A stretch of 64,000 nt of DNA from Microthyrium microscopicum (taxonomy: Eukaryota): the NCBI GenBank assembly GCA_010405405.1, contig MU004238.1, positions 569,530 to 633,529 of the forward strand, written 5' to 3'. Below the pieces are notes generated by a model. That model made no database searches. It saw only the letters and a program-made list of their open reading frames with translations, and had not been told where the DNA came from. This document shows, piece after piece, positions 1 to 64,000 of the stretch. A program made the position numbers and the translations under genes. How positions within the stretch are numbered: position 1 is the first letter of the stretch; each line of letters begins with the position of its first letter.

Positions 1-3000
1 CGGTCTTTAAAATATACTGACTGTATGCATAAGCATTGCCGACTTCCGCTTTGGTAGTCTGGAGTAGCAAACGATGTGCACTGGCATATACAATGTGTGA
101 GCCCACACGTCTGAAGTCTGCCATAAGCTGCTGTAGAGCTTTGCGCGACATGACTTGCACATAGTAATGCAACGATCGATCATATAGGAATGATCCTTGA
201 TTCTCGACCCAGCGCAACAAATGCTGCACTAGAATATCAGCCATATCGCCACCATTTGATGCTTCTGTCCACCAAGCCTTGACCATTTCACGTAATACCA
301 TAATACCGGCCGTAGCGAAAGCGTTCTCGGAGTGGATAGCAGTGGAGTTCAGTTCGCCATTGTCATCTGTTGGTGGCGCAGGATTGAATGAGATGGAGTC
401 GGTGCCTTCAGCTTCGTTAATGAGTGAGCTCGCCAGAATTGTGTTTACGGCAAGATTTCGAACGCTCAGATCAATGCAAACAGACGCATAGGTTCCAGGG
501 GTATTGATTGCAGGCATGTCGACTTCTTCAAGAGTACTGAGAATGCTATCCTTCTCATACCCAGCATGATCTGGCTGTGGGCTGGATGACCACCATAGCA
601 CAACCTTTTCTTTTTGCAAACGGCGTGCATATGCTACATCGATCAAGAAACGCACGTCGTGGCTCTCCAAGTTGCATAGGGGGATATTGCCATAGCGAGA
701 CAAATCAGTCAAATGGGCAATCCAAGTACCGACGCCGAGATAATGGCCAATGACACGTTTCGCCATCGCTGTTTGCCAACCAAGTGGAGGAAGCGTACGA
801 TCCGAGTCGTCCGTCTTGAGACTAAGAATTGGCAAGTCCTTCATGACGGGAACATCATGAGCGAGCATTTGGACCTGGTCGCTCTGTACGACTAGTGCTA
901 GAGCCTTGTCCTTTTCTTCAGCACGGATGCGCTTGATGGTATCGCTTACTTCAATGTAGGCCTTTCGACGGGAGGTGACAATACTTGTCTTAAAGTGGAC
1001 TGTTGGGGAGTACTCGAAGTTCTCTGGCAGACTCATTCCATCAGCAATACGGCGATCGTAAAGCTCCTGGTATATCTTATCCATGTTGGGCATGCCTTGA
1101 TCATCCCGACTGCGGTTGAGGATGATGAATTGGGCTTGGCCAGAGGGTGAAAAGATGGCGAATATTTGGCGGTCAGACGTGATGATGTGGCAAACAAAGA
1201 TATAGCGCATTGTCGCTTGGTCCAGGTATGGCTCTTTCTGTTTGACTTGCCTCAAGGTTGATAGGTCGAAGCCTTGGTCAAGACCTTTGCCTAGTACACC
1301 ACCTTGCGTTTCGTCGAATGTGCACACGTTTCCAAGCTGGAGAACTGCTCGCGTATTAAGCGGCAGGTCCTGCTCGTATACGCCCTCAACTGCTGGATGG
1401 TTGACGAGGAGTCGTATCTTCTTGCTTTCTGTACGATAAACAGACTCGGGTAATGTGAGCTTGAACAGGTGAACAGAGGGATGACCGTTGGGTAGTGTGT
1501 GGCCAACGACTTTTTCCACCTGACACCCTTCGATCGTGACATCTGGTAGGTCGTCTGTCTTCAAGTTGAGATAGAGGATTCGTGGCACAACGACCTTTAG
1601 TGTATGCATCTTGTTGTTGATCAACACAAACGCTCTTACTTCACCAGGAGCTTCCGTCTCTCGCAGTTGAACAAGCTGCCAAGTACTGATGAAGACCATC
1701 TCAGCCTGATTTCTAAATATGCTGCCAATCGTATCAGACGCATCTGTTCGGCGGTCTCCAAAGAGCTGTCGTCGTCGAATGCGTGCTTGCTTCTGAAGCT
1801 TCCACTTCTGTTTCTGATATCTTAACCAACCCTTGTAATCTCCAGAGATCGGGGGCATTTTGGCAGGCAAGCTAGCGAATGGATCCGCATTCACAGGTAC
1901 AGTGGGCTCAGGGGCCTTTCGCTTCTGTACCATTTTTGTTGCAGAACCGTTCTTCTTGATCAACTGCATGCCAGGCTTAGCACCAAAGTCTTCCATATCA
2001 CCAGAACCAGCCACACGATTGCCAAGAGTATTAATGTCAGCATCAACGAGCTTCCGCTTCTCGAACATGTCTGTCATCTTCGTCTGCTTCATCACATCAT
2101 CCTTGATTCGGATACGGCGTTGTAACCAGTCTGGATGTTGAACGCGTGGTACGGGGTTGCTCACTTTCTGCAGCGCAGCGGGAATGGTGATGATCTTTTG
2201 AATGACGCTAGCCAGACGCTCAAGATAGTAGTTCCAGTCAATGACTCCTCGAGGATCCATGTCGCCAGGATCTTCTTTGAGCCATTTCTTGAGGAAGAAA
2301 CGCTTGACCTTCTCTTCGGCTGAGAAGATGGCCACGGGTATGGCTCGTTCTGTGACAGGCGCGCCACGAGGACGAGATGATATGATGTACTTGCAGTTCA
2401 AGCCCTTGTCTTTGATCATTTGCTCACCAAGAAACTCTGCGAGGCGCTTGGCAGTCGTGATGGCAGTGGACTTTTGAGCGCCGTACTCTTCGAGTGTTTT
2501 CGCCATGGACTTGTTTTCGCAAATGAGATCAATCAGTTCCTCGTCAGCAAGAGTCTTGCCTTGTTGGTACAAGACATCGAGCCACTGATTTGCTACTGTA
2601 GCCACAGAGGCATAGCATTCAGCTAGTGTAGTCCCATTCAGAAAGAACTTGAAGAGCTGCGTCTGGAAGATTTTGATGAGCTTGAGCTCACCACGACGCT
2701 TGACCTCGAAGCCTTTGAGTTCTGCAAGCGAGCCGTCGTGATTGAAAACAGCATAACGTTTCTTCAAGTTCTTGTCCTCTTCCTTGGATGTGGGCAATAT
2801 CATGGCTTTGTATGGACCATCAACTTCAAAGAAGATGGTATTTTCGCTATGCGTCTCGTATCTTAGTGTATTTGGATCCTTTAGCTCCTGATATTGGTGA
2901 TTTGTGAATTTTGCGTGAACGAGATGGTTCAACATGACGCAGGGATACGAGATGGTCATCTTTTTTCCGTTCTTGAGCTTGAACCCAAAGTTCTCTGGGA

Positions 3001-5632
3001 AAGTCGCTGGTAAAATACACCAGATACCGTCCGTGTCGAGTTCTAGGGGTCTTCCAATTCTTTCTACCAGTTGTCGTGCCAGTTGGATGATATGTGCTCC
3101 AGTCAAGCAGGTCACGCCTGCCATCTCCATGGAGTACCATCTTGAGCCTTTTCTCATGACGTAGCCGTAGAAACTGTTTAGAATGACTTTATGGGCCAGT
3201 TGCAACGAATCAAAGAGTACGATCATCTTCTTGGCCTCTTCGATTTCTGCAGAACTGGCTCCTGAGCTCTTCAGCTGCTCAGTCTTTCCCTTCCAAACCT
3301 TTTGCTTGCCTTTGTAATCGTACCGACGATCACGGAAGGTCATGACGGTGTCGACGTAAAACGGGTTTTCTCGTTGGCAGATGATGGCTTCGCGCTCCAT
3401 TGTTTTCGATTCGTGGATTTTGTGGTAAATCTTTTTCGAGTATTCTTGTAATCGCTTCTTGACCATTTCCGCTTGCTCAGCCGTAGATAGATCCTGGAAG
3501 GTCCGCGCTGGTGCTCCAGGTTTGCGGCCTGGAAATCGTTCGTTTTCGAGTACATTGCGAATCATGTTGTACTCGTCTCGTTTGGCGGGCAAGAACTCAC
3601 CACGCCATGACCAAGGCATACGGCGATCGCAGGTTTTGCCAGGTCGGTTGAAATCGCACGCAGCACAGTCCTTTTCTTCAATCATAGAATCCGGTTGTAA
3701 ACGATTGGTCGTCATGATATTTGGATACATCGATGCAACATCCAAATGGTAGATAGAGGGTCGTTCAAGTCGGTTTGGCTTCTCTTTGAGTTGCTGAAGC
3801 TTTTCGATGATCTCGGCCTTCACTTCTTCGTAATTGACCACATCGTCTAAATCCTTCTTTTCCTCGACTGTTATGCTGAATTTCAACGCCGCATCCATAT
3901 CGTTAATGAGTTCATCAATGGCTGTAGTGTCCAAGGCAAAGTTGCATGGGATGTCGCTCCGGAAAACGCCTGCTTCAATACTTTCGACATGGCCACCGAC
4001 ATACGTCTCCGATTCTAGAAGATGTCCATCCCAGAATGCCTCTTTGGGCGGCGAGTGTTTGTTGGGAAGTAGGATATTCTTCTCATAGGCTTGCACCATG
4101 AGCAACATCTCGCACAGCGTACCCGTTCCCTTGCGCAGAACATCGTCTGGACCCAGCGGAATGATTGTGCATAGTGAGAAGATGAAAGGATGGACATATT
4201 TCATGTATAGGTAATATGTGGCCACAGCATCAGAGACGGAGTATTCAGCCAGAGTTTGTGGATGCTCAATAGCATAAGGAGTCATCAGTTCCGGGTCCAG
4301 TTCATCGGGATCGTAGCCTAGCTTTGCAACGGTCACGGCCTTCAGGCCACGACTACCTTGCGGCAGATAACTATCACGGCTGACCCAGCAAAATGCATCC
4401 ATGTGCGCGCAATAATCGCTCTGGTATACGTCTTCGCTGTTCTTCCGGAACCCAATCTCTTGATACATGTCGATGCCGAGAATGGATGCTCGTGCTTCTA
4501 TGTATGGCCAATCGAAAAAGTCTCCGTTGTATGTGACCATGACTGTGGGCTTTGCTTCTTTGATGTGCTCAAAGAATCGTTCCAGGAGCAATTTCTCGTC
4601 CGGTTCGTTGAATATTATGAAAGGCCCTTCGTATTCTGGCTTGGGTGTGTAATCAAAGTCGGCAATATCCTCGGAGACAATCTCTCGATTGGTGATGAGA
4701 AATCCTTGACCGTCAATCATGTATGATATCATCATGATCTGATCAACTGAAGAGTCCGGAAACTTGAGCGGTGCCTTGCAAGTCTCGATATCAAACGCCA
4801 TAACAATCGGATCCGCACGCGTCAGTCGTTCCTCAAGATGTTTGAGGTTCACAACACCATGCTTTGCCTCAACGCTATACCATCGCCCGATGCGAATGTC
4901 CTTGTCAATAGCCACCCGCACATGATATGGGACATCATACTCGCGAATGTCCACAATGAAATCGCTAGCATCCACAAATCCCTTGACACGATCCTCCTCC
5001 TCAAACACATCAAACCCAGCACTCGCACTCGCCACCTCAGCATACGCATCGAGCGCGCTAACCTGGCTCTTATTCTTCTCAGCAATCGGCATCACGACTT
5101 TGCGCACAGCTAGCAAATCATTCACATTCGCAAATCGTAACTCCAGCACCGTCCGCCGATATCCCACCAAATGATTCGGCAGGGCCAGATCCTCCGCCTC
5201 ACGCCGCCGCACACTCGTCACAAGTCCGTCGCAAGCACGCTTTACCCATTCTTCGACTTCTGGTTCGCGCCCACGCTTGACGGCCAGTACAAAGTATGGC
5301 TCGTATGCGAGCGTCGCTTTGAATGTGTCGCCAGACTCTTCGATAAAGTAAAAGTCTACGCCTGCTCGACCGCCTGGGACATGCTCGTCGGCAATGGTGG
5401 TGCTCTTCATATTGACGAGCCAGCCAACGCGCGCGCGGCCAGCGTCGTAGCGCGAGAAGCCCATGGACTCATCTATGCGGTGGGCGAGACGTGTGGCCTC
5501 CAGCTTTTCGCTGGCGGAGGTGCGTTCGCTGGAGAGGAGAGATGAGGCAGCAATGGGGGCTTGGTTGCGGGGACCAGCGTAGGAGGTTTGGCCATTGCGG
5601 CCTACGCGACGAAAAGGTTTCCGGGGAGGCAT
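1..5632 (-). CDS. POL2: DNA polymerase epsilon catalytic subunit (5' ~1877 codons; continues past the left edge)
   Basis: Absent from the ORF track, consistent with no stop inside the window. Hand translation from ATG 5632 gives MPPRKPFRR...IDESMGFSRY...GGRAGVDFYF. Also seen: exonuclease motif AFDIETCKAPLKFPD, CysX motif CAACDFNRPGKTC, ELDTDGIWC, and GNAYAYSQYILKT at the window edge in the same frame, so apparently intronless. Confidence 0.97.
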   Translation of the reverse strand, partial: MPPRKPFRRVGRNGQTSYAGPRNQAPIAASSLLSSERTSASEKLEATRLAHRIDESMGFSRYDAGRARVGWLVNMKSTTIADEHVPGGRAGVDFYFIEESGDTFKATLAYEPYFVLAVKRGREPEVEEWVKRACDGLVTSVRRREAEDLALPNHLVGYRRTVLELRFANVNDLLAVRKVVMPIAEKNKSQVSALDAYAEVASASAGFDVFEEEDRVKGFVDASDFIVDIREYDVPYHVRVAIDKDIRIGRWYSVEAKHGVVNLKHLEERLTRADPIVMAFDIETCKAPLKFPDSSVDQIMMISYMIDGQGFLITNREIVSEDIADFDYTPKPEYEGPFIIFNEPDEKLLLERFFEHIKEAKPTVMVTYNGDFFDWPYIEARASILGIDMYQEIGFRKNSEDVYQSDYCAHMDAFCWVSRDSYLPQGSRGLKAVTVAKLGYDPDELDPELMTPYAIEHPQTLAEYSVSDAVATYYLYMKYVHPFIFSLCTIIPLGPDDVLRKGTGTLCEMLLMVQAYEKNILLPNKHSPPKEAFWDGHLLESETYVGGHVESIEAGVFRSDIPCNFALDTTAIDELINDMDAALKFSITVEEKKDLDDVVNYEEVKAEIIEKLQQLKEKPNRLERPSIYHLDVASMYPNIMTTNRLQPDSMIEEKDCAACDFNRPGKTCDRRMPWSWRGEFLPAKRDEYNMIRNVLENERFPGRKPGAPARTFQDLSTAEQAEMVKKRLQEYSKKIYHKIHESKTMEREAIICQRENPFYVDTVMTFRDRRYDYKGKQKVWKGKTEQLKSSGASSAEIEEAKKMIVLFDSLQLAHKVILNSFYGYVMRKGSRWYSMEMAGVTCLTGAHIIQLARQLVERIGRPLELDTDGIWCILPATFPENFGFKLKNGKKMTISYPCVMLNHLVHAKFTNHQYQELKDPNTLRYETHSENTIFFEVDGPYKAMILPTSKEEDKNLKKRYAVFNHDGSLAELKGFEVKRRGELKLIKIFQTQLFKFFLNGTTLAECYASVATVANQWLDVLYQQGKTLADEELIDLICENKSMAKTLEEYGAQKSTAITTAKRLAEFLGEQMIKDKGLNCKYIISSRPRGAPVTERAIPVAIFSAEEKVKRFFLKKWLKEDPGDMDPRGVIDWNYYLERLASVIQKIITIPAALQKVSNPVPRVQHPDWLQRRIRIKDDVMKQTKMTDMFEKRKLVDADINTLGNRVAGSGDMEDFGAKPGMQLIKKNGSATKMVQKRKAPEPTVPVNADPFASLPAKMPPISGDYKGWLRYQKQKWKLQKQARIRRRQLFGDRRTDASDTIGSIFRNQAEMVFISTWQLVQLRETEAPGEVRAFVLINNKMHTLKVVVPRILYLNLKTDDLPDVTIEGCQVEKVVGHTLPNGHPSVHLFKLTLPESVYRTESKKIRLLVNHPAVEGVYEQDLPLNTRAVLQLGNVCTFDETQGGVLGKGLDQGFDLSTLRQVKQKEPYLDQATMRYIFVCHIITSDRQIFAIFSPSGQAQFIILNRSRDDQGMPNMDKIYQELYDRRIADGMSLPENFEYSPTVHFKTSIVTSRRKAYIEVSDTIKRIRAEEKDKALALVVQSDQVQMLAHDVPVMKDLPILSLKTDDSDRTLPPLGWQTAMAKRVIGHYLGVGTWIAHLTDLSRYGNIPLCNLESHDVRFLIDVAYARRLQKEKVVLWWSSSPQPDHAGYEKDSILSTLEEVDMPAINTPGTYASVCIDLSVRNLAVNTILASSLINEAEGTDSISFNPAPPTDDNGELNSTAIHSENAFATAGIMVLREMVKAWWTEASNGGDMADILVQHLLRWVENQGSFLYDRSLHYYVQVMSRKALQQLMADFRRVGSHIVYASAHRLLLQTTKAEVGNAYAYSQYILKT

Positions 5633-5948
5633 TTTGTGTGAATATTTTGAGGAAAAGAAGGATGTTCAAGAACTTGGAGAATGTTCCCGATCTCAGGAAG
5701 TGAAAGACCTTAGGAAGTGATCTTTGGCACTATAGAGCTTTTCGAATACTGGAGAGTTGATTCGAAGAAGGGAGGAAAGGGATTGTCGTTAATTGCATAA
5801 AAAGACGTGACGCTTCGTAAGATGCATTGCAAGGCCGAATATCATGGAACTCTTCAGCTTGCAATGTAGAGATATGTAGCAGTATTTTTGGGTTGTGGTA
5901 GAAAGAAGTGCTTCAGTACTGAATCAAGACCGCATGAGATGTTGCCAA

Positions 5949-5974
5949 ACGCGTCGGTCAGGCGCGTAACGCGA
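5949..5974. promoter_or_regulatory. Cluster of MCB-like (CGCG-core) elements upstream of POL2
   Basis: ACGCGT (5949-5954), GCGCGT and ACGCGA within 26 nt, about 320 nt upstream of the POL2 ATG. MCB/MBF control of replication genes is established in yeasts. Confidence 0.55.
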
Positions 5975-6361
5975 CGACGCTAAAACTGAGCACAGATCTT
6001 TTTCTAAAAACCACTTTACGCCCAGCACAATGCATTTACCTGCGGTTCAAGTCATATAAGCATATTCAACAATGAAAGATTATGAAGGGATTATTATTCA
6101 TCGTACATTTCAAGATTCAAACTGTATTTTGAGCTCATAAATCGCCGTATACGTTCAAAGCACCCGATAATTTTCCTTCCGCAGCGAAGAATCGCTTTGT
6201 GTCTGTACATGTGCATATTTGTACAGAGCCATGGCATATGTAGTCAGTGATAATATTATACAAGCTTGAAGATTGTAAGGCTCCCTCCCAATGCAACGTT
6301 CAGCTTTCTTGCTCTTCGGTCAAGGGGCAGGAAGGGGCATCATTTGACTTTTCCACCAAGT

Positions 6362-9300
6362 CTATTCATCCAGTGCCGCAAGCGCTACTAGGTTGCGTAA
6401 TACTTCTAGATCCACCTTGGGTTTGTTCAATGCACCAAGTACAAAGTTCCAATTCGGCAGCATTTCTGGGTGGAGTTTGTCTCCTGAGACTGCGACGTCA
6501 TCCTTCTTTTTGTTCTCTCCGTTTTGGACGCCCTCGTGTTCTTCGGACATGTCCATGGATACATCATCCGCCTCGCCATTGGTGGGTGGTGAGGGTGGGG
6601 CTTCTATGGGGAAGATACCGGTGGCCTTGGACTTCTTCTTGTTTGTCGATTTACCAAGTGCAAGGGTTGTCAGGTTTCGGAGCATACCCAAAGCCCGGTT
6701 AGTCAACGGGTTCCAACCATCGCTTTGCCCCCTAATCTCGCGAAGTTCGTGACTTTCTGGTTCATTAAACGTAGCTCGGCACATATTGACCATACTGGCA
6801 ACCCAATAGTCTTTGGACGTAAGCCAGGATCGGGCAAGTTCCGCAGCTGGACTGTCTGGGAGAAGACCGCTGATTATGTCTGCAGCTAACATTCCTTGTG
6901 AAAGAACGGCCTCACGTTTGACAACGAGAATCTCATCTGGAAGAATCAGGCCGGATCTATCAGGTATCACGGCTATCGCCAGTCCGAAGGCGCGGGTGAT
7001 GACACCGTATTGTTGATGTACTGGGAGGAGATTTGGATCAAGGGAGACCGGAGATGTTGGGCTAGATGGTGATGATGGTTCTGCAAATATCGATTTGAAA
7101 TAGGAGCGGTTGACATCCTTGAGAAGAAGTTTTGCAAACCCATCTACGGCAAAATAGTAGTATTTGTGCACAAGTGGGTTGTAAAGCGAAAAGCTGACTT
7201 CCGCTTTGGAGGTAGGGTTCGGGTTTGGTGAAAATGCGAGAAGGAAGTGGAGAATAGGGAGCGCATCTTCTCGAGAAGGGAGTGTGATCTCGTCGCCCAC
7301 GTTTGTAAGTATATGGACAACGTCTTTCATGAATTCCTGGAGTTTCCAATAGGAACGGAAGAGCATGTTACGAGTTCCCAGTAACCGAATCGTGTTCGCC
7401 AGGAATTTTATAACATGTGCCTCGGCCACAAGCTGGTGGTTCTTGTCGTTTAGCCTCATTGTAATAAAGGTCAGGTTTCGCAGAATTCGCGTGATTGCTA
7501 TCAGACGCTCGGCAGCCAAATCCATCTCGTATGCATGAGTGCCAACTTCCGGATGTTCTTGTAGTGACCATTCAGTCTCGACACGAGTGAGACGAACAAT
7601 GTCTTCGTATGAAGGCAAGTCTATAGCATCAGACACTTCAGCAGCGTCCTCAGCCAAGAAATCGGTTTGTTCTTCCCCAAAGTCGACAAGTACATCCAAC
7701 AGATCTTCGGAAGAGGACAGATCCAATGGATACCGGGAGGTCAACTTTTGCAAAACATCGAGAGCATATCGGACCTCTCGCCTGATACCAGACTCTAAAC
7801 TATTCGATATGGCACGTATATCAATGTTGCCCATTTCCTCAAGCTCTGGAACATTTGGTATGAGAGCGAGGATGTTTTCCGTTAAATTGCCCTGGCCAAA
7901 GAAGGCGCTGACCTCCAATCCTCCATAGGCTTCTCCAAAACCGATTTTACTAGGTGAATAACAATCGGTGTCGACTTGGGGAGGAGGAAGTGTCGGGGCT
8001 TGTACAGGTTCAGCGCCGTTCACCAACTTACTCGTCGGTCCTGCTTCGGGAGCTTTATCTATGGTCGCTGGCAAACTAGGCGCGGGAGATTGTTCTACTT
8101 TGGAACTGCTTCTCCTTTGATTTTGAGAAGCTCCCTTCAGTGTTGGTGTTTCCGTTTGAGGCGTAGAGAAGCCATTTGGCATGTTAAGCGACGAATGCGA
8201 TTGCACGGGCGTCATGTGTGGGGTCTGATTGAGGCGTGCTTGCATCTGTGGAGTTTGTTGCATATGCTGTAAATTCTGCGGCGTTTGTGGTGCTTTTGTC
8301 GGCGACATCTGTCCACCGGGCATGCCTTGTTGTGCATCTTTCTTTTGTTGACTTTGAATCATGGCTTGCTCATACAGCCCCAAGTTCTTTTCAAAGATAG
8401 CTTTCAACTCATTGCCCGCGTTTGGATACTGTGCTTCGGGGAACTGCAAAGTGTGCGCAACTTTGCCCCAGGAGTTGCTCATTGTGATAGGCTTCGAACC
8501 CCTGTTTTTGAGTACAATCGTCCAAAGAAAGTAAAGATTGACTGGTCTTCCTGCTATCAAAGGTCTATGATCAAAGGGTTGACCTTGTCGGCCCATGAAC
8601 GCGTTGATGGTTGACAGAAACTGCTGGACCTGCGCCATCTGCTGCGCTTGTTGGACTTGGTTATTTTGTGGCACTTGATTCTGTGGTGGCCTTGTAGGTG
8701 TTGCCATGCCAGGGTGCTGACCAGGTATCATCGAGTTCATGTTAGCAGCCTGCATTTGCTGCTGGCGATGCTGCAGCATTTGCTGTTGCTGATGTTGCAA
8801 CTTCATGGCATGTTGGTTCTGAACAGTGGCAAGCTGCCTCTGTAAATTCTCGGTCAGGTTGCCTTGTGCGGCAAATTGACCTGGCGCTCCAGGCATGTTC
8901 ATGCCGGCAGCTCCTTGGAAATTCGGATTGAAGTTTTGATTCATATTCCCACCAGGACCAAACGATGCGCCTCCCATCTGCGAATTGGGTCGGTTCTGCA
9001 TCATTTGACTGGGCATGGGCATCTGACCAGGCATCGGGCCCATTGGACCGGGCATTTGACCTGCCCCCATTGGGAAATGCGGTGTTTGTGGTGTCGCGCG
9101 TCCATTCGCATCTGGGGGTGGAGATATCGACATTCCCTGTTGTGGAGGAAATTGTGTAGGGTTGGGAGAAACGGTTTGCATGCGCTGTTGAGGGGGTGGT
9201 GCGCGAAACTGCTGATTTGACATAGTCGGCGATGGCGTCGCATTTGATGAGCCGGCAGGTTGTAGATGTTGTTGGTATGGAAAGGGGCTTGGATATGCGC

Positions 9301-9610
9301 CGACTTGTTGAGGAGTTTGAGATCGCGAAATGTTCATGGTAGCAGGGGGCTGTCCAGGAGACGCGACAGCGCCGTCATCTCGCGGTCTTTTCGAGGGCAC
9401 GATTGCGGCAACCGAGTATGGATATTGCTGAGGAGTTTGCGATCGAGGTTGCGCATTATTGGGGGTCGCGGGTTGCTGCTGAGGCTGGCCATGTGGCATC
9501 TGGTTTGGGAAGGCAGGCGCGAACATGGAAGGGTTGTCAACAGACAACATGGTTGGATCAGCAAAACCGTTGCCATTCGCGATAGACTCGTGTGCAGACC
9601 ATTGGTTCAT
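6362..9610 (-). CDS. SWI1: SWI/SNF subunit Swi1/Sol1 (ARID/BRIGHT domain protein)
   Basis: 1082-aa ORF with a Q/P/M/G-rich N-terminus, an ARID domain (PLIAGRPVNLYFLW...WGKVAHTLQFP...FEKNLGLYE) and a Swi1/BAF250-type C-terminus (GNIDIRAISNSLESGIRREVRYALDVL, ILRNLTF). Confidence 0.9.
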   Translation of the reverse strand: MNQWSAHESIANGNGFADPTMLSVDNPSMFAPAFPNQMPHGQPQQQPATPNNAQPRSQTPQQYPYSVAAIVPSKRPRDDGAVASPGQPPATMNISRSQTPQQVGAYPSPFPYQQHLQPAGSSNATPSPTMSNQQFRAPPPQQRMQTVSPNPTQFPPQQGMSISPPPDANGRATPQTPHFPMGAGQMPGPMGPMPGQMPMPSQMMQNRPNSQMGGASFGPGGNMNQNFNPNFQGAAGMNMPGAPGQFAAQGNLTENLQRQLATVQNQHAMKLQHQQQQMLQHRQQQMQAANMNSMIPGQHPGMATPTRPPQNQVPQNNQVQQAQQMAQVQQFLSTINAFMGRQGQPFDHRPLIAGRPVNLYFLWTIVLKNRGSKPITMSNSWGKVAHTLQFPEAQYPNAGNELKAIFEKNLGLYEQAMIQSQQKKDAQQGMPGGQMSPTKAPQTPQNLQHMQQTPQMQARLNQTPHMTPVQSHSSLNMPNGFSTPQTETPTLKGASQNQRRSSSKVEQSPAPSLPATIDKAPEAGPTSKLVNGAEPVQAPTLPPPQVDTDCYSPSKIGFGEAYGGLEVSAFFGQGNLTENILALIPNVPELEEMGNIDIRAISNSLESGIRREVRYALDVLQKLTSRYPLDLSSSEDLLDVLVDFGEEQTDFLAEDAAEVSDAIDLPSYEDIVRLTRVETEWSLQEHPEVGTHAYEMDLAAERLIAITRILRNLTFITMRLNDKNHQLVAEAHVIKFLANTIRLLGTRNMLFRSYWKLQEFMKDVVHILTNVGDEITLPSREDALPILHFLLAFSPNPNPTSKAEVSFSLYNPLVHKYYYFAVDGFAKLLLKDVNRSYFKSIFAEPSSPSSPTSPVSLDPNLLPVHQQYGVITRAFGLAIAVIPDRSGLILPDEILVVKREAVLSQGMLAADIISGLLPDSPAAELARSWLTSKDYWVASMVNMCRATFNEPESHELREIRGQSDGWNPLTNRALGMLRNLTTLALGKSTNKKKSKATGIFPIEAPPSPPTNGEADDVSMDMSEEHEGVQNGENKKKDDVAVSGDKLHPEMLPNWNFVLGALNKPKVDLEVLRNLVALAALDE

Positions 9611-11566
9611 TGTCCCAAGATGAGAATGGGGTCTAAACAGATAATCTACGATGGATGTCTCGCGTTAGTGACAGGTCTTTCGATGGATCTAGGCGCCCAA
9701 AAGGCCAGGAGTAACAATGGAGAAATTGCCGCGTCAAAGTAAAGCGACATCAACGGCAGCGCGCGTCAAAGAAATAAGAACTAAAAATGACTCGGCTGAT
9801 GCAACAGATAGAAGCCAGGCGCGACTTTTGATGACCACAAGGCGATTGAATGGTAAAGGTGTGACGGTGGTTGGCGGCGTGACCCGTGGTGCGGACTTTT
9901 GCGCGCGGAGCTGAGGCACTGGACGCTCACATGGGAGGATGTGAACACACAACACCAAGACACCAAGCGGAGCGGAAAGACAGGGAGGGGTTCAATAAGG
10001 AAAGAAAACAAGCGAAAAGAGGAGAGGATTTACGCGTCACAGCGTGTCCAAGGCATCAGGGGCCGGCAAAGGACAGGACAGGAAGACACGAGCAAGGAAA
10101 ACGGGCGGGCAAAGGGGAGGCTTACCAACGAGACAGAGCGCGGAAGGGAGCCACTCGAGCGAAGAGACGGAGGAACAGAGTCCGATAGAGACTTTGCTTG
10201 GAATAGACGAATGGAAAGCAGCGGCAAAGAGAGATAATGGGCTACGCAAGCAACAGCAACAGGCAGATTGACGGGCTCAGGCTCTAAGCGTTGTGGACTG
10301 CTCTGGGCGGAACACAGTACAGTGCGGGAATTGAGGAGAGAGGGTGGAAACGGCGCTGCGTTTGGCCTTCAGGCCCTGATTTTGCTTTGCAGTTCAATTT
10401 GGGCAAATTCAGAAACCTGGTCTGTACTCTGCAGCAGTGCAGACTGTGCTGTCGCCGCCGGTCGGCTGTGCTGTGCCACGATACGATTGGCCAGTTGATG
10501 ATACTGAGTCGTTCCGAGATAAATTGGGGTTGTCGATAGGGGGAAATCTTGGCTACAGATTCGATATTTTTGATCAAGATTTTGTTGTGTACAGTTTGAG
10601 TGTTGCCCAACCATTGCTCTGCCCCGGATTTACGCTTGAAAGTAAAACTCGCACCTTCCTTGGGTTGTGGTTGTTCTTTCCTCAGTTATTGTTGCACCTG
10701 CCCTTCTCAATCACTACGCACCTGCCAGTTCGGGTTGCTGACAGTGTCCATGATGGTCGGTTATTTTGTCATTGCAGACAGTTTAACCTAGGACCTGGAG
10801 AGTCGTTGGCCATCATCCGCTGGAGTTGACTAAGCCGGATAGGGGTCAGGTTGATGCCAGCCACTTGACAGCTTTCAACATCGTCCCAGAGTCTGCGGAA
10901 TCACTAGCCAGCTATATCCGCTCAAAAGACCAGGCAAAGTGAAGGGAAGGAAGTAGGATGTAGGAGATGACAGATTTTCCCAGGTTGGTTGGACGATAAA
11001 ATATCTACCCAAAAGCCGTAGCCTCCCTCTGATTATTTCCCTTCCGCGCGCTTATTCGGCACGCCCCCGCTCATATCCAAGCCCAGCATGCTTTCGCTGT
11101 CAAAACTGTCTCTACTTGCATCCACACAAACTGCTGCCTTTATCGTGTGTCATGCGCCCTTCCCTTTTCATTACTTTATTTCCCGTCGTCCTACGCTTCC
11201 ACTGCTTTTACCTCGCTGTCAATTCCCATCCGTTGGCCTGGGACTGCTCATTGTCCGCGGTACGCCTCATATTGACACCGCTTTCATTCCCGACCTGTCC
11301 ACATGCAATATGGACCGATCTCCATGACATATCTCTCAATCTACACTAGTCTCATCAATCATATGCATATAAACCTGTCACACAGTCAATGCTCTAAAAG
11401 CATATTCATCCTGCTGCCGCTTGTCTCGCCGCTCCGCTCCGCTCTATCCGTGACAGCCCATGTGCTCAACCTCCCTCGGGGAAAGACTCACTCAAATATG
11501 CAATACGATGTAGAAGACAGTGTCTTTTCTTTCATAGTCTAATTTTCATGCCACAGAAGTTGATCC

Positions 11567-12658
11567 TCATTCCTGAACCTTTCCATTTGGATAGAGGGAC
11601 GTTTCATCGCCGTTAGCACAGCAGTCTGGACATACCTCGCCAACCATGACACCAAAACCACCCGCGTGTCGGGGTCTAGTCACCTTTCTCCCATCGGAGT
11701 TAATGAACCGACAGCCTCCCAAAATTGGCTTCGTGTCTGCCAATAGTTGCAGTATCAACATGCCATTGAACTGACCTAAAGATTCCTTCAAAAGAAGCTC
11801 TCGAAATGGCTCGAAGTCGCGCAACAGCAGAATGTAGTTGTTGCATATGTCCAACAATAGCTTGATAAGTGGACTATTCCGGTGCGCGCTGAACATGGTA
11901 GCAGATGATTCAACTACGATGGTGAACTCCTTCAAGAGTGCTTCGTATCTCTGCATGACTTCTTTTCGAGGCTCCAGCTCACGGTCGGGTTGAACCTCAT
12001 CCATGATTCGTTTGAGCTCTTCCAACGCGCGGTCACACAATGATTGTGTCTGGAAGTAGTCGCCAATCCGATAGCAATGGAAGAGGATAGAAAGATTGCT
12101 TCCATTACGCATGACGGTTGGAAAATCGTCTATGTGGTGTCAGTCCTCTGCAAGTAAAGTACTCCTGCCGGATCTTACCCTTATAGATGTGATTAAGGAG
12201 AAGTTCGACATATTTGGGATCTTCGTCGTGTATTTTGATACCTTATGGCCGTTAGTGCATACTTGATAAACCATACAGTGACGTGGTAATTAGAAGGTGC
12301 TGTCTTACATTTCTCCTTTGCTTCCTAGTTGTTGACAAGTTAGTAATTACAACTAAGAAAGCCGAATCTATCAAACGACCGAACTAACCTTGAAGCCACT
12401 TTTGAGCGCTTTACTGAACCATTTCGATGCGCCCCAGACCATAACCCGATGAGCCTATGAAGCGTTAGTCCATAAAATATATCATGATGGCAGTCCGTAC
12501 CTTGAATGTGCGGTCACCGCAAATGATATCAAGATCTGAGAAAGGAGGATTCTCGAAGCTCTCAAGTCTGAATGAAATTAGAACAGTGCTATCCGGCAAA
12601 AGATAAAGCTAAGTACTGACTCGCTGAATTTGTAGCTGAATTTGTGCTTTGGCGCCAT
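11567..12658 (-). CDS. BTB/POZ-domain protein, paralog 1 (6 exons, including a 16-nt microexon)
   Basis: Spliced by hand: MAPKHKFSYKFSE|LESFENPPFSDLDIICGDRTFK|AHRVMVWGASKWFSKALKSGFK|EAKEK|CIKIHDEDPKYVELLLNHIYK|DDFPTV...YRIGDYF. This is a typical fungal BTB pattern; introns are GT-AG. Confidence 0.88.
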
Positions 12659-13242
12659 GTCGTTAGGTTGAGTCGCCTGGAGCACTTGAAGACTCGAAGG
12701 GAATTTGGAAACGCGGATGCAGTTGGCAGACTTGAAGGTATGTAGCTGGAAGAAGTGAGATGCCCAAGTGGCCAGAATATTGGCACGTAATGAAATATCA
12801 TAGTGTGCCGATGATAGCTACTTCCCTTCTGAGCTGGGCAGGCTCTCTTGCACCTTGAGGGAAAGTGCGATTGATAAACATTACCATATACGGAAGGTAC
12901 GTTCTCATCTGTATCGCAACTTCCTCTTGCACTTACCAAACTATGGCCTCCTCTTCCGCCTATCTATATCCTCTCAAACGTTGAGATGCTTGGCCTACTC
13001 GGTCAACTCGCTAGTTTCGTGCTATATACTATATTCATTCATTCATCGAGTGCATTAACTTCCTAAGACGGCGTTGAATTCTTGTGTTTAAGCGAAATTC
13101 AAAATCACACTTGGGCTACATGCATATGGCTAAACTACCTAGCTTGAGGCTAGATAATTCGTTTCCCTGGTCAATATGACTTCCACAGTATCACGGATAT
13201 CAATAACGAAGATCGTGCTTTGTTTGGACGCTCTGCTTTCAT

Positions 13243-14352
13243 TCAACCACTATCCTTCACATAGTGGAGCACATTGTCGGTGTTATAACAGTCGAGACAA
13301 ATCTCTCCAACAATCACACCAAGGGGCAAGATTCCACAACTGTCCTTGTGTTGACCACAGCCCTTTTTAATGCTCACTGACTCGTCCAAGACATGAAGCA
13401 TCAATTTGCAACCAAACTGTCCAATGGTCTCTTCTGATAGTAGCTTTCGGAACGGCTTAAAGTCCCGCAACAACAGGATATACTGATCGCATAGCTCCAT
13501 CAACGCTCGAATGAATGAGTTGTCTAGCTGCGCGCTATAACACTCAACCGAGAGCTGGATCAAAGCGACGAAGTTGTGCAAAAGCGAGTCATACTTTGTG
13601 ACGACTTCCTCGAGAGACTTATGACTTGTTCTTTTGCGATATATTTGATTCATGATTCGCCTGAGCTTTTGTACTGCTTTCTCGCAAAGTGTGCTACTTA
13701 CAAAGTAATCGCCTATACGATAGCAGTGGAAGAGGATTGAAAGATTTGCTCCGTCATTCGATACTGTCGGGAAGTGGCCTATACATGAAGTTGTCAGTTC
13801 TCTTCATCGGCAACAGTACGTAAGCAAACATTTCTACCTTTGTAGATCCAATCAAGAAGTATTTCGATGTACTTGGGATCTTCGTCTTGTATTCTGACAC
13901 CTACGTATGTGACTAACTAGAGCCCGCGTGATGAACATTAGAGTCAGCGAGTCTTACACTGCTCCTCTGCTTCCTAATCGCATGTTAGCTTCTATCTTAT
14001 AAACAAATTCCAAATTAGAGCTGAACTTACCCTGAAATTGCCAGACAATGCTTTTTCGAACCATTCCGATGCACCCCAAACCATGACCCGGTGGACCTGA
14101 GATAAGTTATTAAAGACTTCAAACAGGGCGTCACGAAGGTGCTGCAAAACCAGAGAGCCACTGTGATCAAGTACGTTGGGGAATATCATCCGCTTAAATA
14201 CCTTGAATGTGCTATCACCACATATGATATCAAGATCTGAGAATGGAGTATTCTCGAATTTCTGGAATCTATATGATACAGATTAGTAAAATGGTGTGGA
14301 GCTGGAAGATAGGTCGAGTTACTGACTCGGCGAATTTACGCTTGAGCAACAT
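13243..14352 (-). CDS. BTB/POZ-domain protein, paralog 2 (6 exons, same intron positions)
   Basis: MLLKRKFAE|FQKFENTPFSDLDIICGDSTFK|VHRVMVWGASEWFEKALSGNFR|EAEEQ|CVRIQDEDPKYIEILLDWIYK|GHFPTV...NLSILFHCYRIGDYF, collinear with paralog 1. Confidence 0.88.
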
Positions 14353-14537
14353 CTTGAAACAATCTCAATCGGAGCTTAGAGATTCGAAGAGAATCTAAAG
14401 CCTTGAAGGAAGTTTCAAGCCTCAATGGAAATCCGGAGCCTTGACAAGAGCATGGAGCTTTGAAGAGATTTAGGATCCTTGAAGAGAGTTTGCGCTGTCG
14501 AAGGGATCTTGTACACTTGAAAGAAAGTGGGAGATCC

Positions 14538-14575
14538 GAAAGGAGAGTAGTGATGTGAAGGGAGAGTGGTGATGT
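14538..14575. repeat. Two-copy 19-nt tandem repeat
   Basis: GAAAGGAGAGTAGTGATGT followed by GAAGGGAGAGTGGTGATGT (17/19 identical). Confidence 0.7.
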
Positions 14576-15193
14576 GACGAAGTGACCGTAATGTTGGACA
14601 TCAGAGCCAAAACTTGAGCTGATGAGAGCAACTATGAGCCTTCTCTGTCCAGTAGATTCACCTTGCAACTTGATCAAAGATCAGTCGATGACTATTGTAA
14701 CCTACGAAAGACCTGGTGGCTCATTTGCATCGCAACTTCCTCTCGAGAGTATGGCCTTCGGTGATATCGTTCTATCATCTGCTGTGAGGACGCTCCTCTG
14801 ATGATAGAACAATAGAGCTGTCACCGTCGGCGTTGGCTCATATACTATACGGTCTATTATGTAGTTTCTTATCTCCCTGGGTGGATTTAATTTCTTGACG
14901 TTTTGACCTATGCGATAGGAAATCCAGCACTTTTTCCTTGAGCAGCATTGATGGGCGCCATAACCGCTGTTGGGAGTGTTCCAATCAATTTGCTAGTCAA
15001 ATGTCGTTGATATGCCAGTAATGCTCGAAATTGGCTATGTTAGACAGTTTATGGTACATGCATTATGGGTCTATGAGAAGGATGGTTATGAATTGCAATG
15101 AATCATCAGGCCGTTTATGCCTTGCAAACATATCCAATCCGGCCGATATTCTACAGGCACTCAAACAGTGTGAATGCAAAGCCGCTAAGAGTT

Positions 15194-16998
15194 TCAATCA
15201 TCCAAAGTGATCACTTCCACCTCCTTGATCAGCTTATCAATGTCATCTCCAGCAGAAGCTTGCGAACTCGCCGCCTTCTTCTCGCGATACAGCTTTCCCA
15301 GTATCTCCATCACAGCACCATGACTCGCACCGCTATTCTGTTTCTTGACCGTCTGGAAGTTCTCCTTGATGAACAGCTGATACCCAGACGCAGGCGCTTT
15401 CTTTCGCGGCACAGGCTTGATCTGCACGAGTATCTCCTTGCAAGACCCACAAGCATGCTTCTCTGGATCAATGCTCTTTGAATGCCGCTTATACTCGATG
15501 CCACATTTGGTACACTCCCACACGTACTTGTAGTCGATATCGTAGTTATGCACCGTGGTTACCTCTACACCACGATCGCTAAACGCTTTCGTGCACTTGC
15601 TCGCCCAGACCTTGAACTCTTTCCCATGCGGGTTGTTCTTAACCCGGCTGATCATAAAGTTCGTCAGATGGCAGAATTCGTGCGCGATAGTATTGAATAG
15701 CCGCAGTTCGTCGTCAAGTACTTTGTCTGCCAACTCGATGCTGGCGAAGTGCTTTTCTTCAATGTCTACGGTACCGTCCGAGTGCGTGTGTGTAGTAGTC
15801 GTACACTTCCAATTTGCGCGGCCGGCTGTGGATTGGAGCTTTTTGTTCCATACAATCTTGATTCCGCCAGTACATGCCGAGAGTTCAGCTATTTTGCCGT
15901 TGCAGATCTTGGTGTCGAGTTCGATCAAAAAGTCGACGGCGAGTTGCTCTTTGCGATCGTTGAATGACTTTTTGACGGCTCGCTCGATCTTCTTGGGACT
16001 CTTGATTGGAGATGGCGAGGTTGAGCGGGATTGAAATCGAGAGTCGGATTGAAAGCGATTCTTTTTGGGTGATATTATGGGTGTGTGGGGTGAGTGATGA
16101 TCTATCCAGCCGTTGACTGCGGTAGGTGACCAGAATTCGTCTGACGCGGGTTTGAATGGGGATGGCGGAATGCGAGTAGATTTGGATGGAGACTTCAGCC
16201 GCTCTTTGGGTGGTGGTGATAGTTGAGCTGGTGGAGTAGAGGGCCGAGTCCACTGAGGAATCTTTGCAGGCGATTGATGCTTCTTTGGCTCACTGTGATT
16301 ATTAGCTTCGTGTAACGAGGATCATTATATACATGAGATTTCACTTACTAGACAAGGAAAGCGTCGAAGCCCACCCCAGAAGAGGTTGTTGGCCGGCTCT
16401 GATCCGTCGCAGTTGATGGGCGAGATGATAGGTTTTTGTTTAGTGAGGTATCTTTGATGGTAATTTCTTCAGCGTCACTGATTTTCAGCAATGCCAATGA
16501 TTTGTGGATCTCTAGGTCATTTTTGGGCTTGGTTGCAGTTCGGTTTGATATCATTGCGATAGACTTGGGCTCTGGAATTGCAAAATCAGACTCCGAGCCA
16601 TCCGAATCCGACTCCGACTCTACAACCCGTCTCTTTGTTCTTGATATCAGACCCGCTTTGCTCTTTTGCTCCGTACTGATGGCCATTGTCGATTGCGACT
16701 GCGATTCCGACTTTAACTTTGACGATACTTCCAAGGAGGGGCTTTGTGTGTGTTTCTTAATCCGACGAGCGCTGGATTTGGGAGGAGGTGATAGAGCAGC
16801 TGGTTTTGCGAGGAGAACAGCATTGGGTTCTAGCTTCCGTAAAGCTCGTTGCTTTTTGGGAACGGTTTGCGAGGCATCTTTGGTTGGTGTTGAGTAGGAT
16901 TTAGAAGGACTCGTATATTTCTGGCTTGCTTTTGGCTTAAGGATGAAAACATCGTCGGAATCATTTTCTTCATCACTAGCAATGCGTAGCCGTGCCAT
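15194..16998 (-). CDS. SprT-family metalloprotease with disordered N-terminus, Zn ribbon and HMG-like box (GCNA/ACRC-like)
   Basis: Intron 16293-16348 joins the 216-aa and 244-aa ORFs in frame. Motifs: IVWNKKLQSTAGRA, HEFCH zincin motif, HGKEFKVW, CTKC...CGSC, and C-terminal YQLFIKENFQTVKKQN...VMEILGKLY. Confidence 0.88.
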
Positions 16999-17304
16999 TT
17001 TTTGTTAGGGATGATGGATTTGATACTAATTGGTTGGAATGGTTTTGGTGTGCTGGGTTCAAGGAGAGAGAAGGGAGAAAGCAAAGTTGGTAAACAGCGG
17101 TTGCGGGGGCAGCCAGACCACACCTTAAAAATTTACCACCCCCGATTTCACTGCACACTCATAAAACACGTCAATTTTTTCTGATAATAATTGAAACGTG
17201 AATCACCTAAGTTTTGGAAGCTTATTTTCAAAGTTACCGCTTCTGAATTGCGCTGGGATGTAGCAATCGCGCCTCCAGCCGTTGCTAAGAGTCATCTAGC
17301 CCCT

Positions 17305-18433
17305 TCAAAATATTGCAACCGCATTTGGTGGACTGGCCACTCCTCCAGGCACCTATTTTATCATCAGCAATATTTCTTTACATCTTTAGAGGGTCTACCT
17401 TGAGAGGCATGGAGCTCAAAAAGAACGCAGATCTGCCCAGCTCTTTGCACAACTCGCTGAGTTTCTCCAGATCGAACAATTCACCAATTGGCATGCCCCA
17501 TCCAGCAAGCAGCCATTCATGCAGACAGTGATCATCATCTTGGCCCAGTCCGTGTACAGGAGACATCTGGAAAGCTGGTGCGTCTCCAGCGACTGCGGCG
17601 AACTGATTCTCCCATAAGAACTTGAGCATCTCTTCAGTAGACTCTACTCCCGCGAACTCTGCTACTGGTCTTTCAGACAAGGTTTTCTGCTCTTCTGCCT
17701 TAAGCTTGCTGAAAGCTGCAGTAAATCCTGACCTGATGATTAGGATATCACCGGGGCGGAAGGAGATCTTTTGCTCCTTAATGATCTCCCGAAGATTGGC
17801 AAGAGTTATAGTCGTCGCGCTGAATGGCGTGAGGGGAATGGAATTCTTCTCTGCCCAAGAAGCATAATCAAGCAAAACTCCTCGACCTACAATTCCTCCA
17901 GCGTCCAACCAAGCTATGGTCATGAGCGCCTTGGGTCTGAAACTTATCTCCGTACTTACAATCAATACCAAGGGCGCCAGTATTGGTCAAGTCTTCTTGA
18001 GTCCTGCCCATAAAGTAACGTTTATGCTTGCGATTCCCTTGCACAATCAGTCACTGCACACATGTCTCTGATGTATCATACCATAGTGTCTGAAACCATC
18101 CCATTGACTGCTACTTTGTGTATTAAAGGTCAAAACATCGTCATTGACGGGTCTAAAGACCGATCCTTGGGATTTGTTTATGAACTGATGTTTGAAAGGA
18201 ACTCGTCCATAACTTGGATGGGCTTGACTATCCAATGGCCAATCCAGGGAGGCTCGTTTGCCAGTCTTAATCTCTTCTGCGGCTTGAGCGACAACTTCAG
18301 GAGTAAGTAAATTCAACATCCCTAAAGAATCATCTGGCCCAAAGCGCCCCCATGCATTTCCTGGGGGTCCAGACGGATCCAAGGTCAGTGATGAGAACGC
18401 TGGTGTCTCAGCATTGTGTTTGTTGTTAGACAT
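17305..18433 (-). CDS. Cyclase-family metal-dependent hydrolase (kynurenine formamidase-like), 4 exons
   Basis: NAWGRFGPDDSLGMLNLLTPE, NTQSSSQWDGFRHY, GGIVGRGVLLDY, HEWLLAGWGMPIGELFDLE, and a last exon VPGGVASPPNAVAIF*. Confidence 0.9.
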
Positions 18434-19351
18434 GACGAATCACAACCTCAGCAAATCAGCCTTTGAATCAAGAAAACCTACATTCAAGAGTAAGAAGTAT
18501 GTTTCTTCAGTTTGTCATAGGCATCTACATCATATCAGAAGAGGGGTAAGAAGCCTTCGCAATGACATCTATTCCCGAGGCTGGATAAGTTATATCCACC
18601 CCTGTGTTCCCTGAGCCTCATAAGTAGTGACAGCAACTATTTCTAAGACTTGCCATTATTGAATCCAAATCCTGTGTCTTTCATATGGTCGATGAATGAT
18701 GTCTTAGACTGTTTACAGCCCGTGAAAAAGGTGACGGGGCGTAGGAATAAAACTCACTTTCGCAATTGCGTCCCAGTCATCAAGTCTTCTTCCGCTTCAA
18801 CCCCTACTACTAGTACCTACATCTTCAACGAGCTATACTGTACTGAACTCTAGAGAAGTAGCTGTTCTGTACCACCACGAAGGCGGCCAAATGTTCAACA
18901 ACGTTCAGCACTTACGGCTGTGTATACTCATTATGGTTAGCGCAAAACAGCCACGTGATATCGCGATTCTCCCCACGTTTTCCAGCGCGTTAGGTTTCAA
19001 TTTCCGCGTTTGCTCAGCTCTCAAATCTCTAACGCAGCACCATCCCTTCCCAGATCAGATCTTTAAATTTGGCATTGGGTCTATGAGACCTGTTGGCTCT
19101 CTGAGATTATGAGGAAGCACTAACGTCAATGCGCTTTCCCTTATTATTACGACTAACACCCTAGTTTGGATATAAATCCCCAACCAACACCACGACTCAA
19201 ACCTTTACTTGCTCAAAAGCCAATAAATTGTTAGGAATTATTGTCAGCAAAAAGAATAAAAACTACTGCTTCGACATCGGTTGCATACGAGTCGTTCCTC
19301 AAACTCTGTCAATCCCCCCCTCAATCTCCTCTCCTGCCACAAGTCGCCACC

Positions 19352-21110
19352 ATGGTGTCCACTCGCAAATCGTCCAAAAAGCTGAAGCAGACGAAGTTAG
19401 ACTTCTCAAATAACAGTAGCTCCCCCTCAGCCCCGAAGAAAGCGCCCAAGCGATCAGCAGCCAAACAATCTACCCTCAAATCTTTTCTACCTTCAAGAGG
19501 CAAGAAGCAAAGTCATATAGTTGTATCCAGCGACTCTGACACGATTCAAGGCATTGACACGTCCGACGATGAAGTCTCCGTGAAGAAGCCACCGATCGTG
19601 CCAAGTAGAAACGGCAAAAGGACTACTTTTCAAGTCGACGAGTCCAGTGACTCGGATGACAGTGTCCCTGTAGCTCCACCAAGCGTGAAACGGGCAAGAC
19701 ATCAAAAACAGGCAACCCCCCGGCGCGAATTAATTGTCGAAAGTGAAGAATCGGAAGACTTTCCACCTGTCAAATCTTCGGGGAGGCTACGACGGAGACA
19801 GGTTACTCCAGAAGCGGAGTCGGTGGACGAGGATGATGACGAAGAGGAAGACTCAGATGTTGGTACGCCTCAGCCAAGAAAGCGCAAGCTCGATGATCGC
19901 GAAGAGGAGGACCTTGCAGAAGACATGGATTTTCTGCGAAGTTCACCTCCTGCCATCATGAGTTCTGTGAAGAAGAAGTCAAGACAGTCGGAACAACAAG
20001 AAGCTTTAGCAGATCTCAAAAGAATCCGGGATAGTCGAAATACTCAGCGACCCAAGAAGAAGCAGACGGTGATCTTGGACAGTGACGAGGAGGAAGAAAT
20101 CATGGTCACGAGCTCTAGAGCAGTCAAAGCTAATACTCCAGACTTCATCGTTGATGATGATGATGAAATTGAAGAGGAGGAAGACGATGAAGACGATGAG
20201 CCTACCGCTCGCGACCTATTTCAAGAGAATGAGGAAGATGAGGATTTCATCGCTGATGACGAAGACCTCGAGGATGGAGACCTAATTGGCGTGCCCACCA
20301 ACGACGAAACTCCAATCATGTTCACCAAATGGGCAACCGCAAAGCCAAAAGAACTGTTCCAATTTGCAGTCGAATACCTAGTGCAGAAAAAGATCAATCC
20401 AGGCTTCAACAAAGACAAGGAGATATATATCTTGACGTGGAAGAAGCTTGACGATGAGGTTACTGGTCTTGCCGGCAGCAAATTCTCCTCATCCGTATGG
20501 AACCGCGACTTTACCTTTGCCCTGCAAGCACGGCCACAAATGGACACTTTGATTGCTGGACAGAATGTCTTCAGAGACTGCCAGGCATGCAATCGCTCTA
20601 ACCATACAGCTACGTACGAAGTGCGATTTCATGGTCGACCATACGATCCTCATACTCTTGAGGATGTGGAGCAGGAATATGACGATGATGATTCCGATGA
20701 AGAGACGGACGGTCGCGAGACGAGAGATCGGCATGGAAATGTTCTGGCAGAGGAGGACAGAACGTATGCTCTAGGAAACCACTGCTATGGAAATGCAAGT
20801 GTAGGTCACACGCTTAAGCATTGGCGATACAGTCTGATGGAATGGGTGTTTGACCATCTGAAAGAGACGGGCGTGTTAGCACCAGAGAAGATTGTTGAGC
20901 GAGATAGTTGGAAAACTTCCAAGCGTGAGAAGTTGGTGTATAGCATCATTGCGCAGTGGACGGAAAAGGGGACTATTCATAACCTCTACAAGAGTTACAA
21001 GGCCCAAGTTGATACTGCAAGAGAGTCCAAGGTATGTTGCCTCACAATCGTGGAAGGAAAGTTTTGCTAATCGCATACAGGACAAGTATTCTCGTGGTAA
21101 TTGGAATTGA
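19352..21110 (+). CDS. DUF4211-domain protein (CCDC82-like) with acidic/basic low-complexity N-terminus
   Basis: ATG in CACCATGG context. KELFQFAVEYLVQKKINPGF, GSKFSSSVW, CQACNRSNH...GNHC...HTLKHWRY. A short terminal intron (~21032-21080) precedes DKYSRGNWN*. Confidence 0.75.
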
Positions 21111-21335
21111 TGCTACTTTTTGTATGAAAGGTTGGCTAGATAGATAGTGCCTGTCGTTGGCTACTCAGGATGCCTGCTAACGACTCGAGTAGTCCTTTGA
21201 CCTTAATTATTAATGCATGAATGTGGATACAAATACCTCGATTGTCTGGCAGTAAACTACAATGCTTGTCTAACATGTCCCTGGCGACGCTTGATATAGC
21301 TGTCTAAACGCCTTCCACTGAATAACTCAGAGAAA

Positions 21336-22850
21336 TCATGCAGCCTTTCCTTCTAACATACGTAAGATCGCTGGCACTGAGCTGGGCGGTAGATTTCCCA
21401 GTTCCGTCACAATCATGTCCACATACTCAGCCGGCGTTAGATCATAGAGCAGATTAAGCACTTGCAGCTGCGGCTTGACCTCCATTTCCCGTCGCCAGGC
21501 CTCCCGCTCACTGTCGTGCGGAAGTAGTTCCTCTGATGGTGCTAGCTCATTACCTGCATATGAGTCGACATACACGCGCTCAGTGAATTTGTAGCTTTCA
21601 CAGCAAACAATGCACGGTATATGTCGCTCATGTGCCGCGAGTCCCACTACAGCTGTTCCGATCCGGCTGAACAGTCTCCCATCAGCCATCATCGCATGTG
21701 CCCCTAGCAAGACTTTGGTGGCGCGCGGCATGACATGTGCAATGGCGGCTACAAGCACGTATTCTGTCTCAAGGCCAGCATTCGAAAGGTCTTGTACTAG
21801 ATATTTACCTTCGTACAACGGCTTCGAGTCGACGACGATAGTGATGAACTTCTTGCCTCGCGCATGGGCAGCTAGCAGCACCTTTTTGATGATACTGCTG
21901 TTGGCATACGTGAGGATAATGTCTCCGTCCTTGATTTTCGCTACGGCGGCATTGACGATCACTGTGTCGGCAGCCCTGATGCGCTCGTTTATGAAGGTGT
22001 CGATAACCTCCAAAAGATGTGCTTTGGCGTCGGCTTCGGGCATCTCAGGGTCGACTTTAACGATGGCGTCCTTTAGATGGCGGATCGCATTTCCCATGCC
22101 GATACTGGTTGGGCGTGCGCTTTTGATGTATTCGACTTGTGCCGAAAGGCAGTGTGGAATGAAGTGCCGCGCAAGGGTGTTGTCCGGAGGGATGGTGTAG
22201 TCGCGAATTACCTTTGAAGTCGTTAGCTACGAGAAAACACACAATCGCAAAGGCCAACTTACCGATTTGAAGCATTTTAACATGCCGATGCACCGCGCCG
22301 TGCTGCCACATATTTGGTAGCTGCTGAGTTGTAGGCCAAAGGCTAAGACAGCCGGATGCACGTCTTTGTTGATGTTTTCCAGGCTAGTCCTCCGATATAT
22401 GGAGAATTGTCGAAAAACTCTGTTATCTGGTGTGCTCTTAGGAGCAGCTCGGAGCGGTATGTCGACTTCTTTCTTCGCCTGAGAGACAGCTCCTGCTTCC
22501 TGCCCCTTGCTTTGCTGTTTTCCCTTTTGTTGTGCGCCCGCACTTTGCCGGGGTTGCTGCTGGCCTTTCTTTTGGCTTCCTTTTTGCGGCGTATCCTTCT
22601 TTGGCTGTGAGGCTTCTGGATGCCCGTCTCCTTGACCGCCTGCCTTTGCCGCTGCTCTTTTCGCCTGTTTCTCAGCTTTTGCGCGTTTCTTTAGTTCTGC
22701 CCCAGAAAGCTTAGGGGCCTCTGGTGTCGCTGTTGCTACAGGCGCTGTAGATGATGAAGCAGCGGGGGGCGCAGATGACTCTGCTGATTTAGATTGTTCT
22801 GACGATTTTGACGGAGGAGCCTCACTGCTCGTGGTGGGTTGTGAAGCCAT
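21336..22850 (-). CDS. GCD2: Translation initiation factor eIF2B delta subunit
   Basis: LSGAELKKRAKAEK, VHPAVLAFGLQ...ICGSTARC, intron 22212-22262, VVDSKPLYEG, LLGAHAMMADG, CCESYKFTERV, YDLTPAEY. The start could be an upstream in-frame ATG (23096). Confidence 0.93.
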
Positions 22851-23492
22851 GACGCAAAGGCCTTTTATGAATTTTATAGTCACAGCTTCAGTCTGAATAA
22901 TGGGTCGTATTGGGCCAATATGCCAGGTTCTAAAGGGTCCTTGCTGCTGGACTGGTTGATATGTTGTGCTTGGGCTAACCTCGGGTGGATCTGGGATCTC
23001 GGACTGGCTGTCTTCGATTTCTGGGTTGCTGAGACGGTTTGCGACGGGTTGGAACATGCGATGGAGGAAGGAGAAAAAAGATGACTGGGCGGCCATTGTA
23101 GTCTTCAAATGATATTGTGGCGCACTACCACCGGCTTTAATCTTTGAACTTTCGGAGATTAGCGGGTGGCTGAACAGGGATGATGGGGTCCAAGCTTCGA
23201 TTTTTTTGGTGGAGACTGGAATCCAAGACTCAGCGCGGGACCAATTTGCTGTCTTCTATATAAAAATTTATGGACTCGCAAGTTTCAGCAGGAAAATCGA
23301 CCGATTAAATATCACAAAGCCAAGCAAACAGAAAGAGCTGACTTGACGGGGTTTGACTGCTGCCAGGTCACTCGAGGTTGTCGGTAGCTTCACCTTCAAG
23401 TTTGCTTCACTGCGGCTCCAAGCAACTATCCGCTTCATATACGAAGCATTTTTCACCTCCTTACATTCTTTTACAGCATATCTTCGTTCATA

Positions 23493-25192
23493 ATGTCTAC
23501 TCCAGGCCCAGGTCGTGGTCGTGGTCGAGGCACTGGCCCTAGGCCAGTCATTGCGCCTAGAGGACGTGGTCGTCGCACCCAGGCCGAACGTGACAAGCAC
23601 GCGGAGGAAGAACGGGCCCGAAATCGTGATCGCGATGAGGAATATCAGAAAGTTCAAAAAGCACAGGAAGCCGCGATCAAAAGAGAAGAGAATATCAAGC
23701 GACGGGCTTTACAGAACAAAAGAGGGGGGCGTGGTGGCTTCATGGGTGAAGCCACCCAGCTTCGAGGCGGTGTATTTGCTCAAGGCTCTGCCCCTAATCG
23801 TAAGTTTCGTTCTGGAATCTAGAGGACTCTACTGATTTGGATGATGCAGCCAATCGATTTGGGAGTTATTCACGCTCAGGGGCTACATCAAATCGAGGCC
23901 GGACGGGTGACGCCAAAAACTTTGATTCCATCAAACGAGAAGGAGAGGAAGGTTTTTCGTATTCTCGTACAACCAAACCCGGACGTCTCGAGGAGCAAGC
24001 CAACATCATTTCGTCTGATGATGAAGAAGGTGGTGAGCGTGTCGATATAGATGTCATTGATTTAACAATCGACGAAGACGGAGTGGCCACTCGGATTTCC
24101 GGGTCGCTATTCCCGGTCACAATCGCTCGAGAGGAACATCCCGAAAGAGAACATCAACTCAAGTCCGAGATCAGCGTTGATAAGATCAAAAAGCTAGAAG
24201 ACGACGACATAGATATGCATAGCATACCAATCACCTCAAACAAAAAGGGCAAACAACGCGCCAAAGACGTCGAAATCACTCGTAGCCAGCGTGTATGGCA
24301 AGGAGTCTACGGAGCGAATGCTGATAGCGATTCCATCACGATTAAAGAGGAAGATGACACTGAGACGGTCCCAATATTAGAGGCACTTGATCTCCAACCG
24401 GACACTCCAACGACCGTTGAAGAAAAGACACCAAAACCTCGCGCACGGAGACGACATACCAACGAACCAAGTGGATTCCAGACAACAGAAGACATCAAAG
24501 AATGGGGACGACATCTCGACGATCTTGACGCTATAGTGCATGAGTTGAGCATCAACAAAGACAAACCTGCCACCACTTCCGACGATCCCATCGATGCAGA
24601 TGCCAACAATGCCCAGGCAGATGTCAAGGAGGACCGCGTCTACCTATTCCAATTCCCACCCGTTGTCCCGAATCTCTTCCCCTTTGGCTCTGCGGTGAAA
24701 GAGGAACCGAAAGCCGCTGGCACTGGGCGACAAGCTCCAGCCACAAGCTCGAAAGCAACACCAGCAAAGCCAGCACCTGCTACAGGCTCAAAATCAACTC
24801 CACAGGCCGCACAGCCTACAAACTCCTCCGCTCCTACAGGTGCAGGTACTTCCACAGAAGAAGCCATCCCCGTCAAAGACGACCCCAAAGCACCAAAACC
24901 TCTCTTCCCCGAACGCCCTTCCCATCTCCCTCACCTAACACCCGGCAACGTCGGCAAACTACGCGTATACAAAAGCGGCAAAGCAGCGCTTGACTGGGGC
25001 GGCACTAGCTTACAGCTCAACATGGGTGTGATGCCGTTTTTCTTGCAAGATTCTGTCATGGTCAAACTGAAACCACAGGACTCAGGAGTTAGGGCCAAGG
25101 AACCTCCTTCTGGTGAGGCCATGTCGTTTGGTCAGGTTCGGGGCAAGTTTGTTGTTACTCCTGATTGGGATGAAGTTTTAGGCAAATTCTAA
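23493..25192 (+). CDS. RPC53: RNA polymerase III subunit RPC4/C53
   Basis: Intron 23800-23849 joins two ORFs in frame. C-terminal RPC4 domain: VYLFQFPPVVP...GNVGKLRVYKSGKAALDWG...GQVRGKFVVTPDW. Confidence 0.9.
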
Positions 25193-25414
25193 ATCGGCTT
25201 GGATATCTTGTCACGCAAAGATCCGTGGATGAGATTCAGGGGAAGCTCTTGTGGCCATTGGGTGTGTAAATGTACTTGGATTGTGGATCTTAAAACGTAG
25301 CAAAAGAATTGCTAGTAAAGCTCTATCGCCGCGCAAAAGCAGCCGAAGCATTTGATATATTGTTGATGCAAGTATGATAATACATTGTCCACTAAGCCAG
25401 ATGTTGTTAGAATA

Positions 25415-27907
25415 TCATTTGGCCTTTCTACCTCTAGTCTTCCGCTTGGCAGGTACCGTCTCTGCCACAATCTCAACGTCCCCGTCTTGCGCCGGACTGC
25501 CAGCACTATGAATCTGCGCCATGATCTTCTGTCTGCGCGCTCGCGTTTCATGGTCCTCGTAGATGAGTGCCTGGCTGGGCATCATAGCGCTCACCTCAGC
25601 TTCAGGAATCGTATCAGGCTTCTGCTGCTTGTTCGGCGAGCCGTGTGTACTTGTTTGTCCAGTATCTGTGTTGCTTGACAAGGCACGACCTAATCCACTG
25701 CGTTTTCGGCGCCTCATCTTATCTTGCTCCGCGTCAGTGGCTCGTGGTAGTGCTCGTTTTGCTTCTAGGATAGCCGCTAGGGCACTTTGGATCTGATCTG
25801 ATTTGGCGGACGAGTTTTCTAGCTCGGTAGGGGACTTTGAGGGTGAGCTCGCCTTGGATGGGGAATTAAGCTTTTCTGCGGTGATGTCTTGTAGTGGCGC
25901 GATATTTTCAGTTGGTTTGAGTCGAGCTGAGGAAAGTAGCTCCTCGGTGGGTTTCAAGAGTGTGGACGGTGAGCCTGCTCCTTGTTGGTGCAGGTCTGAA
26001 GCTGGTTTTGGCGACTCCATCATAGGCGGAGCAAATCCGTCGTCATCGTCTGGGAGGAATGGCAGGCGATCAGTCTGTCGTGGCTGAGCGTTGTCTTCTG
26101 ATCGTGCAGCTTTAGATTGGTCGGATATCCTCCGTTCCAGATCTTTTGTTGAGAGAGTTAAAGTTTTGGTAGTTTCGAAGGTAGCAAAACCATCACCAGT
26201 TTGGGACTTTGGCCGAGACGACAGTGGTCGAGAAATGAGGTATCCTTCCTGTGGCATCATTGCATTAGAAGCCATGCACTCCCAGATCCAGGATAGGGAG
26301 ACAATTGGAGCGTTCAGTCGTTTTGCAGCTGCCGCTCTGTCCGCTTTGGGTGTTGGCGTGCCCGAAACAAGTATTGATAAGCCTTTTTTGAGCGATTCCT
26401 GATATGTGCCTCCCCAAAGTGCAATAACTCTCGATAGCTGAAGACGTTGGATTCCCTCTAATCCGGTGGAGCTGACCACGACGTTCTCAAAATCGGGTAT
26501 TTTACCTTGGTAGAACGGCCTGAGAAAGGTGTGTTCTGCCGGGGAGAACAATCTCTTGCTCTGGAGACAGGACTCCACCCACCACTCAATCACTCTCGGT
26601 ATGTCACGGAGGGGCTTTGGGATAGGAGACAGGCTGTCTATTGGTTGATCGCTTGGTATCAAGAGATAGGGGTTTCTCTCCACAAAATCACCATCAATCT
26701 CAGCGAATTTGTTAGTGGTTATAATCGTAGCTCCATTGGAAGTGAGGTATTCCTGGAGGATTATCAACTAGGTGGAATGTCAGTATTAGGCGCTGCAGAT
26801 AATCATCAAACATACCTTCACTGCCGGAAAATCGTGGACGTAAATTGTGCAGCCAGAAAATAACGCGCCTTTAGATTTTGGTATTACTTTGCGCATGGAT
26901 GCTTGATCCTCCGCAATATTTGGCACATTGATAGGCGCATCGATGGCTTTCTTCGACTGATCTAGCACCTGCTCCAAAGCAGCAGGCTCCTCGACGAAAG
27001 TCTCCGAGTTCCAGTGGTTGATTTGACGTTCGGCAATTGGCATTGCTGCAATATCAGCCCAGATGGCCTCTTGATGATTGCTCAGTTTGGTGCTGACCGT
27101 TCGTCTTATCTTGCGTCGTCCAGAAGCCGCTGCTACTGCGTCTTCATCTCTAGCCCGTTTACCTGGGGATGGAGGAGTCGGTACAAAGTTTTTGTTCCAG
27201 GCATTTTTGCCTCGCTGAGTTGGCGGGAGTTGAAGGTCATAGAGCTTTTCATCCAGGGCCATCCCGCGTTCAATGGAATCGTAGAGCCACTCCTCGCTGA
27301 CGGCATGGATTTGCCATCTTGGTGCCATAAGATACTTCTTGCCAGTCGCAGATCGTGCCAATAGATGAGTAGTCGTATTTCGGGAAAGGTCGCCATCGTA
27401 GTTTGCGCCATATGACTTGATTGTTGAAATGACTTGCTCGCGCTCAGCAGCTATAATGAGGCGATTAGTACGTTATCTCCAGAAGATATTGTGCCTTACT
27501 GTTGGTAAACCCAGTTAATGAAATTGATAAGCCGTACAAGGCAGGCGCCTTATGATCTCCTTCAAACTTGGGAAGATCTATCTTCCCGTTCACTTTCCAT
27601 ACTTCTAGCAGGGCGTCTATGAAAGCAGGCAGTACTACTTTGATGTCGGGTCGTTCCTTGGCGACGTAGTGATATTTGAGGGTCTTGTTTTCGCCGATAA
27701 CCAGATGAGTATTCTCAATGGTGAGATCAAAGGTGCATGCTGCTCCCAACTCTCTAGCGATTCGATGCATGCGGTCTCTTTCTTCGGTTTGTAGTCCACT
27801 GCAGCATAGGACCACACCAGTTAGTGGAGCCTGTCCACGGGCTAGAGTGAATGTCAATATAAATCAGGGGGCATTCGCAAACTCAGCTTACCTTGGTCTA
27901 CTGGCAT
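25415..27907 (-). CDS. DPB11: Multi-BRCT replication/checkpoint scaffold Dpb11/Rad4(Cut5)/TopBP1, 4 exons
   Basis: Four BRCT-like repeats: PLTGVVLCCSGL...THLVIG...KYHYV, LYGLSISLTGF...VSEEWLYDSIERGMALDE, FSGCTIYVHDF...IEWWVESCL, VVSSTGLEG...PIVSLSWIWEC. Only ATG 27907 (MPVDQ|ARGQAPL) is in frame across intron 27842-27891. Confidence 0.85.
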
Positions 27908-28088
27908 TATTTCGGGCCATACAAGAGTCAATATGAGTGGCGCACTAGTACGAGTGGTAGGTTGTTGCGGGACTTTGGTGTAATCTGGAGCTCTAGATGA
28001 TGGGAGTCGAAAAAACTAATGATATCAATTGCACCAAAGTGACAATCATCTGGAGCGACGTGTTTTGTGGCTTGCAAGTTCGAGGGCG

Positions 28089-28094
28089 ACGCGT
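28089..28094. promoter_or_regulatory. MCB element upstream of DPB11
   Basis: GCGACGCGTT about 180 nt upstream of the start. The 9-mer CGACGCGTT also occurs, inverted, at the POL2 site. Confidence 0.4.
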
Positions 28095-30825
28095 TGGAAC
28101 CTGGCCAATTGAAATCAGATATTAGCTGGAGTTTCCTACAGTCACGTGAATCCGATTAAAATCAGCTGCAATTGGTGGAGAGCTTCCCCGCATCAAGCAG
28201 TATTGAATTCTTTGGATTTTAATTGGCTATTTTCTATCACCATACCAGCAGTGAACCACACGCAATATCAAATCCAACGACAGTGACATATGGGCCAGAA
28301 AAAAGACGTTGATCTTTGCCGTTACTACATGTTGACCAACATTACCATCCTAGAGGTAATACTAAGATCTTTGAGCAATGAACATCTAGATACTGCCACA
28401 GGCGTTAGAATGAGAGATGATTTGATTGTGACACGCCAAATAACTAAGGATGATGAGATCCTGAGCAAGCTTTGAGTTCTCCCAGCTTGTCGGGTATATG
28501 GGTCAGCATTTGTAGTTGCTGCCCTGCTGATTATTACTGCAGCCCATGGCTAAAATTGATAGCAGTGCAGATCATCCGATGTCCCTTCTCGTGCGACATC
28601 ATACCGATTTTCGGCTTCAACTACAAAGGATCCATACCTAGGTAGATCCAGTTCGGCCCACTCGCATTGGTTATGGCAGATGGAATTTTCAAAACGCATC
28701 AGTAAGTTCTTGCATTCTGCCGCCTGCTTCCGGAGGATGAAGGTATCCATTGAGTGGATCCTTTTTGCATTGTGGTACATACCATGGTGGTATGCATAGG
28801 GCTGTTTTCCAAGCTTCTGTGGAAAGGAAATTGAGAGGTTCAGAACTGTTTAGAGAAATAACAATCGGCGTGCCAGCTGGCAGAAGAAATTGAAATAGAG
28901 CCGTCGCAAATACGCCGTCAGACCGTGCACTATATACGGACACGACACCGTACGCTTGCTTATGCGCTAGGTGGTTGTTGTCGCGAGTGATCAAGATCTC
29001 GGCGCAAAATCAAGGAAACACGAAACACAGGACCAAAAGCAAAAAGGGACATAGTTCGGTAACGAGTAGTACCGTCTCTATCGACATTACTTTTACGCAT
29101 TGTCAGTTGCAGATATACCAATTGTAGAGTGGTATCGATACGCCACCAGCTGATTTTGATGCGCTCGAATAATTCTCTACACTACTCCGTACTTTGTTGT
29201 AGACTGTAGTATTGTTTATTATTTGAAATTCAGCGAATGGTAGTGGCCGGCAGCAACGGAAGTGCAACGTAAGTTAGCGGGAGCAGTAGCTGCGTTTGGC
29301 TACGTTTCCTTGCAACGGCTTGGAAGTTGAGATTGAGTTTGTTGTTTTAGCGCATCTGAGGCACTGAGCCTATTTCTATGACGGCTTGGCAAGCAGAAAC
29401 ACTCGACAAGAATAGCCCAAAGAAGTCATCGAGAAGCCAGATTAACCTATCATGGGAAGTCTTGGCCGGTTTCCATCCCTCACCAACATTCCGCAGCCCA
29501 CGCACGAATGCAGCAGTAGTTAGGCGGGATAGTATTTTATGTTAGCGGCACTGCGGCAGCAGATCTTGAATCTTGATCTTGTTGGCGCTGTTCACACTAC
29601 CGTACGGACTACGGAGTACTGTACTGTACTCGGTATTGCTCCGCTGCAAACGACATCTCGCAGCAAAAGAGTGGGGAGCGCCACTGATGTAATCGACTGC
29701 TCCCCCTTGGACCTTTTTCCCTCGATTCCAGTTCGCTACTGGTATCTGGAGTGGTGTTACTGGCCTGGCAGTACCCATGAACACGCGCGAGACTCGGATA
29801 TCTTGGTGGGTTGGTTGTTGGCCGCGTTTGCGTCGTATGATGGTCTTGTAGTAGGTAAACAAGTAGTGGTTGGTCGTGTGGCCGTATACAAATCATCTGC
29901 ATTGGCCCTGTAATACATAGTACATAACCAAATAACCTCGCGCCTTTGGTCCTTGGTCTTTACTCTAGTCCTTGCTCTTCCACATTGATCGTCCAACATC
30001 CATCTCCCAATATATCCGCATCTCGCCTCATCATCCATATACACACATACACATACAGTACAACTCTGCCAGCGCATGCAATTCTAGCTTTTCGCCATAA
30101 CATCCAAGTTGCAAAGTTGGTCATGGTTATTCAAGCATCTTGCATGTTGCTCTGACCGCTGCTCGATACCTGCTCCAATCCAAAAGTCGCTCTTTCGTCT
30201 CACATCGTGCCGACTGGTTTCAAACACACACGCTTGACGCTTCTGCACTTTTCTTCCCGTCGCAGACAGGGCTTCTTCCAGGCTTCTACGCTGCTCCCAG
30301 AGTCCCCCGGGCCATCATTTGCTTTCGGCCTTGCTTGCTCTCTCGCCCAGAGTGCCCGGACTGCCTTGAGTCCTTGACTGCTCCAGTCGTGTGCCGGCCT
30401 CCCAAGCGCATAACCAAGTGTCTCGCACGGAGCTATCGTCGTTGTTTTCCAACCCTGGATGTTGCGAAAGCTCACTCGCTGGTACGCTTCCGAGAAATCA
30501 ATCTGCGGCTCCTTGTTTGATCTGATCAATTACTCTTCCATCGGCCTGGTAAGTTTAGTCCTGATTCCCTAAGCCGCATCCCCATGTCCTCGTCTTTGTT
30601 CCTTTTTATTCCCCTATCTGCTGTTGCTGTTTTTTTCCCTGTCCATATTTGCGCCTTCCCTCGCATGATTTCTGCCTATCCCTTCCTTCCCTGGTTGAAT
30701 TAATTTTCTGGGTCTGCGAATGTACTGCTCATTGTCATCATCTCAATTCCCCTGCCTCTAATCGGCCATTTGCCTCGTTGCTCGACTTGCCATTCGGCTT
30801 TGTCAAATATTCATTCTCCGCAACA

Positions 30826-33553
30826 ATGCAGTCGTATGGACATTCAAGCTCACAACAGGCATTAGCAGGCTATATCCAAGTGAACGGTGCCCGCGGCCGT
30901 CTTATCTATCTTCCCGAAAGCATACATCGAGCCATCAATCTCGAAGAAACTCCGGTTCCGCCAGTCTTCCAAGGACGATCTGTTCGACCCCATCGCATTC
31001 ATATTGCCCGAGTTGCCGGCAGTCCCTATTCCTCTAAGAAAGAAAGGAAAAGTGCTCGAAGCACTGTCTCTGTATTTTTTGGTAAACTGGCGGGCTCAAA
31101 AGGGAAGCGTTTTTTTCGCTCTTTCGTTGCCTCTCCGGAGAGTCTGAAATCAGAACCCCCTAAAGAACCACCAAAACCAGCGCCGAAACCCGACAAGCCG
31201 AAGCCTAGAAGGCCAATTTCTTGGGCGCCGGGCGCAACACCAGGGGAGCCATTGTGGCAAAGAAGACCATTACATCTACGCAGAGATCTTAGCTTCAAGC
31301 GGAGGTCAACAACAGACATAATGCGAACAAGTAATATCAGACAGTCTGTTCTGGAGCCATTTGGCAACAGTTCACTGGTTATCAATGAGGAAGCCAACCA
31401 TTCGTCTCCCAATCTACTTCCCAACACTGGTCAAAGGATACCTGATGAGAAGCCAATTGCCAGTGGAAATGGAGTTAGCATGGCTATAGCACTTGCTGAA
31501 CCAGTATTATTCTTACAGGGATTTGAGCATGGCGATCTAGCTGCAAATCGAAGCACAGCAATGCTTCGCGGAAGTCTGCACCTGAAAGTCACGAAGCCTA
31601 TCAAGATAAAGACTGTGAGCTTGAGATTCAACGGCAAGGCGATAACACGGTGGCCTGAGGGTAAGCAAACGTCTCTATTACTTTTTAAACTCCAAACGCT
31701 AACTTTACAGGCATTCCACCAAAGAAACAAGAATTCGATGAAGTCAACACTATCATGAGCCATACCTGGCCTTTTTTCAACGCCCAATTTCCCACAGCAG
31801 AACTCAGCACAGGTGCGGACCATGTCGAGCTGCAGAATAAGCAAGAACCACAAATTCAGGCCAAAAGAGGCTCGTTGGACATGAGAGATCTTCTGAGGAA
31901 AGCAAATTCCTCAAACCCCAGCCTCTCAAGGGAAGACCAGCGAGACAAGCGATTGTCTCTTCAAGTCGGTGGAGATTCGAGAAGCTTTGGAAAGGCAGAT
32001 AATTCTGGAAGCTCAAGCGTTTCCCAGAGAGGCTACAAAACATTCCAACCCGGTGACTATATCTACAATTTCGAGCTTCCTTTGGATAGTCATCTCCCGG
32101 AAACGATTGATGTCGATCTGGGTGCGGTAAAATACGAGCTGGAGGCCAGCCTAGAAAGAGCTGGCACTTTCAAAGCAAATCTATTGGGTACGAAAGAAGT
32201 AGTTGTCATCCGAACCCCTGCCGAAGGATCCCTAGAACAGGTCGAGCCTATCGCTATTTCCCGTAATTGGGACGATCAGCTTCATTATGACATTGTTATT
32301 TCTGGCAAATCATTTCCCCTAGGATCAACGATACCCATTGCTTTCAAGCTGACTCCGCTGGCCAAAGTTCATTGTCACCGAATTAAAGTCTACGTGACGG
32401 AGGCCGTGGAGTACTTTTGTGCAAATAAAAGAGTTCATAGAACGGAACCCGCGCGGAAAATATTACTTTTCGAGAAAAGGTCAGACGGGCCACCAGTCAG
32501 CACTTTCCCCGGAAGTACAATGCGCATTATCAGTGGAGGAGGAGTGCCATATGACATGAGAGCAGCTGCTGCCCGAGGTGAACCTGTGCCTGGTATTGAT
32601 CCAAACAATCTCCTTGGAAACCTAGAGAACCACGATCGAGGAATCGGTCCGACTGAGATGGAACTTAACGTCCAGTTACCGACCTGTGCCGCAATGGGTG
32701 GCATAAAAGACAAGCAATCCAAAATGCACTTTGATACGACATACTCCAATATCCGGGTGCATCACTGGATCAAGGTATAATATTTGAGCACATAGTTTAC
32801 AGCAGTCTCTAACCATTTTCCTAGATTGTTCTTCGACTATCAAAACCAGACGCAATCGATCCAAGCAAACGACGACACTTCGAGATATCCATTGACTCTC
32901 CATTCCACATTCTATCATGTCGAGCTACGCAAGCCAATACCTCTCTTCCTGCGTACTCTGGCCCCGATCCACACGCATCTCAGGGAAATCTCGCTGATTG
33001 TGGTTGCCCAGGCGCTCCACGGCGTCGATCATCACCTACATCATTCATGCCCGGTTTAGGTACCTTTGGTTCCCAATCGCCGCATCCCGGATCAGCCCGG
33101 AACTCTACCGACTTCTCACCGGATTACTCGCAGCGAGCTCCGTCACTGCAACCGCCTCCAATGGCACATTTATCGGGAGATTCATCTCCTCTTCCTCCAA
33201 ACAGTCCAACTAGCCACGCGGCTCCACGACCAATGCATATCATTCGCGCTCCATCATTTAACCCACCCGCTTTTGACGACGAAGACCCTCCACCACCACT
33301 TATGACACCCCCTCCGCAATACGACTCCATTGCGAGTCCCACCACCGGTTTATCCGACTACTTTGCGCGCCTGAGTGACGCATATGCTTCCGATACGGGC
33401 ACAGACACTGGCTCCGAGGACCTAGCCATGCTAGAAGTAGAGCCAGAAGGCATGCGCACTCCACGGCAGCGAAACAGCGTTGAGCTTGTTGGCCCTTCAG
33501 CACCACCACCCGCTGCTCCGGCTGCAGCAGGCGCAGTAGGAAGCTGGATTTAA
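30826..33553 (+). CDS. Alpha-arrestin, Rsp5/HECT adaptor (Aly1/Aly2-like); start uncertain
   Basis: ASGNGVSMAIALAEPVLFLQGF...LRGSLHLKV...WPEG|IPP, FQPGDYIYNFELP, EPIAISRNWDDQLHYDIVISGK, IRVHHWIK|IVLRLSK...FEISIDSPFHILSC, with LPAY and PPQY PY-motifs. Introns at ~31661-31710 and ~32775-32824. Alternative ATG at 31321. Confidence 0.88.
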
Positions 33554-34237
33554 GTCTGTAACAACTTTGTAATGTTTTTTTGGTAGATCATGTTTTGAGC
33601 TACGATTTTATGGTTCCTATGAGAGACGAACAACTGCATTGCAAGAGGCATTATTTTGATCAAAGCATAAGACTGTCTGTTGGCAGCTTTTCTGAAAACT
33701 TATACGCGACGCGTGTGTAGACTGTAGATAGTAATGGCATAGTAGTATATTTTGCTTACGAGTAACTTTGCATTGGTAACTGTTCCTTGAAGCTATAAGT
33801 TCAGGTAGTATAAGGGATCGAGCCAGATGAATTCCCCATGCGTGTGATATTCCCAAGGATGCCATGTGGTACTTAACGTGCTACATGTTAGAAGATTCAA
33901 GATATTCTCAGCCTCCGTTTCATGTCATGGAATCGTGGCGGTAGATCATGTACATTGTCAGCCTTGTCCCACACAGACCATACGCCATGGTTGTGGGGTG
34001 CATTGAAACTCTCCGAAAACATCAACATCACTCCATCACTCCATCGCGGATTTCTCCGTGCTCTACCTGGTAAGCTCCGACATCGTCCATCACCCTTTTC
34101 AAAAATCAAGCAACATCTTGAACCTAAGATCGACAACAACAATTGACTCTCACCACCACCAGTTCTCCCCCAATATACCACCACTCACCCATCTCTCACC
34201 ACATACCGCCCCACCAGCATCACAACTAGACAAAAAA

Positions 34238-35356
34238 ATGTCCAGCCCCCAACAATTCACAATCGGCACCCGCCGCTCCGCCCTCGCCCGCGTCCAAACA
34301 GACCTCGTCGCCGCCTCTCTAAAAACCCACTATCCATCCCTAGAAATCTCCATCCACGCCATGGATCCGCTCGGCGATCGCGATAAAACGACCGCCCTAT
34401 ACAAGCTCTCCGACCAACTAACCCACGGTTCCCCCTCCATTTCTGGCGCCGCAGCAGCAAAAAGCGTATGGACAGGCGAATTCGAAGAACTCCTAGCAGC
34501 AAAGAAGCTCCACGCGATAGTACATTCCCTGAAAGACATGGCGACTTCCTCACCAGAAGGTCTTATTCTAGGCGCTGTGTTGGAGCGCGCCGATCCACGC
34601 GATGCGCTCTGTCTACCGGAAGGTCATAGCCTGGGACGTGGAAATGCACAAAGTCTGCTCAAGAAATTGGGACCTGGTGCGATTGTAGGAACGTCTTCGC
34701 TGCGCCGTATCGCGCAGTTAAGGCGTGGCTATCCACAACTGAGATTCGAGGTCGCGCGTGGAAACGTGCCGACGCGGCTGCGGAAACTTGATGAGCCGGA
34801 GAGCTTTGAGGGCGGAGTGAAATATGCGGCGCTTATATTAGCGGCCGCTGGGCTCATTCGGCTGGACTTGGGCGATCGCATTGACGCGTATTTGTCGGGC
34901 GAGGAAGAACATGGTGGGATGTTATATGCGGTTGGACAGGGTGCGATAGGCATCCAGGTACGTGAAGATGATGCGGAGACGAGAGCGATGTTGGAGAAGA
35001 TCAATCACTCTGCTACGTGGTTGGCTATTCATGCGGAGAGGGCATTACTGCGCGCTCTGGAGGGAGGATGTAGTGTGCCCATTGGTGTGGAGGCCAGTTG
35101 GAAGGGAACTGTGTTGGTATTGAGGGCGGTGGTGGTTAGTGTGGATGGCCAGAATTCAGTGGAGGTTGAGGAGGAGGCTGAAGTTACGACGGTACCGCAA
35201 GCTGAGCTTCTGGGTATGAAGATTGCGGGTTTCTTGGTGGATAATGGGGCTAGTGGGATTCTTGATGCTATCAACGAGGAACGGCGAAAAGAGCGTGAAG
35301 AGGAAGAGGCAAAGTTTGTTGAGGAGCCGGCTCAGGAGGGCGCTCAAGCTGCATAG
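34238..35356 (+). CDS. HEM3: Porphobilinogen deaminase (hydroxymethylbilane synthase)
   Basis: IGTRRSALARVQT, VHSLKDM, ERADPRDAL, GTSSLRRIAQL, RGNVPTRLRKLD, AVGQGAIG, and the cofactor Cys in LEGGCSVPIG. Confidence 0.96.
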   Translation: MSSPQQFTIGTRRSALARVQTDLVAASLKTHYPSLEISIHAMDPLGDRDKTTALYKLSDQLTHGSPSISGAAAAKSVWTGEFEELLAAKKLHAIVHSLKDMATSSPEGLILGAVLERADPRDALCLPEGHSLGRGNAQSLLKKLGPGAIVGTSSLRRIAQLRRGYPQLRFEVARGNVPTRLRKLDEPESFEGGVKYAALILAAAGLIRLDLGDRIDAYLSGEEEHGGMLYAVGQGAIGIQVREDDAETRAMLEKINHSATWLAIHAERALLRALEGGCSVPIGVEASWKGTVLVLRAVVVSVDGQNSVEVEEEAEVTTVPQAELLGMKIAGFLVDNGASGILDAINEERRKEREEEEAKFVEEPAQEGAQAA

Positions 35357-35578
35357 AGTGACCAGTCGTATAGACTCATAGACTCTTGTAAGATAATCAA
35401 GAAATGATAATGTAAATATGACTGTAGGTTCATGACAATATTCATTAGCAACTAGGTATGTATAGGAAAAAGCGAAACTATATACTCGGCATGAGCGTTA
35501 AGACAAGAAAACAATTTTAACATCTACACTCTCCAACATGAGCTGGGGTATCATTACGTCGAACTTTTGACCATCATT

Positions 35579-38500
35579 CTACGGCTTTTTCACATCCTCT
35601 CCCCATCGTAATCTCATCGTAGACGTTGCTGGACTTTCTTGCTGCGTGAATCGAATGTTGCGTTCTGGGACAGCTGACGATGCTTCGCCTGAAGGAGCCG
35701 GTTGATGTTTCTTGGGCTCTCTGAATCCAGTGCCAGCTTCATCATCGGAGCTATCGTCTTCCTGCGTCAATCCAAGAGCGTTTTGACGACGGCGCTTTTC
35801 AGCTGCCGTCTCTGCTTCCTCGAGATAGCTGTGATGCGATTCAGTAGGCGACAAAGGATTGGCTGCTGGTCGCGGTGGACTAGACCGCGGACCAGCAGAG
35901 CTTGACTTTGGTGGAGTGTCGTCTATGCCTTCATCGTCTGCATCAGACTCGGTGTCGACGTCCTCTACAGGCATTGGTGGTCGCTTGGGGCTGAAACCTC
36001 GGCGTCGTCGTTGAGCAGCAGTCTCTCGACCACCTCTATCGAATGCAAAGTTGGCCAGAGAGTCGGCGACAGGGTGATCAGGAACCGTCTCGGTGGTCTT
36101 GACATGGTCTAAACTCCCTTCAGATGAGCTGTTCAGTCGATCACCACGCATAGCTTCGTCAACAGCGTCTGCGCGTCTATGGACCTCTCGTTTCAGTCCG
36201 TCGGAAGTGTCCTGCTTGTCTACAACATGAGCTCGCGTGCGTGTATCCATTTTAGCAAGCTGTTGAATAAATTCCTTCTTCTTGAGTCGCGGACCACCTG
36301 CAGCCAATGTGAAGCGAATTCCTTCGTCATCTTCCGTGGGAGCTACATCAAACGGTTGACGCGCAGATGGTTCTCCTGTTTGCTGTTCTTGCGGTTTTGC
36401 TGATGAAGTTGGATTGGCTCCGAAATAGGTTCCCATTCGTTGCATGCCCATTCGTGAAAGCATATCTCGAGTTCCTTTGCCAGCTGCTTCGCTTGTGCTT
36501 TTATGACGTTCAACTCCTGCTCTTGACGGGATCTGGTAGGTCTTGATCACTTCTCCATCCTCGTCTTCTACAATAACGGTGTTACCGAAAGTATAGGCGC
36601 GAGCCGGTCCGTGGCGAGTTTCTCTGGTAGGCAAAGTAGGCCGTCTTTCTCTTTCCTGCTCTGCAGTCGGGCGAGATGAGAATGGGGCAGCGAAGCTTCC
36701 CATGCGATGGCGCCAGTCCAGCCGATGGGGCCGATGTTCTTCCGCCTTGTGGTCATCGCCCTTGTCTTGTTCATGTTGTGCCTTTTTAAGACCCTTTTCT
36801 AGATCTCTTTCCATGTTCTCTTGCGCATCGCGTTGTGCGCGCCTCTTGGTAGTACCTTCAGATTCGCCTTCTCGGTGATGTTCCATGTTTACGACTTCAC
36901 CTTCTTGGTCCTCAACAATGAAATCTTGACCTTCTTGATAGATATCATCCTGTGGTGGCGGTGAAGGTGACTGTGGTGAGCCCTGCTCTGTATCAGATGA
37001 AGGATCCTGATCAGCCAAATCACCCGTATCAGTTTCGTTGCGTAGCCTTGAAGCTGGGGTGATTGCAGATTGACTGATGGGTCCACCGGGTCCTCTACCC
37101 GTATCCCACCGGCGTTTGCGTGTCTTTCGACCAGCTCTGCTGGACGATCTTGAGGGATTGTCTTCTTCTTGTTGCCTACGCAAGAAGTTTCGGGGTATGC
37201 TCGAAGGCGAGAGTGGCGTCCCATCAGGATTCTTCTCGTCCAATGAAACTTGAGACGATTCTCCAGGTCTTCGAAGAGACATGGAACTCTTTGAGCGAGA
37301 AGTTGCAATACGAGGCAGACGGTCCATCCAGTTTGGTCCATCTTCGACGGCTGTCGTGTACGAGAAGGTCAGTGTCAGCGTATTGATGTGCTTTCCGAGA
37401 GTGAAGACTGCAATAGAGGATCCATGTATTATTATGGACGTGAGAACCAGAAATGTTGTGATCGGCCAAATCATCGCAATGATATTGTAGTGCTCGTTGT
37501 CTTTCGGGAGTTTAGCTAGTGGAGTAGTGGTTTCATTCTCAAGTTCTGCTCGAGCCAGAATTGCGACAAAGATGGCGCCTACACCAATTGGTCCAAAGTG
37601 GCCCGCGAAAAGAGCTTCTCTCCACGTTTTGATGTCCGGAATGATTGGCTTGAGCATCATCATGATTGGAATGCGACGAAATAGGATAACAAATATTGCA
37701 ACGACTACTAGCCTCCATGGAGTGATTCCAGTGGCATCACTACTAAATTGAGCCCAAGGAATTATCGTTCCAAAGTAAACGAAAAAGGCCAAATTGATCA
37801 GTAAATCGATAACGTTAGAGACATGGGTCTCTTCGGTTTTCTCTTGGAACCAGCCATCGTTACTGAAGCCCACGCCGCAGGCAAAGCCTACCAGAAGATC
37901 GTCAATGCCTAGAATGCTGCCAGATCCGGCACAGAAGAGGGCCAGAACAAAGTAGAACACGAGAAAGCTTTCGCGATCAACAAGGTCGTGATCATGTGCG
38001 TATCGAATTGCTCGTCTCGCGCCATATCCTACAGCCACGCCATAGACAGCACCGAATATACACTCATACAAAACTGTGTACGCGATGAAATGAAATGCGA
38101 CTGGGCCAGCTGCAAGTTTGTAGCGAATCAGATATATGGACAAATAGATGAAAGGAAATGCCATGCCATCGTTGCAACCTGACTCTGCGGAGAGTAGATC
38201 ACGCAGATGCTTTGGAACTCGCTTTGCAAACTTGCCCTTACCGACGACGGAGGAAGCCAGAACGGGATCGGTAGCTGTAACACATGCGGCGATGCATAAG
38301 CTGTCTAGCCAATTGAGGTGGCCCAAGAACATCCACCAGATGAACAGACTGGTCATAAGCCAGCCAAAAGTCATGACGGGAATTAAAAGTAGCGTAACAG
38401 ACTTCCAATGCCGTTCCATGTAGGCTTTTGGCAATTCGACACCGACGGCAAAACATTGCACGACCAGAACAATCCGGGAGAATTCCAGAGTGATCTGATC

Positions 38501-38701
38501 AGTATTCCCCCAGTCCAAAGGATTGATTAGATTTGCAGCTATGGGTCCAAAAATGATCCCGCACAGCGTTGCTACAGTGGCTTCACCAATGTAGAGCTTT
38601 TCCTTGATGATAGACGAACACAGCATAAAGATACTAGTGAAGCCTCCAAGGATGATATAAACCAGATGCGGTTTGTTGATATCGAGATGTTCCCAAGCCA
38701 T
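35579..38701 (-). CDS. NHA1: Plasma-membrane Na+(K+)/H+ antiporter
   Basis: Multi-pass hydrophobic N-terminal half with TATDPVL, ESGCNDG, DDLL and GHFGPIGVGA, followed by a long hydrophilic C-tail. Confidence 0.96.
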   Translation of the reverse strand: MAWEHLDINKPHLVYIILGGFTSIFMLCSSIIKEKLYIGEATVATLCGIIFGPIAANLINPLDWGNTDQITLEFSRIVLVVQCFAVGVELPKAYMERHWKSVTLLLIPVMTFGWLMTSLFIWWMFLGHLNWLDSLCIAACVTATDPVLASSVVGKGKFAKRVPKHLRDLLSAESGCNDGMAFPFIYLSIYLIRYKLAAGPVAFHFIAYTVLYECIFGAVYGVAVGYGARRAIRYAHDHDLVDRESFLVFYFVLALFCAGSGSILGIDDLLVGFACGVGFSNDGWFQEKTEETHVSNVIDLLINLAFFVYFGTIIPWAQFSSDATGITPWRLVVVAIFVILFRRIPIMMMLKPIIPDIKTWREALFAGHFGPIGVGAIFVAILARAELENETTTPLAKLPKDNEHYNIIAMIWPITTFLVLTSIIIHGSSIAVFTLGKHINTLTLTFSYTTAVEDGPNWMDRLPRIATSRSKSSMSLRRPGESSQVSLDEKNPDGTPLSPSSIPRNFLRRQQEEDNPSRSSSRAGRKTRKRRWDTGRGPGGPISQSAITPASRLRNETDTGDLADQDPSSDTEQGSPQSPSPPPQDDIYQEGQDFIVEDQEGEVVNMEHHREGESEGTTKRRAQRDAQENMERDLEKGLKKAQHEQDKGDDHKAEEHRPHRLDWRHRMGSFAAPFSSRPTAEQERERRPTLPTRETRHGPARAYTFGNTVIVEDEDGEVIKTYQIPSRAGVERHKSTSEAAGKGTRDMLSRMGMQRMGTYFGANPTSSAKPQEQQTGEPSARQPFDVAPTEDDEGIRFTLAAGGPRLKKKEFIQQLAKMDTRTRAHVVDKQDTSDGLKREVHRRADAVDEAMRGDRLNSSSEGSLDHVKTTETVPDHPVADSLANFAFDRGGRETAAQRRRRGFSPKRPPMPVEDVDTESDADDEGIDDTPPKSSSAGPRSSPPRPAANPLSPTESHHSYLEEAETAAEKRRRQNALGLTQEDDSSDDEAGTGFREPKKHQPAPSGEASSAVPERNIRFTQQESPATSTMRLRWGEDVKKP

Positions 38702-40212
38702 TGTGAATGAGAACGAAAGTCGTCTTAAGTGTTCTAGGTAGGTCTTTTAGGTAGGCGATAGAGGATCCGAGTGTAGAGGTGGAAGCGGGAATCTTGGATC
38801 CAGCGTTCTCCCCAATTGTTCGACAGGAAATTGAAGTTTTATCGGCTGCATGTACGTTGCGGTCGCGCCCAGTCGCCGCTCCTAAAGGCCTATAGAGGCA
38901 AGTGAAGGAATGGAGTGATAGGTAAAAAGAGAGAATCGGTTGGGACTTGGAGAAATGTCTGGAATCGTGGAATTCACGGTAATGAAGTCGAAAACGAGGA
39001 GGAGTTGGAGGCTAAGATTTTGTGGCGGAAGGAGCGGGAGAGGCAGATATGATGAATTTGCAGTTGCATACGGTGCGTGTGGGCGAGAAGGGTAGAAGAG
39101 GAGTCACGACAGACTCAACGAGGGTATTCGACGCGTGAGAGTGAAGAGATTGAAGGTGTGTACTCGTGGTATTGGCTATGAAGGGTGTTGATAGATGGGG
39201 TGCAGTATTTCACATGCACTGAAGGGGTGCGACCGACGTGCAGGAGAAACAGCGACAATGGCGTTAAGTCGAAGGATCAGCGCGTCTGAGGAGTGGGGGC
39301 CTTGTAGATGGCGTGGAGGTCTGGCCTTGAGAAACGAGAAGTACCTGTGGGCCTTGAGGCTATTTAACAGGCGATGTAGTAGCAAAAGAAGGAGGTGGAT
39401 GAGAAATGGAGAGTAGAGAGAAAAGTGATGATGGAGAGATAGAAGAGATAGAAGAGGAGAAGGTTGAAGAAAAAGCTGAAGAAAATATCAAGATCGGAAA
39501 TGTTAAAAGGCTAATGTCTAGAGTACCAAGAATTTTACTACCATCTTAGTTGTTACCATCTCCCTGCCATGAACTACTGTTACCTCCATTCAATGCTCGT
39601 GTATATCCTTCCATCCATTGGATTCAATCAATTCATGTCCCAGGAAACCATATCCCGGTCGTTGAATGCCAAAAAGTTGCCAAGATCCCAAGCCGGAATG
39701 ATTATGCAAGTCAGCCTTTTAGTTTTCCTATCCTCCGCATCTGGATCTTCCCCATCGCTCTTTTTTCTACCGAGATCAATCGATTGAGAGCGACGCGCAT
39801 GGTCCAAGAGCAAGGACAGTGGTGTCATTGATAATAAAAGGTACTGGTACAGGGTTTCATTGTGGTCCGTGGTGTTTGCAAACAAAAAAGTTTCCCTAAA
39901 TCCTCGCACAGCCAAAAGTCAACACCGACTTTTGCCGTCTAGAGCCCTATCTCGACTTTTTAAAAGACCAGCCTATCATATCTCATCTCCCGCGGAAGCA
40001 ATGCCGTCCATAAAAAATGCACAGTGAACGTTACTGCAAGCCAATGCCCACTTATGCACCATTTCGTCATGTGCCAACAACCCCAATCCCTGTCCATCAA
40101 CAACCCTCCTGGCCCCTCGCTTAACCATCCCCATCACTATCTGATCTTAGCATCTTACTCATGGCCTGTCATGAGTGATGGGTAACTTATACGAGTCTGT
40201 CCTGTCACCAGC

Positions 40213-42144
40213 ATGGCCGAGGCATTGGCCGCACTAGGCGTCGTCGCCTCCGTCGCCCAATTAGCCGACTACGGCTTCAAACTCAGCATCAAACTATTCG
40301 CCTATGGCCAATCTGTCTACAAGGCTGACAGGGCCATCAAAAGCATCTCCAATGAAGTCTCCCTGACTTCTGCTGTGCTCCGCGAACTAGGACATGTGCT
40401 CGAGGCAGACCAGACCCACTATGTCTCTGGGCGGGCCATCGAGGCTACGCAGACGACGGTCCAGGAGTGTTTTGTGGTGTTTGATCAGTTGAATGGGATT
40501 TTGGAGAAGAGCATGGGATCTACGGGCTTTGAGAAGGAGGGTGACGTTGTTAAGATTTCGACGTTGGAGAAGTTGAAGTGGCCGTTTGTTCAGCCAAAGA
40601 TGGATTTGATGAGGGGAAATTTGGATAGGTTGAAGGCTTCTTTGACTTTGATGCTTCAAGTTTTGAGCTTTGCTCGAGATGTATCGAAACAGTCTGTTTT
40701 CTCTCTTCGCTGCTGTTGATACAATCTAACATGGAGTAGAAAGCAAGCAGACTTGTCAGCCGGGGCACAGCGAAAGCTCATTGAAAGCCTCGCCAAGTCA
40801 GAACAAGAAGCTATTGATCGATATGAGGCACTTCAACATCGGTTCGAACAATCCACTGCTGGGGCGAGAGCGCCAGGCCCAAGTCTTGGAGCTGACTCCC
40901 ATAACAACAGTCCACCTCCGCCCTACGTATCCACCAACGCACTTCCCTCAGCACCAACGGGTGATCTCGGACTTACTGGCACTGATACCTTGTCTGGATC
41001 ACAAATTGGAGAGTTGGTTCTCTCGTTAAACTTGATGAAGCATATGCTCTCCAGAGTCAGCCAAGACGTCACCCCAGCCAGCTTTTCTGCTCTCTCGGAA
41101 GAAGTGAGACTTGCAGAAATGAGTGAATCTAAACGACTTCGGCAAACTTATGGATCCAAGGCATATGAGCTACTGTTCAAGGCCGCGGAGGACGTGATCG
41201 AAGTACAATCGTATATTCAGGAGCTGGCATCTTCATATCCCCAATTGGTGCCTTCTGAATCTGTTCAACTAGGAGAAATGGTACCTTCTAGTTCTGCCGC
41301 ACCAGAGCCCAGAGCCGCTAGCACGCAAAGCATTAGCTATGACCTCGAGGAGGTTGCAATTGTTCCTCAAAGAAGATCTGGCAGAGGAGGCAGAGGGAGT
41401 ACGCGGTCACACACGGAACCACTTAAACCGGTCCCCAGGATCATTTCGGCTCCTCCGCCGCCCGAAGAGAACCCAAGTGCTGAAGATGCCAGGAAGCGCA
41501 AGGCGAAAGAGAAACGTCCCCAACAAGCTACTGTCGAGGATGAAAATGCCGACGAGGAGACTGAGGGTGATGCTAGCGCTGCAGGCATCGAATTCGAAGA
41601 AAACTATAGCGGCCTTGAAATTGATCTGGCCGATCTACCACCTTTAAGAGTCAGCCGGCCCATTGCCGCATGTCGACGGTGCCGCGATGATGGAATCAAG
41701 TGTGATGGCAAACTTCCTGCATGCTCGGCATGCGAAAGATCAGGACATGCCGACCAGTGTTTGAGGAACAACACTCAATCTGCCCCAGGCATGGAATCCG
41801 CTGTGCCTTACTCGCTCAGCGAAGAGATTGTAGTGGAACAGCCGATTACTGTCGAATACAGTGACAGTGTACCAGTTCTTGAGAGTAGCGATGAGCCTGG
41901 TGCAAGTTTACAGCGCTCGAGGACTAGGGATGACATTGTTGATGAATTGCTGGCTAGATGGACCAACTTGGACAACAACGCTATGCATATCACGGGACCT
42001 TTTGCGCCCTCGAATTGGTCTCAAGAGCATATGGGACGATCGACTGATCCAGTTGATGGTCTGAAAGTCCCAGGGTACTATCCTCCTGATGACCTAGCAG
42101 AGACTCCATCAATCAGTCCTGGTCTGTCGGATCCTTTCGAATGA
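40213..42144 (+). CDS. HeLo-like (fungal STAND N-terminal, Helo_like_N/SesA-type) protein with an internal Zn2Cys6 motif, 627 aa
   Basis: Exon 1: MAEALAALGVVASVAQLADYGFKLS...LEKLKWPF...LDRLKASLTLMLQVL. A 48-nt intron 40692-40739 (GTCTGT...CTAAC...TAG) joins exon 2 in frame. Exon 2 has C-x2-C-x6-C-x6-C-x2-C-x8-C at 41671-41760. Confidence 0.75.
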
Positions 42145-42242
42145 CATGCATCGTAAAAGACTTTGTAGTAATAGTAATACATTGAGGGGTATCTATCTCC
42201 AAACAATTCACATCAATCTCTAAATCTATGTATCATACACAT

Positions 42243-43364
42243 CTAAAAGTCCGCCGTTGAAGCAGCAAGCGAATGTTTAACCTGACCAGCCAACCGACTT
42301 CTCAACTCCTTTACATCAGCAGACGGATCCCACAATCCCCTCTCCACCGTCGCCATAATCAATTCCTCCTCATTCAACGCCGCCACCCCTTTCTGCCCCA
42401 GCAGCAAATCGTCTTGAAGCAAGTACTTCAAATACGGCTGCGCAAACCCTTCCATCGACCACCCAGGTAACATCCGATACGGAATCCACGCTGGCGTCAA
42501 CCCATGAAATTCCGCACTATACCGAAACCAAAACTCCTGCGGCATCTGATCTGTCGGGAAAATCTCCCACCTCTTCTGCACCATCTGCTGCCGTTCAAAC
42601 ACCTTCGTCCTATGCGCCTCTGCCTGGCTCGGCAACCGCACCGTATACGGCAACGCAGGCACGATACGCGTCTTCAACCCGAACATTATTAAAGGTAGAA
42701 ATTCTCCGAATACGCATAATAGGACGACGAATATAGGCACCCGTCGTAAATCGTGCATGTTTCGCCGTATCAGCTGGAACTCTGCGCGCGTCCCGTGGTG
42801 GAAGCCGGCGGGGTCTTTGCGTTTGCTGTCAGGATCGTTGCGTTCGGCCTGGCGCAGGCGCTCTTGGATGGGCTGGGCGAACTGGCGGTTGGACCAGATT
42901 GCTTTGAGGCCGGTTTTGTAGAAGGTGAAGTAGGAGCGCGCCGTGCGGAAGAGGTGGCCTGGTGTTGAGTCGTCGGCTTTGCGGACGGGGAGTTTTAGGG
43001 GTGGTGGGCGCGTGGTTGAGGGTGGATTGTATTCGTCGCTAGGGGATGTAGCGACTTGCGTTTCGGGGGTTGCCGGGGCGGGGATTGGGAGTTTGGTTTC
43101 TGAGGGTGCTGGTGGGAGGGGTTTTGATTGCTGAGATTCTGTGCTGTAGTTTTTGTATGTCTTTTGTGGTGGTCGACGTATGGATTGGCTTGGGCTTGGG
43201 GTAGCTCCTGTATGTAAACATCGTAGTGTTTGTGTGGGTTTAGATATTATGAGAGCTCTATTAATCGATATGCAGAAGCTGTTACTCGGCGATGGATGTA
43301 GACCGAGCCCCAAAAGAGGTCTCGACCGGGAAAACACGTTCATGATGCTTTGTGAAGGGTTCAT
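42243..43364 (-). CDS. LETM1/Mdm38-like mitochondrial inner-membrane protein
   Basis: R/S/L-rich presequence-like N-terminus, FYKTGLKAIW, TRAEFQLIRRNMHDLRRVPIFVVLLCVFGEFLPL, YLLQDDLLL...LNEEELIMATVERG. Start is 43364 or 43343. Confidence 0.75.
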   Translation of the reverse strand: MNPSQSIMNVFSRSRPLLGLGLHPSPSNSFCISINRALIISKPTQTLRCLHTGATPSPSQSIRRPPQKTYKNYSTESQQSKPLPPAPSETKLPIPAPATPETQVATSPSDEYNPPSTTRPPPLKLPVRKADDSTPGHLFRTARSYFTFYKTGLKAIWSNRQFAQPIQERLRQAERNDPDSKRKDPAGFHHGTRAEFQLIRRNMHDLRRVPIFVVLLCVFGEFLPLIMFGLKTRIVPALPYTVRLPSQAEAHRTKVFERQQMVQKRWEIFPTDQMPQEFWFRYSAEFHGLTPAWIPYRMLPGWSMEGFAQPYLKYLLQDDLLLGQKGVAALNEEELIMATVERGLWDPSADVKELRSRLAGQVKHSLAASTADF

Positions 43365-43699
43365 CAAACCAGATGATATCTGGCTTTTTGGCTGGATTGA
43401 GGAAGCGCAAGTATAACGGGGAGCTTTGCTGCAAAGCTTCAAACCGTAAAAGATTCGTAATCCATTCGAGAAGGTGCGGAAAGAAAATCAAATCACTGCG
43501 ACATGTGGCAGACGAGATGTCGTGAGAAAAATTATCAGGTTTGATAGAGTAACAAATTATCCATGAGCCGTTGTTTTAAATAGCCCCCTTTCTCCTGCAT
43601 ATTGCCCCTCCCCTTTTGAGACTCCCTCGCTTCATCTTTTTGATATCCAACCACTCACTGACCCTTTCGTCTGTTCTTCGTCCATTGTTTTGCCACCAC

Positions 43700-44238
43700 T
43701 CAAGCGCAAAGTGTCACTAGGATTGGTCCAGGACTATAGCAACATTCAGCAGTGGTTACGAGCAGTCAGGTTCAAAACTTACGCGCAGGCAACAACATCG
43801 ATTCCACCAGGATCCCGACCCGCTGGCCACTCAAGATCACAGTTTTGGCCATGTACCGTTATCTTGCCTGGAGCGAAAGGCGCTGAATCACGTGGAACAT
43901 TGGAGATACTCAAGCTACAATTGAATCAGTTCTGAGAATTGCCTCTGTCCAAATCAAGGAACTTACAAGGTACCTGGACCGCTAACCGTGTATCCAATGT
44001 TCAGGATCTGGCTCCAATTTGGTGGACCTCCGAACTTATTGGGAGTCAATTTGATAGCGCGACCAGCGTCCAATTTGTCCTCGTTATAGGTGCCCTGTGG
44101 TCCAATGTAACCCGAGCCATCTATGCCACCTCCAGCCCTGACAGATTGGTCAAAGGTACCGAAGGGGCAATTGTTGGCAATTGTTATGCTGGCTAGGAGA
44201 CCAGCGGGGAAGAGGGAGACGATGAGCGCGAGACGCAT
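43700..44238 (-). CDS. Small secreted Bys1/thaumatin-like protein, 3 exons
   Basis: Signal peptide MRLALIVSLFPAGLLA, then ITIANNCPF...GRAIKLT...ILNIGYT. Two GTAAGT...TAG introns give FLSISNV...PF...VVACA|PGPILVTLCA*. Confidence 0.72.
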
Positions 44239-45404
44239 GTTGAGATTTGGACTATCGTGGTGGTTATTAACAACTGTTGCTTGCAGGCTTATTATTGCTG
44301 GATGATCTTCCTCCAAAGACTGCGTCCCATGGCCCAGTTTTATATCCACAACGATCACCCAGGTTGACACTCCTCTCCTCAGCACACATAGCATCCATTG
44401 ACCGCCTTGAACAAACTCTGGTCGTCCAAACATGTCATATCTCCCAGCTGTCATACCGCACTTGCCATGCAATCCAACGTCCACGAGATCATGCGGGTCG
44501 CTCTGCATGGCAATCGATGCAACAGGCAGATATGCTCTATCGACAAGCTAGACACATCTAATTCAACGATTGATGCACTGTATGGCCACTCTAGGTTCGT
44601 TACACCGTGCAAGTTGCAACGAGTTGCATGGCTTGATGGAGTCTAGGTCTGCAAACCTTTCTGTCAACGTGATGGCATTGATTCCAACGGAAGGGTTTTG
44701 AAATCTCACCGCCTTTATGAACAAGAACAAGGAACCACTGCTCTATTGATGCTCTGTCAATGCTCTTCCAATGGTGTACGCTCGACCACCCATCAACCGC
44801 GGCAGTTCTGGCTAGAGAATACCTGGTCAGGAGCCACAAAATCGATATACTGAAACAAATGTACCGAAGCAGCTATTGAAGACCTGGTTGCCAGCGTCAT
44901 CGAGAATGGCTGATTGTAGATGCCGAGATCTGTATACAGAGAAGTGCACTGTGTTGCCATAGCAGCCTTGTCGCACCTTGCATTGATGGCTGTAACGACT
45001 TTGAGTAACGTAACAGCCGTTTTCTTTGCCAAAGAGTCTATGCTAGTAACTCTTCAGCAAGGGAAAGCAAACCGGACGGTGTGTGCTTTCTAGTCATCTT
45101 CCCTGTGCAAGATCCAGCTGCATCTGATATCGTATAGAGACGTTAGTGGTGGCATCACTTGTTATTGTGAACTATTGGAAAAGAGCTACGCCAACCTACG
45201 CGTTGATGAAGGTGGGTTTGGGAGTAAGGAGAGTATTTTCATCTGCTACCTAATTATAAACTATGATGGCACAAAAGCCAAAGAGGGTATCACATCCTTA
45301 ACAAAGGCAACCAATCGATAACATGTAAGGGGAAATAAGATGCCCGTCATGTGCGTTAATTCGAGATCAGAGCCACATCACTTCATCCATATTGCGAATT
45401 ATGG

Positions 45405-47929
45405 CTATCGCTGGTACTTAGCCAGCTGAGCCATAATCTGCTGCATATCAGGTTGCGGTGGAGGCGCTGCAGCCGAACTTGCCAAGTTCTGTCCAGCGTA
45501 GTGGACTTGCTGAGGTACAGGTTGTTGACTATTGCCAAGAAAAGCAGAAAAGTCTATCGGCTGTTGTGCTGGCTGGCCATAGCCTTGTGTTGATTGTGTG
45601 CTGGCTCCGCCCAGAAAGCGGGCGATATCGGCAGTGGTGGAAGCGTTCAGCGCGCCCGGAGTTGCTTGCGAGTTGATATTAGCAAGTAGGCCTTGGAGAT
45701 CGGTTCCAGGGCGAGAGCCGAGTTGAGCTAGAATGCTAGAGAGATCACCCATGGGAGCATGTTGTGACTGTGTAGGCGGCACGGGTGGTGCCATTCCATA
45801 GTTGGCTGGAATACCGTACGACACTGGGTAAGACGGTTTGGATGGCGCACGATTGGTGTTTTTAGCTCGCATTACCAGTTCTGTAGCAACTGGAGGATCA
45901 AGATTTTCGTATTCTGAAGAATAGTCAGTAAGAGATTAATTGCATGAAGACAAGTGGAGTCGGCATACCTTCGAAGCTCACACTTCCAACACCTCTGCTA
46001 TGGTTGAAAAGCTGGAGGGATACCTTCCCGGTTGCCATATGGCTTCGGGTAAGGCGTACGACGGCAAGTACTCCTTCCACGATTTGGCGACGGACGACAG
46101 CAAGCTCAGACAGTCTAGGACTGAGTATCAATACATCACAGCGGACTCCACGGTCATTGAAAGCCTTTTCGACATAGGCTATGAATTGTCTGTAGATATA
46201 TTAGTGGTCGGGGTGGATCTAAAAAGTACAGTAAATCTTACCTGTCCAAATCGTCAAGGACGATGATTTGTACATCTGGGACATCCTGTGGTGATCGGTA
46301 AGGCAGTGGTAAATCATCATCTGGTTCGCGACGTTGATCAGAGTGCCGACCTCCCCGGCCCGGTGGTGTACGACTTCTTCGTCTCCCGTCATAGTGATCA
46401 GGGGATCGAGCACGTCGAAAACCTCGGGGAGATGGAGAGCGGCCTGGTCTGTAATCGTCTCTTCCACGACGAGGAAGTCGGTCTCTAGGCGACTGCGCAG
46501 TATCAGAGTAACGGTCATTCCGTCCACGATCTCGATCAGGAGATCTTGATCTTCTACGTCCAGCATTGCGATCTCTTGTGCCTTTACCCTGGGGGCGCGA
46601 TATTTCAAGATCTGATGCTATTAGAAGTGCGCACAAAGATATAGATTCAGGTACTTACGCATTTTACGACCTTTCAGGGGTTTGTCTTGTTCATTATCCC
46701 TAGCTCGTTCGCAGGAATTGACTTCCAAAAACTGAACGAATCCATAAGCTTGCTTGAGGGATATTTGGCCTAGCTTTCCATATGGGCGAAATCGTCGAAA
46801 CACATCTCGCTTTGAGACTTTCTCTGTGGGTAAGTTTCCTATTCATCAATTAGCATGTTGTGATAAGATTCAAACGGATACTAAAGGTAAGAACGGATAG
46901 GCGGTTACAAAACAAAGGGTTCATACCAATGAAAAGTCTTGACCCATCAGGAAACTTCTCCCACTTTCCTTCTGCAACATTGGCTCGCTCTTCACGAACA
47001 AACTGCTCGTATTCATATTCGAGGTCTGGATTGAACTGGGTCTCCTCTTCATCTGTACCTGGACCACTATGCGACCCACCAGGAGGGCTTTGCATTGTGT
47101 TTAGCGATGGTGTTCTCTGGTGTTGGTTGTTTGCAGGAGCATTATTGTTTCCAGGAGGCAAGGGCTGCTGTGTGGATTGAGAAGCTCGATATTGGGCGGA
47201 GCCACTATTATTATGACTATGTGGGTGGTACGATCGGATATCATCTTCTGGTGCGTAGTTTGGATGGGTGGAAGGCTTTTCCTGTGGCGGTGGACGAGCA
47301 GGCAGTGATGTGCTGGGCAAAGATGGAGCGTTATTTGGTATGGAAGCAACAAGTGCGTCGTCGGTGGACTTTATGGGAGTGAGATTGGCAGCGAAATTGG
47401 GGCCGAGAGAATCGAGGAGAGCCTGAATGTTGACAGGACTCTTTAGGCTTGGGACAATTTCAGGTTGGTTTGCTGATTCTGATGCCTGGATCGTAGAGGA
47501 ATTAGGATTGTTGAGGGTGTTTTCATGGGTTTCAGTAACATTTGCGAGGGAGGAAGATGATAGCGAAGTAGCTTCATTCAAAGTCGGGCTCGATAATGCT
47601 AGCTGAGTTTGGTCTGCTCCGACATATTGTGGATACACCGATCCATTGGCAAGTACAGGAGAAACCCCGAAATTACCACCTCCGTTCGTAAAGTTCTCGA
47701 GTTTGGTGGATGGATTGTCAAACCCTGGAGCGGAGTTGTCGGTATGGATAGTGGCTGGCGCAATCACAGCAGTTTCGGCAGATTCGATAGACATTGCGGC
47801 AGCGTCCATTTGTCTTTCAAGAATAGGAATATTGGATGGGGAGGGAACGGTCAATGGCTTTGGAGATTGTGGAGTCAAGCTTTTTGCGTGACGGGTGTCG
47901 AGCGGCTCTTGCGGCGGGCTTGAACTCAT
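45405..47929 (-). CDS. NAB3: Nab3-like RRM RNA-binding protein, 5 exons
   Basis: FPDGSRLFIG|NLPTEKVSKRDVF...QISLKQAYGFVQF...HLEISRP, an RS/RD-rich segment, VPDVQIIVLD, and the terminal helix MQQIMAQLAKYQR. Confidence 0.82.
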
Positions 47930-48825
47930 GAGGAGAAGAGATCAGATATAAATTGGGGCTGGCGAGATAGATGTGAAGACAAATTTGGTGGATTTCACGA
48001 GAACCAGAGGCTTGCAAGGCTGTCAGAGATGGGTTGGGAATGTATCATAGTAGGCAGACTAGATCATCAGGCTGAGAGGAAGCTGGACGATGGCAAGTGG
48101 GACTAGGCTGATAGATATTTGGCAGCACGGAAGGTGGTCTGAAGTGTGGAGGGCAACAGATAGGAGTTTGATGTGTTGAACGTGTGACTAGTATGCTGGG
48201 CGGTAGATAGACAAATAGAGTACACTATCAAACAAGTCGAACAGCAGCTGAGGGAGATACTGTAAGTTGGTGAGAGAGGAGGTTGAAGGATGCAGGTGAG
48301 GAAGTGAAGAAGCGGAGAGTTGGAAGTGGGAGAGAGCCCACAAGCCCTGGGATGGATGGGTTGGTTGGGTGCAGAGGTGGGTGGGTGGTGGCTTCCTTCC
48401 GCGGTTGAAGTTAAAAGCTTTTTGAGGGAAGGCGCGGTCCGCAAACCAATAGAAGGTAGGCAGCCGCATCTGATCTTGATGACTCAGCTTTATTGTCTAT
48501 ATCTTGTACTCTACTCTACTCTCTACCGCACTTAACATGAGGATTCACAAACACTTAACTGGATCATACTAGAGTATGCGGCGGCTTGAAAGTCGTTACA
48601 GGCTCTGTTCTTCGGCCTTTATGATAAGACTATGAAAAGACAGAAAAAACGCAAGTCTTTTCTGTGTGAATAAACATTGAAGCAAGCTAATAGACTCCAG
48701 CCCCTAGCTCGGGTCAAACATTGCCCCATCAATCAACCGTTTTTTGCCTTGATACTTGCTACAAACTTAGAGTATAGACAGCAACATCCTGCATTGCATC
48801 TTGGCCTATACATGAATCAATTCAA

Positions 48826-49473
48826 ATGCTCCAATGCATGAAAATCCTTGTAATCAGACCTTCCTTCATACACCAACGCGTCCCTTTACAATGTATCAGA
48901 CGCCTTCATCAAGATGACTTTGCAGCCGCCAGGTCTTGGATGGAATCTTTCACTCCTGCATCTGTGCCCGCTCGGATATGTGATTTTTCATTCAGTAGAT
49001 CATCTGGCCCGGGAGGCCAGAATGTCAACAAGTTTGTCAATCTTTGCGCTCCTGCAAGTATTTGCTAAGTCTTCCAGAGTCAACTCAAAAGCCACGTTGA
49101 AGATATCGTTGGATAATCTTCTACCTTTGCTTCCAGCCATCTTGCACCAGCCCATCCGTGATTCTCAACATTACGCCGCCAAATCAAACAGTCTCATCAT
49201 CCAGGCTGATGGCAGCCGAAAGCAAACCGACAATAGTCAGGATTGTCTCAGTCGCTTGCACCAGCACATAATCCATCTTGCTCAGCAGGTCATTCCAGGC
49301 GAGACATCTGATGCTCAACGTGAACGTGTAAAGCAGCTGTAAGTGTTTTAGCGCGTGTCTAATCTACAAACTAATTGTTGTCTAGGCAAGCTGCTGAAAA
49401 GGAACGTCGGGTTCGCCAAAAGAAGATGCATAGCCTCAAAAAGGCGAGTCGTCGTAGTCGCGGAGATGAATGA
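48826..49473 (+). CDS. PTH4: Codon-independent mitochondrial peptidyl-tRNA hydrolase (ICT1/ArfB family), 3 exons
   Basis: FSRSSGPGGQNVNK|VNSKATL, IQADGSRKQTDNSQDCLSRL, and a basic tail RQKKMHSLKKASRR. Confidence 0.9.
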
Positions 49474-49479
49474 TGGCAT

Positions 49480-50864
49480 TCATCCAGTCGTTTCCAGCTC
49501 TTCGTACTTTGAACGGAGTACTTGATTGGAAAAATCCTGCTTCAACGCGAATTTCAGAAGCATTCTTGCCTCCACCAGTTGTTTGTTGGCTTGCAGCGTA
49601 TTGATCAAATCACCCGCTTTCGTCGAACCCATGATCTTGACTGTTTGCTTCAAAACATTTGAGATGACCTGTTGGAGCTCCTCATCAATTGTATCATCAA
49701 GCGCAAGAGGCAGAAGCGCGAGAGCTGCCTTCTCTGCAATGGAAAATCTGGTTTTGGTCTTACGTTGCTGTACAATAGTGGCGCGCAGCAATTGGAGAGA
49801 GTGGCGCAGAGCCATTGGAAATTTTGGCGAATCTGTTTCAATTCCAACCAAAGGCAGTTTGAATGAACAGATTGCCCACTCGGCTGGGGCGGGAACTTGA
49901 CGTCCTAGCACATGAACAATGTGCTTCAGGATCTTGGAGCAGCAAGTCAAGTGGGAGAATCCCGTTATCAGGTCGAACAGCTGCTCTGCAAATTCTGCAT
50001 CATCCTCAAATTCTTGCATCGCCGCATCGAAAATGGCGATTGGAATGGCTCCGGTCAAGGCTGGTGTTGTAGCCAAGGTCTCCAGGGCGGTCTTGTCCGT
50101 TCGGATAGCCGGTGTCGTGGTTTCGTCGATCTCGGCATTGCCACCTATCGCTTCGCCGTCTTGGGATGTGGATCCGTTGGATGAAGTAGCTGAGACGGCG
50201 ACTCGTGGATTACCGCCCAATCCTTCAATATTATCCATAGTTTTTGCGATGTAGCGCATCTCCAGTCGGCAGTGTTCCAGCCATAACTGCTTCTCTTTTG
50301 GACAGAACCTCAACCCTCTCTGAAAGTACGACCTCGCTGCATTGAATTCGCCTTGATCATCCGCCGAGTATTTAGCAGCCAATATCCACAAACTAGGTTC
50401 GGTTGGGTGTAATCGTAGAACATCAGTCAGGATTCTGCCCACTCGTTTATGGGCACGAACACTCCGAGTATAGTCTAGGTATTGCATCCAGAGTCTGAGG
50501 TCTCCAGGATGTTTTCGAGTCGCTCGTTGAAAGATGAAAAAGGTTCGTCGCTGTCCGTTGTATCCAAAATTCTTTACTCCGAGTCGGCGAATGCGCTTCT
50601 TCTTGAGAGCGTCGACATTTTGTTCGTATGCCACGTAGCGAATGTAATCGGATGCAGGTGCCCCACGAGCGTTGATTATGTGTTCAAAGTCGGATCGTTT
50701 CTTAGCTATTGCCGAAATCTCGTCCTGGGTCGTAAAATTAGAAGATCTTCCTTAGCTGGCCATAAATAACGCACCTGGGTGAAGATATCTTTCCGTAGAA
50801 GTTCCTGGAGTTCTGGCACCGACTGTTCCAAGAAGAACCGCGCGCGGTCACTAGCATTTGCCAT
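49480..50864 (-). CDS. UTP6: U3 snoRNA-associated protein 6 (HAT repeats)
   Basis: MANASDRARFFLEQSVPELQEL...IFTQ|DEISAIAKKRSDFEH, IFQRATRKHPGDLRLWMQY, ARSYFQRGLRFCP. Confidence 0.92.
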
Positions 50865-51200
50865 GGTGTCTCGATCAGCGCAAAGTCAATTCGCAAGCTT
50901 GACGATGAAGTTGAGAAAATAAAAAGAGGCCGCCCAGAAAAAGATTCTGGTTGAGAATTGGCGGGGTCTTGGCAGCGTGCGACAGGGATGATGTAAGAGG
51001 CTAAAGCTCGGCAGCCCCATAGAGTTTATGCAGAGCCTCCTCTCCTTTAGTAAACCTTGGAAGCCATCCGCGTGTTTCCAGAAAGGCCATTCTGTATTCA
51101 GGAGGGAATACACCACCCAGTTCATCGCTCATTCTGTCCTTTCATTCTTGTCCTTCTCTTCATTCTGCATGCTTGTATAGACTTTCTTGATTCCGGCACA

Positions 51201-54200
51201 ATGGCCCCTAAACATCGCGATGGCGACGTCGTCGCGTCCGTACGTGTCCAGACTGTCCAAATCTCGAGATCGCTAGCTCACTCAATCGACTATAGTTCAA
51301 TGGCAAATGGATAACATACGCACATACTGCGGTAGCCTATGGTTGGTACATTCAATCTTCCCGCAGACATCGAAACTGATAGTTATATAGCTGCCTTTCT
51401 CTCCGCTTTGATAGTGGGATGGTAAGAGTCTTGCGAATCTACACCAGCCGAACGATTGACCAACAACTCCAGCTCTCTACATTATACCAAGATCGTCCAA
51501 AATGAATATTTCGTAAGTCGATATTGCACACAATCTACGATATCGGCTAATGGCTTTTAGGGATATCCATACGAGTGGTTTCCTTCCGTTTCTGCGACAA
51601 TTGGCGATCGATACCCCGAACGATCCTTTTTCATGGTTTTCATCGCCATGACCTCCGGTACGACTTTACGTTTCATTGCTACTATATGTGACATAACAGC
51701 TTACAATTGAAAAGGGCCAAGATTCGCGCTCGTGGCCATGTGGTATTTCATGGAATCTCGACCAAACTCGAAATCATCACTTCCAGCCTGGGTCGCAGGC
51801 ACTGGGCTCTTTCGTACATTGTCCTGTGGTGGCTGGACATATGTCACATCTACCGATGATCACCACTGGCACGATATCTTTATGGTCGCATACCTAGTAG
51901 CGACCGTGCCATGGACTGTGGGATGCCTGGCTATCAGCCCCCCAAACCCAATCGCGCTTAAATGGCGAAGGAGATTCGGAGCAGGATTCTTCATTGCTCT
52001 CATTCCTCTGACTTATTACTTTCTTCAGCACAAAATCCACCACGTGGCAGGCGGTCAGTATCAGTGTTCCAAGTCAAATCAGTTTTTCTAACAGAAATCG
52101 TAGCCTATACTAAGTATGCTCTGTTCGAATGGGCTGTAGTATTGATTGACGTTGGCTTCGATGCTACTACTATGTATGATTTCTCAGGCTTTGAGATCGT
52201 GCTCAGAGATGTCAAAGGAGTCACACGAGGGTATGTGCCATACCTTCCCCAGTAAATAGGCTATCATAGTCAATGAATGAATGAATCTAAATTTTCAAAT
52301 AGTTCTGATACTCAGTTTGATGCCGTTCTCGAGAAACAGTAAGTCCAGTGTCAAGATCAACCTCAGGTATAATTCTAATATCTTCCAGAAAGGACAGAGA
52401 TCTGGCAAATGTCATGACTACAGGGCTTTCATGGGCCGCTGCTTTCGATATGTCTGCCGACGTTTATCTCGGAGTAAGATCTGCGCTGAAAGACATGAGG
52501 CGATCACTAACATCCTATAGTTTACATTCTGGACGATGCTGACTTCTCTGGGAGTCTGTGTTTGGTGTATGAACTACTCTCTTCTTCAAAGCGGCATTCG
52601 CTAAACATCTACAGACTTTCCACTCTGGCACATGGGCCTTTCTGGCTATGAAGTGATCATTATGACAACAATAGCGCCATCTATTATGGCCATCCCATCG
52701 TTGCGAACACTTGTCGCTCGCCACAGCTACATATTCCACTTCTTATCAATGTCTGGAATAGCAGCATACCTTGTGCAAGACCCGGCTAATCGCCTCTTCA
52801 CTGTTGGTTTTGCAGTGTCTATGAGCTGTCTCGCTTGGGCAGGCACTTTCTATGCCGAGAAAACGCAGCCACAACGCCTTGAGTCACGGATTTTGGGGTT
52901 CGGTCTCGGCCTTATCCTCTCTACCGTTGCCAAGTTTGCCTTCTACACCAACAACCCCTTGTGGGCCATTATGCATGCTGAAAACGGAGGCTGGAACGGC
53001 ACTGGTCTCGTACTCGGCGTATTAGCAGCCATTCGATCTACAAGACAATCATCTTCTCGACGAGGAGATTCAGCTCTCTCTTACAAGCCCAAGGGATCCT
53101 CTATATTCGCCACATTAGGTCTCGGTGCAATGTTCTTTGCGATGCACTCTTTGCTGTCTGACTCGAGTACCATGATTCTATGGGTATGGTCAGGCTGGCC
53201 AGCAAACGGTCCCCTGGCGGTTCCTCATGGCGCCTATACTATCACTTGTATGGGTGTAGGTCTTCTAGCTGGAGTCATCGCTCCCAATTTCTCAAAGAGC
53301 TGGACCTTTTATGGCATTGGAGTCACTGGAGCTGCCATGTTGACTCTCAAAGAAGACTGGACCGGTTTCTATGGAGGTTTGGCCTTGGCTACATACATCA
53401 TGGGTGTTGCGCCTGCTTTGATATCCTCTGCGGTTCTACATTCCCCAGCACTAGTATTTGGCCTAGGCTTCATGATCTACAACCTCTTTGTCCTAGCTCA
53501 CGTTTGGACGACAGCATATGCCTTTGTTCCAGGTGGTCCTCTTCTACGAGAGCACACAGACTATGTCATGACAGCCATGATGTTGTGCATAGGCGCTGGT
53601 GTATACTCTGCTCAAGCATCGGCCATCTCCACACCCTCAAAGTTCAGTGCAACAAAGGCCAGTCCCGCCGCAAAGCGCTCTAGATCGTACTATATCTATA
53701 TGCTCATCGTATTGGAGATGCTTGCAGTATCGACCGCATATCTCCGCTTCCCATCCTATGACTACAAGCCTTATCATCCAGAGGAGAAGTCCATCACCGC
53801 AGGAATTTGGACCATCCACTTCTCCATCGACAATGACATGTGGTCTTCAGAACGCCGTATGCGCGATGCCATTCGCGATCTGGAACTCGATGTCGTTGGC
53901 CTTTTAGAGTCTGATCTCCAACACATCATCATGGGCAATCGCGACTTCACCCAATATCTCGCTGAAGATCTCGGCATGTACGTCGACTTTGGCCCCGGTC
54001 CCAACAAACACACCTGGGGTGCTGCATTACTCTCCAAGTTCCCCATCGTCAATTCAACACATCATCTCCTGCCCAGCCCAGTCGGTGAACTGGCGCCTGC
54101 CATTCACGCGACTCTTGATTGCTATGGCGAACTTGTCGACGTCTTTGTTTTCCATTCCGGTCAAGAAGAAGATATCGAAGATCGTCGTCTTCAATCAGAG

Positions 54201-54640
54201 TACCTCTCAAAGCTAATGGGCACCGTCACCAACCGCCCCGCAATTTTGCTCAGTTATCTCGTCACCAAACCGAAAGAGGGCAACTACAATAACTACGTCA
54301 GCGAAGAGTCTGGCATGAAAGATATCGATTCTTCCGATTGGGATCGCTGGTGCGAGTATATCTTGTACAAGGGCATTAAGCGAAGTGGTTATGCTCGTGT
54401 TAGTCGTGGAACTATTACCGATACTGAGATTCAGGTAAGATATTTCTCCCCGTTTATTTGAAGAATCAGCTAACACTTTTCTAGGTTGGAAAGTTTGTCG
54501 TCGGTCAGCCCGAGAACGGTGATCAGATGATCACTGATGGAGAGGTGCCAGAAGGACTTAAATTCCCGGCCATGTTCCATGGTGAGGGTGTGAGAGGACA
54601 TCAGTATCATGTTTTTGATGCGCCTAGATATTACCAGTGA
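51201..54640 (+). CDS. CWH43: GPI lipid-remodelling protein Cwh43 (Frag1/PGAP2 plus C-terminal EEP-like domain), many short introns
   Basis: [82 protein letters not shown]. The last exon ends RYYQ*. Confidence 0.95.
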
Positions 54641-54875
54641 TGAGGATTATATATTGGAGTTTGGCGGGTGAAGGAGACTGTAAATGTAGTTCATAATTTA
54701 TTTTGTATACGCTAAATGCTAGAGATTCGTCAGCTTGATGTAAAAAATCACCAGGTGTCACCGGATCAAGGGAGCAAGATCAATCAATATTAAATAGAAT
54801 ACAATTTAACAGCTAAGGTATAATGCAAGTAACGAAAGCCAACGCAAACCAGCCGCCTGTATCTCAGAACGGTAA

Positions 54876-55733
54876 CTAACCACGGCCCCATCCGCTCTTC
54901 TTCTTCTTCGATGTCGTGCGATCTGAAGGACGGTCTGATTGGCGCGCAGGAGCCATCTCCACATCCTCCTGTCGTCCGCGGCCACTATGCGCTCTCGATG
55001 GCCTGGAAGGCTCGTGGTAGATGTCATTGTCGTAGCCTGGTGGAGGAGTATTGAAGTCGCGATCTCGTTCATCATACTCCTCATAGACAGTGGCCGGTGC
55101 AAGGGCCTTGTAGTTGGTGCCGCTCGTCCGTCTGTACTCCCTCTCCGCCTTCTTCGTCTCTTCATCCTTATACTTGCGGTCCAAATGCTGTTCGAGTAAC
55201 CGACAATTCTGCGTGTTCGCTTTAATGCTCGCATCCAGCAAATCACCCGCAATAGGTACAAGACCGATGATGAAATCGATGAATATCCAAAACAACATCT
55301 TCATCTTCACGCTGCTGTCAAGTCCTCCTTTGACTTTGCAGCACTGCCGAAACAGGCTCATGGCCATGACGAGGTCGACAACATCGCCTATTTCGGGAAC
55401 TAGACCTATGACGGAGGACCAGCCGAAGCGGATGCCCATGAAGTTGAAGAGGGCCATGTCGAGACGGTAAGCGCGCTTGCGGACTTTGGCGAGAATGAGG
55501 GCGTCTTGTTCGGGGATGTAGGCTGGGATGAGCTTTTTGTGTTTCTTCATTTTGCCGCGATTGTCGGGGCGCATTTCGAAGAGGGGATCCTAGAGATTGT
55601 TAGTGAAATCGTTTATTGACAATTTGAGGGTGAGAAAGCTTACGTAGTCACCAGCGACTTTCTTGCCAGAGTATTTCTTGAACTCTGAGCCGAGCATTTT
55701 CTTGCCGACCATGGTTGCGACTTTGGAAGCCAT
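54876..55733 (-). CDS. DUF4112 family membrane protein, 2 exons
   Basis: MASKVATMVGKKML...|DPLFE...VRKRAYRLD...GIRFGWSSVIGLVPEIGD...IIGLVPIAGDLLD...KANTQNCRLLEQHL. Confidence 0.88.
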
Positions 55734-56509
55734 GATGACGAAAAGAATTGAGGAGTGAAATTAAGTGTGCAGGTTTAAGAATTGGGGATGGAGGATAACA
55801 GGTCAACTGTTATTTATTAGACGGCAGGTCGTCAATGCCCCAGAGAAGGACAATGGTAGATGGCGCGAGACTGGGACAGAAATAGGAAGGCTAGAGGTGG
55901 TTGGTTGAATGTCGCAACTGCTGAAACAAGACAGCGCTTCAGACTTTCGTCAATCGTAAGGCTGATGGTTATGATTGTAGAAAGTTTGTAGAAGCCAGCG
56001 TCTGGTTCAACAAAATTAGGGAACAAGGGACAGATTTAAAGAAATTTAGAAGAACGAAAAGTGAAGAAGAAGAAGTTCCTTGATTGTAGAGCATTAGCAC
56101 GCGGTCATGCAGCAGTCGTTCTGCAGTTGAACAAACGCGCCAACGCGGAGAATGTGCCAACAGACGTCATGCTTCTTAAATGTTCCCTACAAAAGCTGGC
56201 CAGACTGCCTTTTCCAAGCCTTCACTGCCCCAATCATGCTGCCAAGCTCGCCTCTTGTTTCTAACCGGGTGGCGTAAACAAAATGAAAAACTCAAATATC
56301 ACTTGCATGGCGGTACGTGTATGTATTGTTGGAGCTGTGTTGGTACAAATGGATGCTGTTTACAAGTATGGTTTGAGATTGCAAGGGAACCGGGGCATCA
56401 TGTAGCGCCTACCGCTCAGCTCGTTCTTCATTAGTAACAGGTGAATTTGAGTAGCAACATACGAATTGAGTGAAATATGCAATGCGAACCGCTACCAGGC
56501 AACCATCCT

Positions 56510-56584
56510 GAGTAGAGTTGAGTCGAGTATGAGTCGAGTAGAGCAGAGTAGTAAAGTTGAATCGAGTAGAGCTGCACAGAGTCG
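56510..56584. repeat. Degenerate pentamer microsatellite (GAGTA/GAGTC-type)
   Basis: gagtagagttgagtcgagtatgagtcgagtagagcagagta... in the DUF4112/DCP2 divergent intergenic region. A shorter (TACTC)3 run occurs near 48506. Confidence 0.6.
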
Positions 56585-57073
56585 TGCTGGATTCATGCAG
56601 CGAGAGATCAGCTGTGGCACTGAGGCTGTGCATTTAGATCTCTGTGGCTGTGCAGATCAAACTTTACAGGGCTCTGATTGGTTGAAACTGACGCATGGAG
56701 CCACGCTAGCCAAGACTTGACCCGTGGGACTATCGCGCTTCAACCTCCAACAAGCAATCCTGCAGTTAGTCGCTGAATCCGCTACCACCAGCCAGACTTT
56801 TCACCTTCCATACCTTCATAGTCACTCCCCATCGTTCGACTGCCACAGCAACAAACCGCCCGCTTCCTTCTTCTTGTCCAACTTCTTCCATTCGAATCCT
56901 TTGACTCCCATCATTGCCTACTCCACAGGCGCTGCCTATCTGCCACCTCGACTTGCCTCTTCCCCCGCCTCCTCGCGCCCACGACTAAGACGCGCACAAC
57001 CTTTATAGCACACTCTAGAACATTTCCTTTCGACGAATGGAACTACGACTTGCCATAATACCACATCGATATA

Positions 57074-59659
57074 ATGGCAAAACCTCCTATGCAATTAGTT
57101 GACTGGCTCGACGACATCTGCGTGCGCTTCATTATCAACCTCCCTAAAGAAGAACTCGAAAGCGTAGAACGGATTATATTTCAGATCGAGGAAGGACATT
57201 GGTACTATGAAGACTTCATCCGACCCCTCGACCCTACTCTCCCCTCCATCGGCCTCAAGCAATTCTGCTCCCACATATTCAACCATTGTCCACTTCTCCA
57301 AGGTTTCTCACATTTCTACACTGTTGCCTATGAGCAATTCTCCGCCTATAAATCACGAGTTCCCGTCCGCGGCGCAATCATGCTGAATGATAACATGACT
57401 CATGCTGTATTGGTCAAAGGATGGAAAAACTCGGCCAAGTGGAGCTTTCCTCGAGGCAAGATCAATAAGGAGGAAAGCGATTTCGATTGCGCGGTACGCG
57501 AGGTGTACGAAGAGACCGGTTATGACATTCAAGCAGCTGGTCTTGCCAGCGATCCGGAGAGCGCATTTCGAATCGACAGAACACTTCGCGAGCAGCAGAT
57601 ATGTCTTTTCGTCTTTCGAGGCGTACCCATGGATACATATTTTGAGCCACGGACGCGGAAAGAAATCAGCAAGATAGATTGGTACAAGATCTCCGATTTA
57701 CCTGGAAGCAAAACCAATCAGCAAAACGCCGACGGAACCATCAAAGGAAACCAATTCTACATGGTGACTCCTTTTGTGAACAACCTGAAGAAATGGATCA
57801 AGGAGCAACGTCAACTTGATCGAAGAAACAATGGACTAAATGCGCCAGAGCCAGTATTTGTAGAGGACAGTGGAGTTGGGACAGACATGGAAGCCATGCT
57901 ACCTGAAGTCGCTGAAAATCACAATTCGGAAGCTAGACACTTTCAGTCACTGATATCGCGACTCGATCACTCAACCCAGGTCCCAGCGGAGCCAGAGCTA
58001 TCCACCGATAATAGTCTGACCCAGACGGATGCTTTAGCCAGTCATCTGAAGAAACTCTTGAACGTGGGCTCTAGCGAAGTAATCACTGCTCCAGTAGCAG
58101 AAGCTCCGAACACTCAGATTCCTGTTCCTAGAGGGTCGCTCATGTCTCTATTGCAACCACAAAATTCCGTACCACCCCATACTCCTTTTGAGCAGATCGA
58201 ATCGTCTCCAGGACAGGCTCGAACACCGCATCATGTTCATGCTGGTCTTCATAACGTTGATACCACAGCTCCACCACCAATGTTCGAATTTCCTTCAGTG
58301 ATGCCAAATCCTCCTCCATACGCCTCAAACCAATTCGCGCACACCTCTACACCACGCCATTATGAACCATCGCCGCTTCAGCCACCTCAACAGCCATTTT
58401 ACGGACAGCTTCAGATGGTAAATGAAGCATCGAGGGTGCCAAATCCTACGTCCCACCCCCAGCCAGGACAACTTCCAACTGTGTCAGCGTCGCATGCCTC
58501 GCAGGCATATAACGGAGCTGCTCCTCCAGCCTCGAGTCTTCCTATGCCAAGGCTCACGGCGCATTCTCTTAATCTTCTCAACGCTTTCAAAGGGCCTGCC
58601 TCGACGCCCGATCCATCAACCCATGGCCAACCCTCTCAAATGGGTCCTCCTCCTATAATACCCTTTCGACAAGTCAAGAACGAGCCAGAAACCCTATTGA
58701 GCATTCTAGGAGTGTTTCCGAAAGAACCATCGATCGACATGCGATCCGAGTTGGATGCTGAGCGATCTCCCGCAGCACAAATCAATCCCTTCAATCCCAA
58801 AGCGGCTCAGGCCAACAAGCTCCTGGATATCTTCCGATCGTCGAAGGGCCCATCACCATCAGAAGTTGGCTCAGACAATCTACCGGCAGAACTTGCGCCA
58901 CCAGTCGCGGAGTTATCTGCTGGAACTCCTCTCAACACGCTGTCGCAGAACCCACTTGCCGGGGCTCATGTGTCGCAAGCTCAGAACATCACTTTAAGAA
59001 CCAATCTGCAAACTATAACGACTCATGATTTGACGTCGGCAACTGTTTCTGGCCCTTTGAATGCGCCGAATTTCGAGACTATGGCACGCACTAAGCCTGT
59101 AGAGCTAGGGAATGGCATGGAAAAGGCGACGACACCCGTGCCGGTCCATACTGTCGCTCCGGGCATGCCTTTAGAAGCTCCTCAAGCGATTCATGCTACC
59201 ACAATCCTCCAGCGGCAAATCACCCCAGCCAATATTGCTATGGCCCCTCCGCCTCTGCCTCAGAATGGTTCCATGCAGATGCCAGCGTCATTTGACCGAC
59301 GTGGAACCCAGCAGGCAGACCAGAAGTCAGCGCTCATGTCGTTGTTCAAGCCTGCCGCAGGAGTGAACATGAACCAAAGCTCCAATACCGGTGGCGTTGC
59401 ACTAGACCACCAGCGACGACATTCGCAGAACAGCCCACCTGTGAGCCCACTTCCGAGTCGTCGTGTTCCTGTAAAGGCGCAGTATGCGCCTCCATATATC
59501 AGTCAGACACCCTCAGCGATTTCAATGCCACGAAGCCGTGTGAGCAGCTTTGCGGATGAGACAGCTCGGGCAAGTGCAAGCCCGAAGAGTCCGATTACAC
59601 CTGTGGAAAAGAAATTTTTGTTTCAATTTCTGGAAGATGTAGCGAAGGGAGGGAAATGA
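57074..59659 (+). CDS. DCP2: mRNA decapping enzyme catalytic subunit
   Basis: Box A (LDDICVRFIINLP...FQIEEGHWYYEDF), Nudix box (WSFPRGKINKEESDFDCAVREVYEETG), FEPRTRKEISKIDW, and a long disordered tail. Confidence 0.96.
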   Translation: MAKPPMQLVDWLDDICVRFIINLPKEELESVERIIFQIEEGHWYYEDFIRPLDPTLPSIGLKQFCSHIFNHCPLLQGFSHFYTVAYEQFSAYKSRVPVRGAIMLNDNMTHAVLVKGWKNSAKWSFPRGKINKEESDFDCAVREVYEETGYDIQAAGLASDPESAFRIDRTLREQQICLFVFRGVPMDTYFEPRTRKEISKIDWYKISDLPGSKTNQQNADGTIKGNQFYMVTPFVNNLKKWIKEQRQLDRRNNGLNAPEPVFVEDSGVGTDMEAMLPEVAENHNSEARHFQSLISRLDHSTQVPAEPELSTDNSLTQTDALASHLKKLLNVGSSEVITAPVAEAPNTQIPVPRGSLMSLLQPQNSVPPHTPFEQIESSPGQARTPHHVHAGLHNVDTTAPPPMFEFPSVMPNPPPYASNQFAHTSTPRHYEPSPLQPPQQPFYGQLQMVNEASRVPNPTSHPQPGQLPTVSASHASQAYNGAAPPASSLPMPRLTAHSLNLLNAFKGPASTPDPSTHGQPSQMGPPPIIPFRQVKNEPETLLSILGVFPKEPSIDMRSELDAERSPAAQINPFNPKAAQANKLLDIFRSSKGPSPSEVGSDNLPAELAPPVAELSAGTPLNTLSQNPLAGAHVSQAQNITLRTNLQTITTHDLTSATVSGPLNAPNFETMARTKPVELGNGMEKATTPVPVHTVAPGMPLEAPQAIHATTILQRQITPANIAMAPPPLPQNGSMQMPASFDRRGTQQADQKSALMSLFKPAAGVNMNQSSNTGGVALDHQRRHSQNSPPVSPLPSRRVPVKAQYAPPYISQTPSAISMPRSRVSSFADETARASASPKSPITPVEKKFLFQFLEDVAKGGK

Positions 59660-60039
59660 TGAATGACGCTACGATCTATGACTGTGTTGCATCTAGCTAG
59701 GACTTGGCATTTGAAGTTGAGTTGGTATATTTATATGCCCTTGATGATCTAGCATCTGTGCTATATATCTCGTAGCAATCTAGCGTTGAACTTGCCAACA
59801 TTAACAGAGTCTATAATGTGAAGCTATTGAGAAAGTCGTACCTCGTCTACAGTCTATGGTACTCATAATCAGGTCCAGAGTTACTTAGTATGTTGGGTAA
59901 CCTAAAATAGTTGCTTGACGGATCTGACAAGGCTGACAAACATGTGATGAGGCTCTGTGCAGCTTTAAAAGACGTCAAAGCTTCCTCCTCTCCAACTTTA
60001 TGAGGCCGATCAATCTCTCCGCATCGTTCTTACAACAGT

Positions 60040-60990
60040 ATGAGTTCATCTCCATCTCCAAATCCTCCTGAATCTCCGCCGAGGAAATCCAAAGCTACAC
60101 CGAAAGCTACCTCCTCGAAATCTGCAAAACCTCCACCAAAACCATCACAAGCTCCAAAGACGTCGCAGGCTCCGTCCCCAAAGCCACCACAAGACGCAAA
60201 CGCCGAAGCTCCGCCCCCCGTCCAAGTAACGTCCGCATCAATATACTCGCATGACGATCATCAGCCTGACGATGCCGATCCAGGCCACCTAGAAGTTCCC
60301 GCCGACACGCACGATAACGACGATGATTCCGAAAACGATGATGGTTATCCGCCCATAGACGAAGATGCACCAGCGACCTCGTTACTTCCCCCGCCTAGCT
60401 TCAAGCCACTATTTTCCCTCATATCTGATCCGTTGACGAACGAAACGCACCATCCGTCTGTATACTATGTTTTCTCAGACGATGCGGATAATGAGCGAGA
60501 GGGACATGACGTCGCGACGATAGCGGCATTACGGGCACTTGATCAGAATTCACAACAAGTTGGAGATGAAGGCGGTGAGGAGTCTGAAGCAGAAGAGCGG
60601 TTTATATTGCTCGATATGGAGCCCACTGAAGGCCAGGATGAGTTGGGTTTGAAAGTACGGAATATCGCTAGTCTATCACCCGCCTGGGCTATTACTGCGG
60701 CGAATCTAAGACCTGCGCCGACGTTTGAGGAGGACGAAGAGAGTGAGTCGCTGATGCTTACGATAGAGGGATTGGAGCTGGCGGATCCTGGTTCGGGAGC
60801 TTCACATCGTAAACCTGTCGGGCGGATAAAGGAAGAAGCGGAACAGAAAGCTGCAGATCTACTACAAGAAGCCAGAAAGCGTGGAGGTGGTGGTGTAGTT
60901 GATGGACTTGGGGAGCTTTGGAGACATCTAAGCGAGGGACTGGCGGTTCTTGATAAAGTCACCGGAGATGAAGGGCCCAGAAGCTCGTGA
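60040..60990 (+). CDS. Conserved fungal protein, candidate remote Atg31 homolog
   Basis: Intronless 316-aa ORF with ATG in good context; motif order HPSVYYVFSDD...ERFILLD...SLSPAW...LTIEG...C-terminal helix. The CDS is well supported; the Atg31 identity is inference. Confidence 0.7.
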   Translation: MSSSPSPNPPESPPRKSKATPKATSSKSAKPPPKPSQAPKTSQAPSPKPPQDANAEAPPPVQVTSASIYSHDDHQPDDADPGHLEVPADTHDNDDDSENDDGYPPIDEDAPATSLLPPPSFKPLFSLISDPLTNETHHPSVYYVFSDDADNEREGHDVATIAALRALDQNSQQVGDEGGEESEAEERFILLDMEPTEGQDELGLKVRNIASLSPAWAITAANLRPAPTFEEDEESESLMLTIEGLELADPGSGASHRKPVGRIKEEAEQKAADLLQEARKRGGGGVVDGLGELWRHLSEGLAVLDKVTGDEGPRSS

Positions 60991-61038
60991 ATGATATGAG
61001 ATCTATCTAACAAGCATAATTCATGATATCCAATCTTC

Positions 61039-61904
61039 TTAGGCCGCCGTTGCTTCACCTTCTTCCTTCTCCTTCTCCTTCCCGTCAGCCTTCTGGTCAT
61101 CACCGAACGCCGCTCTTGTTCTCTTCACACTCCCCTCCAAACCCGCCAGCAAAGCCTTATTCGTACCAGGAATGATCATCTCAAAAGCCTCTTGAATAAC
61201 CGCGTACTCATAATATCCCAATCTAGCAATCGGCTTCGTCTTCCTCACATCCAGCTTCCCATCCGTCAACGCCCATTCCGCAATATGCACACCAACTACC
61301 TTCCCAATAACAACATCTACACTCCCCATAGGCGGATTCCCCGGCAAACGTATCGTGCTATGATACTCACACTCGAAACGTACCGGACTCTTCTCCACCA
61401 TCGGTACCGCCCTCCTCTCGCCGCCCTTAAGACATGCTTTCACCAACCTCGAATCGACCGTCTGTAACCCAGTCTTCACAAACTCATCAACCCCTGGCTC
61501 CAAAAACTCTGCACTAGCATTAACTTCCTCCCGCAAATCCCAGGTCGCCAAGTTCCAGCAGAAGACGCCGGTGGACTGGGCGTTTGCGGTGCTGTCTTTG
61601 GGGATGCCTTCGTGGGTCTGGTTGGCGGCGAACATTACGTAGGGGGGATCGTAGGTTAGGTTGTTGAATTGGCTGTATGGGGCGAGGTTGGGGATGCCGG
61701 TTGTGGAGAGCGTGGAGATCCAGCCGATGGGACGGGGGATTACGCAGGCCTAGGGATGTTGGTATGAGAATAAGGGTGGGGAGTTAGAAGGATATGGGAA
61801 GAAGGAAGAGCATGAAAGGTGTGTTCTGGGTATGGGGGGAGGTATACTTTGAATGGATCGTAGGGAAGACCATGATCTGTTTTGTTTGGCTCGTAGAATA
61901 CCAT
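61039..61904 (-). CDS. Flavin-reductase-like FMN-binding split-barrel protein (flavoredoxin-type), 2 exons
   Basis: MVFYEP...HGLPYDPFK|ACVIPRPIGWIST...NLAPYSQFN...KDSTANAQSTGVFCWN...SPVRFEC...PIARLGYYEY. Confidence 0.9.
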
Positions 61905-63466
61905 TTTCGTATTCGTAGGTTCTAATTGTTCAGATACTTACTGCGTGAGCGAACGGCGCAGGTCGTCTAGAATGGTCAATTACCTGATGTGTCGTGTAAG
62001 ATTGTAGATGATCAACGTTCAATGATAGCGATTGACGTTATCATATAGTACTTCTTTATATACATTGACATACAATCAGATTTCCGATTTTGATCATGTA
62101 GCTTACTTCCGAAAACCTGCTTCCCAATATAAAAGAGACAAATGGTGAGCTTCGGATGAGAGCTAATGCAAGACTTCGGCTATACACACGATATGCGGCA
62201 TCGGATAGCGGCAGCTTGCGAATTAGCTCGTGAGCCATCAACCCTCTTCTTACTTCGTGAGTCTGTCATTGTTACTTCGTACACCCCGCTGCTCATGCAG
62301 TATCAAGCTTCGACGATATACTGTAGGTTACATTGTCACTTTGATTAGGTTACCTCGCCGATTGCTCTTGATGGTCATATCTGGCAGGCTATAATGTTTA
62401 GCAAATTGCTGGTTCTTGATTGCATCTAAGGGGACAGAGTTCAAGACTTGGGGAATAGCTGATACAGGCTAAAAAAACATAATAAGATGAAAGCTCACGG
62501 ATAGCAACACTCAATAAACAGATCAGAGGTTGGGCGACGAGCTAAGGTAGATTTACTTCATTTTATATCCTTGCCAGAAACCTCCTATTTTCCCAATTCT
62601 AACCGCCTCACTCTCTCCACGAATTCTTGCTTCTTCCTTCTAGAAATTTGTAGTCCATAACATCTTCAAACTCACCGAAATGCGAGCGCCATCGCCCCAG
62701 GAAATAACGCCGTAGTTTGACTTGGCGACGGCAAAACAAGTTAAGCAACACGCCATTTCGCGTGAGCCGCAATCTCACCACATCCACATGGCGCTTTCCA
62801 CGTGCGGTCACTTTGAACTTTTCAACTTTTGAGCCTCTTCTTCTCCTTTTTCCTGCGGTTGCAAGCTGCCCAGTGGGAGCAGCCCAATCAAGCTCATTTC
62901 AACCGCCTTGCCAAGACTGCTGACACCAGTCGCTAGTATTTGTGGCGCGCATGTTGGCGGTCTTGGAAAGGTCCATCTTGAATTCTTGATGGAGAATTGA
63001 TCGCGATGCGGCCGTGAGCCTGGTCCTTCTATTGATTCTAACGAATCATGATCGTTACCTTCCCATTTTTGAGCTTGTTGAAAACCGCAGAATACGATCG
63101 TGGAATAAATTCCCGTATTATCCGTGCCGCCATTTTTTGCCATTGTCCTTTGCTTTACATGATATTTCTTTACTGTAGCTGAATTGTGGTTTATATCGTC
63201 GCGACTGCTCAAAAACGAACTCCTTAGAAACGACCTCACATCTGATCTCATTCGACTAAACATTTATGTCTAGCGTTATGAGCATGATCTATGCCTTGAT
63301 ACCCTTTGCATTATATTCTTTAACCTCGATTTCCGCGTAAATCCTACACACCTTCAATTCTCGACCAGCATAATATCCGTCACTCGAGTGCTACAGCAGA
63401 CTTAGAGTATACCACCCATACCTAGGATTTGGAGCTCTCATATCAACAATTTCAGATACCCTCAAA

Positions 63467-63992
63467 ATGCGGTCGATCCTCCTGCTGAGTAAAGCGACTC
63501 TCTTCCTCCTTGCTATCCTAGTAGCATCTACAGCCGCCATACCGAATCCCTCTCTCTCAACAACAACCACATCGTGAGTCCACTACCCAAACAACAGCAT
63601 AAACAATCATTTCTGACTGACCACCCAGATCACCATCTTCCACCGTTGACGAGGCCCTCAGCACAACAACTCCAATCCCCACCAGCACACCCGCCTCCTC
63701 CGCGCTCTCCAGCGGCGCACTAGCCGGCATAATAATCGGCAGCATCGCATTAGTCGGCATAGTCGGCCTCATAGTATACCTCCATCAAAACGGCTGGCCG
63801 CCCCTCTTTCCCAGCCGGAAGCGCCATGACTGGCAGCCCGACGACGACGGAGAAGGATCACCCAAAAAGAGTGCGATAGGAAGAGCAAGTACGGCGGCGC
63901 GGAGGGCGAGTTTGAAGATCACGAGGCCGGGGAATGTCATAACGAAGGACTATGCGTCTATGACGGATGAGGAGGGTCATGACGGGGTGTAG
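63467..63992 (+). CDS. Small type-I membrane protein (signal peptide, S/T-rich ectodomain, one TM helix; Mid2-like layout)
   Basis: Not in the ORF track. MRSILLLSKATLFLLAILVASTAA, an intron GTGAGT...CTGAC...CAG (~63573-63628), an S/T-rich stretch, LSSGALAGIIIGSIALVGIVGLIVYL, and a tail ending EEGHDGV*. Confidence 0.75.
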
Positions 63993-64000
63993 AAGGAGTA

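Follow-up and report, generated by a model that had tools for sequence, protein, structure and literature searches.

Helical domains of the HeLo and HELL type have been shown elsewhere to target or permeabilise membranes, and in plants NLRs with integrated domains are known, for example RRS1-WRKY and Pik-1-HMA. As stated in the available part of PMC12881547, fungal HeLo/HELL bundles are known to head NLRs, to act as amyloid-triggered effectors and to be combined with kinase-like domains; according to the accessible portion of PMC9815663, PF17111 domains head both fungal NLRs and amyloid-controlled effectors, and the accessible portion of PMC12258605 describes putative integrated decoys in NLRs of the Sordariales. 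The gene considered here encodes a helical bundle that is probably of this type and a fragment of a zinc-cluster transcription factor, and it belongs to a family whose members carry different modules at the same place.

Gene structure

The two long frames at 40186-40719 and 40720-42144 are a single frame split by the TGA at 40717-40719, which lies within the intron (Table 1). The intron is placed at 40692-40739, as a contig of run X1 (9199 nt) spans 40100-40691 and 40740-42300, skipping exactly these 48 nt with GT..AG ends, this being the only joint in 40100-42300. The same joint ruled out an alternative intron at 40681-40743 (63 nt, GTATCG..AG). Run X1 is presumed to be RNA; run X2 covers only 165 nt (41061-41225).

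One could still suppose that the gene model is an artefact, with the exon 1 product and a zinc-bearing product made separately, the latter being similar to the automatic database ORF call P0003 (369 aa), which begins at an internal methionine; transcript ends are invisible in contigs, and this would leave room for such a model. We regard it as highly improbable, since position 40691 is followed directly by 40740 in the contig and the skipped piece has canonical intron ends, relatives carry the N-domain, helical core and C-terminal motif on one polypeptide, and the intron position is conserved, two metagenome relatives (L001 and L002) having a GTAAG donor at the corresponding codon. The N-terminus of the exon 1 product also lines up with the N-termini of the homologs. 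The preliminary description, in which a clean in-frame intron joined the helical and zinc parts in one spliced gene, is thus borne out by the contig, and the features listed there were all found (the hydrophobic first helix, KLKWPF, PPPY, the six cysteines at 471-500, the LLARWTNL helix, and no P-loop).

Table 1. Features of the gene and its product (positions in the window; AF2, predicted model).
Feature	Position	Strand	Residues	Basis and remarks
Gene	40213-42144	+	627 aa	ATG at 40213, TGA stop at 42142-42144
Exon 1	40213..40691	+		Codons 1-159 and two bases of codon 160; end set by the contig joint of 40691 to 40740
Intron	40692..40739	+		48 nt, GT..AG, in frame; CTAAC branch-like site at 40726-40730
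Exon 2	40740..42144	+		Includes stop; no other joint in 40740-42300 (run X1 contig)
N-terminal four-helix bundle, divergent PF17111/HeLo-like type	40213..40680	+	1-156	AF2 pLDDT 89.0, pTM 0.81
Fifth helix after the bundle	40759..40860	+	about 167-200	AF2 pLDDT about 90, helix at residues 6-39 of the exon 2 product; conserved in relatives
PPPY motif in disordered loop	40915..40926	+	219-222	Sequence inspection
Conserved helical region, three helices	40996..41235	+	about 246-325	AF2 pLDDT 70-81, helices at residues 85-105, 111-136 and 138-164 of the exon 2 product
Disordered linker with acidic stretch	41236..41628	+		pLDDT below 50
Captured transcription-factor fragment	41629..41829	+	67 aa	Homology to P0004, a factor of the donor family (its residues 9-75)
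Zn2Cys6 six-Cys cluster	41671..41760	+	471-500	C-x2-C-x6-C-x6-C-x2-C-x8-C
Codon at C2+4 (donors: Lys, 30/30)	41692..41694	+	Gly478	Alignment to donors
Amphipathic helix with C-terminal motif LLxxWTxL	41926..41970	+		AF2 pLDDT 75-81; 13-residue helix (395-407 of the exon 2 product); alignment of relatives
Tail after the motif	41971..42141	+	57 residues	Predicted disordered; unusual for the family

The N-terminal bundle

In the AF2 model the bundle consists of four long helices (2-34, 39-68, 73-101 and 123-155), and a short one (117-121) is located beside the KLKWPF motif (residues 120-125); 62% of residues 1-40, which include the first helix, are hydrophobic. The direct matches of exon 1 to PF17111 (PigL_N in the Pfam copy used, formerly Helo_like_N), PF17107 and PF14479 were all short of threshold. 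As the PF17111 match reached 13 bits (E = 0.066) against a gathering cut-off of 27.2 bits, exon 1 is filed as a divergent relative of PF17111, not as a threshold member.

A phmmer search in 1.84 billion representatives yielded 967 relatives of the N-domain at E <= 1e-3, and 25 of the best 150 of these pass the PF17111 cut-off. In two sets among the best 150, PF17111 was matched by 41 of 75 proteins at E <= 0.01 and by 57 of 75 at E <= 0.001. The relatives above the cut-off include P0147 (43.8 bits; E 9.5e-18 to the query), P0066 (42 bits; E 6.8e-26) and P0116 (40.3 bits), and in the ESM Atlas the N-domain has a score of 0.96 to PF17111/SesA clusters. Thus the HeLo-like domain claimed for the N-terminus stands by homology to proteins passing the PF17111 cut-off, by its Atlas neighbours and by the four-helix model, though not by direct profile matches, and the assignment of the N-terminus to the HeLo-like (PF17111) type of helical bundle is supported at the level of sequence and predicted structure.

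The fold itself is less specific. A PDB sequence search with the N-domain gave no matches at E <= 10. In VIA-align comparisons the bundle scored Z 11.0 against MLKL (4btf; rmsd 2.2 A over 100 residues, 16% identity), 10.8 against the CC domain of Rx, 9.8 against the CC-R domain of NRG1, 9.2 against MLA13 and 8.4 against AtMLKL3, while the top match was SNARE-like IncA (Z 14.7) and designed bundles scored 10-13. Foldseek against the PDB placed SPECT1 and IncA on top, with neither MLKL nor HET-s among the matches listed. Since helical bundles that are unrelated reach comparable fold scores, the MLKL likeness is a resemblance only, and a common arrangement of helices would be enough for the predicted bundle's scores against MLKL and the CC domains.

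The protein has no Pfam match to NACHT or NB-ARC at E <= 1 and no GxxxxGK[ST] P-loop pattern, and neither domain is present in any of the best 150 N-domain relatives, so that the absence of a NOD domain, stated at the outset, holds for these relatives as well. No NACHT or NB-ARC ORF of at least 180 aa was found in the window, that is, in the whole 64-kb stretch of DNA that was analysed; the window contains housekeeping genes, unlike typical het/NLR loci. By inspection, no amyloid-type motif was recognised in the protein or nearby.

The zinc-cluster module

The captured fragment is 56.7% identical to factor P0004 (tblastn, E 1.5e-18), and the donor-family factors P0004-P0033 (n = 30) match it at E 1e-12 to 5e-9. 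In P0004, PF00172 covers residues 22-57 and PF04082 residues 195-407; the sources name the donor family only 'fungal-specific transcription factor domain-containing protein' and similar. The zinc region scores 26.4 bits against PF00172 (Zn_clus; cut-off 21), and all 30 donors have the same residue at 22 of the 55 positions aligned; the query retains 21 of these 22, including all six cysteines. Hence both the profile check and the donor family agree with the earlier proposal of a captured transcription-factor fragment, and the origin of the Zn2Cys6 piece from the N-terminal part of a transcription factor is supported by these comparisons. By tblastn, neither the donor nor the N-domain has another copy in the 64-kb window. 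The Cys-rich stretch of the nearest full-length relative, P0190, was rejected as a homolog of the module, as the similarity is not significant (BLAST E 4.4; score 46.5 versus 39.3 +/- 7.4 for shuffles).

The sole change at the donor-invariant positions is that of Lys to Gly at C2+4, with two Asp beside the Gly, and the net charge of the module is +3, compared to +5 to +7 in the donors. By Gal4 residue numbering, we take C2+4 to be the position of Gal4 Lys18. In the accessible text of PMC6265462, Lys18 is described as the only side-chain contact to bases in Gal4, and the equivalent residue as reading the CGG triplet in other factors; Pho7 has Asn at that contact position, and in Pho7-like monomeric factors the coiled coil is not obligatory (PMC6265462). 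With Gly478, the module has no base-contacting Lys, His or Asn at C2+4. The basic linker and heptad segment of the donors are replaced, no helix is predicted after the cluster, and the coiled coil is absent; the middle-homology region is absent too, there being no PF04082 match in the protein at E <= 1. The loss of the base-contact Lys fits a module acting as a putative sensor or decoy, although with Gly the module might still bind DNA in an altered manner.

Another possibility is that the module is a functionless relic, i.e. that a transcription-factor fragment landed by chance in a tolerant disordered linker and is now drifting, while the protein works without it. The linker is indeed poorly conserved and accepts many insertions, the module is 56-67% identical to the donors (whose median identity to one another is 78%), and the sister protein P0190 has no significant match. 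The AF2 confidence for the module is low as well, although no row of the alignment used covered the module, and for this reason the exon 2 model is silent about it. Drift would, however, hardly be expected to spare 21 of the 22 donor-invariant positions, with all six cysteines, inside a linker that itself finds no relative in word-index searches, nor to place the single invariant change exactly at the DNA-contact residue; moreover, a clade far from that of the query also has a module from this donor family (P0042). We consider a relic improbable.

Guest modules in the family

The family, found in Pezizomycotina, is characterised by the N-terminal bundle, a helical extension, a PPxY loop, a long disordered linker and the C-terminal LLxxWTxL helix. 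The linker holds different guests: among the best 150 relatives we observed Zn_clus (n = 5), the NF-YB fold (n = 2), NF-YA (n = 1), ubiquitin or ULD_2 (n = 10), eIF_4G1 (n = 1, and additionally P0196) and Synaptobrevin, i.e. an R-SNARE (n = 1, and 7 of the 14 closest relatives). In twelve proteins the guest comes after the N-domain and before the C-terminal motif, and therefore these fusions are not merged neighbouring genes. The survey of homologs suggested in the preliminary description thus yielded different domains in the same slot (R-SNARE, NF-YB, NF-YA, ubiquitin-like and eIF4G pieces). The protein is not an ordinary transcription factor, since the family combines the bundle and the C-terminal motif with varied linker modules, and the donors' coiled coil and middle-homology region are absent; a widespread ordinary factor, which had been named as the contrary case, is contradicted by the numbers of Zn_clus (5/150) and PF04082 (0/150) among the best relatives.

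A second zinc guest from the same donor family is carried by P0042, on a distant N-domain clade; joining the query and P0042 was rejected by the AU test (p 5.5e-5), for which the group had been named after a quick tree was seen. R-SNARE motifs occupy basal branches of the 18-row clade of the query and also occur in the other major clade (P0052), and in P0192 the SNARE motif is followed by a hydrophobic stretch; the query protein has no SNARE motif in the Pfam search. For the closest relative, P0034, nothing beyond an ORF of exon 1 length is available. A metagenome scan for the 3' part of the nearest relative gave four loci, two of which are truncated some 870 nt past the N-domain, the remaining two being guest-less short forms.

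The middle and C-terminal regions

PPxY belongs to the motif class that binds WW domains of Rsp5, and four of the 14 closest relatives (P0185, P0186, P0190 and P0194) have it in the corresponding loop. The conserved middle region matches P0184 (BLASTP E 1.8e-11 over residues 9-162 of the exon 2 product). When exon 2, or residues 1-300 of its product, served as query in word-index searches, only its own ORF and cluster-only transcription-factor matches came up. At the C-terminal end, the motif has the form LLARWTNL (residues 563-570, 41947-41970). Among relatives of at least 300 aa it was found in 42 of 105, in 41 of these 42 no more than 22 residues from the C-terminus, and in loci L003 and L004 it directly precedes the stop codon. 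The motif is preceded by acidic runs; by pattern it fits both WxxL, the Atg8-interacting consensus, and the class-3 export-signal consensus. A predicted complex of the N-domain and the C-terminal motif segment scored 0.00 in a run that had no controls.

These regions would acquire a different meaning if the protein were a latent membrane-tethered transcription regulator, for which Spt23/Mga2 and SREBP are the comparison cases. The N-terminal hydrophobic helix would then be the anchor, and PPxY-dependent ubiquitination or proteolysis would free the C-terminal part, which would enter the nucleus and bind DNA or chromatin partners. The basic run RKRKAKEKR in the linker (41491-41517, residues 411-419), 50 residues upstream of the Cys cluster, is a putative nuclear-localisation signal and would serve for such entry; the PPxY conserved in 4 of the 14 closest relatives, the intact fold residues of the zinc module and the recurrence of transcription-factor guests (Zn_clus, NF-YB and NF-YA among the best 150) point the same way. 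It would be difficult to reconcile with the replacement of the base-contact Lys, invariant in the donors, by Gly with two adjoining Asp, with the lack of the coiled coil and PF04082, and with the many guests of other kinds (SNARE, ubiquitin-like, eIF4G); besides, no activation domain was identified. We find this reading rather unlikely.

A somewhat stronger case can be made, in our opinion, for a trafficking or autophagy-type adaptor descending from a SNARE-like ancestor, although we still deem it unlikely. Here the bundle would be a regulatory or membrane-binding head without any cell killing, the linker module would bind a partner or cargo, PPxY would recruit an Rsp5-type ligase, and the acidic run with the WxxL tail would bind Atg8 or an export or sorting factor. 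Such an origin agrees with the R-SNARE motifs in half of the closest relatives, on basal branches and in the clade of P0052, with the hydrophobic stretch kept after the motif in P0192, with IncA as the best fold match, and with the setting among housekeeping genes without an NLR; the acidic runs and the two patterns of the C-terminal motif suit the proposed tail function, but these motif readings are matches to consensus patterns and the query protein itself is devoid of a SNARE motif. Against the adaptor also stands the homology of the N-domain to the PF17111 domains that the accessible portion of PMC9815663 places at the head of fungal NLRs and amyloid-controlled effectors.

Proposed mechanism and its implications

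The explanation that we prefer, tentatively and with a probability of about 0.4, is a NOD-less family member with a HeLo-like bundle and a captured zinc guest serving as a binding handle or bait. The bundle would be the acting part, putatively targeting or permeabilising membranes; the linker with the folded, DNA-blind zinc module would provide the handle or bait; and the linker together with the C-terminal helix would govern the time or place of the bundle's release. Such an arrangement would put the logic of integrated domains into a single protein, with no NLR involved. Weighing against it are the sub-threshold PF17111 match, the non-specific fold scores, the housekeeping locus and the non-significant match to P0190.

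An extension to the entire family, which we find quite doubtful, would see NOD-less fungal 'tripwire' executors, i.e. bundles to which a disordered linker directly connects exchangeable mimics of core-machinery parts (the R-SNARE motif, NF-YB/NF-YA, the DNA-blind zinc-cluster module, the eIF4G piece and ubiquitin-like domains). The bundle would be restrained by the C-terminal LLxxWTxL helix and set free once the mimic was attacked or bound by a mycovirus, an effector or the toxin of a competitor, and the present gene would be a bait for something targeting one conserved zinc-cluster factor.

If true, a widespread family lacking both the NOD and an amyloid motif and carrying interchangeable modules of core proteins would constitute a new wiring scheme for HeLo/HELL domains, and would bear on the question of what is sensed in fungal immunity, and how. 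If the protein is a trafficking adaptor instead, a PF17111-type domain would be at work outside cell death. The SNARE guests are notable in this context, since a fungal NLR has already been proposed to guard the t-SNARE SEC-9, as given in the available part of PMC12881547. We did not find this architecture described in the available parts of the HeLo-like/PF17111 literature, although the supplementary tables of PMC9815663 and PMC12258605 might list such proteins; no paper was found that combines HeLo-like with Zn2Cys6 or with synaptobrevin.

Comparison with known systems

Gal4-class Zn2Cys6 factors (PF00172 with PF04082) share the 55-aa module with identical Cys spacing, whereas the cluster here is situated at residues 471-500 rather than at about 17-60, has Gly for the Lys18 equivalent, and is accompanied by neither a coiled-coil linker nor a middle-homology region. 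To MLKL, in which a four-helix bundle is followed by brace helices and a regulatory pseudokinase, the protein bears a resemblance in the bundle, the further helices and a putatively regulatory C-terminal part, but it has no kinase-like domain.

Fungal 'all-in-one' NLRs (PF17111, NACHT/NB-ARC and repeats) have the same type of N-terminal domain, while this protein is devoid of NACHT, NB-ARC, P-loop and repeats, and its best 150 relatives are likewise devoid of NACHT and NB-ARC. The amyloid-controlled HeLo/HELL effectors HET-S and HELLP (PF14479/PF17111), as presented in the accessible parts of PMC9815663 and PMC12881547, are alike in the bundle of the HeLo-like superfamily and its hydrophobic first helix, in having no NOD on the same polypeptide, and in a possibly regulatory C-terminal region. 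They differ in that here the short LLxxWTxL helix stands where the amyloid motif would be, the linker is disordered, about 230 residues long and holds a guest domain, no NLR gene is present in the 64-kb window, and exon 1 is below the PF17111 cut-off.

Finally, the analogy with integrated-domain NLRs, also drawn in the preliminary description, lacks the NLR scaffold. Its other part is retained: the guest comes from a cellular protein and varies among relatives, so that, as in those NLRs, a fragment of a host protein (here the DNA-binding module of a transcription factor) is built into a protein bearing a death-type domain, and paralogs or orthologs bear different modules.

Gene structure

The gene lies in a single frame interrupted once by a TGA codon, and the in-frame intron of the preliminary description holds. 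A contig of 9199 nt from sequencing run X1, putatively derived from RNA, spans positions 40100-40691 and 40740-42300 and omits 48 nt with GT..AG ends; besides this skip, it shows neither a joint nor a difference over 40100-42300. Thus, the joint defines both exons and a product of 627 residues; it also rules out an alternative intron at 40681-40743. The canonical ends, the CTAAC element, a GTAAG donor that two metagenome relatives (L001, L002) have at this codon position, and a junction spacing that agrees with the homologous proteins are all consistent with a spliced message. The motifs and the cysteine cluster read from the sequence are in place in this product, and the P-loop is absent, as had been claimed.

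Positions of features (in the window unless stated otherwise)
Feature	Position	Strand	Basis
Exon 1	40213-40691	+	joint in X1 contig
Exon 2	40740-42144	+	joint in X1 contig
Uninterrupted frame except for TGA	40186-42144
TGA	40717-40719
CTAAC	40726-40730
KLKWPF	residues 120-125
PPPY	residues 219-222
Six Cys	residues 471-500
LLARWTNL	residues 563-570
Match to donor factor P0004, residues 9-75	41629-41829		tblastn
Database ORF call P0003	41040-42144
X2 contig match	41061-41225
Arrestin-like ORF	31689-32780		Arrestin_N + Arrestin_C
C-terminal motif, L003	1514-1560 of its contig
C-terminal motif, L004	1391-1437 of its contig

The X1 contig extends about 5.8 kb further upstream and 1.2 kb further downstream, covering neighbour genes on both strands. 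This points to densely overlapping transcripts or to an assembly of mixed origin, and the depth of the contig does not reflect this gene alone. A 165-nt contig from an unrelated run (X2, organism B) matches the disordered mid-region with two differences, hence a very close relative of the gene is present in another sample. The only entry of the protein database for the locus (P0003) is a 369-residue ORF call starting at an internal methionine of exon 2; automatic annotation missed the bundle and the intron. The GC content at the third codon position is 0.60-0.70 over the bundle (the initial 450 nt of coding sequence) and 0.36-0.50 in the remainder, a drop that may mean that the two parts differ in constraint or in origin.

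The N-terminal domain

PF17111 (formerly Helo_like_N, at present PigL_N) is described, in the accessible part of PMC9815663, as the HeLo-like domain found in fungal NLRs and in effectors under amyloid control. The assignment of exon 1 to this group holds by homology to proteins that pass PF17111, but not by direct comparison with Pfam, where it stays below the cut-off (E 0.066, 13 bits vs 27.2). An exhaustive phmmer search among representatives clustered at 50% identity yielded 967 relatives at E<=1e-3 and 17 at E<=1e-30, these being counts of clusters rather than genes. Among the best 150 of the 967, PF17111 was found at E<=0.01 in 41 of the first 75 and at E<=0.001 in 57 of the other 75; the curated cut-off was passed by 25/150, and several also touched SesA (PF17107). 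The ESM Atlas neighbours of the domain belong to PF17111/SesA clusters (0.96).

AlphaFold2 (51-row alignment) predicts a confident bundle (pLDDT 89.0, pTM 0.81) with helices 2-34, 39-68, 73-101 and 123-155 and a short helix 117-121. With VIA-align the model matches MLKL (4btf; Z 11.0, rmsd 2.2 A over 100 residues, 16% identity), the Rx CC (10.8), NRG1 CC-R (9.8), MLA13 (9.2) and AtMLKL3 (8.4), but also IncA (14.7), and designed bundles score like the MLKL/CC group; the top Foldseek rows are SPECT1 and IncA. The modelled fold is therefore compatible with the MLKL/CC/HeLo group without deciding the matter. Judging by homology, not by the Pfam threshold or a fold score, the domain is a divergent relative of PF17111.

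The zinc module and its donors

Exon 2 passes PF00172 (26.4 bits, cut-off 21) and has no Pfam match to the middle-homology region PF04082. Searching with it retrieved, besides the ORF call of the window itself, 30 ordinary transcription factors (461-758 residues, PF00172 + PF04082), which match only 10-25% of the query. The matching piece is their extreme N-terminus, with the first cysteine at residues 17-33; one of them, P0004, aligns to the locus with 56.7% identity (E 1.5e-18). The proposal of a captured transcription-factor fragment is borne out by these matches.

The comparison covered 55 positions without gaps, made up of the 30-residue cluster with 12 positions ahead of it and 13 behind. 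Of these, 22 are invariant in 30/30 donors, and the query keeps 21, including all six cysteines. The sole change replaces Lys by Gly at the fourth residue past the second cysteine (C2+4), and the two preceding positions are Asp, Asp in the query, versus Ser/Ala and Ala in the donors. The query module carries a net charge of +3 (donors, +5 to +7), and the query-donor identity is 56-67%, with a donor-donor median of 78%. In Gal4 numbering, C2+4 is the position of Lys18. According to the Discussion of PMC6265462, this lysine makes the only side-chain contact of Gal4 to bases, and the CGG triplet is read in other members of the family by the equivalent residue, which is Lys, His or Asn. The conserved basic linker and heptad segment that follow the cluster in the donors are replaced, and no helix is predicted after it in the query. 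With the contact lysine lost and these segments replaced, the module, judged from its sequence, looks folded, yet it lacks what a canonical dimeric factor would require for reading CGG. Altered DNA binding is possible, and a tethered, releasable regulator would draw on the retained cluster; set against the lost lysine, this explanation is unlikely. A drifting relic, which has to accommodate the 21 kept positions and a sole change that falls on the contact residue, is equally improbable.

Guest modules in the relatives

The relatives share a bundle, a next helix, a PPxY loop, a helical region, a disordered basic/acidic stretch and a C-terminal motif. PPxY is found at the equivalent loop in 4/14 closest relatives (P0185, P0186, P0190, P0194). 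The C-terminal pattern occurs in 42 of the 105 relatives of at least 300 residues, lying at most 22 residues from the end in 41 of the 42, and in raw DNA of L003 and L004 it immediately precedes the stop codon. These two are short guest-less members on metagenome contigs, with nearly identical motifs and tails and a stop eight codons past the motif. In the query, the motif is the only confident helix within the last 300 residues (pLDDT 75-81) and is followed by 57 residues, which is unusual for the family. Consensus patterns give the query putative motifs for Rsp5, Atg8, an export signal and nuclear import.

In the survey of homologs that had been proposed, differing Pfam domains occupy the slot between the helical core and the C-terminal motif: Zn_clus (P0042, P0094, P0113, P0124, P0169), the NF-YB histone fold (P0041, P0079), NF-YA (P0170), Synaptobrevin (P0052 and, by word search, 7/14 closest relatives; coordinates confirmed), ubiquitin or ULD_2 (10 proteins), eIF_4G1 (P0167, P0196), and SH3 and others. 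NACHT, NB-ARC and PF04082 occur in 0/150 of the best 150 of the 967 relatives. In twelve proteins the guest is positioned between the family N-domain and the C-terminal motif, which argues against merged gene models; database models are of mixed quality, and a gene-model artefact is very improbable. The relatives with NF-Y pieces are from lichen-forming fungi; pieces of eIF4G1 and DUF1604 are found in P0167 and P0196. P0192 of Aulographum hederae, the sole such case among the SNARE-bearing relatives inspected, has a long hydrophobic, transmembrane-like stretch directly after the SNARE motif, the family motif still being terminal.

A careful N-domain tree of 34 rows places the query with P0034 (an ORF of exon-1 length) and P0190 (support 99/94), nested in an 18-row clade (100/99) of mainly Helotiales proteins. 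In the sister P0190, a stretch with six cysteines lies at the equivalent place, but its match to the query zinc module is not significant. P0042, whose zinc cluster resembles the donor family of the query, lies far from the query, in the tree's other half. A tree constrained to join the two is worse by 77.7 log-likelihood units (AU p 5.5e-5); this group was chosen after a quick tree, and several branches are long. The simplest reading would be repeated refilling of the slot, with a module of the same factor either arriving there at least twice or passing between paralogs. SNARE motifs stand in early branches of the clade (P0192, P0185/P0186, P0194), and a SNARE-derived adaptor of trafficking or autophagy type would draw on them; it is an unlikely explanation, if slightly less so than the regulator and the relic.

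Proposed function and known systems

By analogy with HET-S and HELLP domains (PMC12881547, available part), the bundle may act on membranes, and the linker module and the C-terminal helix would control it. The zinc module might then be a bait or handle (probability about 0.4).

The surroundings are housekeeping genes: DNA polymerase epsilon, ARID, SprT-like, eIF2B, RPC4, BRCT, arrestin-like, porphobilinogen deaminase, Nha1-type antiporter, LETM1-like, UTP6, PGAP2IP and Dcp2. The arrestin-like ORF lies 8 kb upstream of the gene; fungal arrestin-related adaptors recruit Rsp5 through PPxY motifs.

We found no paper combining HeLo-like domains with Zn2Cys6 or with synaptobrevin, and nothing resembling this family in the accessible literature on HeLo-like/PF17111 domains, supplementary tables aside. 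A review (PMC12881547) describes, in its available text, HELL domains attached to NLRs or to amyloid-controlled effectors, or combined with kinase-like domains; the word "decoy" is absent from its main text. The locus differs from het-S/nwd2-type gene pairs, as no NLR is present in the 64-kb window among ORFs of at least 180 residues. Integrated decoys have been proposed inside NLRs, as far as the available part of PMC12258605 describes them, whereas here the guest sits in a protein without a P-loop.
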